From contig CAVPXI010000014.1 of NCBI GenBank assembly GCA_963709585.1, positions 320,001 to 384,000 of the forward strand: DNA of 64,000 nucleotides, read 5' to 3'. Under the pieces are notes generated by a model. It was not told the origin of the DNA. It made no database searches and worked only from the letters and a program-made list of their open reading frames with translations. How positions within the stretch are numbered: position 1 is the first letter of the stretch; every line of letters begins with the position of its first letter. The position numbers were made by a program, and so were the translations under genes. The DNA comes from Candidatus Dormiibacterota bacterium (GTDB lineage: Bacteria > Chloroflexota > Dormibacteria > Aeolococcales > Aeolococcaceae). This document shows, piece by piece, positions 1 through 64,000 of the stretch.

Positions 1-443
1 CGCTCAGGTCCGATTTGGTGAGCAGCACGACCGGTGCCGCTCCGCTGGACCATGCCATGGCGAGCGCCCGTTCAATGCGCCGGAGGCTCAGTGGAGCGCC
101 GAGTGCGACGGTGATGAAGACGAGGTCGATGTTGGCCGCAACCGCCTGGCCCGCGGTCGCGATCCCGGCAGCGCGACGCATCAACACGCTCCGTCGCGGG
201 AGCAGATGCACGGCGACGCCGCCTTCGATGACGAGCCAGTCACCGGTGGTGATGCCGCCGTCGTCGGGCACGCCGGACAGTGCTGCCGCCAGCGGCGCGC
301 GTTGCTGGCCGGCATCGGTCAGAACCGTCACTACACGTCCGTCGACGCGGATGACGAGGCCGCGGCGGCCGTCGCGAGTGGCCTCAGCGAATGCCGTTTC
401 GAGTGAGCCGTTCCACCCTAGCGCGGTGAGACGGTAAGGTCAT
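1..443 (-). CDS. rsgA: Ribosome small subunit-dependent GTPase A, 5' part (runs off window start; apparent frameshift near start codon)
   Basis: Manual minus-strand translation: LTALGW...TTGDWLV...LLPRRSVLMRRAAG...QAVAANIDLVFITVAL...RRIERALAMAWSSGAAPVVLLTKSDL, the RsgA OB fold and TKxD G4 motif. Confidence 0.9.
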
Positions 444-559
444 GGGACAAGTGGGAACTCCATGCTGCAGTGAGAGCCCGGAGCCCCGTGTGCAGTCCCG
501 CACCAGCGCGTGGCGCGGAATCAGCGGACGATCAGGCGGCGGAGCCGCCGGGTACGACA

Positions 560-598
560 TCAGAGGGTGGGCGCTGCAGGCGCAATCACAAGTGTCAT
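560..598 (-). promoter_or_regulatory. Putative 12-aa leader peptide (MTLVIAPAAPTL) upstream of rsgA
   Basis: ATG at 598 preceded by GGAGG (608-612) at 9-nt spacing; TGA at 560; GC-rich tract between it and rsgA. Confidence 0.45.
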
Positions 599-646
599 GT
601 CTGTTGCCCTCCGGTGGTCGTCTGGATCTATCGACTGCATCGTACC

Positions 647-1336
647 TCACGCGGGGAATGCAGGCATCATGCAGCTCGGGTCACCCGCATCACGAGGACA
701 GAGGTCAGCCCCGGCGAGCACAAGGCCGCCGGCCACGTCGGCAAGGTAGTGCTGTTTCACGAGGACGGTCGACGCGACGATCAGCGCGGCCCAGATTGCG
801 GCTGGGAGGCCGATCCGCCGGTCGACGCGCCACCAGTGCAGGGCGATGATCGTCGACAGCGATGTGTGCAGGCTCGGGAAGTCGTTGTAGGGCTGATCGG
901 ACGCGTAGATGCTTCGGATCAGCCCGGAGAACGGGTCGGTGCCGACGACCTGCGGCCGTGCGACGTACGACTGCAGGAAGAAGTAGAAGGCGTAGCTGAT
1001 GAACCACACGATGATCATCGTCAGCGCGGCGGACCGGTAGACGCGTACGCGAAAGAAGAGAAACGCGATGAGGCTGACGACGATGTAAGGAATCAGCGAC
1101 ACGTAGGGGATGGCGAAGATCGGCACGACCGGCAGCGCTCGGTCCAGCGGCGTCTGCAGGAAGATGCGGTTGGGACCATGGTTGAGTGACCCGTAGATGA
1201 GGTTGGTCCCGAGGATCGCGGGGATGAGCAGCAGGCTCACGGTCAGGCCCCAGCCGCGTTCGGGGAGGATCCCGCGGCCGAGGTGGGTGTTCAGCCACGT
1301 GGAAGGCGGCGCGGGCGTTTCGGCTACCTCGCTCAT
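647..1336 (-). CDS. PAP2-family membrane phosphatase/phosphotransferase (C-terminus probably frameshifted)
   Basis: FPSLH and STVLVKQHYLADV motifs; several TM helices; GGAGG RBS. Confidence 0.85.
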   Translation of the reverse strand: MSEVAETPAPPSTWLNTHLGRGILPERGWGLTVSLLLIPAILGTNLIYGSLNHGPNRIFLQTPLDRALPVVPIFAIPYVSLIPYIVVSLIAFLFFRVRVYRSAALTMIIVWFISYAFYFFLQSYVARPQVVGTDPFSGLIRSIYASDQPYNDFPSLHTSLSTIIALHWWRVDRRIGLPAAIWAALIVASTVLVKQHYLADVAGGLVLAGADLCPRDAGDPSCMMPAFPA

Positions 1337-1422
1337 GTGGCTCCTCCCGGTTCACCCGATTGCGCGGTGAGCCTACCGCGGCACCGTCGCCTGCGCCGAA
1401 TGGCGGGTACCATGGTCGGGAC

Positions 1423-1499
<77 letters not shown>

Positions 1500-1500
1500 T

Positions 1501-1845
1501 TCGCCTGAGCGCTATCAGCGCGTCCGGCCAGCGGACGCCCGGGGCAACAGGATCTTCCTCGCGGCCAGGCGTGATGCCTTCGGCGAGTACGCGCCGCTGA
1601 CAACCAGCGGCGTCCTCCAGCTCCTCCGTGGCGCGGCCGACCGCGCCGCGATCACACGGCATGTGCACCCGCACCTCCTCCGGCATTCGTTCGCGACCGA
1701 GGCGATGCGCCGCGGCATGAACCCGGTGCAACTCGCCCAACTCCTCGGACATAGCGGTCTGCGCATGATCGAGCAGGTCTACGCTCACCTCAACGCGGCT
1801 GACGTCTACGAGGCAGTGATGCGCACGCTCACGGTCCAGAAATAA
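1501..1845 (+). pseudogene. Tyrosine recombinase/integrase, C-terminal fragment only
   Basis: HPHLLRHSFAT, LLGHS and VYAH (catalytic Tyr) motifs; no start codon or N-terminal domains between tRNA end and these motifs. Confidence 0.85.
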
Positions 1846-1881
1846 CCGGAAAACCCAGCCCGCCAGACACACACAGAACCA

Positions 1882-2193
1882 GCTCGCTCCCTTGGTACCG
1901 CTCCTCACTGACACATCAGCCCTTCATCCCACTTCGTTGTGGCAGTGAGGAGCGGGAGCTACGGACAGCAACGCTGGCCGGGGCAAGGGGAGCGAGCGGC
2001 CGCCTGTTGAACTGAAATGTCCGTCGGAGGCGCGCCGGCGTCGCTTTCAGTGGGGTGGCTAGTTCGACTAGCCACCTGAGTAGCCGGGGCCCTTTCGAGA
2101 TTTGAGCACCTACCATGCCGGGCAAAGCAGCGAGCCCGGCGGTCGTCCGCCCATTGTCAGAGGTCGCGTTCCCACGTCAGCAAGGGAAACGCG
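1882..2193. ncRNA. Highly structured intergenic tract (candidate ncRNA or structured ssDNA element)
   Basis: Nested stems 1882-1894/1984-1997 and 1898-1910/1943-1955; hairpins 2054-2076, 2117-2140, 2165-2193. Confidence 0.4.
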
Positions 2194-2220
2194 CCGCAAC
2201 GGGTTCGTGATCGACTGGTG

Positions 2221-2236
2221 ATAGCATCTGTGCTAT
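2221..2236. promoter_or_regulatory. Palindromic operator overlapping toxin start codon
   Basis: ATAGCA-TCTG-TGCTAT inverted repeat, typical of TA autorepression. Confidence 0.6.
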
Positions 2237-2582
2237 GGGTTGGGGCACGGTCGAACTCGAGCCGGAAGTAGATGAGTGGCTCTTCGGGCTCGACGACGAG
2301 TTGTTCGGCCGCGCCGCCTTCCACATCGACCGCTTAGAGGAGAAAGGAGCCCTACTTGACGAGCCGTACACCCGCCAACTCGACGGCAAGCTACGCGAGT
2401 TGCGCTTCTACCTTGGCGGCCAGCCGACACGGGTCAGCTACTACATCGCTCACGGCCGGAGGATCGTTCTCTTGACCGTGTTTGCGAAGACGAGGCAACA
2501 AGAGAAGCGGGAGGTCGCTCGAGCCAAACGAGTGATGGCTCGGTGCATTGCCGAAGGACATGTCGAGGAGGATTCACGATGA
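2235..2582 (+). CDS. Type II TA toxin, RelE/ParE (HigB, Gp49-like) family
   Basis: EPYTRQLDGKLRELRF...RVSYY...IVLLTVFAKTRQQE..EVARA. Confidence 0.9.
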   Translation: MGWGTVELEPEVDEWLFGLDDELFGRAAFHIDRLEEKGALLDEPYTRQLDGKLRELRFYLGGQPTRVSYYIAHGRRIVLLTVFAKTRQQEKREVARAKRVMARCIAEGHVEEDSR

Positions 2583-2866
2583 GCAGGAAGACATGGCAGG
2601 AAGTCCGGGCCAATCGACTGGCGACGCCGGCGGCGCGGGACGCATACTGGCGCGCCCAGCGAGCATTTCAGATCGGCGAGGAGGTGCGTCGGCTCCGCAT
2701 CGCCGCCGGCCTTTCCCAGCGACAGCTAGCGGACAAGATGGGTTCGAGCCAGTCCGTCATCGCGCGCCTCGAGGCCGGCGGCGTCGAGCCAACGCTTGCT
2801 ACGCTCGATCGGGTGGCGAGCGCCCTCGGCGCAGATCTCGATATCCACTTTGCTGCGATTGCTTAA
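2579..2866 (+). CDS. XRE-family HTH antitoxin (HigA-like)
   Basis: RLRIAAGLSQRQLADKMGSSQSVIARLEAG; ATGA overlap with toxin stop. Confidence 0.9.
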   Translation: MSRKTWQEVRANRLATPAARDAYWRAQRAFQIGEEVRRLRIAAGLSQRQLADKMGSSQSVIARLEAGGVEPTLATLDRVASALGADLDIHFAAIA

Positions 2867-2896
2867 CGTCGGCTCGTGCGGCCGGGAGGTGTTGGC

Positions 2897-5009
2897 TTGA
2901 GGTTTCAGAGCATCGATATCCGGAACTTCCGTGCTATTCAGCAGTTCTCCGTCGGAGATCTAAGCGACCTAATCCTCATTGCTGGACCAAACGGCTGTGG
3001 CAAGTCATGCATCCTCGACGCGATACGACTGCTCAAGAGTGTCTACGGCGGATACCAAACGAACGAGTGGATGCAGTGGTTCGGCGAATTTCAGGTGAAT
3101 CTCAATGACCCGAACAACCTCAGCGGAGTCTTCCGCGACAAGCAAATACCCATACAGATATCGGCGGTTATTCAGTTAGCTGCGGCTGAAACCGCGTTTT
3201 TGGCGGAGCACGCGTATCCATTATGCGAGCCAATCATCTGGGCCGAGGTCACGCGTCTCCCCATGGAGGCATACCTGTACTCCCCCCTTGCGTACGCGGC
3301 TCAGTACCCCGCACTCGTGCCTGAGGTCGCTCAACGCTGTACGGATACTGCCGCCGAGCTACAGAGCGAGGTCGCAAAGGCTACTCACTCGCTCTCGTTG
3401 ACACTGTTTCCGACCGGCCAACTCCTTACGTCGCCCTCCCTCGTCGCGAAGGTCATCTTTCAGACTTACGATCCTGAGCACCTCGGGATCATCGACTTCC
3501 ACAGTGCGTCCCGTACCTATGCTCGCGAGGCAATCGGTGGCATTTAATCTGGACGTGAAGGCTCTCGAGACTCAGCGGCGGACACAGACGTTGTACAACT
3601 GGCAAGCAAAATACCAGAACATCAAGTCCGAGTTGGTCACGATGTATGTGCGCTCGCTGGTGTCTCAACAGGCGGGCGGTCCCGACAACGCATCGCAAAC
3701 CCTCGACGAAACCCTGAAGGAGCTTTTCTGTACCTTTTTTCCAGAGAAGGAATACCTCGGCGTGCAGGCATCCGAGGACGGAAGCATCGAGCTTCCCGGT
3801 TCGCCTCTCGACCGGGGAAACGCACGATATCAATGACCTCAGCTCTGGAGAGAAGGAGGTCTTGTACGGTTACCTTCGTCTACGCGGTTCGACGGCGGGC
3901 AACTCCACGATCCTGCTCGACGAGCCAGAGCTCCACCTGAACCCGGGGCTTCTCCAGGGCTTTCCGGACTTCTACTTCAGGCACCTCTCGAGAGGGCTCG
4001 GCAACCAACTCTGGCTGGTGACGCACTCCGATGCGCTGTTACGGCAACGGTCGGGAACCCAAATTTCAGCGTGTTCCACATGACCAGTGCAACAAACGTT
4101 GCACACGGTTCAAATCAGGCAGTTGCGGTCGCCGAGGACGAAATGGAAGCGGCGTTGCTCGACCTCGTCGGTGACCTGGCCGCCTATCGACCAACGGGCA
4201 AGGTCCTCATTTTCGAGGGAGGCGGGGATCGCGATTTCGACGTCAGCGTAGTACGGCGGCTTTTCCCTGACCTCGGCGCGCATGCGAACTTGATTAGCGG
4301 CGGATCAAAGGGGCGCGTCCGCGATCTGTATCGCGCCCTCCAGCGCCTGGCGGAACAAACCGGGTTGGCCGACCGATACTTCGCGATCACGGACCGCGAC
4401 AGCGAAACTCAGGTCGACGACTTGCCCGAAGGCCACGTGTTGTCTTGGGACGTCTACCACATCGAGAACTACCTTCTGGATCCGGAGTTCGTCTTCCGAG
4501 CCTACGCCGCTGTGGTAGCGACCCCAGTTCTTGATGAACCCGCCGCGACGGCGGATGCCTTGAAACGTGTTGCGGAGCGAAGCATTAGCAGGGTGGTTCT
4601 CGTACAGCTGCAAGAGCGAGTGAATAACGAGCTGATGGAGAGCATATCGATAGGGGCGGCACCCGACACCCCGACACCGGCTCGAGACCTCCTGCCTTCT
4701 ATCGAAGCCTCTCTAGACCGAGTCACCGCGTTGAGGGCGTCAGTTGGAAATGCAGCGATTCTTGACGAGTGGGCCACGAGCTACACGGAGGAGTTGCGAG
4801 CGACGATTGCCGACGGAAATTGGCTTGGTCATGTCCCGGGTCGAACCATCCTTCACGCGTTCGTTAACGAGTATCTCGGAGGGGCTGTGACGTACGACGG
4901 TTTCGTCAACCTCATCATTAACCAGATGGTCGCGGTCGGTCATCAGCCGGCAGCCATGAGCGCGGTTCTGGCGCGTGTAACCGCCACCCATCCCCGCCCC
5001 GAAGTTTAG
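2897..5009 (+). CDS. Fused ABC/AAA_21-type ATPase + TOPRIM (DUF4435-like) protein, PARIS/OLD-like; about 700 aa after correcting three frameshifts (near 3544, 3792, 4048)
   Basis: TTG start after GGAGG; IRNFRAI, Walker A GPNGCGKS, signature LSSGEKE, Walker B LLDEPELHL, H-loop VTHS; TOPRIM FEGGGDRD, ITDRD, YHIENYLL. Confidence 0.8.
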
Positions 5010-5707
5010 CGGGCGCCGTCTGACAGCAGCCCGCCAGCTGCATTGATGATGAGTTGCCCTGCTTCTAGGCCTTCATGGCAGAGCCTCTTGGTGCGTTCAA
5101 TCGCTCGCGGTCTGCGCGCTCGGTCGCCTCTCTTCTCCGTCCGCTGTAGGTCAAGTTCGTGGGAGACTTGGTTTCGGGCAATGAACAAGTCCTTGAGCTG
5201 CCTAATCCGCTCGCGCAAAGTACGTGCGTCGATCCCAAGCGCGCCCGCAATTCTGTCCACCTCATCGGCCGATTGGAGGCTAGATCCCGTCAGTTCGTAC
5301 ACGTAATCTTCAATGAGTTGGCTCCGGGGGTCCGGGCTGGTCAGATAGCGTGCGACCGACTTCGAGTCAGCGAGGTCGCCAATCCCGAGCTTGCTAGCGG
5401 CAAACGCCTCAAACTTATCGTGGGCTTGACGGCTTACTGCCAGAAGGCTTGGCAGCGTGTCGCGGATCAAACGCTTCAGACTTGCATCGAGGCCCGCTCC
5501 AGTGAAGACGATCGCCGCTCGAAGAAGATCCTCTTCGTTAGCCGGGAGGCGGCCCTTAAGTAGCGTGCCCTTGGCTTTCCGAAGCGCACGGATAGTCGCA
5601 AGGACGTCAAAAACGGCCTCTACCGAGTTGAAGGCGCTCGCCAAATATCGCTGCGCCGTCTCAGTCCCGGGTTCACCGCTTGCCGGCGGAAGCGGAGGTA
5701 GATGCAC
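5006..5707 (-). CDS. HEPN-domain protein (putative RNase)
   Basis: N-terminal DLLRAAIVFTGAGLDA helix and RNQVSH (RxxxxH) motif; stop overlaps that of the ATPase-TOPRIM gene. Confidence 0.72.
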   Translation of the reverse strand: MHLPPLPPASGEPGTETAQRYLASAFNSVEAVFDVLATIRALRKAKGTLLKGRLPANEEDLLRAAIVFTGAGLDASLKRLIRDTLPSLLAVSRQAHDKFEAFAASKLGIGDLADSKSVARYLTSPDPRSQLIEDYVYELTGSSLQSADEVDRIAGALGIDARTLRERIRQLKDLFIARNQVSHELDLQRTEKRGDRARRPRAIERTKRLCHEGLEAGQLIINAAGGLLSDGAR

Positions 5708-5990
5708 GCTTCCGATCGTACATAGACTTCGAGGACGCGTAGTGAATCCAACTTATCAACGTCGAGCTGCGCAGATTCCTTGGCGCCTACGACCTGAAGA
5801 CGTCGCAAGTGGCACTCCCTACACGGGCGCTGCGCCGGCACCGAAGCCTGGCGCCGGGGGTAGGTTGGCGCCGAACATCAAGACACATGATTGCGCGAGG
5901 CTGCCGCTCCTAAGCAGAGCAGCGTCGCAAGCTGACGCTGCTCTTGAATTCAGGACTGGACCAATTTCGACCCGAATGAAGAACGCAACT

Positions 5991-6035
5991 CTTCCAAGCT
6001 GGATGTCGCAAGTTCGAATCTCGTCTCCCGCTCCA
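5991..6035 (+). repeat. attR: duplicated 3' half of tRNA-Gly
   Basis: 44/45 identity with 1455-1499. Confidence 0.93.
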
Positions 6036-6085
6036 ACTTTGTCCAGGACCTGACCTTCAGCAAGCACTTTCATGGATGGGTGCGA

Positions 6086-6290
6086 TGGCGTCATGGACAC
6101 GCCGCGGGCGGTGGCACGCGAACTAACACGCATGGAAGAGGATGCTCCAGCGGTGCAGCAGTTCAACGCGCACCGACTGGCCACGCTACGGCGGTCGGGG
6201 TATCGGGTCCGGGAGCGTTGGCACCGTTTCGAGAACTTCCTCGCGGAGGTTCGAGAATGTCCTCCCGGGCTCTCTGTGGACCGTGGACAC
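6086..6290 (+). pseudogene. Phage-type HNH endonuclease remnant
   Basis: Across two frameshifts: RHGH...AWKRMLQRC...RYGGRGI / RVRERWHRFENFLAEVRECPPGLSVDR; truncated before the HNH core. Confidence 0.7.
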
Positions 6291-6311
6291 ACGGTGGCTC
6301 CCACCGCGGTG

Positions 6312-7181
6312 TCAGTTGTCCTTGGTTAGGACGTCGCGCAGCTTGTGGGCGAAGGCTTCGGGCTGGCCGGCGTAACCGAATTCGCCGCCTGCGAAGCCCG
6401 CGTGATGGCTGGGGAAGACCGTCGCCTGCTGACCGAGTAGTTCGGCTGTGGCCACCGAGGTGCGTCCGGTGAAGGTCCCAGCGGACTCTTCGCCCACAGC
6501 GATTACGATGCGTGTCGGCGCGGCCACCAGCGCTTCGACGTCAGGGCGATAGCTGCTGACCTCCGTGGAACGCTCGGAGAGCAGGGGGTTGTCCCGGGAG
6601 CCGTCGTCCTCGCTCGGCATCCCGAACTGGGCGGGATCCGGTGTCGCTTGCGCGAAGTATTCCTCGGTGAACTCTCCCTGCCACGACGTCATGGCAATGA
6701 AGGCCGCCATCCCGAAACCCTGCCCCTTAGCCGCGTACGCGTCCCGAAATTGCGCCATGGCGCGGTCGGCGGCCCCCGCATCCGGAAGCACCGGCACCAG
6801 CGGCGGCTCGTGTGCCACCAGCACGGCGACGTCGTTGGCATATGCCTCCACAAGGGCGAGCGAGGTGACCGCGCCGCCACTGCTCGCGAACATCTCGACC
6901 GGCCCGACGTCGAGAGCCCGGATGACGGCGTGCACATCGCCCGCCTGGACGGCGGGCACGTTGTCGACCCGGCCGTCTTTGCGGATGCTGCGACCGAGAC
7001 CGCGCGGGTCATAGGTGACGACGGTGCGGTCGGGGAAGTACGACGCCAACGTTCGGAAACCGCTGGCATCCATGGGCTGCCCGATCATGAAGAGTGGTGG
7101 GCGTCCGTCGGCGGTGGGCAGCGGGCCCTCGACGTCGTAGACGATTGCGGCCTCCGCTGTTTCAAGTGTGTGTGTCTTCAC
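6312..7181 (-). CDS. Alpha/beta hydrolase
   Basis: YDPRGLGRS, ASSGG nucleophile elbow, LVAHEPP, FPSHH. Confidence 0.88.
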   Translation of the reverse strand: MKTHTLETAEAAIVYDVEGPLPTADGRPPLFMIGQPMDASGFRTLASYFPDRTVVTYDPRGLGRSIRKDGRVDNVPAVQAGDVHAVIRALDVGPVEMFASSGGAVTSLALVEAYANDVAVLVAHEPPLVPVLPDAGAADRAMAQFRDAYAAKGQGFGMAAFIAMTSWQGEFTEEYFAQATPDPAQFGMPSEDDGSRDNPLLSERSTEVSSYRPDVEALVAAPTRIVIAVGEESAGTFTGRTSVATAELLGQQATVFPSHHAGFAGGEFGYAGQPEAFAHKLRDVLTKDN

Positions 7182-7196
7182 ACCGGCCCCTCTCCG

Positions 7197-7700
7197 TCAA
7201 TCCACGAGCAACCGCTCGAGCTTGTCGAGCTGCTCGGACCAGCCCTGCTCGGCACCGGCCATCGCCTCGGCGGGCGGCATCGGCTCGAAGTAGGACTGTC
7301 GCATGGTGAGCGCGGTGCCCCCGTCGCGATCCTCAAGGGTCACCTCAATGAGCGTCGCGAACAGCTCCCCCTGCTCGTCATTGACGGCCCGGCCGCTCAT
7401 GACCAGGCGACGCGGACGGTCGATCTCGTAGTACTCGCCACCCATGTAGTGGGAGAACCGGGCGTCGGCGGGGATGGCGTCCGGCCACTCCATCGCGAGC
7501 CGGTACGTCCCCCCGACGCGAAGGTCGACCTCTGCGGCGGGGCATGTGAAGCCGTTGGGCCACCACCATTTCTTGAGCTGGTCCGGGTCTGTGAAGGCGT
7601 CAAAGACCCGCTCCGGCGAGGCCTTCAGGGTGCGCTCGATGACGAGCTGCTTGCTCGGAGTCGCAGATCGGACGTCCACGGCGGTGCGGGTCTCAGGCAT
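7197..7700 (-). CDS. SRPBCC/AHSA1-domain protein
   Basis: IERTLKASPERVFDAFTDPDQLKKWW...DLRVGG...GWSEQLDKL. Confidence 0.88.
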   Translation of the reverse strand: MPETRTAVDVRSATPSKQLVIERTLKASPERVFDAFTDPDQLKKWWWPNGFTCPAAEVDLRVGGTYRLAMEWPDAIPADARFSHYMGGEYYEIDRPRRLVMSGRAVNDEQGELFATLIEVTLEDRDGGTALTMRQSYFEPMPPAEAMAGAEQGWSEQLDKLERLLVD

Positions 7701-8049
7701 CGGGGTTCTCCTCCGTAATGGTTGACTCGGTTTGGGCGGCAAGATGGGCGTCGAGACGGTCGAGGCGGTCGGACCATTCGGCGTGGGCACGACGGAGCCA
7801 GTCGTCCACCGGGAGCAGCCCCTCAAGCTGAAGTCGCGCCGGGCGGCGCTGGCCGTCGCGGGCCCGACCGATCAGGCCCGCCCGCTCGAGCACCTTGAGG
7901 TGCTTGGTGATGGCAGGCTGCGTCAGTGTGGAGGCATCTGCGAGCTCGACCACGCCGGCTTCCCCGGCCGCGAGGCGCTCGAGGATCGCCCTGCGGGTGG
8001 GGTCGGCAAGGGCCGCGAAGGCGCGGCTCAGGGAGTCCTTCATATCCAT
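7693..8049 (-). CDS. ArsR/SmtB-family transcriptional regulator
   Basis: FAALADPTRRAILERL...TQPAITKHLKVLERAGLI. Confidence 0.92.
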   Translation of the reverse strand: MDMKDSLSRAFAALADPTRRAILERLAAGEAGVVELADASTLTQPAITKHLKVLERAGLIGRARDGQRRPARLQLEGLLPVDDWLRRAHAEWSDRLDRLDAHLAAQTESTITEENPDA

Positions 8050-8078
8050 TACCAAGAGGTTATATTACCAGATGGTAA
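8049..8078. promoter_or_regulatory. Tandem ArsR-type operator palindromes
   Basis: TTACC-N4-GGTTA (8049-8062) and TTACC-N4-GGTAA (8065-8078) at the regulator start. Confidence 0.6.
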
Positions 8079-8121
8079 AAGTCAACGGTGTGTCGACCTG
8101 CCGGCTGTCACCGTCCCGTCG

Positions 8122-9564
8122 TCATGGTGGACCGAACCAGGAAGTCAGGGCGTCATGCAGTCCCGTATCGGTGCCTTCCCCCACCCAGGCGACATGTCCG
8201 TCGGGCCGGATCAACGCGGCAGTGGGAGCGGTGACCGCGCCAAGTACCGGAAGTTCCCACAGCCCGGCATGTTCAGCATCGATCACCTGGACCCGGTCCG
8301 CCCACGGTGCGATGTCGAAGCCGCCGGGCGCACCGAGGTTGAGCAGCACCGGCTTGGCGTCGTGCAACAACGAGAACACCCGCACGGTGCCATCCGCAGT
8401 CGCGAGATCCAGGTCGGGCATGCGGCGCCCCAAGAGCGGATGTCCCTCACCGAGGTCATACGCAACGTCGAGGCCCGCGATCATGGCGGCGATGTGCTTG
8501 CGCGGCTCGTCCATGCGCAGCAGCTCCATCACCGTATCGCGCAGTGCAACGGACCGGTCGTCCGTTGCGCCGAGCGCCCTCTGCGCCATGGTGTTCCGCA
8601 GCACCCGCGCACCAACCGGGTGGCGTTCGGCTTGATACGTGTCGAGCAGGCTCACCGGTGATGTCCCGCTGACCACCTGGGCCAGCTTCCAGCCCAGGTT
8701 GACCGCATCCTGAACGCCAATGTTCAACCCCTGGCCTCCGATCGGTGCGTGCACGTGTGCCGCGTCTCGCGCAACCAGCACGCGCCCGCTGCGATAGGCC
8801 ACCGCCTGACGTGTCATGTCGGTAAAGCGAGAGATAAAGCGCGGGCTGTGCGCCCCGTGGTCCGTTCCGTCGACGCGGATGAGCGCTGCGCGGAGATCTT
8901 CCAGAGTAGGCTCGTCGGTGCGGTTCACCTCGGGTTCGATCAGGGTGACGCCCACGCGTCCCTCCTCGGCAGGGCCGATGCCACCACCGCCACGCAGGCC
9001 GAATTCCGGCATCTCCTCCATCTCGACCTCGGCAATGATCCAGCGCGTGGTTGGATCCCAGCCCGCGAAATCGATGCCGGCCGCATTGCGCACAACGCTG
9101 CGGCCCCCGTCGCAACCAACCAGATACTGCGCCCGCAGCGATGTGCCGTCGGACAACACGACATCGACACCGCTGTCGTCCTGCGTCAAACCCGTCACCT
9201 CGCGCTCGCGCAGGATGGGAACGCTCAGCTCATCGAGCCAGCCGGACATGATGCGCTCGAAGTGGCTCTGCAACAGCGCCATCCCGTAGTTGTGGCGGGT
9301 GGGGAAATCGCTGATGTCCATCGGGACTCCACCGAATGCCTGCACCTGCACCGTCTTTCCCTCGGCGAGAAAGCGATCAACGACGCCACGCTGATCGAGC
9401 ACTTCGATGGTGCGCGAGTGCAGACCTCGCGAGCGCGGGCTTTCGAGCTTGAAGCTGGCACGTCGCTCGACGATGACAACGTCGGTCCCCGCCAATGTCA
9501 GCTCTGCCGCCAGCATCATCCCCGTCGGACCGGCTCCGGCGATCACCACCGCATGCTCGCTCAA
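8122..9564 (-). CDS. rox: FAD-dependent monooxygenase, rifampin monooxygenase (Rox)-like
   Basis: GAGPTG, GLHSRTIEVLDQRG, GCDGGRS, GGQGLNIGVQDAVNLGWKLA, GEGHPLLGRRMPD; TTG start after GGAGG; upstream RAE. Confidence 0.75.
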   Translation of the reverse strand: MSEHAVVIAGAGPTGMMLAAELTLAGTDVVIVERRASFKLESPRSRGLHSRTIEVLDQRGVVDRFLAEGKTVQVQAFGGVPMDISDFPTRHNYGMALLQSHFERIMSGWLDELSVPILREREVTGLTQDDSGVDVVLSDGTSLRAQYLVGCDGGRSVVRNAAGIDFAGWDPTTRWIIAEVEMEEMPEFGLRGGGGIGPAEEGRVGVTLIEPEVNRTDEPTLEDLRAALIRVDGTDHGAHSPRFISRFTDMTRQAVAYRSGRVLVARDAAHVHAPIGGQGLNIGVQDAVNLGWKLAQVVSGTSPVSLLDTYQAERHPVGARVLRNTMAQRALGATDDRSVALRDTVMELLRMDEPRKHIAAMIAGLDVAYDLGEGHPLLGRRMPDLDLATADGTVRVFSLLHDAKPVLLNLGAPGGFDIAPWADRVQVIDAEHAGLWELPVLGAVTAPTAALIRPDGHVAWVGEGTDTGLHDALTSWFGPP

Positions 9565-9721
9565 ATTCGCACCTCCGCGGTGATGGTCCGAAACCGTACC
9601 GCGGGCCCCACCATCGGTTCGACGTCCGCACGCGAGCCATACATCGACAACAGCACCCGCACTGCGCGCCTCCCATTTCCGCAGATTTCTGCCCCAGGTC
9701 AGCGATTCTGCGGCAGGCCCC

Positions 9722-9740
9722 GGGTGTTGCCGCAAGCCCC
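9722..9740 (-). promoter_or_regulatory. Rifamycin-associated element (RAE)
   Basis: Minus strand GGGGCTTGCGGCAACACCC; 17/19 match to the RAE consensus as I recall it (GGGGCTTGCGGCAAGGCCC); followed by a CAGAAT -10-like hexamer. Confidence 0.75.
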
Positions 9741-9863
9741 CGGTGCGCTGATACAATTGAGGTGAAGGGAGTGGGTGCTCCTTGCACGTAGCCGCCTAGT
9801 GCTTGACTCGGGGCACCAGTTTTGCGCAGATGACCTGTGGCCGCGCCTGTCAGGTCCGATGAA

Positions 9864-10424
9864 TCACCCCGGCTCAATCAACCTGCCGTTCTTTGACAGG
9901 TTTGGGTCGGTGCATGAGGCAAGGTTGAAACAGCAGGGCCGTCGCTTCCCGCTTTTCATCTTCGAGATGCTTACTTCAACTCGTCGTTTGCGCGTATCGG
10001 GGTTTTGAGTTGCATTGACCCAGCGAACCCATTCCCAGCGCGCCATCGGCGTTATGTCTCTCCATACGTCTTGGATCTTCTGTGGGGCAGTTGCCAGGGC
10101 TGTCTCAAGATCCTGCGGCACGATCGGCTCCGGCCAGTCTTTGCGTGACTCGATTTCCAGCGTCGCGGTGTCACCCGCGCGTAACGCAGCGGTTTGTCGC
10201 AGCGTTTCATCAATCACCATCCAATGGCCAAAAGAGCCATCTGGTTCCAGCACCGTCTGGAACCCATGGCCATTGAGGGTTCCTCGTACCGCCACCTGCC
10301 CGCGCGACGGCAGTTTCCCGCTCGCTTCCTCGGGCAAACGCAAAATAGTCCGTTGGTCGATCGTGTACAGCGTGGCGTCAAAACGAATTGTTGGCGCCGC
10401 TGTGCGCTGACTCATAGTAGTCAC
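9864..10424 (-). CDS. DUF1905 + YdeI/OmpD-associated domain protein
   Basis: LPSRGQVAVRGTLNG, VPQDLETAL, ITPMARWEWVRWV, GKRRPCCFN. Confidence 0.82.
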   Translation of the reverse strand: MTTMSQRTAAPTIRFDATLYTIDQRTILRLPEEASGKLPSRGQVAVRGTLNGHGFQTVLEPDGSFGHWMVIDETLRQTAALRAGDTATLEIESRKDWPEPIVPQDLETALATAPQKIQDVWRDITPMARWEWVRWVNATQNPDTRKRRVEVSISKMKSGKRRPCCFNLASCTDPNLSKNGRLIEPG

Positions 10425-10616
10425 CTATTGTGCAGTCCTACCACCACGATCTCAAGGGGCATAGCCGTCCGATCGCGGCACGGTACGGGGCGGGGACGAG
10501 CCCTCGCGGCCGTCAGTCAGTGGACATCGGTCCACCGAAGCGAGCCGACTTAGACATACTGTCCGCTGATCACGGTTGACCGGTCGGCGCTGCTCTTGCC
10601 CCGAGGAGGATGTTGA

Positions 10617-11234
10617 ATGGGTGTCTATCAGGATCATCTCCTGCCGCGCCTTCAGGATAGGGCCATGGACCGGAAGGCGAATCGCGCGGTGCGCGCTCGC
10701 GTCTGCACTGGGCTGCTTGGCGATGTCGTGGAGATCGGGTTCGGCACCGGACTCAACGTGCCGTATTACCCGTCGGGGGTTACAAGGGTTTTGGCTATCG
10801 AGCCGTCGTCGGTGTGTATGCGGATTGCTGAACCGCGGATCGCTCGGTCGACGGTCCCGGTGGTGCCGGCGGGCCGCAACGGCGAACGCCTGGAACTCCA
10901 ATCCGAAGCGTGCGACGCAGTGCTCTCGACGTGGACGCTTTGCACGATTCCCAACCTCAGCGCTGCACTCGGAGAGATGCGCCGCGTGTTGAAACCGGGC
11001 GGTTCGCTACATTTTGTCGAGCATGGGCACGCCCCCGATCCGCCAGTCGAGCGATGGCAGCGCCAACTCGAACCGCTGAATAAACAACTCGCGGGCGGGT
11101 GTCACCTCACCCGGAACATCCCACAATTGATCGAGGAAGCAGGCTTCGTGGTTGAGAAGCTCGACACGTATTACTCCGAGGGCGAGCCGAAGCCGTTCGG
11201 CTACACGTTCGAAGGACGAGCCATCAAGCGCTGA
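10617..11234 (+). CDS. Class I SAM-dependent methyltransferase
   Basis: VEIGFGTGLN, DAVLSTWTLCTI, RRVLKPGG, GGCHLTR. Confidence 0.9.
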   Translation: MGVYQDHLLPRLQDRAMDRKANRAVRARVCTGLLGDVVEIGFGTGLNVPYYPSGVTRVLAIEPSSVCMRIAEPRIARSTVPVVPAGRNGERLELQSEACDAVLSTWTLCTIPNLSAALGEMRRVLKPGGSLHFVEHGHAPDPPVERWQRQLEPLNKQLAGGCHLTRNIPQLIEEAGFVVEKLDTYYSEGEPKPFGYTFEGRAIKR

Positions 11235-11241
11235 GGAATTG

Positions 11242-11989
11242 CTAGCGCCTCTCGTATTCGTCGTGGCGGCGGAGCCAGAGTTGAGGCGAGTTCGGCTTCA
11301 TCGCGACCGTTGGGGGCACGGTCGAGGATTGGGTAATACCCCATCAAGAACTCCAGCCCACGGGAGGTGGTGGAGTAGACGTGGTAGACGGCACCCTCGT
11401 CGAGGACGAAAGCGCTGAAGCCCGGGCCCTCGGACAGGTAGCCGACCACGTCTGTTCCGGAGGCGCTCGCGAGGTGATCCACGACTGGCGGCATCCCCGC
11501 CTCGATCATCGGCTTGATCCCCTCGCGGGTCTGTTCCTCTGTCCGTGACATGCCGAAGTCGAAATTGAAGTCGCTCTCGGCCGATGAGACCCAGGGAAAG
11601 CTCCAGCCCATCCGGCGCTCATAGGCCTGGAGCTTCGCCAGCGGAGCGCGCGAGACGTAGACCATGGTCACATCCCGTGCGTTGAGATGCGGAAGAACGC
11701 CGTTGACTGCGTCGGCGCTCGAGGAGCAGGTCGGGCAGCCCGCCTCGTAGCTCGGCCCGAACATGAAATGGTAGACAAGAAGCTGTGACCGACCGCCGAA
11801 CAGCTCGGCGAGCGTCCGGATACCTTCGTCGGTCTGAAACCGGTACTCCTTCTCGACCCGGACCCACGGTAGCTCGCGCCGTTGCCTCGCGAGCTCGTCA
11901 CCCATCCGCGTGTGCTCCTTCTCGCGCGCGAGCAGCGCCTCGCGAGCGGACAGCCACTCCTCTCGGCTTGCCACCTTGTGATCAGTCAT
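11242..11989 (-). CDS. DUF899 thioredoxin-like protein (frameshift near C-terminus)
   Basis: SREEWL, RRELPWV, YHFMFGP, GCPTCS, LDRAPNGRDE; conserved WLRRHDEY end lies in another frame. Confidence 0.88.
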
Positions 11990-12135
11990 GCGTGTCCTCC
12001 CATCGAATATCCGCCCATCCGGCCGCTTCCCGCTGTGCTGCCCGGATTTTGATACATGCAGGGTGCAACACCGGCGTTGCAAAGTCGCCACCAGACCGCT
12101 GCAGACGGCGCGATTTCGCAGGCGATCGTACGTTG

Positions 12136-13221
12136 ATGAACGAGCGAGGCATCCATATACCGGGCCTCGACGGGCTTCGCGCCGTGGCGGTGCTGGCCGT
12201 GGTGGCCTCCCACAGCTGGCCTCAGATGCTGATCGGTGGGTGGGCGGGGGTCGACATCTTCTTCGTGCTCAGTGGGTTCCTGATTACCTCCATCCTCCTT
12301 GCCGAGCACGAAAGGAGCGGCCGAATTTCCTTCCAGCGCTTCTACATGCGCCGTGCGCTACGTCTCCTCCCGGCGCTGGCGGTTACGCTGCTGCTCGGCG
12401 TCCTGATCGCACAGGTGATCTACCCGAAGTCAGCCGGCGACACCGTCCACGAGGCGTTGGCCGCCGCCCTCTACGTAGCCAACTGGGTCGTCGCGTTCGG
12501 GCAGGTGCACTCGGGACTGCTCATTCACACATGGACGCTCTCGATCGAGGAGCAGTTCTACTGGACCTGGCCGCTCGCGCTCGCCGTGTTACTTCGCATC
12601 GGCGGCCGGCGGCTCGCGCTCAGAGTAACCATCGCGATGATCGCGGTCGTTGTCATTCACCGCCTGATGGGTGTGCAGGGCGCTTACTTTCGAACTGACA
12701 CTCGCGCGGATTCACTCCTGATCGGATGTGCCGTGGCGATAGCAGCATCCATGGGTGCCTTCGAGCGGCTGAACCGGCGCGCCATGTGCATCGCAACGCT
12801 CATTGGAACGCTTGCACTTGGCTTCGTGTTTGCCTTCGCGCAGCAAGCGTCCCCATTCATGGAGGGTGTGGGGTACACGCTCGTTGCCCTCGCATCCGCG
12901 ACCATCGTCATCGCCCTTGCCGTTCGCCCGCTGCGCCCAGTTACGGCAACGCTGGGTTGGCGCCCGCTCACGTGGATCGGTCAACGTTCGTATGGCGTCT
13001 ACCTGTACCACCCACTGTGCCTTGCGGTGGTCGCGACGCGTCTGGGCATGGTTGGTCCCGCCACACTCGTGACCACCACGGCACTCTCCGTGGCAGCGGC
13101 GGCTGTGTCGTACCGCTACCTGGAGACTCCATTCCTCCGGCTCAAGGATCGAAAGGAGGAATCGACAGCGCGCCCGCGCGCTCACCCAAAGGTGCGGCCG
13201 ACACAACCGAGCCGGTTGTGA
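12136..13221 (+). CDS. Acyltransferase-3 (OafA-like) membrane O-acyltransferase
   Basis: LDGLRAVAV, GVDIFFVLSGFLIT, RRALRLLP, HTWTLSIEEQFY, SYGVYLYH. Confidence 0.92.
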   Translation: MNERGIHIPGLDGLRAVAVLAVVASHSWPQMLIGGWAGVDIFFVLSGFLITSILLAEHERSGRISFQRFYMRRALRLLPALAVTLLLGVLIAQVIYPKSAGDTVHEALAAALYVANWVVAFGQVHSGLLIHTWTLSIEEQFYWTWPLALAVLLRIGGRRLALRVTIAMIAVVVIHRLMGVQGAYFRTDTRADSLLIGCAVAIAASMGAFERLNRRAMCIATLIGTLALGFVFAFAQQASPFMEGVGYTLVALASATIVIALAVRPLRPVTATLGWRPLTWIGQRSYGVYLYHPLCLAVVATRLGMVGPATLVTTTALSVAAAAVSYRYLETPFLRLKDRKEESTARPRAHPKVRPTQPSRL

Positions 13222-13290
13222 AGAACCGCGACGGCGATGGCGGTCGACTACCATGGCCAGCGCGACCGGCGTCGCCACCTGGAGGAGGCC

Positions 13291-13815
13291 ATGGACTTCG
13301 CACTCGAGCCTGGCAAGGAAGTGTTACGCCGCACGCCGGATATCGTGCGGGCGATGCTCTGGGACCTCTCCGATGGTTGGATCGCCGGCGACGAAGGACC
13401 GGAAACATGGTCTCCGTACCAAGTGGTCGGGCATCTCACCTACATCGAGGAGCACGACTGGATCGATCGGACGCGCGTGATCCTCGAACATGGCACTGAA
13501 CGCGTCTTCGAACCGGTGGACCGAGAAGCCGGGTTTACGCAATTCAGGGGCTGGACGCTACCTGATCTCCTGGATCGGCTTGCCGCGGTGCGGATCGCAA
13601 ATCTCGAGACGCTCGACGCGTTGATCGAAGTCGAGGATCTGCAACGAAGGGGTGTCCACCCGACGTTTGGAGAGGTGACGATCGGTCAGCTCCTCGCCAC
13701 ATGGGTGGTGCACGATCTGAATCATCTGGGCCAGATCGTCAAGACCATGGCCAAGCAGTACACCGAGGCGGTCGGCCCTTGGCGCGAGTTCCTCCCCATC
13801 ATCGACGCGCCCTGA
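13291..13815 (+). CDS. DinB-family protein
   Basis: WSPYQVVGHL, GVHPTFGEVT, WVVHDLNH; GGAGG RBS. Confidence 0.88.
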   Translation: MDFALEPGKEVLRRTPDIVRAMLWDLSDGWIAGDEGPETWSPYQVVGHLTYIEEHDWIDRTRVILEHGTERVFEPVDREAGFTQFRGWTLPDLLDRLAAVRIANLETLDALIEVEDLQRRGVHPTFGEVTIGQLLATWVVHDLNHLGQIVKTMAKQYTEAVGPWREFLPIIDAP

Positions 13816-13835
13816 ACTGGCTCGGCGAATCGCGT

Positions 13836-14496
13836 CTATGCGGAGGACGCCTCAGACCAGAGGAGACCCGATAGTTCGTCGGCACTGTGAGCGACACCGA
13901 ACAGCGTGCCCTCGGGCCCCGGAGCCACGCCGGCTTCGAGTGTCCCGGCACCGACGGCGTCGAATCCAAGTCGATCGATGAGCTGCATCACGGCTGCAAC
14001 CGCAGCGCGGTCATCGCCGGCCGCGGCGAGTGCGATGCGGCCCGGCGTGCCACGCGGACGCCTGTCCTCCTGGAATTCGTAGTAGCCCAGGTGATTGAAC
14101 TCTTCACCACGCGCGCCGACGTGAAGCGCTGTTGGACGACGACGCTCGTGCCCATCTGCGCGGTGGCGAGCTCCTCGTCGACGCCGTCGATCTCCTCCCA
14201 GAAGTTCATCGCATCGACGAGGATCTTGCCGTCAAAGAGATCGCGGGGAAGTTCTCGAAAGCGGTGCATGGGAACTGCCAGGATGATGAGGTCGGCGAAA
14301 CCGACGACCTCATCCGTCGCCACCGCACGAGCGCCGGGAGCGAGCACGTCGACGATCAGCGCAATGCGGTCGGCAGGTCCCGATCCCGATATCGCCACGT
14401 CGTATCCGGCTGCCACTGCGGCACGGGCGATGGTCGTACCGACCTTGCCGGCCCGACGATGCCGAGACGCCGCTCGGCCGATTCCCCGCTAGACAC
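13836..14496 (-). CDS. NADPH-dependent F420 reductase-like oxidoreductase (two apparent frameshifts)
   Basis: GIVG(A)GKVGTTIAR, ADLIILAVP, GKILVDAMN, RVVKS, GFDAV across frames. Confidence 0.75.
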
Positions 14497-15631
14497 TGGA
14501 GAATCCAGCGACCGCCGCCGGCAGTCTGATGGCATCCGCCTCCGCCACAGGATGCGCGAGCAACTCCCGGACCCGCGGAATCACCTCTCGTCCGTACAGC
14601 TCGATGGTCGCCATCCGCTGCTCATGGGGTACTCGCCCGGTCGCGTACGCCCAGTCGAACCGGCTGAGACCGAGCTGGCGAATGACGCCCGCTATCTTGG
14701 TCGCAACCGTTTCCGGCGAACCGAGATACAACGAACCATCGTCGATCTCGGCCTGAAAGCGTTCTCTCGTGGGACGCGCCCACCCCCGCTCGGCTGCCGC
14801 ATTCTCGAATATCTCCGCCCAGTACGGCCACTGGATCTCAGCGGCCTCCGTGTCGGTCCTGGCGACGTAGCCGTGTGAGTGCATGCCGATCGGAAGCTGC
14901 GCGTGTCCGTACTTGTCGAGCGCGCGTTTGTAGAGTTGAACCAACGGTGCGAATCGGCTCGGACTCCCGCCGATGACCGCCAGCATGAGCGGCAGCCCGT
15001 AGCGGGCAGCGCGGATCACCGACTGCGGACTGCCACCGACACCAACCCATGTGGGCAGGTGTCCCTCAGGGAGCGGAGGACTCACGTACTGGTTGGTGAG
15101 CGGTGAACGGAAGGTGCCGGACCAGGTGACCGGTTGGTCGCGCAGCAAGTGCGTGAGCAGGTCGAGTTTCTCCTCGAAGAGTTCCTCGTAGTCGGCGAGG
15201 TCGTATCCGAACAACGGGAACGACTCGGTCAGCGAACCGCGACCGACGATGAGTTGTGCACGACCGTTCGACACCGCGTCGAGGGTGGCGAAATTGGTGT
15301 ACACCCTCACGGGGTCCTGGGTGCTGAGCACGGTGACGGCGGTACCGAGGCGGATGCGTTGGGTTCGACCGGCGATCGCGGCCAGCATCACGTGCGACGC
15401 GGAGTCCATCATGTCGGGCCGGTAGTGCTCGGCGATGTTGAACGAGTCGATGCCGACAGCATCGGCGAGGACCGCCTCCTCGACGGTGTTCCGAATAACC
15501 GCATCACCGCTGAGTTGTCGACCGGATTCGTCGACACTGACGTAGACGAACGAATCCAATCCGAATTCAATGTCCGGAGTGATCATGGGTTGCTCCTCAG
15601 CTCCGGCATCGAACACGCTCAGGCCGGACAT
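14489..15631 (-). CDS. LLM-class flavin-dependent oxidoreductase
   Basis: AEHYRPD, RIRLGTAVTVLSTQDPVR, GRGSLTESFPLFG, GVGGSPQS. Confidence 0.92.
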   Translation of the reverse strand: MSGLSVFDAGAEEQPMITPDIEFGLDSFVYVSVDESGRQLSGDAVIRNTVEEAVLADAVGIDSFNIAEHYRPDMMDSASHVMLAAIAGRTQRIRLGTAVTVLSTQDPVRVYTNFATLDAVSNGRAQLIVGRGSLTESFPLFGYDLADYEELFEEKLDLLTHLLRDQPVTWSGTFRSPLTNQYVSPPLPEGHLPTWVGVGGSPQSVIRAARYGLPLMLAVIGGSPSRFAPLVQLYKRALDKYGHAQLPIGMHSHGYVARTDTEAAEIQWPYWAEIFENAAAERGWARPTRERFQAEIDDGSLYLGSPETVATKIAGVIRQLGLSRFDWAYATGRVPHEQRMATIELYGREVIPRVRELLAHPVAEADAIRLPAAVAGFSSV

Positions 15632-16116
15632 GTGGGTGGTTCCTCGGCAACGTCGCAGGGAGGCACCGACACTCCCGCCGCGCGGACCAGCAGGTCGTAG
15701 AGCGTTGCCCGCTCCTCTGCGCTCAGGGCGCTGAACAGGTCATCCTCGACAAGACGCAGCCGGGCGTAGGCGAGACAGAGCTCGCTCCCGCCCAGCGCGG
15801 ACAGCTCGACGATGTGGCGGCGGCGATCGACCGGATCGCGGCGGCGCGTGACCAGTTCGCGCTCCTCCAACTCATTGAGCAGTCCGACGACATTGCTCGG
15901 ATCCAGGCTCAGCGAGTCCGCGAGCCCCTGCTGATTCGCAGGCCCCTGTTCGCTGAGGAGCCTCAGAGCGATCAGGTGACGGGGGCGAAGCCCCCCGGGC
16001 GCCAGCGTTGCCTCGCCGGCGTTCCGACCGACACGCGCGAGGTGCTCAAGCAGGGGCAACAGCAGGTTGTCAACGGATGTCGTAACTGCCCTGGTCTCGC
16101 CCTTGGAGGTTGCCAT
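15619..16116 (-). CDS. MarR-family regulator
   Basis: QQGLADSLSLDPSNVVGLLNELEERELVTRRRDPVDRRR. Confidence 0.9.
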   Translation of the reverse strand: MATSKGETRAVTTSVDNLLLPLLEHLARVGRNAGEATLAPGGLRPRHLIALRLLSEQGPANQQGLADSLSLDPSNVVGLLNELEERELVTRRRDPVDRRRHIVELSALGGSELCLAYARLRLVEDDLFSALSAEERATLYDLLVRAAGVSVPPCDVAEEPPTCPA

Positions 16117-16218
16117 TGACCAATAATACATCGACTACCGGCTATTTGCAATACAGAAATGATTAGTGCTATACCATGTATGTCGCAGTCCGCGTCGTGA
16201 TCAAAAGGTACTGATCCA

Positions 16219-16761
16219 ATGAATCGAAGTCTGAGCGCGCGAGACCTCGCCCTCTTCGCCTTGCGCATGGGGGTCGGTGGGGCACTCGTAGCCCACGGCG
16301 CGCAGAAGCTGTTCGGTTGGTTCGGCGGCGCCGGCCTGGAACAGACGAGCGCGACGTTCGCCAGGCTGGGGTTTCGCCCGGGCACCCTGAACGCGATCGC
16401 GGCCGGCCTGGGCGAAGCCGGCGGCGGCGCCCTCCTGGCGGTCGGCCTGGCGACGCCAGGGGCCGGCGCCGCCGTGGCCGGGACGATGATCGTCGCCTCC
16501 TCGATGCACGTCGACAAGGGCTTCTTCAACGGCAAGGGAGGTTTCGAGTACCCAGCATTGTTGGGGTGGAGCGCCGCATCGCTGGCTCTCACGGGCCCCG
16601 GCAGACTGTCGCTCGACAGTGCGCTTGGGCATCGATTGAACCGATCCTGGATGCGCAACCTCGCGCTGGCTGCCGCCGCGCCGGCCGCGCTCGCGGTCAT
16701 CGCCAGACGACGCCGTGCCGTCACCGCCGCGCAGGCCGCGCAGCCGGGTGCCGCGGCGTAG
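16219..16761 (+). CDS. DoxX-family membrane protein
   Basis: HGAQKLFGWFGGAG, GGFEYP, GPGRLSLD. Confidence 0.9.
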   Translation: MNRSLSARDLALFALRMGVGGALVAHGAQKLFGWFGGAGLEQTSATFARLGFRPGTLNAIAAGLGEAGGGALLAVGLATPGAGAAVAGTMIVASSMHVDKGFFNGKGGFEYPALLGWSAASLALTGPGRLSLDSALGHRLNRSWMRNLALAAAAPAALAVIARRRRAVTAAQAAQPGAAA

Positions 16762-17097
16762 GAAACAAGCGCCTGACCATCAGCGCCGCATCCGAGCTGT
16801 CCGCTGACGGAGGCCGTGTGTGCGCCTGCGGACTGACAGGGTCGGCGATCTGCCTTCAAGCTCGACTTCTCGGAGACATGACGGAGTGCGCTTCCAGCCC
16901 ACGTGCGTACTGCGTCCATACAACTTCGAGTACGACGGAGCTGCACGCGAGCTCCACGATCTGAAGGGTGTGGCCGCCCCTGGAGCGTCTCTCCCCCTCC
17001 CGCTCCGGGCGGCCATACCTCGATCGTGACCGGTGCGAACGGGCATAATCCGGCCGCCGGCCTGCAATCGCCGCCGGCTTCAAGCGAGGAGACGCTG

Positions 17098-17304
17098 ATG
17101 GCACGAATCGATGAGTTGACCGACGAAAAAGCGGCCGAATTCGGACGCACGTTCATACGGTGGCTGACGGACGAGGATCCCGCTGGGGTCGCGAGGTTCT
17201 TTCCCGACCTCGATCCACACGCTATCGAGGACTTGGAAGCCTCGGACATCGGCCGAGCCGTCCTCGAGGATCTCGTCGCCGAACGCTTCGTGCAGCCGCG
17301 CTAG
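17098..17304 (+). CDS. Small acidic hypothetical protein (68 aa)
   Basis: GAGGAG RBS, ATG, plausible helical sequence MARIDELTDEKAAEFG... Confidence 0.55.
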   Translation: MARIDELTDEKAAEFGRTFIRWLTDEDPAGVARFFPDLDPHAIEDLEASDIGRAVLEDLVAERFVQPR

Positions 17305-17384
17305 GCGCCCGAGGCCTTTCCCGCCCCGATCGAGACGTCGATCCGCCCAGGGTGACTGGCGCCGGCGCCTGCCGGCGGCGCTGG

Positions 17385-18333
17385 TTAGATGGCGCCTGGT
17401 GTGGCCGTCGGCGTCGGCGCCCCCGCCGGGGTACCGCCGCTGCCATACCCGCCGGGGGGCACCGCGGTCGTCAAGCTCGACCAGGCGACGGCGCCGGTGG
17501 GCGCACTCACCGACGGCGCCGTGCCCCAGGCGCTGAAGGTGGTCGTGGATGTCAGGACCACGACGCCGACGGAGATCGTGGACGTATCGATGATCGGCAG
17601 GTCGGTTCTCGGAGCGACGTCGAGTGTTCCGGTCCCGGCAGGGAGGTTGTTCGTGGGTGGGACGGCTCCGGAGATCCTCGTGGCCGTGACACCTCCCGCG
17701 TCAGTGACTCTGGTGCTGGACTTCAGGGGTCAGCGCCAGAGTCAGTTTCGCCTGACTGCCGGCCGTGATACCCGGCTGGAGGATGGTGTACGGACCGTTG
17801 CCGCCCACCACGGAGACCCACTTGCCGTCAACGCTCGTGGCTGACGCCGCGGACACGCCGAGTTGATCCTCGATTGCCGGGACGTTGCCCTTGAAGTAGA
17901 CCGTGGTGCCGACGAGAAGCAGTGTGAACTGCTCGGCACCGTAGTTCGAATCGAAGGTGATCGCCTGACTTCCCCCCGACTGCCCGGCATCACCCACGAT
18001 GGTCTGGGGATAACCACCCGCGGTCACGGCCACGTAGTGGAAACCGGTCGAGGCGCGGGTCGACGCCACCGCCTGCTGGTAGAGCGCGCGTGCCTCCGCA
18101 GCGCTACCAGTCGTCGCCGGCACGGCCGTCGGTGAGCCCGAGGTCGATTGAGTGCCCTGGATATGGCGCACCAGGAGCACGCTGCCAACGCCGATGCCGG
18201 CGGCGATGATCCCGGTGGCGGCGAAGAGGGCAACGACCGCGAGGATCGGCGAGGTGCGCCTGGGCGGCGTGGTCGACGGCGCGGGTGGCCATGCCGGTGG
18301 CTGGGGGGGAAATGCCCAGCGGTCATCGTTCAT
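17385..18333 (-). CDS. Membrane-anchored hypothetical protein (possibly LppX/LolA-like fold), frameshift near 17740
   Basis: Pro-rich N-terminus, single TM, Thr/Gly-rich extracellular domain continuing in another frame to TAA at 17385. Confidence 0.55.
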
Positions 18334-18438
18334 CGCACACCATGGTGAACGGTCGGGCCTTTCTGTTCGCTTGCATGGAGAAGCCTGAGTTCGATACTAG
18401 TCGACGCCACTGCGCCCACCGCCACGAAGGAGAAGCCC

Positions 18439-18831
18439 ATGAGCGACGCAGCCATGGCGGCCGTCTTCGACCATTTCCACGCGAGGCGGAGGCAGGATCT
18501 CGACGCGATCGCCGCTGGTCTCGATCCGGATGTGGTGCACCAGGGGGTCCGCCCTGAACTCGTCTGCAATGGGCGGCCGGCGGTTCTGGAGCGCATCGGC
18601 GCCTCCTTCGAAAGCGGCGAGACCGGCATCGAGCGGCTCGAGTTGCATGCGGCCGGCGAGAGCGTGATCGTCGGCATCGCCGGCCCTCGCTTCCGGGAGA
18701 TTCCGTTCCTCGACGGTGAGATCTTCATGGTCTTCACGCTGCGTGACCGGCTGATCCTGCGCATCGACGACTACCGGACCCGCGAGGAGGCCTTCCGTGC
18801 GGTGGGGGCGATGTCACCCGACCGCGGCTAG
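18439..18831 (+). CDS. NTF2/SnoaL-like protein
   Basis: DLDAIAAGLDPDVV, VFTLRDRLILRIDDYRTREEA. Confidence 0.8.
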   Translation: MSDAAMAAVFDHFHARRRQDLDAIAAGLDPDVVHQGVRPELVCNGRPAVLERIGASFESGETGIERLELHAAGESVIVGIAGPRFREIPFLDGEIFMVFTLRDRLILRIDDYRTREEAFRAVGAMSPDRG

Positions 18832-18861
18832 CCGCAGCACCGGGGAAGGGCGGCACGGCTG

Positions 18862-19137
18862 TCAGCTCGAGCTTGACGGCCCCTCGGGGAGCGAAGCCAG
18901 TTCATGCTCGGCAGCCGGCACCGGCTGCACCGGAGCCGGGGCGGGCGGCTCCCCCGGCGTCTCCGTCTCCGTCGCCCTGCGCACCGCTTCGCGGGTTTCG
19001 GCCGAAGCTTTCCGGAACTCACGGATGCCGCGTCCGGCTGCGGCGCCGACGTCGGGAAGCTTGCCCGGTCCCCAGATGATCAGGATGACCACCAGAACGA
19101 TGATCAGCTCGGGGATGTGTCCCGCAAACAAGTCCAT
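18862..19137 (-). CDS. tatA: Twin-arginine translocase TatA/E subunit
   Basis: ELIIVLVVILIIWGPGKLPDVGAAAGRGIREFRKA. Confidence 0.9.
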   Translation of the reverse strand: MDLFAGHIPELIIVLVVILIIWGPGKLPDVGAAAGRGIREFRKASAETREAVRRATETETPGEPPAPAPVQPVPAAEHELASLPEGPSSSS

Positions 19138-19240
19138 TCCAATCTCCAGACTAGCGCTGCTGCGCAGACGCGAATGAGGCGTCTGCAGTGACACGGGCAG
19201 CGTTCGGTCGGATCCAAACGACAAAGCCGTCGCAATGGGG

Positions 19241-19269
19241 TTGACCGTTCGGAGGATGCCTGTTACGGT
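19241..19269 (+). promoter_or_regulatory. Putative sigma70-type promoter of the CHAP gene
   Basis: TTGACC-N17-TACGGT. Confidence 0.45.
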
Positions 19270-19313
19270 CGGGGACCGTTCACCTGTTCGGTTTCATCTC
19301 ACGGAGGCACTCG

Positions 19314-20438
19314 TTGCTCGCTCGCCGCGTGTCTCTCGCCGCCTCGGCCGGCGCGATCGCACTGCTGGTGGTCGGCTCCCCGTTCAGTCAAAGGACTGCG
19401 CTTGCTGATCAGTTCACGCAGCAGATCCAGGCGCTCTCAGCGCAGGCAGGTGCGCTCAATCGCGCGATCGCATCGCTGAGCAACGCGAGCTCGGCCGCGC
19501 TGGGGAATGCACTCTCATCGTCGCAGGCGATCGCGACCACGCAGGGGAAACTCGCGCAGGCACAGCTCGAGCTCGACCAGGCCAACAAGAACCTGGCGAA
19601 CACGAGCGCGCAAGTGCCGATCGTCCACAGTGAATACACAGCAGATCAGGCCGATCTTGCCAATATCCTCGTGCACGTCTACGAGCTGACCGATGACGGA
19701 TCGGTCACCGCAATTCTCGTCGACAGCAAGAGCTTCATGGACGCGATGGACGCGCTGACCAGCGCTGACCACGTGAGCGCGCGCGTCCAGCAGTTGGTGA
19801 CCCAGATCCAGGGCAAACGCGACCAGCTGGACCGACTGCAGAAACAACAGGAGCTCGATCAGCTGCACGCGAATGCGCTGGTCGCCAGCCTCCAGACGCT
19901 GTCCGGGCAGCAGCAGACCGAGGAGGTCGCATACCGTCAGCAGGCCTCGTCGCTGAAAGGCAAGGCCGCGACGCTGCTGGCGCAACTCCAGGGAGTGCAC
20001 GCGAAGATCGCCGAGGTACGTCGCGAGCAGGAGGCGGCTGCTGCTGCTGCGGCGGCGGCGGCTGGGGCCGGCGCCGCACAGGTCGACGGGAACGCGCTGC
20101 GGCCCTTCGCATTCGGGCCACGAATGGACGACTATCCATGGGGACAGTGCACGTGGTACGTCGCCTCACTGCGCGACGTCTACTGGAGTGGCAACGCGTG
20201 GGAGTGGGCCTACACGGCGGGCGCAGCCGGCCGACCCGAGGGCATGAGGCCGCGGGTCGGAAGCCTGGTGGTGTTCGGACCCGGCCACGGCTACAGCCAG
20301 TTCGGACACGTGGCGTACGTCGTCGGCGTGCAGGGCTCGACGAGCTTCACGGTCGATGAGGCGAACATGCTCGGTCTGGGCGTCGTCGATCAGCGCCACA
20401 TCACGTCGCTCCACGACGTCGAGGCGTTCATCTACTAG
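19314..20438 (+). CDS. Secreted coiled-coil + CHAP peptidoglycan hydrolase (PcsB/CwlO-like)
   Basis: Signal peptide, long coiled coil, YPWGQCTWYV, GNAWEW, FGHVAYV, EAN. Confidence 0.9.
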   Translation: MLARRVSLAASAGAIALLVVGSPFSQRTALADQFTQQIQALSAQAGALNRAIASLSNASSAALGNALSSSQAIATTQGKLAQAQLELDQANKNLANTSAQVPIVHSEYTADQADLANILVHVYELTDDGSVTAILVDSKSFMDAMDALTSADHVSARVQQLVTQIQGKRDQLDRLQKQQELDQLHANALVASLQTLSGQQQTEEVAYRQQASSLKGKAATLLAQLQGVHAKIAEVRREQEAAAAAAAAAAGAGAAQVDGNALRPFAFGPRMDDYPWGQCTWYVASLRDVYWSGNAWEWAYTAGAAGRPEGMRPRVGSLVVFGPGHGYSQFGHVAYVVGVQGSTSFTVDEANMLGLGVVDQRHITSLHDVEAFIY

Positions 20439-20512
20439 CTGGCACCGGCGCGAGTACGCACCTGAGACGAACCCCCGCTGCGAGCGGTCTGCTGTACGGG
20501 CTCGGCGCGTAC

Positions 20513-21364
20513 GTGCTGTGGGGTCTCTTTCCGCTCTTCTGGCCGCTGCTCGAGCCCGCGACACCCCTCGAGATTCTTTCGTGTCGCATCGTTTTCTGCT
20601 TCGCCCTCATCGCCGTCCTGCTCGCTCTTCGTCACGAGCTCCGCGGCCTGCGCGAGTTGGACCGCGGCACCGTGCTGCGCCTTTGCGCCGCCGGTATCGC
20701 GATCGCGGTCAACTGGGGCGTCTACATCTGGGGCGTGAACAACGGCCATGTCATCGAGACGAGCCTCGGGTACTTCATCAATCCGCTCGTGACCATCGGG
20801 CTCGGAGTTGTGATCCTTCACGAGCGGCTTCGCGCGGTGCAGTGGGCGGCGGTGGGACTTGGCGTCGTCGCGGTCGTGGTTCTGAGCGTCGACTTCGGCC
20901 GACCGCCGTGGATCGCGTTGGCCCTGGCGTGCTCGTTCGGTACCTACGGATTCCTCAAGAAGGGCGTGCGAGCCTCGCCGCCGGAGGGCCTGTTCATTGA
21001 GGGTGCGGTGACCAGCCTCCCGGCGCTGATCGTGCTCGCGGTCCTCGCCTTCGCCGGGGACGCGACCTTCGTCGGGCACGCAGCAACCCCGGACCACCTC
21101 ATCCTGCTCATCGCGGCGGGGCCGGTGACGGCGCTTCCGCTGCTGTTGTTCGCCGCTGCCGCCACCCGGCTCCCACTGTCCAGCATGGGCCTGCTCCAGT
21201 ACGTCACCCCGGTCATGCAGTTCGCAATCGGCGTGCTGATCCTCCGCGAGACCACATCCTTCGCGCTGCTCAGCGGGTTTGCGCTGGTCTGGATAGCCCT
21301 CGGGATGCTCGGATTCGACGGTCTCCGCCACCGGCGTCAAGCGTCCGCTGAAGTGCCCGCGTAG
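20513..21364 (+). CDS. rarD: EamA-family transporter RarD (true start probably slightly upstream)
   Basis: WGLFPLFW, NWGVYIW, SLGYFINPL, GLLQYVTP. Confidence 0.9.
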   Translation: MLWGLFPLFWPLLEPATPLEILSCRIVFCFALIAVLLALRHELRGLRELDRGTVLRLCAAGIAIAVNWGVYIWGVNNGHVIETSLGYFINPLVTIGLGVVILHERLRAVQWAAVGLGVVAVVVLSVDFGRPPWIALALACSFGTYGFLKKGVRASPPEGLFIEGAVTSLPALIVLAVLAFAGDATFVGHAATPDHLILLIAAGPVTALPLLLFAAAATRLPLSSMGLLQYVTPVMQFAIGVLILRETTSFALLSGFALVWIALGMLGFDGLRHRRQASAEVPA

Positions 21365-21533
21365 GCCAGCCGGCTCTCGGATTCACGCCGCGAACCGAGG
21401 CTCGGGGAACCATTGCTCCGCGAATCTCCCAATCCCGGCGATTTCGCCGGTGATTTTCAGACCTTTACTGCATTTTGGCTAAGTACCATAAACATTGATA
21501 AGAGCTGTCAAGGCGGATAAACTTCGTTGATCC

Positions 21534-22700
21534 ATGGATGAGCTGGCAAACCCGTACCGCCCCGGCGCTGGGACGCCGCCTCCTGCGCTGACCGGACGCG
21601 ATGACCTCATCAACCGCTTCGGGATCGCGTTCCGTCGCGCCGTCGCCGGGCGACCCGGGAAGAGCCTGCTGATGATCGGACTGCGAGGGGCGGGCAAGAC
21701 CGTCCTGCTGAACCGGTTCGCCGAGATCGCGGAGCAGGAGGGCTTCCGGGTCGGGATCATCGAGGCGCCGGAGCACGGTCATTTCCCGTCGCTGCTGGCG
21801 GCGCGGCTCCGCCGGATCCTCCTCCCGCTCAGCAGCAACGTCGTCTCGACGGCCGTGACCCGAGCGCTGCGGGTACTCAAGACCTTCACGCTGCAGCTCC
21901 CCGACGGGACACGCGTTTCGATCGACGTCGAGGCGCTCAGGGGCCTTGCGAACTCCGGGAACCTCGCGGACGACGTCACCGACCTGCTGGTCGCCTGCGG
22001 CGAGGCGGCGAGGGACCGTGGGACGGGCATCGTGCTCGCCGTCGACGAGCTGCAATATGTGGGCTCCGAGGAGCTCTCCGCGTTGATCGTCGCGATCCAC
22101 CGGACCAATCAGCTCAGCCTGCCGGTGATCGTCACCGGCGCCGGGCTTCCGCAGCTGCGCGGGCTGGCGGGAGAGGCCAAGTCCTACGCGGAGCGCCTGT
22201 TTGACTTCCCCGAAATCGGGTCGCTCGATGCCGACGATGCTCGACGGGCACTTGCCGTGCCGGCCGAGGAGAGCGGCGCCTCGATCGACGACGCGGCCCT
22301 GGACATCATGGTCGAGCGATCGCACGGCTATCCGTACTTCCTGCAGGAGTGGGGCTACCACGTCTGGAACGTGGCGCCGCAGAGCCCGATCACCGCCGAT
22401 GACGTCGATCGCGCGGCGCCGCGGGTTCAAGACCAGCTTGACCAGAACTTCTTCCGGGTTCGCCTCGACCGGCTCACGCCGCGGGAACGGGAGTACCTCG
22501 TCGCCATGGCATCGCTCGGCCCGGGACCGCACCGCTCCGGGGACATCGCCGCAGCGCTCGGTGTGCGTGTCGAGTCGGTCGCGCCACGCCGTTCGGCGCT
22601 GATCGCCAAGGGGATCCTGTACAGCCCTGCGCACGGAGACACGGCGTTCACCGTGCCGCTCTTCGACGAGTTCCTCAAGCGGGTGGACGGTCGCGATTGA
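21534..22700 (+). CDS. AAA+ ATP-binding protein with C-terminal wHTH
   Basis: NPYRPGAG.PP.LTGR, GLRGAGKT, LAVDELQ, GYPYFLQ, RSALIAKG. Confidence 0.88.
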   Translation: MDELANPYRPGAGTPPPALTGRDDLINRFGIAFRRAVAGRPGKSLLMIGLRGAGKTVLLNRFAEIAEQEGFRVGIIEAPEHGHFPSLLAARLRRILLPLSSNVVSTAVTRALRVLKTFTLQLPDGTRVSIDVEALRGLANSGNLADDVTDLLVACGEAARDRGTGIVLAVDELQYVGSEELSALIVAIHRTNQLSLPVIVTGAGLPQLRGLAGEAKSYAERLFDFPEIGSLDADDARRALAVPAEESGASIDDAALDIMVERSHGYPYFLQEWGYHVWNVAPQSPITADDVDRAAPRVQDQLDQNFFRVRLDRLTPREREYLVAMASLGPGPHRSGDIAAALGVRVESVAPRRSALIAKGILYSPAHGDTAFTVPLFDEFLKRVDGRD

Positions 22701-22728
22701 GCCCGCCGGTGGCGCACTCCCTGTAGCC

Positions 22729-23499
22729 TTGCCGATCATGACCGACACCGAGCTCGTCCATCTCGCAATCGACGCCGGCATCGCAACCGTTACGCTCGAT
22801 TCACCCCACAACCGCAATGCGCTCTCTCGCCGGCTCATCACCGAGCTCACCGATCACCTCCGCACCGCCGGCGCTGATGGCGACGTCCGCGCGGTCGTGC
22901 TCACGCATACTGGGACCACCTTCTGCGCGGGCGCAGACCTCGCCGAAGCATCGACGGGCCCGATGACCGGAACCGCGAGCGGCCTGCTCGCCCTGCTGCG
23001 CGTGATCGTCGAGCTGCCTCGTCCCGTTATTGCCAACATCGACGGTCACGTGCGGGCCGGCGGCATCGGGCTGCTCGGCGCGTGCGATATCGTGGTTGCG
23101 GGGCCGCGGAGCACGTTCGCGATCACCGAGGCCCGACTCGAAGTCGCGGCGGCGGTCATCTCGGTGACCGTGCTGCCCCAACTCGACGAGCGCTCCGCGG
23201 CGCGCTACTACCTCACCGGCGCGACCTTCGACGCCACCGAGGCGCAACGCGTCGGCCTGGTCACGATCGCGACCGACGACGTCGACGGCGCTGTCGGAGC
23301 CCTCACCGCCGACCTGCGCCTGGCATCACCCCAGGGACTCGTCGAGTCGAAGTTCCTTGCGAACCGCAGCGTTCGGGAGGCGATCGAGCGGCATGGGGAC
23401 GCGATGGTGGAGCTGTCAGCGCGCCTCTTCGCGTCGGAGGAGGCGAACGAGGGCATGACCGCGTTCCTCGAGCGGCGACCGCCCCGGTGGTCCGCCTGA
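22729..23499 (+). CDS. Enoyl-CoA hydratase/isomerase
   Basis: NRNALS, FCAGADL, AGGIGL, EGMTAFLERR. Confidence 0.9.
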   Translation: MPIMTDTELVHLAIDAGIATVTLDSPHNRNALSRRLITELTDHLRTAGADGDVRAVVLTHTGTTFCAGADLAEASTGPMTGTASGLLALLRVIVELPRPVIANIDGHVRAGGIGLLGACDIVVAGPRSTFAITEARLEVAAAVISVTVLPQLDERSAARYYLTGATFDATEAQRVGLVTIATDDVDGAVGALTADLRLASPQGLVESKFLANRSVREAIERHGDAMVELSARLFASEEANEGMTAFLERRPPRWSA

Positions 23500-23534
23500 C
23501 CACACCGACCGGGGCCGAGGACATAATCCGCGCG

Positions 23535-24518
23535 GTGACCAGCGAGCCCTGGGGATCTCAGCCGTCCTCCACCGGCGCCGGCGCAAGTCCCTCGGCGGCG
23601 CTGCGCCACGTGCTTCTCTGGGCTTCGCGGCGCAGTCAGATCAAGCGGGCGGTGACATCGGCGCCGGTGACTCGGCAGGTGGTCCGTCGCTTCGTCGCCG
23701 GCGAGACCATCGAGGACGCCGTCCGCGTGACCCGGGACCTGACCGCCGGCGGGCTGCAGGTCTCGCTCGACCATCTCGGCGAGGACACCCGCGACGCCAC
23801 GACGGCACGTGCCGCGGTGGACGCATACCGCGCCCTCGCCGCCCGCCTGGCCGAGGACGGCCTTGCCACCGTCGCGGAGATGTCGGTGAAACTCTCCGCG
23901 GTGGGGCAGGCCCTCGACGAGTCCATGGCCCTCGACAACGCGCGTGTGATCTGCGACGCCGCCCGCGCCGCCGGCTCGTTGGTGACCATCGACATGGAGG
24001 ACCACACCACCACCGATTCGACGCTGCGTCTCGTCGCCTTGATTCGCCAGGACTTCCCGTCGACCGGGGCGGTGCTCCAGGCGTCGCTCCACCGGACCGA
24101 GGACGACTGCCGTGCCCTGGGGGTGCCGGGTTCGCGTGTTCGTCTGTGCAAGGGTGCATACCTGGAGCCGCCGTCCGTCGCCTGGCAACGCCCCGACGCC
24201 ATCCGTGCTGCGTACATCAACTGCCTGAGCACGCTGATCGCCGGCGGCGCGCTGCCGATGGCTGCCACGCACGACCCTAAGCTCGTCGAGGCGACCGGCC
24301 GCCTGGTCCGCGACATCGGCGGACCAGGATTCAAACACGAGTATCAGATGCTCTTCGGGATCCGCCCCGGTGAGCAGCACCGCCTCGTCGCGGCCGGTGA
24401 GACGGTGCGCGTCTACGTGCCGTTTGGCGTGCAGTGGTATGGATATCTCATGCGCCGCATGGCCGAGCGACCGGCCAACACCGGGCTCTTCCTGCGCGCG
24501 CTGATGAGCAGGCGCTGA
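23535..24518 (+). CDS. Proline dehydrogenase (monofunctional)
   Basis: RRFVAGE, IDMED, RLCKGAY, ATHD, YQMLFGIR, RRMAERPAN. Confidence 0.92.
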   Translation: MTSEPWGSQPSSTGAGASPSAALRHVLLWASRRSQIKRAVTSAPVTRQVVRRFVAGETIEDAVRVTRDLTAGGLQVSLDHLGEDTRDATTARAAVDAYRALAARLAEDGLATVAEMSVKLSAVGQALDESMALDNARVICDAARAAGSLVTIDMEDHTTTDSTLRLVALIRQDFPSTGAVLQASLHRTEDDCRALGVPGSRVRLCKGAYLEPPSVAWQRPDAIRAAYINCLSTLIAGGALPMAATHDPKLVEATGRLVRDIGGPGFKHEYQMLFGIRPGEQHRLVAAGETVRVYVPFGVQWYGYLMRRMAERPANTGLFLRALMSRR

Positions 24519-25462
24519 TGGCCGCGTCACTGCACGGCACCCGCGTCGTCGTCACCGGCGGCGCCGGCTTCATCGGCGTCCACAGCGTCGAGGCATTGCT
24601 CGAATCCGGAGCGGAGGTGCTGGTCGTCGACGACCTGCGTCACGCCTCGTACCGGCCGCTCCCCGGCGGCGCGGGTCTCGAGGTGGTGGATGTCGGCGAG
24701 GCCGCGTCGCGCGCCGCTATCGAGGGCTGGAAACCCACGGCGATCCTCCATCTCGCCGCGCAGGGCGGCGTCAACCGATCCTGGCGCGAGCCGGCGGCGG
24801 ACGCCCGAATCAACGTGCTCGGGACCGTGAGCGTGCTCGCGGCGGCGATCGCCGCCGGGTGCCGGCGGGTCGTCGTCGCGTCATCCGGCGGAGCCCTCTA
24901 TGGAGCCGCGCGCCGCCTGCCGACACCCGAGGACGAACCGGCACAGCCACGATCGCCGTACGGCACCGCAAAGCTCAGCATCGAGCACTACCTCGGCCAT
25001 TTCACGCGGGCCGGCGCCGTCGATGCGCTGGCGCTCCGCTACGGGAACGTCTACGGCCCGGGGCAGGACGGCACCGGCGAAGCGGGTGTCGTGGCGATCT
25101 CGAGCCACCGGTTGCTCGAGGGCCGGGCGCCGGTGATCCGGGGCGACGGCGCCCAGACCCGGGATTTCACCTACGTCGGGGATATCGTCGCCGCGAACGT
25201 TCTGGGGCTCACCTCGAACGTGACCGGCGCGCTCAACATCGGCACCGGCCGCGAGACCGCGGTCGGCGATCTGGTCCGCCGCCTCTGCGCGCTCGCCGGC
25301 TATGGCGGGGAGCCCGAGCGCGAGCTGCTTCCACCCGGCGAGGTGGCGCGCAGCGCCCTCGACAACTCGCTGGCCGCCGATCGCCTCGGATGGAGCCCGA
25401 GTGTCAGCCTCGACGATGGGCTGGCGCAGACGCTGGTGAGCTTCCGCGACCAGGTCCGGTGA
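24518..25462 (+). CDS. NAD-dependent sugar epimerase (GalE-like)
   Basis: TGGAGFIG, YGTAK, LRYGNVYGP, QTRDFTYV. Confidence 0.9.
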   Translation: MAASLHGTRVVVTGGAGFIGVHSVEALLESGAEVLVVDDLRHASYRPLPGGAGLEVVDVGEAASRAAIEGWKPTAILHLAAQGGVNRSWREPAADARINVLGTVSVLAAAIAAGCRRVVVASSGGALYGAARRLPTPEDEPAQPRSPYGTAKLSIEHYLGHFTRAGAVDALALRYGNVYGPGQDGTGEAGVVAISSHRLLEGRAPVIRGDGAQTRDFTYVGDIVAANVLGLTSNVTGALNIGTGRETAVGDLVRRLCALAGYGGEPERELLPPGEVARSALDNSLAADRLGWSPSVSLDDGLAQTLVSFRDQVR

Positions 25463-26689
25463 TCAGACCGCGGTGTGGGCGGCGGTGATCAGGCCGGACA
25501 CATCGAGCACCAAGGCGAGCGCCACCAGCGCGCCGATCACCGTGGCGCGTGTCGTCGAAAGCGGCCCGGTCCGCCGCCACGCGATCGTCCACGCGGTAAT
25601 CGGTGCCGCCGCGGCGACCGCGACGAGCAGGTAGCGCGCCTGCGGCTGAAGATCGAACGTGGCCGAGTTCAACACCGACTGAATCGCCGCAACCAGCAGC
25701 GCGCCGAGGAGGAGGATCGCGACCCTCCGCCGCACCGGGTCCCATCTCGCCCAGGAACGCGCCACCGCGACGCAGGCGGCGATGGTGATCACGGCGACGC
25801 CGGCGATCGCGACCGTGGCGGGCAGCGGCCGAACTCCGAGGATCGAGATCGCCACGAGATGCGCGCCGTCTCCGTACATGCCCACCAGGCTCACCGCCGT
25901 GGCGGCGAGATAGCCGCGCACCTGCGCGAATGAGTCGAAGACCTGGCGCTGCGCGGTGATCGGGTGCAACGGTGGGAGCGGACTCCCGAACTCCACGGCG
26001 TTGCGCACGAACCACCACCCTGCGAGCACGATCGTCGGCACGAGCAGCGCGGCCGCGTGGAGAGCGCGAAGCTGGCGGCCACATCGCACCACGACCAGTA
26101 CCAGGAGCAACAGCGCCAGGATCCAGACCGTCTCCTTGGCGAGCACGGCGAGGGCGACCGCAAGCCCGGCCCCGAGAGCGAGACGCGGCGTCACCACCTC
26201 GCTCTGCACCACGACGACCCCGGCGAGCACGAGCAGGGCGCCGGCGAGCCAGGCGAGGTTGTCGTCGTTGATCGCTCCTGCCAGGTACTGCGCCTCGGGG
26301 AGGAGCGCGACCAGGGCCGCGGCTCCCACGGCCAGCGCCGGCCGGAGTGGGAAGAGGCGCCGCGACACCGCGTAGACGGTGAGAATCGTGAGCACCCCGA
26401 GGACCACGGAAACCAGCCGGATGAGGTGCGGATCGTCCCCGCTCAGCCTGGCGACGATCGCCCCCAGGAGGTAGTAGAGCGGCGGTTGCTGACGTTCGGG
26501 CTCGCCAGCCGGCGGCAGCCGGAGGTGATCTGCGATGCCGTTGATGTAGTGGAGGTGGGACAGCTCGTCGGGCGACGCGCCGACCGGCGTGATCCGGGTG
26601 TAGGCGACCGCGAATCCTGCGAAGACCGCGATCACGGTCCCGAGGAGGATGCGATCAACGCGCAGCCGCTCGCCGCGAGCGACACTCAC
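25463..26689 (-). CDS. GT-C fold membrane glycosyltransferase (PMT/ArnT/DUF2142-like)
   Basis: PDELSHLHY, QPPLYY, INDDNL, QARYL; multiple TMs. Confidence 0.78.
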   Translation of the reverse strand: MSVARGERLRVDRILLGTVIAVFAGFAVAYTRITPVGASPDELSHLHYINGIADHLRLPPAGEPERQQPPLYYLLGAIVARLSGDDPHLIRLVSVVLGVLTILTVYAVSRRLFPLRPALAVGAAALVALLPEAQYLAGAINDDNLAWLAGALLVLAGVVVVQSEVVTPRLALGAGLAVALAVLAKETVWILALLLLVLVVVRCGRQLRALHAAALLVPTIVLAGWWFVRNAVEFGSPLPPLHPITAQRQVFDSFAQVRGYLAATAVSLVGMYGDGAHLVAISILGVRPLPATVAIAGVAVITIAACVAVARSWARWDPVRRRVAILLLGALLVAAIQSVLNSATFDLQPQARYLLVAVAAAAPITAWTIAWRRTGPLSTTRATVIGALVALALVLDVSGLITAAHTAV

Positions 26690-28222
26690 GGGAGGGTCTG
26701 GGCGGTGTCGGCCCGGACCCACACGGTGTCCGGGTAGCTGTGGTACTCGTTCACGTATTCGCCGCCGGCGAGCAGCTTGCCGATCTCCGGGAAGAGCACC
26801 TGCGCCTGGGCGTCGACGATGATCAGCGCCGGGCGCTGCTTGGCCACGTACTGCTCGACGGGGCCGCCGTACCCGAGGAGGACCTCGTCGTTGTAGATCG
26901 GAGGCGTTGGCATGTCGACCTGCAAGTTTGCGAGGGCATAGACCCACGCGTCATAGGACCAGACGACGGCGGTGTCGCCGCTCAACCCCCGGGATGTGAT
27001 CCAGGCTGCCGCGTTCGCGTCGCCCGCCACCCGGTAGTCGAAGTCGTTCAGCCATCGTGCCCTCCAGGTCGGATCGAACGCGGCGGCGGCCGCGCCGCCG
27101 TAGTAACCGCTGAGGGTGTGCGAGTTGGTCGCCGACGGCGGGATCGGCAGCCAGTCGATACCGGCGACCTTCGCGGTCAGTATCGCGATCGCCAGGCCGC
27201 CGATCTGCAGGACCGGACCGACCAGCGAGCGCCGGCCGCCGGCACGGAACCGCTTCGACGATGGTACCGAGGCCCCCACGAGCAGCAAGGTGAGCGGCGC
27301 CACCGCTGGCTCGAGGAAGTGGGGGTAGGGTTGCCCGGCGACCGCGGTGACCACCAGGGTGGCACCTGCCCAGAGCGCGAGCACCCAGTCGAACTCGCGG
27401 GCGGCGACGGCTGGCGATCGCTCCGGCAGCGATCAGCAGCGCCGCACCGGCGGCGAGGCCGAAATGCGCGACCCCGCCTGCGGCGCTCGCCGGCAGAGCC
27501 TTCTGCGTGTAGCTCACGTAGAAGCCGGCGAGCGCGAACGCGACGGTGCCGGCGCCGGCGGTGATGACCGCCGCGGTCAGCCAGGCCACGGTGATGGCCG
27601 CGACCGTGGCCAGGAAGACGAAGGCGTCGCGGCGGCGCAGGTTCGGGGCCAGCAGCATCGCGAAGAAGAACGCCGAAGTCTCGGCCACCGCAGTCTGCTG
27701 ATAGGCGATCGCGGCGGCCATGAGCACGCCGACCGCGAGCGGCCAGCGCGGGATGCCGGGCGGGACGGCGTCTCGGTCCCCGCGAAGAATTCGCACCAGG
27801 ACGATGGCGCCCGCCCAGCTCAGGGGCGCGATCATCAGGCTCTCCGGTAGCGCGAGCTCGGCGTCGAGGAAGGGCGGGCCCAGGATCACCGCGGCAATCA
27901 CCCCCGCCACGAGCGCGCGTCGAGGCGTGTACAGACGGCCCGCTGCCCAGACGATGGCCGCGATGGTGAGCATCCCACTGATCAGCGTCAGGACGTGCAG
28001 TCCGACCTCGCTCGACCCGAAGAGCTTCACCTCCAGCGCGATCGTCCAGAGCATCCCCGGTGGCTTGTTGTTCCAGGTCTGCGAGTAGAGGACCTTGCCG
28101 CCGAGCAGTTCGCGAGCGACGTTCACGTACCCCGCCTCGTCCGTGTACCAGTGCGGCTCCATGAGTGACGGCAAACGAAGGATCACCAGCGTGACCAATC
28201 CCGGAACCGCCGCTCTCCGCAT
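26686..28222 (-). CDS. GT-C fold membrane glycosyltransferase (ArnT/GT39-like), frameshift near 27390
   Basis: WYTDEAGY, NNKPPG, YPHF; multi-TM; two ORFs join. Confidence 0.75.
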
Positions 28223-28966
28223 CTAGGCTCGCTCCCGGTGCGCGCCCTCCGGTCGCCAGGTCATCGCCAGCGAGACGCGAAGACGGATCACGTCGCGCAT
28301 CGCTCGGGCGACAGGGATGAGACGCCCGCCGGAGCGGCGCCCGGCGAGCCGGGGAAGATGCTCGACGCGGATCTGGATCACCCCCAATCCCAGCCGGTGG
28401 GCTTTGAAGAACATCTCGGGATTGAACACCGCCGAGCGAGCGCGGATAGGAGTGACGCCGTCCCACACCTCGCGCGTGAACGCCTTTAAGCCGCAGTCGA
28501 AATCGAGCTCGCGGATGCCGAAGGCGATGCGGACCACCCGGTTGTAGACGGCGCTCACGAATGACCGATACCAGGGGTCGGCGCGTCGAGCGCGAATGCC
28601 GGCAACCATGTCCGCATGATCGAGCGCGGCGATCACGCGACCGAGGTCGGGTGGGTCGAACTGGCCGTCGCCGTCCATGAACGCGAGGATCTTCCCCCGC
28701 GATGCCCGCAGCCCGTCGCACACCGTGATGGCGTAGCCGCGCTGCTGTCTGTGGGTCACGACGGTGAGGTTTGATGCCGCCTCCCCCATCGCGATCCGCG
28801 CCGCACCGGCGGTGTCGTCCTGGCTCGCGTCATCAACCAGGACGATCTCGTAAGTGCGACCGCCTTCGGCGAGCACCGGCATCACGTCCCGGAGGACGCG
28901 CCCGATGTTCTCAGCCTCGTTGTGGACTGGGATCGTCAGGCTGACGTCGACTTCGGCGAGCGCCAC
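28223..28966 (-). CDS. GT2 glycosyltransferase, polyprenyl-phosphate sugar synthase-like
   Basis: IPVHNEAENI, VDDASQD, MDGDGQFDP, DFDCGLKAF. Confidence 0.88.
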   Translation of the reverse strand: MALAEVDVSLTIPVHNEAENIGRVLRDVMPVLAEGGRTYEIVLVDDASQDDTAGAARIAMGEAASNLTVVTHRQQRGYAITVCDGLRASRGKILAFMDGDGQFDPPDLGRVIAALDHADMVAGIRARRADPWYRSFVSAVYNRVVRIAFGIRELDFDCGLKAFTREVWDGVTPIRARSAVFNPEMFFKAHRLGLGVIQIRVEHLPRLAGRRSGGRLIPVARAMRDVIRLRVSLAMTWRPEGAHRERA

Positions 28967-28971
28967 CGGCG

Positions 28972-30258
<1,287 letters not shown>

Positions 30259-30412
30259 TTATGAGCTCGGATTATGCCTACACGGTCCGTCCACTGGCCA
30301 CACCGAACCATCAATGCCCGCCTGAAAACCAGCGAACGCTGAGAAATCAGCGTGCCTACCCCTGTGCAAACCATCGACCCCGGAGCGGACAAAAGAGCGA
30401 CAATCAGCTTTC

Positions 30413-31477
30413 GTGTCGATCTCGGGTTCTGCTCGCCGTGGGCGTCTGCTCCGGGCGGCGATCACCAGCGTCGTCACCGTCCTGGTGCTTCTGCTCGTCT
30501 GGCGGCTGTTCGGCGGGAACCACCTCCGCTGGCAGGGCATCAACCCGTCGGTTGGATCGATCGCGCTGGCCGCCTTCGGCGCCTCATGTTTCCTCGTGGG
30601 CCGCGCGTGGCGGTTCGCGGCGCTGCTCCCGAGGCGCCGGGGGAGTTCGCGAGAGCTGCTCGGCGCCACGGCGGCATCGTGGGGAGCCGGCCTGTTGCTG
30701 CCCGGACCATCTGCCGACATCACGTTCGTCGCCCTGGCGAGGACACGATTCGGCGTCGGCGTCGCGCGAGGGTCGGGAAGCGCGATCGTGGCTCGAATCC
30801 TCGACGTCGTCAGTCTCTCCCTGATCGCGGTTGTCGCGGCCATCTTCACGGGAGCCCATGTCCACCCCGCGGTCATCCTGGCGGCCGCACTGGCGTTCGG
30901 CGTCGGTCTGGGCGTGCTGCTCTCGCTGATCATTCCCGGACCTCGGTCCCTGGTGACAAGGCTTGCGGCGCGGATTCCGAGGCTCGCCGGCGTCGCCGCC
31001 CGTGCTGAGGCCGAGCTCGATGTGCTCAACAGCCGCGCACGGTGGGCGAACCTGGTCGGCAGCACGATCTTCTGCCGGGTCGCCACCGTCATCCAGTACG
31101 CGGCGCTGATGAGCATGGTCGGGCTGCATCTGGGGTTCTGGCAGACGTGGTTCGTCCTGTCGATCCGGACGCTGCTCCTGACCATCCCCATCCAGGGCAT
31201 CGCGGGCATCGGCACCGGTCAGGCGTGGTGGGCTGGAGCGCTGCTCCTCGAAGGCGTCAACGGTTCGCTCGCCGTCGCGGCCGGGTTGACGCTGCAGGCG
31301 ATCGACCTTGCGGTCTCCCTGCCGGTGGCGGGCATCGGCAGCACGCTGCTCTTCCGCCGCAACCGGGACCGCTCTGCCGAGGACCCCGGCGACGACGACG
31401 TCAGCGATGAGAAGCCGGGGCGTGACGTGGTGGGGACGCCAACCCCGCCGTCACGCGAGCCCCTTCACGTCGCCTGA
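30413..31477 (+). CDS. Lysylphosphatidylglycerol synthase TM / flippase-like membrane protein
   Basis: RAWRF..LL, ARILD, IPIQGIAGIGT; multi-TM. Confidence 0.75.
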   Translation: MSISGSARRGRLLRAAITSVVTVLVLLLVWRLFGGNHLRWQGINPSVGSIALAAFGASCFLVGRAWRFAALLPRRRGSSRELLGATAASWGAGLLLPGPSADITFVALARTRFGVGVARGSGSAIVARILDVVSLSLIAVVAAIFTGAHVHPAVILAAALAFGVGLGVLLSLIIPGPRSLVTRLAARIPRLAGVAARAEAELDVLNSRARWANLVGSTIFCRVATVIQYAALMSMVGLHLGFWQTWFVLSIRTLLLTIPIQGIAGIGTGQAWWAGALLLEGVNGSLAVAAGLTLQAIDLAVSLPVAGIGSTLLFRRNRDRSAEDPGDDDVSDEKPGRDVVGTPTPPSREPLHVA

Positions 31478-31513
31478 GACCGCTCAAGCAACTCACCACC
31501 TGGAGGCGCACCC

Positions 31514-32971
31514 ATGCCCTTGATCGATCGCGACGGTGAATACGACGTTGTCGTCGTCGGGGCAGGATCGACCGGCGAGAACGTCGCGGGGCGCATCGTC
31601 AAGGGCGGGCTGACCTGCGCGGTGGTCGAGAACGAGCTGGTCGGCGGTGACTGCTCGTACTGGGCGTGCATGCCGAGCAAGGCACTGCTCCGGAGCGGTC
31701 AGGTGCTTCGTGCCGCGCTGGCGGTGGACGGCGCCCGCCAGGCCGTGACCGGGACGATCGACAGCGCGGCCGTCCTCAAACGGCGGGACAGCTTCGCTTC
31801 TCACTGGAAGGACGACAGCCAGGTCCAGTGGCTGGAACGGCACCACATCGATCTCGCCCGCGGGCGGGGACGGCTGGCCGGCGAGCGCCGGGTCACCGTC
31901 ACCCCACCAGACGGACCCGAGTACACGCTCAGCGCCCGCTACGCGGTGGCCCTCTGCACTGGCAGCAGGGCGGCGATCCCACCGATTCCGGGCATCGAAA
32001 CCGCGCAGGCCTGGACCAGCCACGAAGCCACCAGCGCGCAGGCCGTGCCGCGGCGGTTGGTCATCATCGGCGGCGGTGTGGTCGCGTGCGAGATGGCCGA
32101 CGCCTGGAGAACGCTCGGCAGCGAGGAGGTCACGGTCATCGTTCGCGAGGAGCGTCTCCTCGGCAACACCGAGGACTTCGCCGGCGAGGCAGTGCGCGCA
32201 TCCTTCGAGCAGCGGGGCATCTCCGTTCTCTTCAAGAAACGCACCGACCGGGTCACGAGAGCCGGCGACGGCGAGGTCTCACTCGAGGTCGCGGACCTCG
32301 ACGGCAGCAACCAGATGACCATCACCGGCGACCAGGTCCTGGTGGCCACCGGGAGGGCGCCGCGCACCGACGAGATCGGGCTCGACACCGTGGGGCTCCG
32401 TCCCGGGTCGTGGCTCAACGTCGACGACACCTGCCGCGTCGAGGGTGGCGGTGACTGGCTCTACGCTGCCGGAGACCTCAACCATCGGTCATTGCTCACC
32501 CATATGGGGAAATACCAGGCTCGTGCCTGTGGAGACGCGATCGTGGTACGAGCCAAGGGAGAGCTTTCGGGCGAGCCCGCAGCCTGGTCCAAATACGCCG
32601 CGACCGCCGACCATGCCGCGGTGCCCCAGGTCGTGTTCACCGACCCGGAGGTGACGTCGGTGGGACTGACGCACGCCGGCGCGGTGGCGGCGGGACTCAA
32701 CGTCCGGGCAGTCGATTACGAGATCGGCGATGTCTCCGGCGCAGGGTTGATCGCCGACGGGTACACCGGGCACGCCCGCATGGTGGTCGACCAGGACCGC
32801 AAGGTGATCGTCGGCCTGACCTTCACCGGCCCGGGGGTCGGCGACCTCATCCACGCAGCGACGGTCGCGGTGGTCGGCGAGGTGCCCCTTGACCGCCTCT
32901 GGCACGCCGTCCCGTCGTATCCGACGGTGAGCGAGATCTGGCTGCGCCTGCTCGAGACCTACGGCCTGTAG
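31514..32971 (+). CDS. Pyridine nucleotide-disulfide oxidoreductase (dihydrolipoamide dehydrogenase family)
   Basis: GAGSTG, GGDCSYWACMPSK, GGGVVACE, ATGRAP, HAVPSYPT. Confidence 0.9.
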   Translation: MPLIDRDGEYDVVVVGAGSTGENVAGRIVKGGLTCAVVENELVGGDCSYWACMPSKALLRSGQVLRAALAVDGARQAVTGTIDSAAVLKRRDSFASHWKDDSQVQWLERHHIDLARGRGRLAGERRVTVTPPDGPEYTLSARYAVALCTGSRAAIPPIPGIETAQAWTSHEATSAQAVPRRLVIIGGGVVACEMADAWRTLGSEEVTVIVREERLLGNTEDFAGEAVRASFEQRGISVLFKKRTDRVTRAGDGEVSLEVADLDGSNQMTITGDQVLVATGRAPRTDEIGLDTVGLRPGSWLNVDDTCRVEGGGDWLYAAGDLNHRSLLTHMGKYQARACGDAIVVRAKGELSGEPAAWSKYAATADHAAVPQVVFTDPEVTSVGLTHAGAVAAGLNVRAVDYEIGDVSGAGLIADGYTGHARMVVDQDRKVIVGLTFTGPGVGDLIHAATVAVVGEVPLDRLWHAVPSYPTVSEIWLRLLETYGL

Positions 32972-32972
32972 G

Positions 32973-33938
32973 TCAGTTGCCGATGTGGTTCGCGGGAACC
33001 GTGCCCATCTTGCCGGCCTGGTAGTCGGCGAGGGCCTGGGCGATCTCCGCGTGGGTGTTCATCACGAACGGGCCGTAATGGGCCACCCGCTCGCGGATCG
33101 GCCGGCCGCCGAGGATGAGCAGGTCCAGGTTGGGATGGCGGCTCTCCTGGTGGGTCCCGGCGGTTGCGGTGATCACGTCACCGTCGCCGAGCGCGGCGAG
33201 CTGTCCTGACTGAATCGGACGGCGCTCCTCACCGACTGTCCCGCTGCCCGCGAGCACGTAGACGAGCGCGTTGAAATCTCGCGGCCACGGCAACACCAGC
33301 CGAGCGCCGGGGCTCACGGACACGTGGGCCAGCGAGATCGGCGTGTGGGTGATCCCGGGTCCGCGATGGCCGGCGACCTCGCCGGCGATGACCCGCAGCA
33401 GCGCACCGCCGTCGTACGAGGTCAGCAGCGCGACGTTGCCGGCGCGGATGTCCTGATAGCGGGCGGGCGCCCACTTCTGGGCCGCGGGGAGGTTGACCCA
33501 CAACTGGAAACCGTGGAAGAGGCCGCCGCTGGCGATCAGCTCCTCGGGCGGGCGCTCGATGTGCAGGATGCCCGCACCGGCGGTCATCCACTGAGTGTCG
33601 CCATTGGTGATCAAGCCGCCGCCGCCGTTGGAGTCCTGATGCTGGAAGGTGCCGTCGATCATGTAGGTGACCGTTTCGAAGCCGCGATGCGGATGCCAGG
33701 GCGTTCCCTTGGGTTCGCCGGGCGCGTACTCCACCTCGCCCATCTGGTCCATGTGGATGAACGGGTCGATGAGCGCGGGATCGGTGCCGGCGAACGCGCG
33801 GCGCACCGGGAATCCTTCGCCCTCGAGCCCGTGCGGCGCGGTGGCCACGCTGATCACCGGGCGGAACGACGCCGCCGCGGGGTCCGGTTGGGGAATGTGC
33901 GGCAGAGCGGTGATGTCGTCAACGGTCACAGCAGGCAT
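32973..33938 (-). CDS. Pirin-family protein
   Basis: HPHRGFETVTY, QWMTAGAGILHIE, QLWVNLP, YGPFVMN. Confidence 0.95.
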   Translation of the reverse strand: MPAVTVDDITALPHIPQPDPAAASFRPVISVATAPHGLEGEGFPVRRAFAGTDPALIDPFIHMDQMGEVEYAPGEPKGTPWHPHRGFETVTYMIDGTFQHQDSNGGGGLITNGDTQWMTAGAGILHIERPPEELIASGGLFHGFQLWVNLPAAQKWAPARYQDIRAGNVALLTSYDGGALLRVIAGEVAGHRGPGITHTPISLAHVSVSPGARLVLPWPRDFNALVYVLAGSGTVGEERRPIQSGQLAALGDGDVITATAGTHQESRHPNLDLLILGGRPIRERVAHYGPFVMNTHAEIAQALADYQAGKMGTVPANHIGN

Positions 33939-33949
33939 GGCGAAATTCC

Positions 33950-34408
33950 TTACAGAGCAAGCGCCTTCACGGGCGCCATCACATGTTCCAGGTCCCAGCT
34001 CACGCCGGGAACGTCAACGTACAGCTCGATCTCGTTGCCGTCGGGATCCAGGATGTACAGGCTGTGGCTGACGGTGTGGTCGCTGGTGCCCACGATATTC
34101 ACGCCCGCCTCCTGACAACGCCGGAGTGCCGCGCGCAACTCGTCGTCCGAGTCGCCCACCTTGAGGCCGAAGTGATAGAGGCCGACGTGCCGTCCGCGCG
34201 GCAGCGGCAGCGCATCCTCGCCCACCTCGATGAGCAGCAGCTCGTGGTGCGTCCGGCCGCTGCTGAAGAGCGCGACCGGCATCCTGCCCAGCGGACCGTC
34301 CTGGCTGGCTTTCAGCTGCTTCCATCCGAGGACATCGCCGTAGAACGCGGCAGATCGCTCGATGTTGTGTACGTACAGGACGAGGTGCCCCAGTTCCTTG
34401 ATCTCCAT
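33950..34408 (-). CDS. VOC/glyoxalase-family protein
   Basis: LGHLVLYV, GLYHFGL, YILDPDGNEIEL. Confidence 0.9.
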   Translation of the reverse strand: MEIKELGHLVLYVHNIERSAAFYGDVLGWKQLKASQDGPLGRMPVALFSSGRTHHELLLIEVGEDALPLPRGRHVGLYHFGLKVGDSDDELRAALRRCQEAGVNIVGTSDHTVSHSLYILDPDGNEIELYVDVPGVSWDLEHVMAPVKALAL

Positions 34409-34493
34409 GCGGTCAAGCTTACCCGCGAGCCCTCGAGCCAAACAGGGCGGCGTTCGGGGGCACCGCGCCGCGCCGCTGAGCGAGGATGGTTGG

Positions 34494-35915
34494 GTGCGCG
34501 GGCTGCAACTCTCATACCAGCAGATCATCGCGATGATCTACGTGGTCGCCATGTTCATGACCATCATGGATGCGACCATCGTGTACGTCGCCCTCCCGGC
34601 GATGGCTCGGAACTTCGACGTGAGCCCGGCGGCGACCGATGGGGTCGTGGTCGGGTACCTGGTGAGCCTCGCGGTCTGGATTCCCGCGTCGGGGTGGGTC
34701 GGTGATCGGTTCGGCACCAAGCGCACGTTCCTCGCCGCGGTGTCGCTGTTCACCATCGCCTCGGCGCTCTGCGGGCTGTCGCAGTCGGTGCTCGAGCTCG
34801 TCCTCTTCCGCATCCTGCAGGGCGCGGGCGGCGGCATGCTCACCCCGGTGGGCATGGCGATGCTGTACCGCGCCTATCCACCCGCGCAGCGAGCACGTGT
34901 GGCGCGCATCCTCGTGATCCCGACGGTGATGGCCCCGGCGCTGGGACCCCTCATCGGTGGCGCACTCGTCGACAGCCTGTCCTGGCGCTGGGTGTTCTTC
35001 GTAAACGTCCCGATCGGCCTGGCCGCGCTCGTCTTCAGCACGCTGAAGCTCACCGAGCACCGCGAGCGCGCCGGCGAGCGCTTCGACGTGGCCGGCTTCG
35101 TCCTGGCCGCCGCCGGCTTCGGGCTGTTCCTGTACGCGCTCAGCGAGGCGGCGACCCTCGGCTGGGCGTCACCGCTGATCGCCTCAACCGCCGCCGGCGG
35201 AGCGGCGCTCATCGCGATCCTGGTCTGGGTGGAGTTGCATGCCGATCAACCGATGATCGACTTCCGGCTGCTGCGCCACCGCCTGTTCGGGGTGGCCAAC
35301 CTCGCGTCACTGTTCGCCGCCGCGGGATTTCTCGGGCTGCTCTTCGTCGCGCCGATCTGGTTGCAGACCGGCCGCGGACTTTCCGCCCTCGTGTCCGGTT
35401 CGAGCACCGCTCCGGAGGCGCTCGGGGTGCTGGTCTCGTCGCAGCTGGTCGGGCGCCTCTACCCGCGCATCGGCCCTCGCCGCCTGATCAGCGGGGGCCT
35501 CATCGGCGTCACCGTCGCAACCTCCCTGCTCGCATTCCTGTTGAACGGAAACCTCTGGCTCTTCCGGGCGGTGATGTTCTTCGTCGGCGTGGGATGGGCG
35601 TATGTGGTGATCTCGATGAATGCCGGAGTCTTCGCGCAAATCTCACCACACGACACGGGGCGCGCCACAGCGCTCTACAACGCCCAGCGGCAGCTCGCAG
35701 CCGCGCTCGGCGTGGCGACACTCTCGACCATCATCGGCACCCAGAGCGGGACCGCAAGCCTCGCAGGCAACGTCACCGTGTTCCAAATCGCCTTCTTTGC
35801 CGCCGCCGGATTCACCCTGGTCGGCGCGATCATCGCCCTCGCCATCCGAGACCGAGACGCCAACTCAACTATGCGAAGAGCCGCCGCCACCCGAACGGCC
35901 GTCCCGGTCGCCTGA
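34494..35915 (+). CDS. DHA2 (EmrB/QacA) MFS efflux transporter
   Basis: DATIVYVALP, GDRFGTKR, FRILQGAGGG, WRWVFFVNVPIG. Confidence 0.92.
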   Translation: MRGLQLSYQQIIAMIYVVAMFMTIMDATIVYVALPAMARNFDVSPAATDGVVVGYLVSLAVWIPASGWVGDRFGTKRTFLAAVSLFTIASALCGLSQSVLELVLFRILQGAGGGMLTPVGMAMLYRAYPPAQRARVARILVIPTVMAPALGPLIGGALVDSLSWRWVFFVNVPIGLAALVFSTLKLTEHRERAGERFDVAGFVLAAAGFGLFLYALSEAATLGWASPLIASTAAGGAALIAILVWVELHADQPMIDFRLLRHRLFGVANLASLFAAAGFLGLLFVAPIWLQTGRGLSALVSGSSTAPEALGVLVSSQLVGRLYPRIGPRRLISGGLIGVTVATSLLAFLLNGNLWLFRAVMFFVGVGWAYVVISMNAGVFAQISPHDTGRATALYNAQRQLAAALGVATLSTIIGTQSGTASLAGNVTVFQIAFFAAAGFTLVGAIIALAIRDRDANSTMRRAAATRTAVPVA

Positions 35916-35969
35916 GGGTTCTCACCGACGAGCCAAGGTCTCCAAAGAAGGAGACCGTTTCGCCAGGTC

Positions 35970-36138
35970 GTCCTGACCGGCGGCTGATCGCCGAGGCGCC
36001 GGCTGGGCCGCCGAGATCAAGGAAGTGACAAGCCCGAGAGGGAGCGCATTCCAATGCGTGACCGAGCGAGGCGCAGTCGCTGACGCCGATATCGGCAAGT
36101 CCAGCCGGATGCAGCGGCGATCAGCCGCCGGTCAGGAC
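35970..36138. repeat. Miniature inverted-repeat element (REP/MITE-like or structured RNA)
   Basis: Perfect 24-bp terminal inverted repeat 35970-35993 / 36115-36138 with further internal complementarity. Confidence 0.8.
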
Positions 36139-36145
36139 TCCTTGG

Positions 36146-36535
36146 CTAGTGCGAGCAGGACTTGGCTTCGCCCGCCAAGTCGCCAGTTTGGAAAGAGTGG
36201 CCGCAACCGCAAGTCCTGACCGCATTCGGGTTGTGGATCGTGAATCCGCCACCCATCAGCTCATCGACGTAATCAATCTCGGCACCCTGGAGATACTGCG
36301 AGGAGTACGCGTCCACGTACACCTTGAGGCCTCCTTCGACGTCGACGACCTGGTCGTCTTCCTTGGGTGGATTCTCATCCAGGCCCATGCCGTACGAGAA
36401 GCCCGAGCATCCACCGGACTGAATGAAAACCCGAAGTCCGAGTGCGCGATCGGCCGGCTGGTCGGCAATGAGGCCCTTGAGCTGCTCACGGGCGGTGTCG
36501 GAGATCGTGACGATGGACGGGGAGGTGATTGCCAT
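36146..36535 (-). CDS. A-type Fe-S carrier (HesB/IscA/ErpA)
   Basis: GGCSGFSYG, NPNAVRTCGCGHSF. Confidence 0.95.
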   Translation of the reverse strand: MAITSPSIVTISDTAREQLKGLIADQPADRALGLRVFIQSGGCSGFSYGMGLDENPPKEDDQVVDVEGGLKVYVDAYSSQYLQGAEIDYVDELMGGGFTIHNPNAVRTCGCGHSFQTGDLAGEAKSCSH

Positions 36536-36553
36536 GGTGCTGTCAATCATACG

Positions 36554-37444
36554 TCACGCTCCCGTCCGGGAAACCTCACCACTGGTCCGAGACCCCTCTG
36601 CGACCGGCATTCGACGCGCAATCCGCTCGCCGAGGAGACCGCGGGCGTCCGGCTCGCCGGCGTGCAGCCGGTTGGCGACGGCTCCGAGGAGGATGAACTC
36701 GGCGAGGAAGTACAGCCAGGCGGCGAGCAGAAAGACGAGCGCGAACACAGCGCCGTAGGTCGAGGCGCCCTTCGAGAAGTGCGTGTAGAACGGCCAGAGC
36801 AGGGTCAGCAGCTCCATGGCCGTCCCGGCGATGACCACCCCGGGCCAGAGCTCGCGCACTCGGTACGTGCGGTTGGGAACCAGACGGTAGATCGCGAGCA
36901 TGAACAGGCACCAGACCGCCAGCCCCACCGCCGGCTCGAAGCCCCAGATGATGCCCGGGAGTGCGATCAGCGAGTTGACACCAATCGTCGCCACCAGCGC
37001 CACCACGAAGAGGATGGTCATCACCAGCGCCATGGCTCGCTGGCGGAGGAAGCCGCGCTGCCGCACACCGACCACGACGCCGAGGGAAAACTCCATGCCG
37101 GTGAACAGGCTGCTTCCGCTCCAGAGCAGGCCGATGACGCTGACGATGCCGAGCAGGCCGGAGTTCTGCTGGATCGAGTTGAAGAGATCTTTTAGCGCGG
37201 TATGGGAGTCACCCGGGAAGAAGCCGAGGATGGCGGAGAGCGCGCTCGCCTTGGCGGCGGCCGACTGCGTGGCATAACCGAGCACCGACAGCAAACCCAG
37301 GATCAGCGGGAACATGCTGACAAACGCGTTGAATGCCAGGCCCGACGCGTAGTTGCTCGCCTGGCTCGAACCGAATGCGCCGATGAGCCGGGCGGGGTAG
37401 CTGTGCCCAGCCCAGGTGGCGATCGATGCGACGAGTCGCTTCAC
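36554..37444 (-). CDS. YihY/BrkB-family membrane protein
   Basis: LAFNAFVSMFP, YRLVPN, YGAVF, WLYFLA. Confidence 0.88.
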   Translation of the reverse strand: MKRLVASIATWAGHSYPARLIGAFGSSQASNYASGLAFNAFVSMFPLILGLLSVLGYATQSAAAKASALSAILGFFPGDSHTALKDLFNSIQQNSGLLGIVSVIGLLWSGSSLFTGMEFSLGVVVGVRQRGFLRQRAMALVMTILFVVALVATIGVNSLIALPGIIWGFEPAVGLAVWCLFMLAIYRLVPNRTYRVRELWPGVVIAGTAMELLTLLWPFYTHFSKGASTYGAVFALVFLLAAWLYFLAEFILLGAVANRLHAGEPDARGLLGERIARRMPVAEGSRTSGEVSRTGA

Positions 37445-37503
37445 GACGTCAGATTGACATGCCGGACCAGGCGTCGCGATAGAGCCGCCCCGACCCCGGA
37501 CTC

Positions 37504-39087
37504 CTAGTCCGACGCCGAGGTTCCGGCGGCCTCGGCCGCGTATCGCGGGAGGTGGACGTCGTCCGACCCTGCGAAGCGCATCGCCCCGGCGACGAGGTGA
37601 TGTCCGGCGACTTCGTCGATGAGCCGGAGCATCTCCTGACAGATCTGCCGGTAGCTCGGATGCCCCTGCGGAGACGTGCGCAGCTCGATGAGATGCATGG
37701 CCTCGCGCGCATTGAGCTTGATCACGTATCGAACACGGTGGCCGAGCGTGACCAGATAGCCGGCCTGCTGCGGAAAGACGTCGACGATCTCGCGGTACGC
37801 GGCCTCCGCCTCCCGGACGGCGACGTGCCAGCGCTCCCCCAGTCCGGCGTCGACAACCGCGTCGGGGACCTCATACCCGAGCGACGGGGTCAACTCCTGC
37901 CACTGAATCGTGAGCATGCGGTGGCGTTGCAGATCGCGGAACGCGCCGTAGTCGGACACGACCTCGAAGGTGTAGTCGCAGTGCTCGAAGCCGCGTCCCG
38001 GCCGGTGGCGCCGGTTGCCCCGGTGCCCGACGGCCGCGGCGAAGAGCGCCGCCCGCCGAGGCGCCGAGAGCGGGCGCACCGCGGCGAGCAGCCGCTCCTG
38101 GGACGCGTGCGAGTAAGGGAAGAGCGCCGACGCGAGGATGCGATCCTCGCCGTCGCCATCCCACTCGACCAGGGTCACGCCCGTCGGCCCCCACTCGTTC
38201 TCGGGGGCGAGCAGGTCGGCATCGCGGGCGATGGCGGCCGCCGTCTCGCGCAGGTATTCGACCCAGACCCCGCCCCGATCCGGGCGATCCAGCCGGGTCA
38301 GGAACTCCGGGATCAGCCGCTGCAACTCGACGTTGACCAGCTCCGCGTACGCGCGCGCCTCGGGAAGCGGGTGGGCACGCAGACGGAGCACGAGCTGCTC
38401 GTACGCCTGTGGCGATGCGTACATCCCGACGTTGCTGACCGTCCCTGCCGGAAGCAGCCCGCGCATCAGGTCGAGCGCGAGCGCCCGGATCGCTCGCCGG
38501 CGCGCCCTCTCGTCGGCTTCGGGCGGCAGGGTCTCGTCGAGGTGCCGCGCGAGCGGCTCGCGCAACTCCGAATACGTGTCGAAGAGCAGGTCCATCGCCC
38601 GGACGTAGGTCGTCCCCAGCGGCGATGCGAGCAACTCCCGGTCGCGCAGATACCGGTAATGACCGTCGCGGCGATCCGTGTACGGGATGTATCGCGTCGA
38701 CTGCTCCAGGTACGCGGCGAGCCGCCCCCACTCGATTGCCTTGGCGAGCGGCTGGGAGACCTGCTCGCAGGCGAGATGCACACCCCCGAGCTGCGCCACC
38801 GAGTTGTCGCCGTACTCGGCGAGCACGCGTCCGAACAGATCCGAGGCACGCTCGCGTCCGGCGCCGGCATCAACCGCTGGATCGCGGGTGGCGCCGGCAA
38901 GAAACTCGTCGACCAGGAGCCGCCGAAGGCTCTTCGCGCTGCGGCTGTAGCGTGCGAAGAGGGCCGCCGCGGTCACCTGGGGCAGGTTGGTGAGGGCGAA
39001 CACGGGGCGATCGAGGTTGGTCACGTGGGGGGCGAGCAGCCGCTGCTCCTCCGCGGTGAAGGCCTCGACGTGGTAGTCCGCGATCAT
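37504..39087 (-). CDS. thyX: FAD-dependent thymidylate synthase, two-domain form
   Basis: ARYSRS, EQSTRY, RDLQRHR, ELRTSPQGHPSYR. Confidence 0.88.
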   Translation of the reverse strand: MIADYHVEAFTAEEQRLLAPHVTNLDRPVFALTNLPQVTAAALFARYSRSAKSLRRLLVDEFLAGATRDPAVDAGAGRERASDLFGRVLAEYGDNSVAQLGGVHLACEQVSQPLAKAIEWGRLAAYLEQSTRYIPYTDRRDGHYRYLRDRELLASPLGTTYVRAMDLLFDTYSELREPLARHLDETLPPEADERARRRAIRALALDLMRGLLPAGTVSNVGMYASPQAYEQLVLRLRAHPLPEARAYAELVNVELQRLIPEFLTRLDRPDRGGVWVEYLRETAAAIARDADLLAPENEWGPTGVTLVEWDGDGEDRILASALFPYSHASQERLLAAVRPLSAPRRAALFAAAVGHRGNRRHRPGRGFEHCDYTFEVVSDYGAFRDLQRHRMLTIQWQELTPSLGYEVPDAVVDAGLGERWHVAVREAEAAYREIVDVFPQQAGYLVTLGHRVRYVIKLNAREAMHLIELRTSPQGHPSYRQICQEMLRLIDEVAGHHLVAGAMRFAGSDDVHLPRYAAEAAGTSASD

Positions 39088-39166
39088 CGACGCAACTCTA
39101 CGGATCGGCGCGGCGAGCCAGCACCCGGGTGGAGCGGTTTGCGATCTCGTCTACAATCCCGGCCCA

Positions 39167-40477
39167 ATGGCCGGCGTCGCCGTCCCGACCCCGCGCTTTC
39201 TCGCCGACGTCTACGAGGCGGCGAGCGAGTGCAACAAGTGCTCGCTGTGTCAGGCCACGTGCCCGGCATACGTCGTGAACCCGGTCGAATGGGAGACGGC
39301 TCGAGGACGCATCGCGCTGATCCGGGACGCGATGGAGGGTCGCCTCGAGTTGCGCGACATCGCCGACGGACCGCTCTCGAGCTGTCTGACCTGCGACAAC
39401 TGTGTCGCCGCCTGCGCTCCTCGCGTCCCGACCGGTCACATCGTCAGCCGCGCGCGCCAGGAGCTGCACGCGCAGGAAGGCTATCCCTGGGCGCAGTCCT
39501 TCGCGCTCCGCGGCGTGCTCCCGCGACCGGCCGCGCTCCGCGCCCTCCACGGATTCGCACGTTTCACACGGCGCACGGGGTTGTACGGCCTCGCGCGCCG
39601 CAGCGGTGTGCTGTCCTGGTTCGGGACCGTGGGTGCGCTGGCCGAGCAGGGCGGCCCGCCACCGGACCGAACCGTGTACCAGATGCTCGGCGACCTGCCG
39701 GCGCCCGCGCAGCCGTCGCGCGGAGACGTGGCGATGCTGGTGTGCTGCCTGGCGAATCTGACTGCGCCGGAGGCAACCGACGCGACCATCCGAGTGCTGC
39801 TCGCGTCCGGGTATGACGTCCACGTCCCGGTGCTGGGCTGCAGCGGACTGCCCGCGCGCACGCTCGGCGACCGCGATGCGATGGTGGACATGGCGATCAG
39901 GAACAGCGCGGTGTTGAGCCATATCGAAGTCGACGCGTACATCGGTGACACGGCGTCCTGCACGGAGCACTATCGCGAGTACGGGAGCATCGCCGGCGAT
40001 GATCGCCAGGTCGGCGCGCGCGCTCGCGAGGTGGGGCACCACACCGCCCTGGCAAGCGATTTCCTCGATCGCAACGGGGTACGCGGCGAGCTTGGTCCGC
40101 TGCGCTGGCGCGTGACCATCGACGAGCCGTGCGCTCTGCCGATCGACGGACCCGAGCGCGGCGCGATGCGGCGCCTGCTCGATCAGATCCCGCATCTCGA
40201 GGTCGTGCCGCTGCACGAGCGGGCGATGTGCTGCGGCGGCGCGGGCACCTACTTCGCGCGCCAACCCGAGCGCAGCGAGGCGATCCTCCAGCGCAAGTTC
40301 GACAACATCCGCGCCAGCGGGGCGGAGATCGTGGTCACCGAGAACATCTCCTGCCTGCTGCAGCTGCGCGCCGGTGCCGCGCGCTATGCATCCGACGTGA
40401 AGGTCATGCACGTCATGGAAGTGGTGCTCGCGTCCCTGCAGGGCGCCGAACGTCGACGCGCCGTGCTCGCAAGCTAA
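39167..40477 (+). CDS. GlcF-like Fe-S oxidoreductase subunit
   Basis: CNKCSLCQATCP, CLTCDNCVAAC, CCGGAG, ENISCLLQL. Confidence 0.82.
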   Translation: MAGVAVPTPRFLADVYEAASECNKCSLCQATCPAYVVNPVEWETARGRIALIRDAMEGRLELRDIADGPLSSCLTCDNCVAACAPRVPTGHIVSRARQELHAQEGYPWAQSFALRGVLPRPAALRALHGFARFTRRTGLYGLARRSGVLSWFGTVGALAEQGGPPPDRTVYQMLGDLPAPAQPSRGDVAMLVCCLANLTAPEATDATIRVLLASGYDVHVPVLGCSGLPARTLGDRDAMVDMAIRNSAVLSHIEVDAYIGDTASCTEHYREYGSIAGDDRQVGARAREVGHHTALASDFLDRNGVRGELGPLRWRVTIDEPCALPIDGPERGAMRRLLDQIPHLEVVPLHERAMCCGGAGTYFARQPERSEAILQRKFDNIRASGAEIVVTENISCLLQLRAGAARYASDVKVMHVMEVVLASLQGAERRRAVLAS

Positions 40478-41223
40478 CCGAGGGCGGACAGCGCCTCGTC
40501 GACATCCATGGCGATGCACGTGAACGACGGCACGTCGCGCACGGTGTGGGTGGATGCCTCGCTCGCTCGCATCTCGTGCACGAGGTCGAGGAAATCCGCA
40601 ACCGAATCGCTCTCGAAGGCCACGACGAACTCCTGGTCGTCAAGTCCGAACGAGTAGGTGGTGTTGATCTTCACCCCGGGGTACTTGTGGCCCATGGCGA
40701 TGTGCTCGCTCATCTGTCGCTGCCGCTCGTCGGCGCTCAGCCGGTACCACGCGCGGGTCTTCACGAAAGGATAAACGAAGAGGTAGCGACGCCCGGTGGG
40801 GGCGATAACCAGGCGGTTGCTCCTCCCCTCCTGGTTGTCGTGACGGTGCTTCTCGACGTACATGCTCTGCTTGGTCATCGAGAAATAGCTGTACGGCGAT
40901 TCGAGATACGCGGCGAGCCGGGTTCGGTTGAGGCGGGCGGCGAACTCGTGAAGATCGTCGAGACGCTCGCTGACGAGCCAGAGGAGGAAGTCCGCATCGC
41001 CACGCGTGCCAACCGTGCTGTACGAACGGATGAGCACGCCTTCACGGTCACCGATCTCACGAACCAGCGCGGCAACCTCCTCGCGATCAGCCGCTCGCTC
41101 GGTGGCGGGTCGGAGGCGCCACTCCGGGCGTACGCGGTAGAAGGCGAAACGGATGTGCTGACGCGCCATCGGCACCGGTGCGGTCGCATCCCGAACGGTC
41201 AACGGTGCGCTCACCTCGGACAT
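40474..41223 (-). CDS. Chlorite dismutase-family heme protein (probable coproheme decarboxylase)
   Basis: YSTVGTRGDADF, YPFVKTRAWY, EHIAMG, YSFGLDDQEF. Confidence 0.82.
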   Translation of the reverse strand: MSEVSAPLTVRDATAPVPMARQHIRFAFYRVRPEWRLRPATERAADREEVAALVREIGDREGVLIRSYSTVGTRGDADFLLWLVSERLDDLHEFAARLNRTRLAAYLESPYSYFSMTKQSMYVEKHRHDNQEGRSNRLVIAPTGRRYLFVYPFVKTRAWYRLSADERQRQMSEHIAMGHKYPGVKINTTYSFGLDDQEFVVAFESDSVADFLDLVHEMRASEASTHTVRDVPSFTCIAMDVDEALSALG

Positions 41224-41271
41224 GACGCGGTCATCGTACCCGAGGGGTTGCGCCGGGCGACAGGCGCCGCG

Positions 41272-41773
41272 TCACCGGTCCCCGCGCAGCGCCTCGGCGA
41301 GCGCGCGCTTGCGCAGCAGGCGCTGCTCCCGGCGCACCCGCGCCTCGGCCTGACGGCGACGCTCCTCCTCGGTCACCGCGATGACCTTGGCAACCTCGGC
41401 GGGTCTGCCGTCGCGATCGAGGCCCACGTAGACGAGATGCGCGCTGGCCACGTGCAGCTTCTCGCCGGACGGGATGCGCTCGACGTCGACGCGGACACTG
41501 ATCTCCATCGAGGTGTGGTGCGCGTCATTGACACGCGCATGCACGGTGAGCAGGTCGCCGATGTACACCGGAGCGAGAAAGCTCATCTCGTCCATCGTGG
41601 CGGTCACGACGCGGCGCCGAGCGTGCTTCACCGCAGCGATGCCCGCCGCCGTGTCGACGAGTTCGCATGATCGTGCCCCCGTGCACGTAGCCCGAGTTGT
41701 TGGCGTGCTCGATCTCCATGGCCACCGACAGCAGCGTCGCCGACTCCGACGTCGGCCGCGGTGTGAGATCCAC
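41272..41773 (-). CDS. Acyl-CoA thioesterase (hotdog fold), frameshift near 41662
   Basis: HANNSGYVHGG / AAVKHARRRVVTA, TSMEISVRV. Confidence 0.85.
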
Positions 41774-41820
41774 GGTGCTGTACAGGTCGTTGCGATCCTC
41801 GCGTGAGCGGATGAAATCCA

Positions 41821-43014
41821 TCAGCCGAGCACGTCCAGGCCGGCGCGCACCAGGGTCTCGACCCCGACCGGAAGGGCGGCCTCGTCGATGTCGAAGTAGG
41901 CGCTGTGATGCGGCGGCACCGGGCCGCGCTCAGGATGGCCGGCCCCGACGAGAAAGTAGCAGCCGGGCGCGCGTTCGAGAAAGCACGCCACATCGTCGCC
42001 AACCGTGATCGGGACCGCGATGTCGACGTGGTCCTCGCCGACGGTTGCTGCGGCGGCCCGACGGACGAGGTCGGCGGTCGCGGTGTCGGAGACGACCGGC
42101 GGACAGCCGCTGCCCCGAACGAAGTGCGCCTCGGCGCCATAGCCGCTCGCCACCGCGGTGGCGATCTCCGCGACCCGGTTGAGGAGGCGCTCCCGCTCGC
42201 TCGCCTCGATCGCCCGCGTGGTGCCGAGCAGCTCCGCGGACTCGGCGATCACATTGAAGGCGGTCCCGGCGGTCACCCGACCGATGGTGATCACCGCCGG
42301 TGAGAACGGCGACGTCTCCCGGCTGATGATCGTCTGGATCGCCAGGATCACCTGCGCGGTCACCACCACCGGGTCGATGGCGGTGTGGGGCATGCCTCCG
42401 TGCCCCCCACGCCCTTGAATCGTGAGCGAGAAGCTGTCGGCACTCCCAAAGATAACGCCAGACTTGACTGCAACTCGTCCGGTTTCGAGCGGCGCCCAGA
42501 GGTGGATGCCGAGGACGCGGTCCACGCCGTCGGCGGCCCCGTCGTCAATCATCGGCATCGCCCCCGAGGCAGTCTCCTCGGCCGGCTGAAAGCAGAGCCG
42601 GAGGCGCCCCGACCAGCCGTCACGCAGCGCGACGAGCGCGCTCGCGGCCCCAAGTGTCATCGCCACGTGGCCGTCGTGCCCGCAGGCGTGCATCACCCCG
42701 TCGACTCCGGATGTGACCACGCGCCCCTCGCCGCGCTCGGCGATCGGCAGCGCATCCATGTCGGCACGCAGCATCAGGGTCGGACCGGGCCGGCCGCTGT
42801 CGAGATCGGCCAGCACCCCGGTCCCGCCCACACCGGTGCGAACCGTGAAGCCGAGGTCGGCGCTGCGCTGCGCAGCCAGGTCCGCGGTGTCGTGTTCCTC
42901 GAGCGACAGCTCGGGGTGCCGGTGCAGCACCCGCCTGGTCTCGATGACCTCTTCACGCGTCCGGTCGACCTCGGCGCTGATGCGAGCGTCGAGATCGACC
43001 GCGATGCCGCTCAC
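41821..43014 (-). CDS. M20-family amidohydrolase
   Basis: LHRHPELS, LRADMDAL, HACGHDGH, FQPAEE, GRGGHG. Confidence 0.93.
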   Translation of the reverse strand: MSGIAVDLDARISAEVDRTREEVIETRRVLHRHPELSLEEHDTADLAAQRSADLGFTVRTGVGGTGVLADLDSGRPGPTLMLRADMDALPIAERGEGRVVTSGVDGVMHACGHDGHVAMTLGAASALVALRDGWSGRLRLCFQPAEETASGAMPMIDDGAADGVDRVLGIHLWAPLETGRVAVKSGVIFGSADSFSLTIQGRGGHGGMPHTAIDPVVVTAQVILAIQTIISRETSPFSPAVITIGRVTAGTAFNVIAESAELLGTTRAIEASERERLLNRVAEIATAVASGYGAEAHFVRGSGCPPVVSDTATADLVRRAAAATVGEDHVDIAVPITVGDDVACFLERAPGCYFLVGAGHPERGPVPPHHSAYFDIDEAALPVGVETLVRAGLDVLG

Positions 43015-43376
43015 GACGCGCCGGCGGCGCCGAGGCCGGACCGCCGCAGCGCCACCGCCTGGATCGCGCCGTTGTTGACGACCCGGGTCGCACCCGACGC
43101 GCGTGCGCGGCGTCGCAGCTCGAGGTCGCCGTGATGCGAGAAACCGACGATCTCAAGGCCGGGGCGCTCGCCGCGCAAGCGCCCGATCAGCGCGAGACGC
43201 GGCTCGACGGCATCGTTGAGGTCCACGAACACCACGTCCACGTCCGGAACGGAATCGCCGGCCACGAGCACGGCGCTGCCACCGGCTCGTCGCATCGTGG
43301 TGCTGAGCCGGCTCGCGAACATGAGGTCGTCGGTGACCATCGCGACCGTGCCCGGTGACCCCATGCCGCCCATCAT
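43011..43376 (-). CDS. Stand-alone atypical receiver-domain protein
   Basis: DDLMF, VFVDL, IVGFSHH, ARASGA; conserved Lys absent. Confidence 0.6.
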   Translation of the reverse strand: MMGGMGSPGTVAMVTDDLMFASRLSTTMRRAGGSAVLVAGDSVPDVDVVFVDLNDAVEPRLALIGRLRGERPGLEIVGFSHHGDLELRRRARASGATRVVNNGAIQAVALRRSGLGAAGAS

Positions 43377-43479
43377 AGGTGCGCCGGCCGCCCGCCCTGG
43401 GGCAGACTGCGCACGCTGCTGGACGGCCGCTCTCGCAGCGACCGCTGCTCAGACCGCTGCCTCAAAGGAGTGTCAAACC

Positions 43480-44328
43480 ATGGAGATCGGGAGCGTGGGC
43501 ATCGTCGGCGCGGGGCTGATGGGTTCGGGGATCGCCGAGGTGTGTGCCCGCAACGGCATCCGAACCCTGGTCACCGAGGCGGGATCCGAGCAGCTGGCCG
43601 CCGGCCAGCGCCGGGTCAGCGCGTCGCTCGAGCGTGGGCGCCAGACCGGGAAGCTCAGCGATGACGACGTCGATCGGATCAATGGACTGCTGACCTTCAC
43701 AGAGCACCTCGAGGATTTCGCGGAGTGCGATTTCTGCGTCGAGGCGATCGTCGAGCAGCTGCCCGCAAAGGTCACCGTCTTCGAGCAGCTGGACCGCATC
43801 GTGTCCGAGGATGCGATCCTCGCCACCAACACCTCGGCGCTGCCGATCATCGAGATCGCGCGGGCAACCCGGCGGCCGGACCGGGTGATCGGCACGCACT
43901 TCTTCAACCCCGCCCCGGTGATGAAGTTGATCGAGGTGGTCCGGAGCATCGCCACCAGCGACGAGACCCTTGAGGAGACGCGCGCCCTCGGCGAGCGACT
44001 CGGCAAGCGCATCATCGTCGCCCAGGATCGGGGTGGCTTCATCGTCAACCTGCTGCTCATCCCATTCCTCACCCATGCGATCCGGCTCTACGAATCGGGT
44101 TTCGCCACCCGTGACGACATCGACGAGGGGATGCGGCTCGGCTGCGGCCATCCGATGGGACCGCTCCAGCTGCTCGACTACATCGGCCTGGACACCGCGA
44201 TGTTCGTGTGCGAATCGCTGTACGAGGAGTATGCGAACAGCGACTTCGCGCCTCCCCCACTGCTCCGCCGGATGGTGTCGGCCGGCTATCTCGGCAGGAA
44301 GAGCGGGCGCGGTTTTTACGAGTACTGA
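43480..44328 (+). CDS. 3-hydroxybutyryl-CoA dehydrogenase
   Basis: GAGLMGSGIA, EAIVE, TNTSALP, HFFNPAP, HPMGP, GRKSGRGFY. Confidence 0.93.
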   Translation: MEIGSVGIVGAGLMGSGIAEVCARNGIRTLVTEAGSEQLAAGQRRVSASLERGRQTGKLSDDDVDRINGLLTFTEHLEDFAECDFCVEAIVEQLPAKVTVFEQLDRIVSEDAILATNTSALPIIEIARATRRPDRVIGTHFFNPAPVMKLIEVVRSIATSDETLEETRALGERLGKRIIVAQDRGGFIVNLLLIPFLTHAIRLYESGFATRDDIDEGMRLGCGHPMGPLQLLDYIGLDTAMFVCESLYEEYANSDFAPPPLLRRMVSAGYLGRKSGRGFYEY

Positions 44329-44341
44329 CCTGGGCGGAGGG

Positions 44342-44776
44342 TCAGTTCGGCCGGTCCCCGGGGACGGGCTCGGGCGCCTTGCGCTCCTCGACGTTGAGGT
44401 TGACAGCGCCGATCCGGTTCCCACCCGTCCAGAACTCGGTGGCGTACACGCCGGGCTCGCCGAACATCGGCTGGAGGATGGTCACCGTTGAGATGCTGAC
44501 CTCCTGCCCGGGAACCAGCCGCGGCCCGGCCGCCTGGAACTGCAGGGTAACCGGGGCCAGGACGAGCTTGCCCTGGGCGTCGGTGAGGCGAAGCTCGACC
44601 TGGTGCGCCTGGCCGACATCGGCGGCGCTGAAGCGAAAGCCGGCCACCACCGCGAACGCGGCACGCCCGGGAAGCGATGCCATCGAAAGGGCGCTGAAGC
44701 CACCGCCGAGCACGTACAGCTTGCCGTCAGGAGGAACCACGGCGCTGTCGGCGAAGAAGGCGAAGCTCAATTCCAT
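44342..44776 (-). CDS. Conserved hypothetical protein (DUF6941-like)
   Basis: FADSAVVPPDGKLYVLGGGF...PGVYATEF. Confidence 0.65.
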   Translation of the reverse strand: MELSFAFFADSAVVPPDGKLYVLGGGFSALSMASLPGRAAFAVVAGFRFSAADVGQAHQVELRLTDAQGKLVLAPVTLQFQAAGPRLVPGQEVSISTVTILQPMFGEPGVYATEFWTGGNRIGAVNLNVEERKAPEPVPGDRPN

Positions 44777-44842
44777 CCTGGCGCTACTTTCGCACGCGAG
44801 CACAGGGCGGAGCCGCGCCCGGGTGGGCGACCATTGGGCGCG

Positions 44843-45178
44843 ATGATTGATCCGGCGCCTCGCAACCTGCACGTCTTCGTCTGCACCACGGTCGGGCGTC
44901 ACCACTGCGGCGGTCAGGGGTCGGAGCACGTCCTGCAACGGCTGCGCGACGAGGTGGAGCGGCTCGAGCTGACCTGGGTGCGCACCACCAGGATGGGCTG
45001 CAACCAGCAGCACCACCAGGGGCCGATCATGATCGTCTACCCCGACGGCGTCTGGTACGGCCGCCTCGAGGTCAGCGATGTCGACGTGATCATCGCCGAG
45101 CACCTGATCGCGGGGCGCCCCGTCGAGCGCTTGCGCATCGTGCCCGACGGCCCCTGGTCCGCGACGTCGCTGACCTGA
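44843..45178 (+). CDS. Thioredoxin-like [2Fe-2S] ferredoxin
   Basis: HVFVCT...HC...GCNQQH.QGP.MIVYPDGVWY...IIAEHL..GRPVERL. Confidence 0.85.
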   Translation: MIDPAPRNLHVFVCTTVGRHHCGGQGSEHVLQRLRDEVERLELTWVRTTRMGCNQQHHQGPIMIVYPDGVWYGRLEVSDVDVIIAEHLIAGRPVERLRIVPDGPWSATSLT

Positions 45179-45236
45179 AACGGTGCGGGAGTGTAGGGTG
45201 AATCCGAACGATCGAACTTCGACAGGAGGTGCCGGT

Positions 45237-45500
45237 ATGGGCTATATCCGCGGATTCATGCACGGAGCGGCGTTGGGGACCGTGGTCGGCCTCTGCATCG
45301 CGCCGCAGACCGGCGACAAGACACGCGCGCAACTCCGCCTCATGACCGCCGCCGCGCGCGAGGGTGCCATGACAACCGGACGCGCGCTGAGCAGGGCCAA
45401 GCCGGTGGCGACCGGTGCGGTGCACATGATGGCGACCGCGCGGCATCGCGGCGAGCACGCAGCCAACGGCACCGCGTCGGCGAGCGGCGCCGCCGTCTAG
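45237..45500 (+). CDS. YtxH-domain protein
   Basis: GFMHGAALGTVVGLCIAPQTGDKTRAQL; AGGAGG RBS. Confidence 0.8.
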   Translation: MGYIRGFMHGAALGTVVGLCIAPQTGDKTRAQLRLMTAAAREGAMTTGRALSRAKPVATGAVHMMATARHRGEHAANGTASASGAAV

Positions 45501-45507
45501 GGTGCGC

Positions 45508-45924
45508 TCAGCCTGCGGCAGGCGCGGTCGCTGAGCCTCCCAGAGCACAGAGAACACCGAGCGCGCCGGTGATGAGGTCGAAGATGTTCATCACCAGCGT
45601 GAAGTGCACGCCGGCGATGCTGCGCGTCCCGGCGGCATTGTCCGGAGCGAGGAAACCGATCAGCGCCAGCAGCAGGAGCACGACGCCGACCGTGAGCACG
45701 ATCTCCTCGGCCATCGTCTCGCGGGCTCGAAATCCAGCGAACGCGAGCGCCGCACCGATGACCAGGTCGAGGACGTCTCTCACGTAGGTCAGGTGCAGCG
45801 CCATCGGTCCAAAATTGCCCTGCGGTTGGTGGTGGACCACGCTTCCCGCGTCGCCCGTCAGCAGGCCCCCGAGGCCGACCGCAAGGAAGACGACCGCGCC
45901 GAACTGGGCGTAAAGACGTGCCAT
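45508..45924 (-). CDS. Small multi-pass membrane protein (DUF4383-like)
   Basis: Four hydrophobic segments, YAQFGAVVFLAVGLGG. Confidence 0.6.
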   Translation of the reverse strand: MARLYAQFGAVVFLAVGLGGLLTGDAGSVVHHQPQGNFGPMALHLTYVRDVLDLVIGAALAFAGFRARETMAEEIVLTVGVVLLLLALIGFLAPDNAAGTRSIAGVHFTLVMNIFDLITGALGVLCALGGSATAPAAG

Positions 45925-45930
45925 CGAGGG

Positions 45931-46717
45931 TCAGACGTTACCCGATGAAAGCGGGAGCCAGCGGGCCGCGACGATGGTCACGTTATCAGTCCCCCCGCCC
46001 GCCAGAGCGGCGTCACAGGCGCGGGTCAGCGCGACCCCGAGGGGGTCGGGCGTGGCCACGATCGCACCCAGGGCCTGATCCGAGAGCGGTTCCCAGAGGC
46101 CGTCCGAGCACAGCAGGAGGACGTCCCCCGCAGCCGCGTCGACGTCGAAGATGTCGGCTTCGACCGGGTCGCCCATCACCGCTCGCTCGATGAGATTGCG
46201 TTTCGGGTGATGGCGCGCCGCCTCCGCGTCGAGGGCACCGAGGCGGACCTGACCCGCGGCCCAGGAGTGATCTTCGGTGACCTGGGTCACCCCGGAGCTG
46301 CTGATCAGATACACACGGCTGTCGCCCACGTTGGCGACCGAGGCACGGCTGCCGCTGATGATCGCCAGGATCAAGGTCGTGCCCGGGTTGCCCCCGATCG
46401 ACTTCGCGGGCGAACGCCACCGCGTCGTTGGCGGCGGCGACAGCCCGGCGCAGCGCGCCCGCCGCGTCGCTGGCGGGCTCGGCGTCCAGCAGCGTCGCCA
46501 TCGCCGCCGTCACGGCCGCCTCGGCTGCCTCGAGGCCGCCTTTGTGACCGCCCATCCCGTCGGCGAGGGCGAGCAACGCCGTTCTCCCACCCGCCCTGAT
46601 GTGCGCATCCCAGACGTCCTGGTTCTGTGTGCGCACCGGGCCGCGGTCGGTGATCCCGGCGATCTCGAGTGCCTCACCCTCGCCGGCGATCGACCGCGCA
46701 GCGCGGTCGGCGGTCAC
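45931..46717 (-). CDS. PP2C/PrpC Ser/Thr phosphatase, frameshift near 46390
   Basis: TDRGPVRTQNQD, ADGMGGH, NVGDSR, CSDGL, GGTDNVT. Confidence 0.9.
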
Positions 46718-47437
46718 GCCCCCGCCCCGGCCTCGGCAGCGGCAGGATGACCGAGCAGGCGGCGCACCACCTCATCGGCGACGGCGACCGGGTCCAGGCA
46801 CTGGATCGTCTGCATGCCGAGGGCGTCCGCCGCCTCGACGTTGCAGAGCAGGTCGTCGATGAACAGACAGCGCTCCGGCCCCACGCCGAGCAGGCTGCAC
46901 GTCAACCGGTAGATCTCCGGATCCGGCTTGCGCATCCCGACCTTCGATGAGTTCGACCACCACGTCGAAGAGCTCGTCGACGGGGAACAGCTTGCTGAAG
47001 ATCGCCTCCCCCTCGCGTGAGATGTTGGTGAGCAGAGCCGTCCGGTATCCGGCGTCGCGGATCTGGCGGACGGCGTCCGCCATGGCGCCGCACGCGACCA
47101 TGCCGCGGCCGAAGACTGCCTGCTGCGCCTCGCGCGGATCCACCGGCTCGTTGCCGGCGGCGACGTAGCGGGCGGTCATCCGGTCGAAGAACTCGTCGTC
47201 CGAGATCTTGCCCATCTCTAGCAGGTGGAGGTCGTGGGCACCCGTGGTCAGGTGGTAGTGGTCGCGGAACTCGCCGAGAAAGAACGCGATCAGGCCGAAG
47301 TACTCGGGGGGCACATCGGTTCGGTGGTGGAAGAGGGGCTCGGTCATCACCCCGCCGAGATCAAAGATCACGGCGTCGAACTCGCGAGCGGAGGTGACCT
47401 GCTCAGAGGTTGTCTGCGGTTTTCTCATCGCCTCCAT
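46714..47437 (-). CDS. HAD-family phosphatase, frameshift near 46950
   Basis: FDLGGV, LLTN, RKPDPEIY, FIDD. Confidence 0.88.
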
Positions 47438-47466
47438 TGTGCCTAACCGTGCCAAGATGCCCGGTC

Positions 47467-48406
47467 ATGCTGGTTCTCAGCAGGCACGACGTCGAGGGTC
47501 TGCTCTCCGTGCCGGCGATGCTCGACGCCCTGGAGGCTGGATTTCTCGCCTACTCGACGGGTCGGGCGTCGGTGCCGCCGCGCACCGCGGCGCGTGCGCC
47601 GTCGGGCCTGCTCGGCGCGATGCCCGGCTGGGTTGCCGAGCGGGGCCTCGCGCTCAAGGCGGTCACCGTCTTCCCGGGCAACGGCGAACGCCGGCTTCCG
47701 ACCCATCAGGGGGTGATCACGCTCTTCGACGAGCAGGACGGCTCGCTGCTGAGCGTCATGGACGGCGAGCACATCACCGCGATGAGGACGGGTGGCGGCG
47801 CGGCCGTGTCGGTTCGGGCGCTCGCCCGATCCGATGCGAAGACGCTGACCATCCTCGGTGCCGGGGTGCAGGGCCACTCCCATCTCGCGACCGTGCCCCA
47901 GGTTCGAGACTTCACGAGCATCCGCATCTGCTCGCGTGACCCGGACCGCGCTGCGGCGCTGGCCGCCGCCGATCCGCGCTGCACGGTGCTGTCGGGGTTC
48001 GAGCAGGCGATCCGGGGCGCCGACGTCGTCTGCTGCTGCACCGACGCGAGGGAGCCGATCACCCGCTACGACTGGTTTGACGCCGGCACCGCATGTCACC
48101 TCGGTGGGAGGGACGTTCGGGCCCGAGGTCGATGCGGACACGGTCCGCCTCGCCCGCGTGTTCGTCGAGTGGAAGGGTGCCGCCGAGAGCGCGCCGCCGG
48201 CCGGTGCTCACGAGTTGCAGGGACGGGACGCGGCAACGATCACGGAGGTTGGTGAGGTGCTCGCCGGGCTGAAGCCGGGGCGGCAGAGTGACGCCGAGAT
48301 CACCCTGTACAAGTCGACCGGGAGCGGTTTTGAGGATGCCGTGGTGGCTCGGATCGTCTATGACGCCGCGGTCGCCGCAGGAGTGGGCACGGAAGTCGCG
48401 CTGTGA
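47467..48406 (+). CDS. Ornithine cyclodeaminase/mu-crystallin family protein, frameshift near 48095
   Basis: KAVTVFPGN, TAMRTG, GAGVQG, YKSTG..EDA. Confidence 0.88.
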
Positions 48407-49332
48407 CGGCGATCCAGGAAGTCGACGCGGCCCGCGTGCACGAGGTGGCGCGACTGCTGGCGCCGCACATCCGCCACACGCCCTTGATCCCGACCCCCGG
48501 CGGCGGGTTCCTCAAGCTCGAATCGCTGCAACCCACGGGAAGTTTCAAGGTTCGCGGCTTCTTCGCCGCCGCGCACGTTTTCGCTAGCGAGCGGGTGGCC
48601 CGCGGGCTGCTCACCGTGAGCGCCGGCAACGCGGCGCTGGCGTGCGCGTACGTCGCCCGCGAGCTCCGGGTTCCGTGTCGGGTGATGATGGTCGATACCG
48701 CGCCCGCGCTCAAGGTCGACGGAGTCCGCGAGCTCGGCGCGAACGCCGTGCTCATGCCCCGCGATCGCCTGCTCGAATGGATCGCGAACCGAGAGTGGGA
48801 GCGTGATCCTGAAGCGTTCATCCATCCGTTCGCCAACGAGGCGGTGATCGAGGGCCACTCGTCGATGGTGCCCGAGATCATGGCCGACCTTCCCGATGTC
48901 GAGCGAGCCTTCGTGCCCGTCGGTGGTGGCGGGCTGATCTGCGGCATCGCGCTGGGATTCGCCGCGCTCAAACCCGACGTCCAGGTGGTCGGCGTGCAGT
49001 CCGACGGATATCCCTTGTGGCAGCAGGCATTTGCGCTCAACGGCCCGCCCTCGCTCACGCCCGCCACGATCGCCGACGGAACCGCCGCGCCCTTCGATCC
49101 GGCGATGTTCGCGCGCCTGCGCTCGCTGGTCGGCGAGTGGGTCGTCGTGCCCGAGGCAACCGTGCGAAAGACGGTCGCGCGCCTGGCGACCGAGGTGAAG
49201 GTGGTCGCCGAGGGAGCCGGAGCCCTCGCCTACGCGGCGATGGTCGACAGCCGACCGACGCCGCACACCGTGGCAATCCTCAGCGCCGGCAACATCGATG
49301 CCTCGCTCCTCGCGGAGTTGCTCATCGAGTAG
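48403..49332 (+). CDS. PLP-dependent Thr/Ser dehydratase-family enzyme
   Basis: KLESLQPTGSFKVRG, SAGN, PVGGGGL, EGAGA. Confidence 0.88.
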   Translation: MTAIQEVDAARVHEVARLLAPHIRHTPLIPTPGGGFLKLESLQPTGSFKVRGFFAAAHVFASERVARGLLTVSAGNAALACAYVARELRVPCRVMMVDTAPALKVDGVRELGANAVLMPRDRLLEWIANREWERDPEAFIHPFANEAVIEGHSSMVPEIMADLPDVERAFVPVGGGGLICGIALGFAALKPDVQVVGVQSDGYPLWQQAFALNGPPSLTPATIADGTAAPFDPAMFARLRSLVGEWVVVPEATVRKTVARLATEVKVVAEGAGALAYAAMVDSRPTPHTVAILSAGNIDASLLAELLIE

Positions 49333-49441
49333 CCGGCCGCCCAGCCAAGCTGCCATGCTTGCGGCCCCACGGGAAGGGTCGATGGCGGAGCCGCCACCGG
49401 GCGTGCGACGTCCGTCGAGCGCAGCGAGAGTTTCGGGTGAG

Positions 49442-50227
49442 GTGGTGAGGGGGCTCGCGACAACAGTGTTGATCGGTTCGTGGCTGCTTGCGGCGACAGC
49501 GTGTGGCGCCACGGTGCCTCGGGATGGCATCGCGACGCCCTCGTCAGCCGCCGCCGCCACTCCGGGAGTGGCGGCCGGTCCGTGCGCGGCGGTCAAGGCG
49601 ACCACGGCGCTGACACAGGTCTCGATCGCGTGTCAGCAGCTCTGGTCGTCGCACGGTGTCACCGCCGTGCCGCCGGCAGACGAGCTTGTCCTGGAGCACG
49701 TGCCCGCGGTGCCGGCGGTCACCAACATGACCGGACGGGCGGTATCCGACGCCACCGCGCAGCACTGGGCTGACGCGAGCAACCGGGACAGCGGGTGGTG
49801 GAAGTGGGCGGAGAGCCACGACCAGCTTTTCGCGCTCCGCTTCCTCGTCGGGCCGGCGCTGATTCCGGCGGTCGAGGTCGAAGCGCTCCAGAACGGCGGA
49901 ACCGTTGACCAGCCGGATTGCAACCTGTATCCGCTGAGCTGGAAGCTCTTTCCGGTTGACGCCGCCGGCAGGGCGTACTTCGCGCGCAAGAACCTGCCCG
50001 CCGACGACTCCTATGTCTTCGTGGTCGTCTACTCCGGACCCTGCAGCGAGACCGTCCACGCGTCGAACGGGACGAGCGCGACCATCGTCGATTTCACCAA
50101 GGACACGACCATCTTCAGTCCGGGCGTCCTCCGCCATGACCCGGTGCTGGGCGATATCTGGTTCGCGGATGCCGGGGGAAATTGCCAGGATCCGAGCGGG
50201 CCGCCGGCGGCGTGGTGCAGCCGGTGA
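49442..50227 (+). CDS. Hypothetical lipoprotein
   Basis: Hydrophobic segment ending LLAATA-C; six further Cys. Confidence 0.6.
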   Translation: MVRGLATTVLIGSWLLAATACGATVPRDGIATPSSAAAATPGVAAGPCAAVKATTALTQVSIACQQLWSSHGVTAVPPADELVLEHVPAVPAVTNMTGRAVSDATAQHWADASNRDSGWWKWAESHDQLFALRFLVGPALIPAVEVEALQNGGTVDQPDCNLYPLSWKLFPVDAAGRAYFARKNLPADDSYVFVVVYSGPCSETVHASNGTSATIVDFTKDTTIFSPGVLRHDPVLGDIWFADAGGNCQDPSGPPAAWCSR

Positions 50228-51480
50228 CGCCACGCCGGCGTCGGGCGTGCGTCATCGGCGTGTTGATCGCGCTGATGCCGGGCGCGGCGGGCTTCGCCGC
50301 GGGCGGCGGGGGCGGCAGCGGCGGCGCCCAACCCGGACCGTCAAGCCAGGGCACCGGCGCCGTGACCGACGGCAAGCTTGTGGCCGGCGCAGGCGGAACG
50401 TATCTCCCGATCATCCCCGCCGACATCACCCCGACGGGGACCGAGCCCCCCAATCCACTCCAGATCCCGCCACCCGGAGCCAATCCCCAGGGAATGACCT
50501 GCCCGGATTCGCACCTCTTCCACGTCGGTCCGGGATCACCGTCACCGGGCGGTGGCATCGTCGCGGCAATCGCCATCCATCCCTTCTTCAGGAAGAATGC
50601 TGCGGGTGGCTACGACGGCTTCGAATCGGGGTTCGGATATGCGCTCCGAGGCGCGATCCCACCCGGCGGTAACCCCGCGGACACCGCGCCGGGCAGTCCC
50701 GCCACCGCCGCGAACGTCGCCGGTCATGTGATCGCCGTCACGGCGTTCCTGCGCACCCGCGGCACCTGGCAGGATGCGCAGACAGTGGCACCGTTCGGAG
50801 GGAGCTGCCAGGGCGCGACGTTCTGGTTCAGCGCTCCATACCTCGCGGGTGACGCTCCCCCTCCGGTCCCGCCGGTCAGCGTCCTGCAGACACCACCGTT
50901 TCCGATCGGAGCGGACCTGGTGGCGGCGCTGACGAAATCGTGGACGGTCGGAGGGATCGAGACACTTCCCGGCGGCTCCGGAACCTCGCGCAGCTTTGTG
51001 CACATCCCCACCTGCGCGTGGACCGACTCGACGGTTCCGACCGTCCCCGACCCGTACCACGCGCTGACCACGACGGTAGTGGACGGCTACACGCTCTTCC
51101 TGCTCTACGACGTCACGGTGACCCCGGGGCCGGTCGCATGGAGCTGGGGCGACGGTACGCGCACGATTGCGCCAGGCCCGGTCGAGCACCGACCCACGAG
51201 CCTGCCGAGCTACGACCCCACGACGCAGCGCTGGACCGATCCGTGCCCGGTGAGCCACGACTATGCCGACGTCTCGCCCGGGGCGACCATCACAGCGACC
51301 GAGACGTTCACGGTCACCATCACGGTCAGCTGGAGCGACGGTGTCGCGATTCACACCGAGCCGGTGGCGTGCGCTTCCGGCGGTGGCGCCTGCCGCCCGA
51401 CCCTCGGTCCCGGCGATGGATGGCAGAGCGGGCCACATCCCATCGACCAGATCGAGCCGGTTCCCTACCAACCACAGTAG
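50224..51480 (+). CDS. Secreted Pro/Thr/Cys-rich hypothetical protein with PKD-like C-terminus
   Basis: RRRR + hydrophobic signal; WSWGDG, VSHDY, TVSWS; GTGA overlap with upstream gene. Confidence 0.6.
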   Translation: MTPRRRRACVIGVLIALMPGAAGFAAGGGGGSGGAQPGPSSQGTGAVTDGKLVAGAGGTYLPIIPADITPTGTEPPNPLQIPPPGANPQGMTCPDSHLFHVGPGSPSPGGGIVAAIAIHPFFRKNAAGGYDGFESGFGYALRGAIPPGGNPADTAPGSPATAANVAGHVIAVTAFLRTRGTWQDAQTVAPFGGSCQGATFWFSAPYLAGDAPPPVPPVSVLQTPPFPIGADLVAALTKSWTVGGIETLPGGSGTSRSFVHIPTCAWTDSTVPTVPDPYHALTTTVVDGYTLFLLYDVTVTPGPVAWSWGDGTRTIAPGPVEHRPTSLPSYDPTTQRWTDPCPVSHDYADVSPGATITATETFTVTITVSWSDGVAIHTEPVACASGGGACRPTLGPGDGWQSGPHPIDQIEPVPYQPQ

Positions 51481-51491
51481 CCGGCGCGCGG

Positions 51492-53027
51492 TCACGGGCC
51501 GAGCAGCGACCTGCCGGTCATCGCGGCCGGTACCGGGAGTCCCATCGCATCCAGCACGGTGGGGGCGACGTCGCGCAATCCCCCACCCTCGCGAAGCGGC
51601 AGATTGCCGGCGCCGCACAGGATCACCGGCACGGGACTGGTGGTGTGCGCGGTGAGGACCGAACCGTCGCGGCGATCGATCTTGTACTCCGCGTTGCCGT
51701 GGTCGGCGGTGACGAGCAGACCCCCGGTACACCCGTCGACAGCGCGCGCCAGGCGGCCCAGGCACGCGTCGATGCACTCGACGGCACGCACGGTGGCGTC
51801 GAAGTCGCCGGTGTGCCCGACCATGTCCGCGTTGGCGTAGTTGGCGATGATCAGCGCGTCTTCGCCATGTTCGAGCCGGGCGATCACCGCATCGGTGACG
51901 CCCGCCGCGCTCATCTCCGGCACCGTGTCGTAGGTGGCGACCCGGGGCGATGGAACGAGCACGCGCTCCTCTCCGTCGAACGCGGTCTCGCGGCCGCCGT
52001 TGATGAAGTACGTGACATGCGCGTATTTCTCGGTCTCCGCGACGTGGAACTGGCGCAGCCCGGCGGCGCTCACCTCGTCGGCGAGCGTGTGCCGGACGTC
52101 CTCGCGCGGGAACGCAACGCGCGCATCGAGGTCCCGCTCGTACTCGGTGAAGGTGACCACGTCGACGTCGCGGAGCACCCTCGAACGTGAGAACCACTCG
52201 AAATCCGCGTCGACGAGCGCATGGCACAGCTGACGAGCACGATCCGGGCGGAAGTTGAAGAAGACGATCGAGTCGCCATCCTCGATCCGGACGCGCCTCC
52301 CCGCCTGCAGGATCGACACCGGGGCCACGAATTCGTCGGTGACCCCCGCTGCGTACGCCGCCTCGATGGCGGCGATCGGGTCGGCGGCGGTGCCGTCGCC
52401 GGCGCCGGCGATCACCTCGTACGCCTGCTGGGTGCGGTCCCAGCGCCGATCCCGGTCCATCGCGTAGTAGCGACCGCTCACCGATGCGACGGCGCCCGCG
52501 CCGACCCGCTGCAGTCCTTCGAGGAACGTGCGAACGAAGCCCGCGGCGCTCGTCGGCGGCTCGTCTCGGCCGTCGAGAAACGCGTGAAACCACACGGCGT
52601 CCAAGCCCCGGCGTCGCGCCAGCTCGGCGAGGGCGACCGCATGATCCTGGTGGCTGTGCACCCCTCCCGGCGAGATCAACCCGAGACAGTGCAACGCCAC
52701 GCCGCGATCGCGCGCGCGATCGACCACCTCGCACAGCGCGGCGTTCTCGTAGAAGCTGCCGTCCTCGATCGCACGATTGATGCGCGACAGGGGCTGGTAG
52801 ATGAGCCGTCCCGCGCCGATGGTGAGATGACCGACCTCTGAGTTTCCCTGCTGACCCGGCGGCAGCCCCACGGCCTCACCGCTCGCGTCCACCTGCGTAT
52901 GCGGCCACAGTGTCTCGAGCACGTCGAACTCGGGCGTGCGCGCGGCCGCGATCGCGTTCCCGTATGGATCCGGACTGCATCCCCACCCGTCGAGGATGAC
53001 GAGCACGAAGGGTCGCACCCCGCTCAT
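51492..53027 (-). CDS. gpmI: 2,3-bisphosphoglycerate-independent phosphoglycerate mutase
   Basis: [39 protein letters not shown]. Confidence 0.97.
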
Positions 53028-53033
53028 GCGGCG

Positions 53034-53837
53034 CTAGGCGCCGTCACGAGTGCCGGGGCCTGCTCCGGCGGCGGCGGCAACGATGACGCCGAACTCCTCG
53101 GCACGCAGGCTCACGCCGCCCACGAGCGCGCCATCGATATCCGGTTCGGCGAACAGCGACGCGGCGTTGGCAGCGGTGACGCTGCCGCCGTAGAGCACGC
53201 GCGGCGAACCGTCGAGGAACCTGGCTCGCACGTGCTGTTTGATGTGGGCGATCACCTCCTGCGCCTGCGCCGGGGTCGCGGTGCGACCGGTGCCGATCGC
53301 CCACACGGGTTCGTACGCGATCACCCAGTCGTCAACGGCGGGCAGGCTTTCCAGCTCGGCGAAGACCGCGTCGAGCTGGCGGTCCACGACATCAAACGTG
53401 CGGCCGTCGTCGCGCTCTTCGCCGGTCTCCCCCACCGCCAGGATCACCTCCAGACCGTGCGCGAGCGACGCGATGAACTTCTTGCCAACCTCGTGGTCGC
53501 GCTCGCCGAAGAGATGGCGACGCTCGGAGTGCCCGACGAGCGCGAGGTCGCACCACCCGGCCAGCATCGCGGGCGAGATCTCCCCGGTGAAAGCGCCTGC
53601 GTCCTTCCAGAAGACGTCCTGCGCACCGAGCCGTACGCCGGTCCCCTCGAGGACTGCGTGGACCGCCCACAGATGCGTGAACGGAGGAAGCACGGCAACG
53701 TCGACGCCCGGCGTCGGCGACACCGCAACACACACCGCGCGCGCCAGGGCCACGCCCTCGTCCACGGTCGTGTTCATCTTCCAGTTCCCGGCCACCATCC
53801 GTCGCGACGCCGCGGCCCCCCGGGGTCCTGCCGTCAA
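53034..53837 (-). CDS. tpiA: Triosephosphate isomerase
   Basis: [29 protein letters not shown]. Confidence 0.97.
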
Positions 53838-55041
53838 CGCCGGGCGACCTCGCGGTCACGGAGAGCGGCGACCCCTGGGAGCGTCCTCCCCTCGAGGAAT
53901 TCGAGGGTGGCGCCGCCGCCGGTGCTGATAAAGCCGATCTTGTCAGCAACGCCCGCGTCCTGGACGGCGGCGGCGAGGTCGCCCCCGCCGATCACGGTGG
54001 TCGCCTTGGAGGCCGCCACTGCGCGCGCCACCTCACGTGTGCCCGCGGCGAAAGCCGGAATCTCGTAGATGCCCAGCGGCCCGTTCCAGATGATCGTCCC
54101 GGCACCGGCACAGTCGGCGGCGATGCGCGCCACCGTGTCCGGCCCGGCGTCGACCACCATCCAGCCCTCGGGGATCGCCTTCCAGGCGACGACCTGCGTC
54201 GGTGAGCCGGCGGCGGCTCGCTCCGCGACGACCCCGTCGACCGGGAGACGGAGGTCGGCGCGGCGTCCTTGCGCCGAGTTCGAGAAGACGGCGTGCTGTG
54301 GCCACCTGCTCCTCTTCCACGAGCGAGGTGCCGGTGCTCTCCCCGAGCGCGCGGTAGAACGTGCACGCCATCGCGCCACCGACCCAGAGCACATCGACGC
54401 GATCGAGGAGGTGGTCGAGCACGCCAACCTTGGTCGAGATCTTCGAGCCGCCGACGATGGCCACGACCGGGGTGCGCGGGTTGTCCATGACACCACCGAG
54501 CATCTCGAGCTCGCGAGCCATCAGCCTGCCGGCGACCGCCGGCAGCAGGTGGGCAACGCCCTCAGTGGAGGCGTGGGCGCGGTGGGCTGTCCCGAAGGCG
54601 TCGTTCACGAAAACATCCCCAAACGCGGCGAGCTGCTTCGCGAACTCCGGATCGTTCGCCTCCTCGCCCGGCTCGAAACGGACGTTCTCGAGCATGCCGA
54701 CATCGCCGTCACGCAGCGAGTTCGACCATGCTCCACGCGCTGTCGCCCACGACATCCGAGGCGAGACGGACATCGGCGCCGAGCAGGTCGCTCAGGCGCG
54801 CCGCGATCGGCCCGAGGCGAGCACTGTCGTCGATCCTGCCCTTGGGGCGCCCCAGATGCGCGACCACGATCACCCGCGCGCTTCTGTATCGGAGCGCTTC
54901 GATGGTGGGGATCGCCTCTCGGATTCGGCGATCGTCGCTGATGGCGCCGTCGCGCATCGGCACGTTGAGGTCCTCGCGCAGGAGGACCCGCTTGCCGTGC
55001 ACGTCGATGTCGTCGATGGTTGCCTTCGACACCGATGCCAC
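53834..55041 (-). CDS. pgk: Phosphoglycerate kinase (frameshifts near 54730 and 54290)
   Basis: [40 protein letters not shown]. Confidence 0.95.
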
Positions 55042-55050
55042 CGAGGTCCC

Positions 55051-56076
<1,026 letters not shown>

Positions 56077-56956
56077 TCAGGTGATTCGGCGCCGCTCGGG
56101 GCGCGCTCTCACCCTATCACCGCCCTCACCCGCCGCGGCGATCAGACGGTGGAAGCGGCCGGCCATCGCGGGACGGCTGCAGCCGGCGCGTTCCGCCAGC
56201 TGCGCCAGGTCGTCGTCCGGATGGCGGGCACGAAGCGCCGCCGCCTCCCGCAGCGCCGGCGGCAGCGCGAGCCAGCGCGCGGGATCCGCCTCCAGGACGG
56301 TGATCGAACTCGACCTGGCGGACGCCGGCCACGGCGCTCCTGCGCAGGTTCGCCGTCTCGGCGTTGAGCCGGCGGTTGACCCCGCTGCGGACCTCGCGGA
56401 TCACCCGCCCCGACTCGAAAGTGAGGCGGCCGGCCTGCGCTCCGATGGAGCTCAGCGCCGCCCCTACCGCGGCGCCGGAGCGCACCGTCACGACCCACCT
56501 CCCGCGACGCAGCCGCATCTGCGCGCCGATGCCCAGAGTTGCGAAGTCGGCGACCAACTGGACGGCGGCATCCTCGTCCGCGCAGCCGACTTCGAGATAC
56601 GGCTCTCCATCGGGCCGAACCAGCCGTCCCGCACCCAGAAAGGCCCCCCGGAGGCGGCTCCGCGTGCAGCACGTGCGGGTGGACCGCGTCTGCACCACCT
56701 CGGGTTCGATACCGACCAGGACGTATTGCGTGCGCCGCGCCGCTCCGACCCTCGATACGTGCGCGGTGATCCGCTCGGCATGCAGCGCCTGCATCGCGGC
56801 TCGCACTGCGGCGGGACGCGTGGTGGCGATGGCGCCTGGCGTCGAAGTCACCAGCGCCAGTCCGTCGACGAGAGCGCGCCGGCAGCATGGGAGGAGCGGC
56901 GTGTGTGGGGCAAGCTCCGCGACGACGCGATTCGTGAAGGATTGGGCCGCATCCAT
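56077..56956 (-). CDS. whiA: DNA-binding protein WhiA (frameshift near 56310)
   Basis: LRGAFLGAG, VNRRLNAETANLRRS, C-terminal HTH in shifted frame; position upstream of gap. Confidence 0.88.
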
Positions 56957-56996
56957 GGACGTTGTCAGCCCGGCGGTCCAGAGGGCACCGGAGCGC

Positions 56997-59900
56997 TCAC
57001 GCCGGACGCCTCTCATTCCATCCGGCAACCAGCTCCAGCGCGTGGATCACGCATGCGGGTGCTCCCTTCTGCTCGTAGCAGTCGACGGCGCGCCGGGTTT
57101 CGGCTTCAAACTCGTCGAGCTTCCCGGCGAGATACAGGACCTCCGCCATCGTGAGCGCGGCATCACCTTGCACCAGCGGTGCCTGCGTCGATCTGGCCAG
57201 CTGGTCAGCCTGCTTCGCAAGGCTGAGCGCCGCGCCGCTTTGGCCGCGCCGCGCGAGCAGCTTGGCGCGAAGCTGCAAGCCCATCGTCTGAGTCAGCACA
57301 TCATCAGTGCCGCCGTGCTCGAGGCCAAGCGTCGCCCAGCGCTCCGCCTCCTCAAACCGGCCCAGCGCATACATCGTCTCACCGAGCTGGCACTCCTGGG
57401 TTGAGAGCCAGGCGCGCTCGCCGAGTTGTTCGAGCTGTTCGATGCCCGATAGCGCGACCCGCTCCGCGCCTGCGAAGTCACCCGCGAGGGTTTCGATCCG
57501 CCACCCCGTCTGCATCGAAATCGCGGCCAACGTCACCATTCCTCGTTCACGCACCTGCTCAACCGTGGCATCGAAGAGGGATCGGGCGTCCTCGTACTGC
57601 CCACAGGACGCGAGGATATCCGCCATCCACACGCCGTGCAGGGGTTGATAGATGGGGCTCGCCGCATCCGTCGTCTCCAGCCAGAGCAGCGCTTCAGCGG
57701 CCGGAAGTCGGCCCATTCGCGACCGCTGCCGCCGCCACCCCCTGAGCATTGCGTGCCAACCAGAGCTTCCCCGCATTCGTTGCGTACGTAATCGAGCGCG
57801 TCAGCGACTCCAGCGAGACCTCGAAGCGGCAGCAGTAGTGATCGACAAATCCGGCCGCCAGCTCGAGCATTGCCAGGGAACCATCGTCGCCGCTGCGCTC
57901 GATCTCCGGTCGAGCCTCCGCCACCAACTCCCCGAGAGCGCTGTCATTTCCGGTGGGATCGAGGTTGGTCCGCCATATCGCACCGATCAGCTGTATCTGG
58001 AGCTGGCCGATGCGATCACCGGTTGCGGCAAGCGCATCAGCTGCCGTCTCCGAGCGTGCGACTGCCTCGTTCAGCCTGCCGGACATGGCGAGCCCCTGAA
58101 TGAGCGACTCTTCCAACGCCACGTCGATCGTGTGCACCGGCCGAAGCACTTCGGCCCGCTCCAGAAGGTTCACCGCCGCTGTCGTATCGCCACGGTCGAG
58201 CGCCCGGCGACCCGCGGCCTCGAGGTGGATTGCGGCGGCTCTGCCCAGAGCCCGCGCCTGCTCGTCCGCCGGACCGAGCTCGGTGCGGTAGCGGAACGCT
58301 TGCTCGAGGTGGTAGCCCGCGATCTCGTCGAGCTCCTCGAGATCGCGCCCGCGTTGCTCGAGCCACCCGGCAAAGCTGGCATGCAGCTCGGCTCTGTTCG
58401 CTTTCGGCAGCGAGTCGTATGCGGCGTCGCGAATGAGCAGGTGCCGGAAGGCGAAGGCGTCCTCGCCGGCGAACACCGGTCGGTCGGGGCGCAGGAGATC
58501 CTTGCGCACCAACGTCATAAGCTGTCCCGCCACGTCGGGCGCATCGGGCGCCATGACCTCGACCGCACCGCGATGAAAGGACTGGCCCTCGACCGAACCG
58601 CGCTCCAGCACGCCGCGTTCCTCCGGTCGCAGCTGATCGAACCGAGCCGCCAGCAACGCTTTGATGGTCGGCGGCACGATGACGTCGTGGCTGCTCGACT
58701 CGCGGACCATGGCGACGATCTCCTCCAGGAACAGCGGATTCCCCGCAGCCGTGGTGCGAATCCGTACGCGAAGTTGCGGATCGAAGGAGCCCGCCGGCCG
58801 GCAGCAACTCGTCGATCAATGCCTCGGTTTCGTCGGCGTTGAGCGGCTCCAGGAGCACCGTGGTGGCGTTGAGCTTGCCGCCCCCCCAGCCTGGCCGGCG
58901 ATCGAGGAGCTCGGCCGGCCGAGACAGAGCACGAGGATTGGGGTGCCGCGACTCAGATCCCCGATGTGCTCGATGAGGTCGAAGAGAGTCGGCTCGCCCC
59001 AGTGCACGTCGTCGAAGACGACGACGAGCGGATTGCTGTCCGCAGCGCACTCGAGCAGCTTGCGAACGGCCCACGCGATCTCGGTCGATGATATGGCCGC
59101 GATATGCTCGCCGAGCAGCGTTCGGATCGCCGCCGAGACGTTTCCGTCTCGCTCCATCAACTCGGCGGCTGCCGATCCCTCCGACGCCGCCAGCAACTGT
59201 CTCACGATAGTGATCACCGGCCAGTACGTGATGCCCTCGCCGTACGAGAGACAGCGGCCGCGCAGCACGGTGGCATCGACGCCGCGCAGGAACTCGGCGG
59301 TCAAGCGCGATTTCCCGACGCCCGCGGCGCCGAGGACGGTGAACAGGCTGCACGACCTGCCGTCGATGACGTTGGCGAACGCGTCGCGAAGCATCCGCAG
59401 CGGTGTGCCGCGCCCGACCATCGGGGTCTCGACCCGGGGCGATGTGGCCGAGCGTCGACGCCAATGTGCAGCAGCCTGTACGCGGGCACCGGCTCACTCT
59501 TTCCCTTGAGCTCGAGCGGTGCCAGCGGCTCCACGGTCACCGCGTCGCGCACCAGTCGCCACGTCTCCGGACCGATGACGATCTCCCCCGGCGCAGCAGC
59601 CTGCTCGAGGCGCGCGGCGACGTTGACGGCGTCCCCGGTCGCGAGGCGTTCCTCGGTTCCGGTGACGACCGGACCAGTGTTCACGCCGGTGCGCACCGTG
59701 ACCGTGGTTCCGTAGTCGCGTGCGAGCTCGCTGTTCAAGTCGGCGAGGGCATCACGCAGTCCGACAGCCGCGCGGACGGCGCGCAACGCATCATCCTCGT
59801 GCAGAACGGGCACGCCGAACACCGCCATGACCGCATCGCCGATGAACTTCTCCACGGTCCCGCCATGCTGCTCGATGACCTTTCGCGCGGCGTCGAAGTA

Positions 59901-60094
59901 GCGGCGCATCACCTGGCGGAGGCTCTCCGGGTCCAGCCGCTCCCCCATCGCGGTCGATCCCGTGACGTCGCAGAAGAGCACCGTGACGGTCTTGCGCTGT
60001 GCCCTCGGCGCCTGTGCCGTTGTCAGCGGTGAGCCGCAGCCGTTGCAGAAGCCCGCGTCCGCGGGGTTCTCCCTGCCGCAGTTGGCGCAGGTGT

Positions 60095-60098
<4 letters not shown>
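56997..60098 (-). CDS. Zinc ribbon + class III adenylate cyclase + AAA ATPase + TPR-like protein (several frameshifts)
   Basis: CANC..FCNGC, LFCDVTGST, EKFIGDAVM, GDAVNVAARLE, GAAGVGKS, VFDDVHW, GNPLF, FRHLLIRDAAY. Confidence 0.88.

Positions 60099-64000
<3,902 letters not shown>

Follow-up and report, generated by a model that had tools for sequence, protein, structure and literature searches.

Probably neighbours rather than partners: a fused PARIS gene and a stand-alone HEPN gene on a decayed tRNA-Gly island

Introduction

The window analyzed here, a stretch of 64,000 nt from a high-G+C soil bacterium, carries near its left end two convergent genes, one for a protein with ABC-ATPase and TOPRIM motifs and one for a HEPN-like protein, whose stop codons overlap. 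Do these two genes form a defence system that has not been described, or did one genomic island pick up two systems independently? The first-pass annotation of this DNA, made from the sequence by itself, had put forward both readings.

The first gene recalls PARIS, of which fusion forms are described in section 9 of PMC9122126 and in section 4 of PMC11464382. The mechanism is known from the two-protein system of Escherichia coli. As set out in PMC11464382, the nuclease (TOPRIM) part is kept inactive by the ABC-ATPase part as long as no phage protein is sensed, one example of such a trigger being the anti-restriction protein Ocr. Once active, the nuclease cuts host tRNA, translation stops, and the infection is aborted. 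PMC11464382 also states that PARIS is often carried by mobile islands.

Results and Discussion

The island at tRNA-Gly

A tRNA-Gly gene with the anticodon TCC was found by ARAGORN at 1423-1499 on the + strand. The 3' 56 nt of this gene (1444-1499) are copied with 91% identity at 5980-6035 on the same strand (direct repeat family D1), giving a left and a right att repeat. Immediately inside the left repeat lies a tyrosine-integrase remnant at 1552-1845 on the + strand (PF00589, E = 2.6e-14, residues 65-146 of the ORF 1360-1845). The remnant lacks the N-terminal part of the integrase and keeps only the C-terminal ~95 residues, which match positions 96-170 of the 172 in the Pfam profile. The G+C content is 55-61% within 2800-6000 as against 65-70% outside. 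The tRNA, the repeat of its 3' end, the integrase remnant, and the deviant base composition together identify a tRNA-integrated genomic island, as the first-pass annotation had proposed. Because the integrase is reduced to its C-terminal remnant, the island is probably immobile now. On the reading we favour, the region holds what a 4.5-kb integrative island, now decayed, carried, namely three independent modules: a HigB/HigA-like pair, a fused PARIS gene (AriAB), and a gene for a stand-alone HEPN protein.

The HigB/HigA-like pair consists of a gene for a HigB/RelE-like toxin of the Gp49 family at 2235-2582 on the + strand (PF05973, E = 2.8e-14, with a weak NCBIfam RelE/ParE match) and a gene for an XRE-type HTH protein, a HigA-like antitoxin or regulator, at 2543-2866 on the same strand (HTH_3, E = 1.7e-15). 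The NCBIfam Y4mF-family antitoxin model also matches the HTH protein, with an E-value of 4.1e-13 and a score under the model cut-off. The probable start of the HTH gene is ATG 2579, corresponding to Met13 of the translation and overlapping the upstream stop codon. A Gp49-family toxin gene upstream of an XRE-HTH gene, the two sharing 4 nt at stop and start, is the arrangement of HigB/HigA type II toxin-antitoxin pairs. Unlike an antitoxin of such a pair, the HTH protein predicted here could also regulate the AriAB gene, which begins 31 nt past the stop codon of the HTH gene.

The ATPase-TOPRIM gene matches fused PARIS

The gene at 2897-5009 on the + strand is present in the assembly as four ORF pieces, located at 2876-3547 (frame 2), 3504-3836 (frame 0), 3862-4083 (frame 1), and 4071-5009 (frame 0), which together tile one ~700-aa ABC-ATPase/TOPRIM protein. 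The PADLOC model PDLC02981 (AriAB) matched pieces 1-4 with E-values of 6.4e-46, 2.5e-14, 1.2e-24, and 1.3e-55, respectively. When the whole genome was searched with this model, the pieces proved to be collinear at profile positions 3-219, 213-296, 294-379, and 380-691 of 694. Alignment to 17 full-length homologues showed that the pieces tile without loss, contain neither an in-frame stop codon nor a deletion, and retain all ATPase and TOPRIM motifs. The earlier claim that the four fragments make up one protein of about this length was thus borne out. The likely start is TTG 2897, with GGGAGG upstream at 2884-2889.

The N-terminal part (AriA part) contains Walker A (GPNGCGKS, 2984-3007), the ABC signature (LSSGEKE, 3838-3858), Walker B (LLDEPELH, 3913-3936), and the H-loop (VTHSD, 4018-4032), and the C-terminal part (AriB part) contains the TOPRIM motifs FEGGGD (4212-4229), DRD (4392-4400), and HIENY (4458-4472). 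All seven were read from the sequence of the + strand. In the alignment, the four ATPase motifs fall on columns that are invariant among the homologues, and the 17 homologues all share the glutamate of FEG, both aspartates of DRD, and HIEN, in line with the motif set listed in the first-pass annotation. An ABC ATPase domain was also recognized by the Pfam models AAA_15 (E = 5.8e-10) and AAA_21 (E = 1.4e-7). For the DUF4435/TOPRIM nuclease part, the PADLOC AriB model matched piece 4 with E = 2.9e-6 in addition to the AriAB match given above; Pfam DUF4435 matched the same piece with E = 7.4e-5 and 23.1 bits, under its cut-off of 27.

Among 8000 candidates scored, 574 homologues were obtained at E ≤ 0.001. 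In the 120 of these that were listed, the length ranged from 569 to 793 aa, with most near 700 aa; among the matches listed, identity was 32-53%, the best homologues reaching 51-53%. In a phylum-wide search, the C-terminal part was present in just 1 of 400 other genomes.

Because all four pieces match the AriAB model collinearly over positions 3-691 of 694, the predicted ATPase-TOPRIM gene is an already named single-gene system, fused PARIS (AriAB), the assignment to PARIS-type proteins with known fused forms having been anticipated in the first-pass annotation. As in PARIS AriAB, the encoded ABC ATPase carries Walker A, the signature, Walker B, and the H-loop, a DUF4435/TOPRIM part with a conserved Glu and DxD comes after it, and the gene sits on a mobile island. 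It differs in being split over four frames in the assembly and in its source, a soil bacterium of high G+C, the system studied being a two-protein one from E. coli. Within the fused form already known, the gene would be a divergent member. The mechanism shown for the two E. coli proteins would apply here by analogy; in a fused protein, activation would be expected to proceed by a conformational change and not by release of a separate subunit.

ABC ATPase plus TOPRIM is also the architecture of OLD/GajA-type (Gabija-like) nucleases, and the PADLOC GajA and Old models do match piece 1 (E = 2.6e-9 and 3.7e-8). These matches cover no more than the P-loop stretch at the N-terminus (residues 11-94 for GajA and 9-53 for Old). 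The matches to piece 3 are weak (E = 0.006-0.008), and none was found on the TOPRIM piece. The match to the AriAB model extends over the full length with far better E-values, and AriB/DUF4435 models match the C-terminal piece. Moreover, no helicase ORF adjoins the gene, its neighbours being the HTH gene and the HEPN gene, which agrees with the earlier remark that GajB is missing. An OLD/GajA-type nuclease in place of PARIS is therefore extremely improbable.

Frameshifts in AriAB

In the assembly, the reading frame that starts at 2897 stays open for only 216 aa. Three frameshifts on the + strand separate the pieces: one extra T in a TTT run at 3543-3545 (+1), one extra G at 3789 outside any homopolymer (+1), and one base missing at 4047-4048 (-1). 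They were compared with contigs of ~99.5% identical strains from four soil-metagenome runs (X1-X4). X4 has the extra T, which X1, X2, and X3 lack; the extra G was absent in all four runs; and a G follows 4047 in X1 and X2, the two runs that cover this site (X3 and X4 do not). When all three sites are given the state found in X1, the ORF from 2897 comprises 703 aa. As judged from these contigs, sister soil strains carry an open 703-aa AriAB allele.

These comparisons bear on the possibility that AriAB is truly dead, all three frameshifts being real, and that the decaying island has no defence function apart from HEPN and HigBA. The integrase is a stub only. X4, a near-identical independent run, keeps the break at 3543 and is otherwise letter-identical, and it shares with the window a Val at an otherwise invariant Phe (position 4833). 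X2 has a further gap of its own at 3784, and 11 of the 17 substitutions listed in AriAB are non-synonymous. The state of X4 at 3543, Val 4833, the gap in X2, and the non-synonymous substitutions fit real decay better than error. Against a pseudogene with three real breaks, the 3789 state is contradicted in 4/4 runs, the near-identical X4 included, and the 4047 state in both covering runs. The intactness of the pieces and their motifs points the same way. In addition, the gene for PGK (53885-55017), which has a single match in the genome and is very likely needed, is split over three frames in the same assembly. Taken together, a pseudogene broken at all three sites is unlikely.

Since the assembly also splits the only PGK gene, some or all of the AriAB breaks may be assembly errors. 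A uvrA paralogue is likewise split in two, and a cyclase/AAA_16/TPR gene is present in four overlapping pieces. If these are indel errors, they are patchy across the assembly, because rpoB, rpoC, and one uvrA are unbroken. At 3789 and 4047, the break probably stems from an assembly error or a rare variant. For the break at 3543, we lean slightly toward a real mutation in this strain; if it is real, AriAB is inactive here. Standard defence finders would miss AriAB in this genome only through the broken frame of the assembly. As the only PGK gene is split as well, frameshifted "pseudogenes" in this genome call for caution and for checks at the level of reads.

The HEPN protein

The convergent gene at 5006-5707 on the - strand encodes a stand-alone protein of 233 aa. 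It contains an Rx4H motif (R178-N-Q-V-S-H183) read from the sequence at 5159-5176 on the same strand, as had been recorded in the first-pass annotation. Across 30 family sequences, Asn179 and His183 are invariant and Arg178 is present in at least 90%, consistent with the Rx4-6H motif that HEPN domains carry in their last core helix. Pfam PF18735 (RiboL-PSP-HEPN) matched the protein with E = 5.5e-4 and 20.3 bits, below the gathering cut-off of 28.4. Of the 30 family members, 16 were matched at E ≤ 0.01, with a best E-value of 3.2e-5. In the nearest ESM Atlas clusters, PF18735 was found on 23-58% of members. By its sequence, the protein is thus only remotely related to PF18735 and does not qualify as a member. 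It keeps the Rx4-6H motif of Ribo L-PSP-HEPN proteins as tabulated in Table 1 of PMC3710099 (Anantharaman et al. 2013) and gives weak Pfam matches; it differs from them in its sub-cut-off scores, and neither an L-PSP fusion nor a ParB neighbour was seen here.

The AF2 model of the protein (pLDDT 88.4, pTM 0.87) was compared with known structures. With VIA-align, seven of the eight best matches were HEPN domains or toxins (1ufb, 3o10, 2hsb, 5yep, 4nqf, 1ylm, and 1wol), with Z-scores of 8.2-10.1, which are modest for a helical bundle. Among them, 1ufb and 1ylm are presumably HEPN structures. The matches indicate a four-helix up-down HEPN fold, as the Rx4H motif had suggested in the first-pass annotation. 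A Foldseek search of the PDB with the model gave no match at E ≤ 0.001, the HEPN profile, searched against the PDB sequences, gave chance-level matches only (E ≥ 0.34), and no PADLOC or NCBIfam model matches the protein.

The family comprises 775 cluster representatives at E ≤ 0.001; no homologue was confirmed in viral contigs. The neighbourhoods of 64 homologue loci were analyzed by all-against-all ORF clustering, and no conserved partner emerged: the recurrent clusters were HEPN itself, shadow frames, and redundant contigs. The neighbours vary and include McrBC, AIPR, BrxL, HsdR, SIR2_2, NERD, integrases, and transposases. No nucleotidyltransferase family, as would be expected for HEPN-MNT pairs, was detected in 107 scanned neighbour ORFs of the homologue loci. 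In the window, the gene is flanked by the convergent AriAB gene and the att repeat, with no conserved ORF upstream.

A possible model is HepS, a single-HEPN abortive-infection protein of the prophage Gifsy-1 that, according to PMC13043305, senses and acts alone. Both are stand-alone, partnerless HEPN proteins on a mobile element, and the AF2 model aligns to 9oik_A with Z 6.6. The present protein has no detectable sequence relationship to HepS, and the fold match is weaker than that to minimal HEPN domains. By analogy, it would be an Abi-type RNase that senses and acts on its own. Tentatively, and with some doubt, the ~230-aa proteins may form a large family, so far uncharacterised, of abortive-infection RNases that are encoded by single genes and would sense phage and cut RNA alone, as HepS does. 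The family is the one lead worth keeping: it is widespread, strongly conserved, always alone, often found by defence genes or mobile elements, and absent from the defence-model libraries searched. On these grounds, a screen for single-gene defence systems could reasonably include it.

Relationship between AriAB and HEPN

The stop codons of the two genes overlap by 2 nt, TAG 5007-5009 of AriAB on the + strand and TAA 5006-5008 of HEPN on the - strand, confirming the tail-to-tail arrangement described in the first-pass annotation. This overlap, together with the prediction that both proteins are RNA-targeting effectors and the persistence of the arrangement in X1 contigs spanning 3394-5846, could speak for a single two-effector defence system in which HEPN, for example, supplies another RNase or steps in when PARIS is blocked. 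Convergent genes, however, cannot share a transcript, so co-transcription is impossible. Passages of PMC9122126 and PMC11464382 describe fused and two-gene PARIS each as complete on its own. The HEPN family is also far more conserved, the best homologues among the matches listed being 69-71% identical vs 51-53% for AriAB, which points to separate histories.

A tblastn search (E ≤ 1e-3), for which the window served as positive control, found no AriAB homologue in the 64 HEPN-homologue loci (10 genome and 54 metagenome loci). Of these loci, 31 extend at least 2.1 kb on the side where AriAB lies here. Conversely, the HEPN profile had no match in nine AriAB-like loci, a small sample taken from viral contigs and plasmids. 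Six of the nine are full-length fused genes with 32-41% identity to the window gene or its homologues. Among the closest AriAB homologues (~50% identity), which lie outside this sample, a clade-specific pairing of AriAB and HEPN may exist.

As the homologues do not travel together in the loci compared, AriAB and HEPN are neighbours, not partners. The proposal of an undescribed two-effector system fails because the homologues never co-occur in these loci and because the ATPase-TOPRIM gene of the pair matches a named system; we regard such a system as very improbable and rejected it. The other reading offered at the outset, two independent systems captured together, fits both the lack of linkage and the single-gene nature of AriAB. 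The locus is a defence island of the ordinary sort, without a new two-gene system, and the finding matters little beyond annotation. Our preferred interpretation, held with considerable confidence, is a decayed tRNA-Gly island with independently captured HigB/HigA-like, fused PARIS, and HEPN modules.

One viral locus (L078) showed a weak tblastn match to a HEPN homologue just downstream of AriAB (E = 0.003). The match falls in a 107-aa ORF in which the HEPN profile finds nothing (hmmsearch, E ≤ 1), and it was taken as chance.

The tight 3' overlap is kept in X1-X3, which represent the same island and are thus not independent. In a weaker variant of linkage, confined to this island, the overlap may couple the expression of AriAB and HEPN via antisense transcription.

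The ATPase-TOPRIM gene is a fused PARIS gene

Four successive open reading frames spread over three frames occupy positions 2897-5009 of the forward strand, and the PADLOC model AriAB (PDLC02981), which represents the fused single-gene form of PARIS, was the common match of all four. The PADLOC E-values were 6.4e-46 for 2876-3547, 2.5e-14 for 3504-3836, 1.2e-24 for 3862-4083, and 1.3e-55 for 4071-5009. When the whole genome was searched with this model, the four pieces matched it collinearly, at 3-219, 213-296, 294-379, and 380-691 of its 694 profile positions. The same search found no second AriAB copy; the remaining four matches in the genome covered P-loop stretches only. Pfam recognized AAA_15 and AAA_21 in the pieces and, weakly, DUF4435 (E = 7.4e-5, below cut-off). 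An alignment with 17 full-length homologues (~695 aa) shows that the pieces together cover the family without loss of residues and that the ATPase and TOPRIM motifs named in the first-pass annotation all lie on conserved columns. Translation probably begins at TTG 2897, which follows GGGAGG by seven bases and lies 31 nt past the stop codon of the HTH gene upstream. Judged by its sequence, the gene belongs to fused PARIS/AriAB, which already has a name; it is a divergent new representative of an already known system and not a new one. Fused forms of PARIS have been described (PMC9122126, PMC11464382). In the study by Burman et al. (PMC11464382), the AriA-AriB complex of PARIS is described to sense the phage protein Ocr and to degrade tRNA; a viral tRNA neutralises the complex.

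Frameshifts in AriAB

Contigs of near-identical strains from four soil-metagenome runs (X1 to X4) were placed on window positions 1300-6400. X1, X2, and X3, which come from a single study, are ~0.5% different from the window; the pieces of X4, from a separate study, match the window almost letter for letter. Three frameshifts were located on the forward strand. At about 3543, one extra T is present in TTT, which was left out in X1, X2, and X3, and X4 had the window's state. The extra G at 3789 was left out in all four runs. One base is missing at 4047, where X1 and X2 put in a G; the site lies outside the coverage of X3 and X4. As assembled, the reading frame beginning at 2897 stays open for 216 aa; introducing X1's three states extends it to 703 aa, with the same stop. 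Sister strains certainly carry an open AriAB allele. In addition to its three frame-restoring states, the X2 contig carried a further 1-base gap at 3784, with several substitutions nearby; taken at face value, the X2 copy is out of frame from 3784 onward.

The breaks may be assembly errors, because the pieces contain neither an internal stop nor a deletion and other genes of this genome are broken as well. The sole PGK match of the genome, flanked by intact gap and tpi genes, is split over three frames (window 53885-55017, reverse strand; profile positions 1-99, 98-247, and 246-379), probably by indel errors of assembly. On contig C21 (134381-137156), a second uvrA-like gene is broken, its halves lying in adjacent frames (profile positions 1-444 and 446-924), and the guanylate-cyclase, AAA_16, unassigned, and TPR ORFs overlapping in different frames at 56997-60098 (reverse strand) look like one protein of ~1000 aa in four pieces. 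Other observations suggest real decay of the gene. Apart from the 3543 state, X4 shares with the window a Val at 4833, versus a Phe invariant in the 17 homologues. Among the substitutions listed between AriAB of the window and of X1-X3, 11 of 17 are non-synonymous, with ten further differences besides. Finally, no break interrupts rpoB, rpoC, or the main uvrA, and assembly errors are therefore at most patchy. In our reading, the break at 3789, and probably also that at 4047, is an artefact or rare variant, and we lean slightly toward the break at 3543 being real in the window's organism.

The convergent gene encodes a putative HEPN protein

The neighboring ORF (5006-5707, reverse strand, 233 aa) converges on AriAB, and the two stop codons overlap by 2 nt. 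The arrangement described in the first-pass annotation, an ATPase-TOPRIM gene reassembling from four ORFs next to a convergent HEPN gene, was confirmed. A word-indexed search returned 292 homologous proteins at E <= 0.001, the closest non-self ones being 227-235 aa long and 69-71% identical; an exhaustive search extended the family to 775 cluster representatives, 567 of them at E <= 1e-10. The homologues listed bear no functional name and are called 'hypothetical protein' where named. Within the motif R178-N-x-x-S-H183, N179 and H183 were invariant in 30 aligned sequences. The Pfam family HEPN_RiboL-PSP matched below threshold (20.3 versus a cut-off of 28.4 bits), a match common to 16 of the 30 family members, and neither a PADLOC nor an NCBIfam model matched the protein. 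In its closest ESM Atlas clusters (score 0.97), 23-58% of members carried PF18735.

The AlphaFold2 model computed from the alignment was all-helical and confident (pLDDT 88.4, pTM 0.87). Foldseek gave no match to the PDB at E <= 0.001. A VIA-align search covering 48,161 chains returned HEPN domains as seven of the eight top matches: 1ufb (Z 10.1), 3o10 (9.6), 2hsb (9.2), 5yep (8.7), 4nqf (8.7), 1ylm (8.6), and 1wol (8.2). We count 1ufb and 1ylm as HEPN on grounds other than their entry titles. HepS (9oik) scored Z 6.6. A predicted HEPN fold is accepted because the VIA-align matches, with Z values modest for helical bundles, the motif, and the Pfam lead point to it together.

As described in PMC13043305, HepS works as a lone HEPN protein, which recognizes tail-tip proteins of phages and cleaves tRNAs in the anticodon loop. 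In concept, the window's putative HEPN protein resembles HepS most; the two have no sequence link. This uncharacterised stand-alone HEPN family is the sole lead worth keeping.

AriAB and the HEPN gene as probably independent modules

The DNA around HEPN homologues was collected from 10 genome loci and 54 metagenome loci, several of them redundant copies. At least 2.1 kb of flank was available in 31 of the 64 on the side occupied by AriAB in the window and in 28 on the opposite side. With 56 full-length AriAB homologues (680-730 aa, from P0001-P0060) as tblastn queries, none of the 64 loci contained an AriAB homologue; the window, included as positive control, was the only match. Clustering of all ORFs from the 64 loci revealed no recurrent neighbor. 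A Pfam scan of 107 neighbor ORFs showed variable surroundings, many of a defence or mobile nature: McrBC, AIPR, BrxL with Schlafen/AlbA_2, HsdR, SIR2_2, NERD, RelA_SpoT, DUF4238, IrrE-HTH, integrases, IS110 and Mutator transposases, and a TraI-like helicase.

Conversely, nine AriAB-like loci were inspected: three full-length fused genes and three weak matches in viral contigs, two plasmids, and one genome out of 400 sampled in the phylum. The HEPN profile matched none of the nine, which are few and remote in sequence (32-41% identity); the closest AriAB homologues, at ~50%, lie outside this sample. One tblastn match of HEPN at an AriAB-like locus was at chance level and was set aside. Given these counts and the assignment of AriAB to a named system, the proposal of a new two-effector system is not supported; the alternative that AriAB and the HEPN gene are co-captured independent modules is supported.

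On the small plasmid NZ_CP053715.1 (1947-8567), a fused AriAB-like gene lies within 7 kb of sequence together with a MazEF pair and a distinct PARIS-like two-gene cassette (ATPase plus DUF4435).

The tRNA-Gly island and the surrounding assembly

The island lies at a tRNA-Gly(TCC) gene (1423-1499), whose last 56 nt are repeated at 5980-6035 with 91% identity; G+C drops to 55-61% between the repeats. Directly behind the tRNA gene follows a tyrosine integrase reduced to its C-terminal ~95 residues, a stub also carried by the X1 contig over 1470-2720. Next come a Gp49/HigB-like gene, the stop of which overlaps the start of an XRE-HTH gene, then AriAB and the HEPN gene. The X3 contig skipped 51 nt directly behind the tRNA gene (window 1498-1550), and several nearby bases differed; here it probably represents another organism or allele with a shared tRNA.

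The window is of high G+C and lies on contig C14 of a 3.52-Mb genome (24 contigs, 88.8% complete). At 60502-63930 (reverse strand), a 1142-aa ORF joins parts of an NAD-dependent DNA ligase (C-terminal section of the adenylation domain, OB fold, zinc finger) to a complete UvrC (GIY-YIG, UVR, RNase H-like, HhH), which may be a misassembly or chimera; the adjoining RapZ gene (60095-60505) comprises the C-terminal domain only. At 45931-47455 (reverse strand), fragments matching only profile positions 105-141 of a PP2C phosphatase and only the profile end of a HAD hydrolase suggest further broken genes. The terminal part of rpoB and the beginning of rpoC are present on both contig C15 (243220-247041) and contig C16 (192232-197061), and these two contigs probably overlap.
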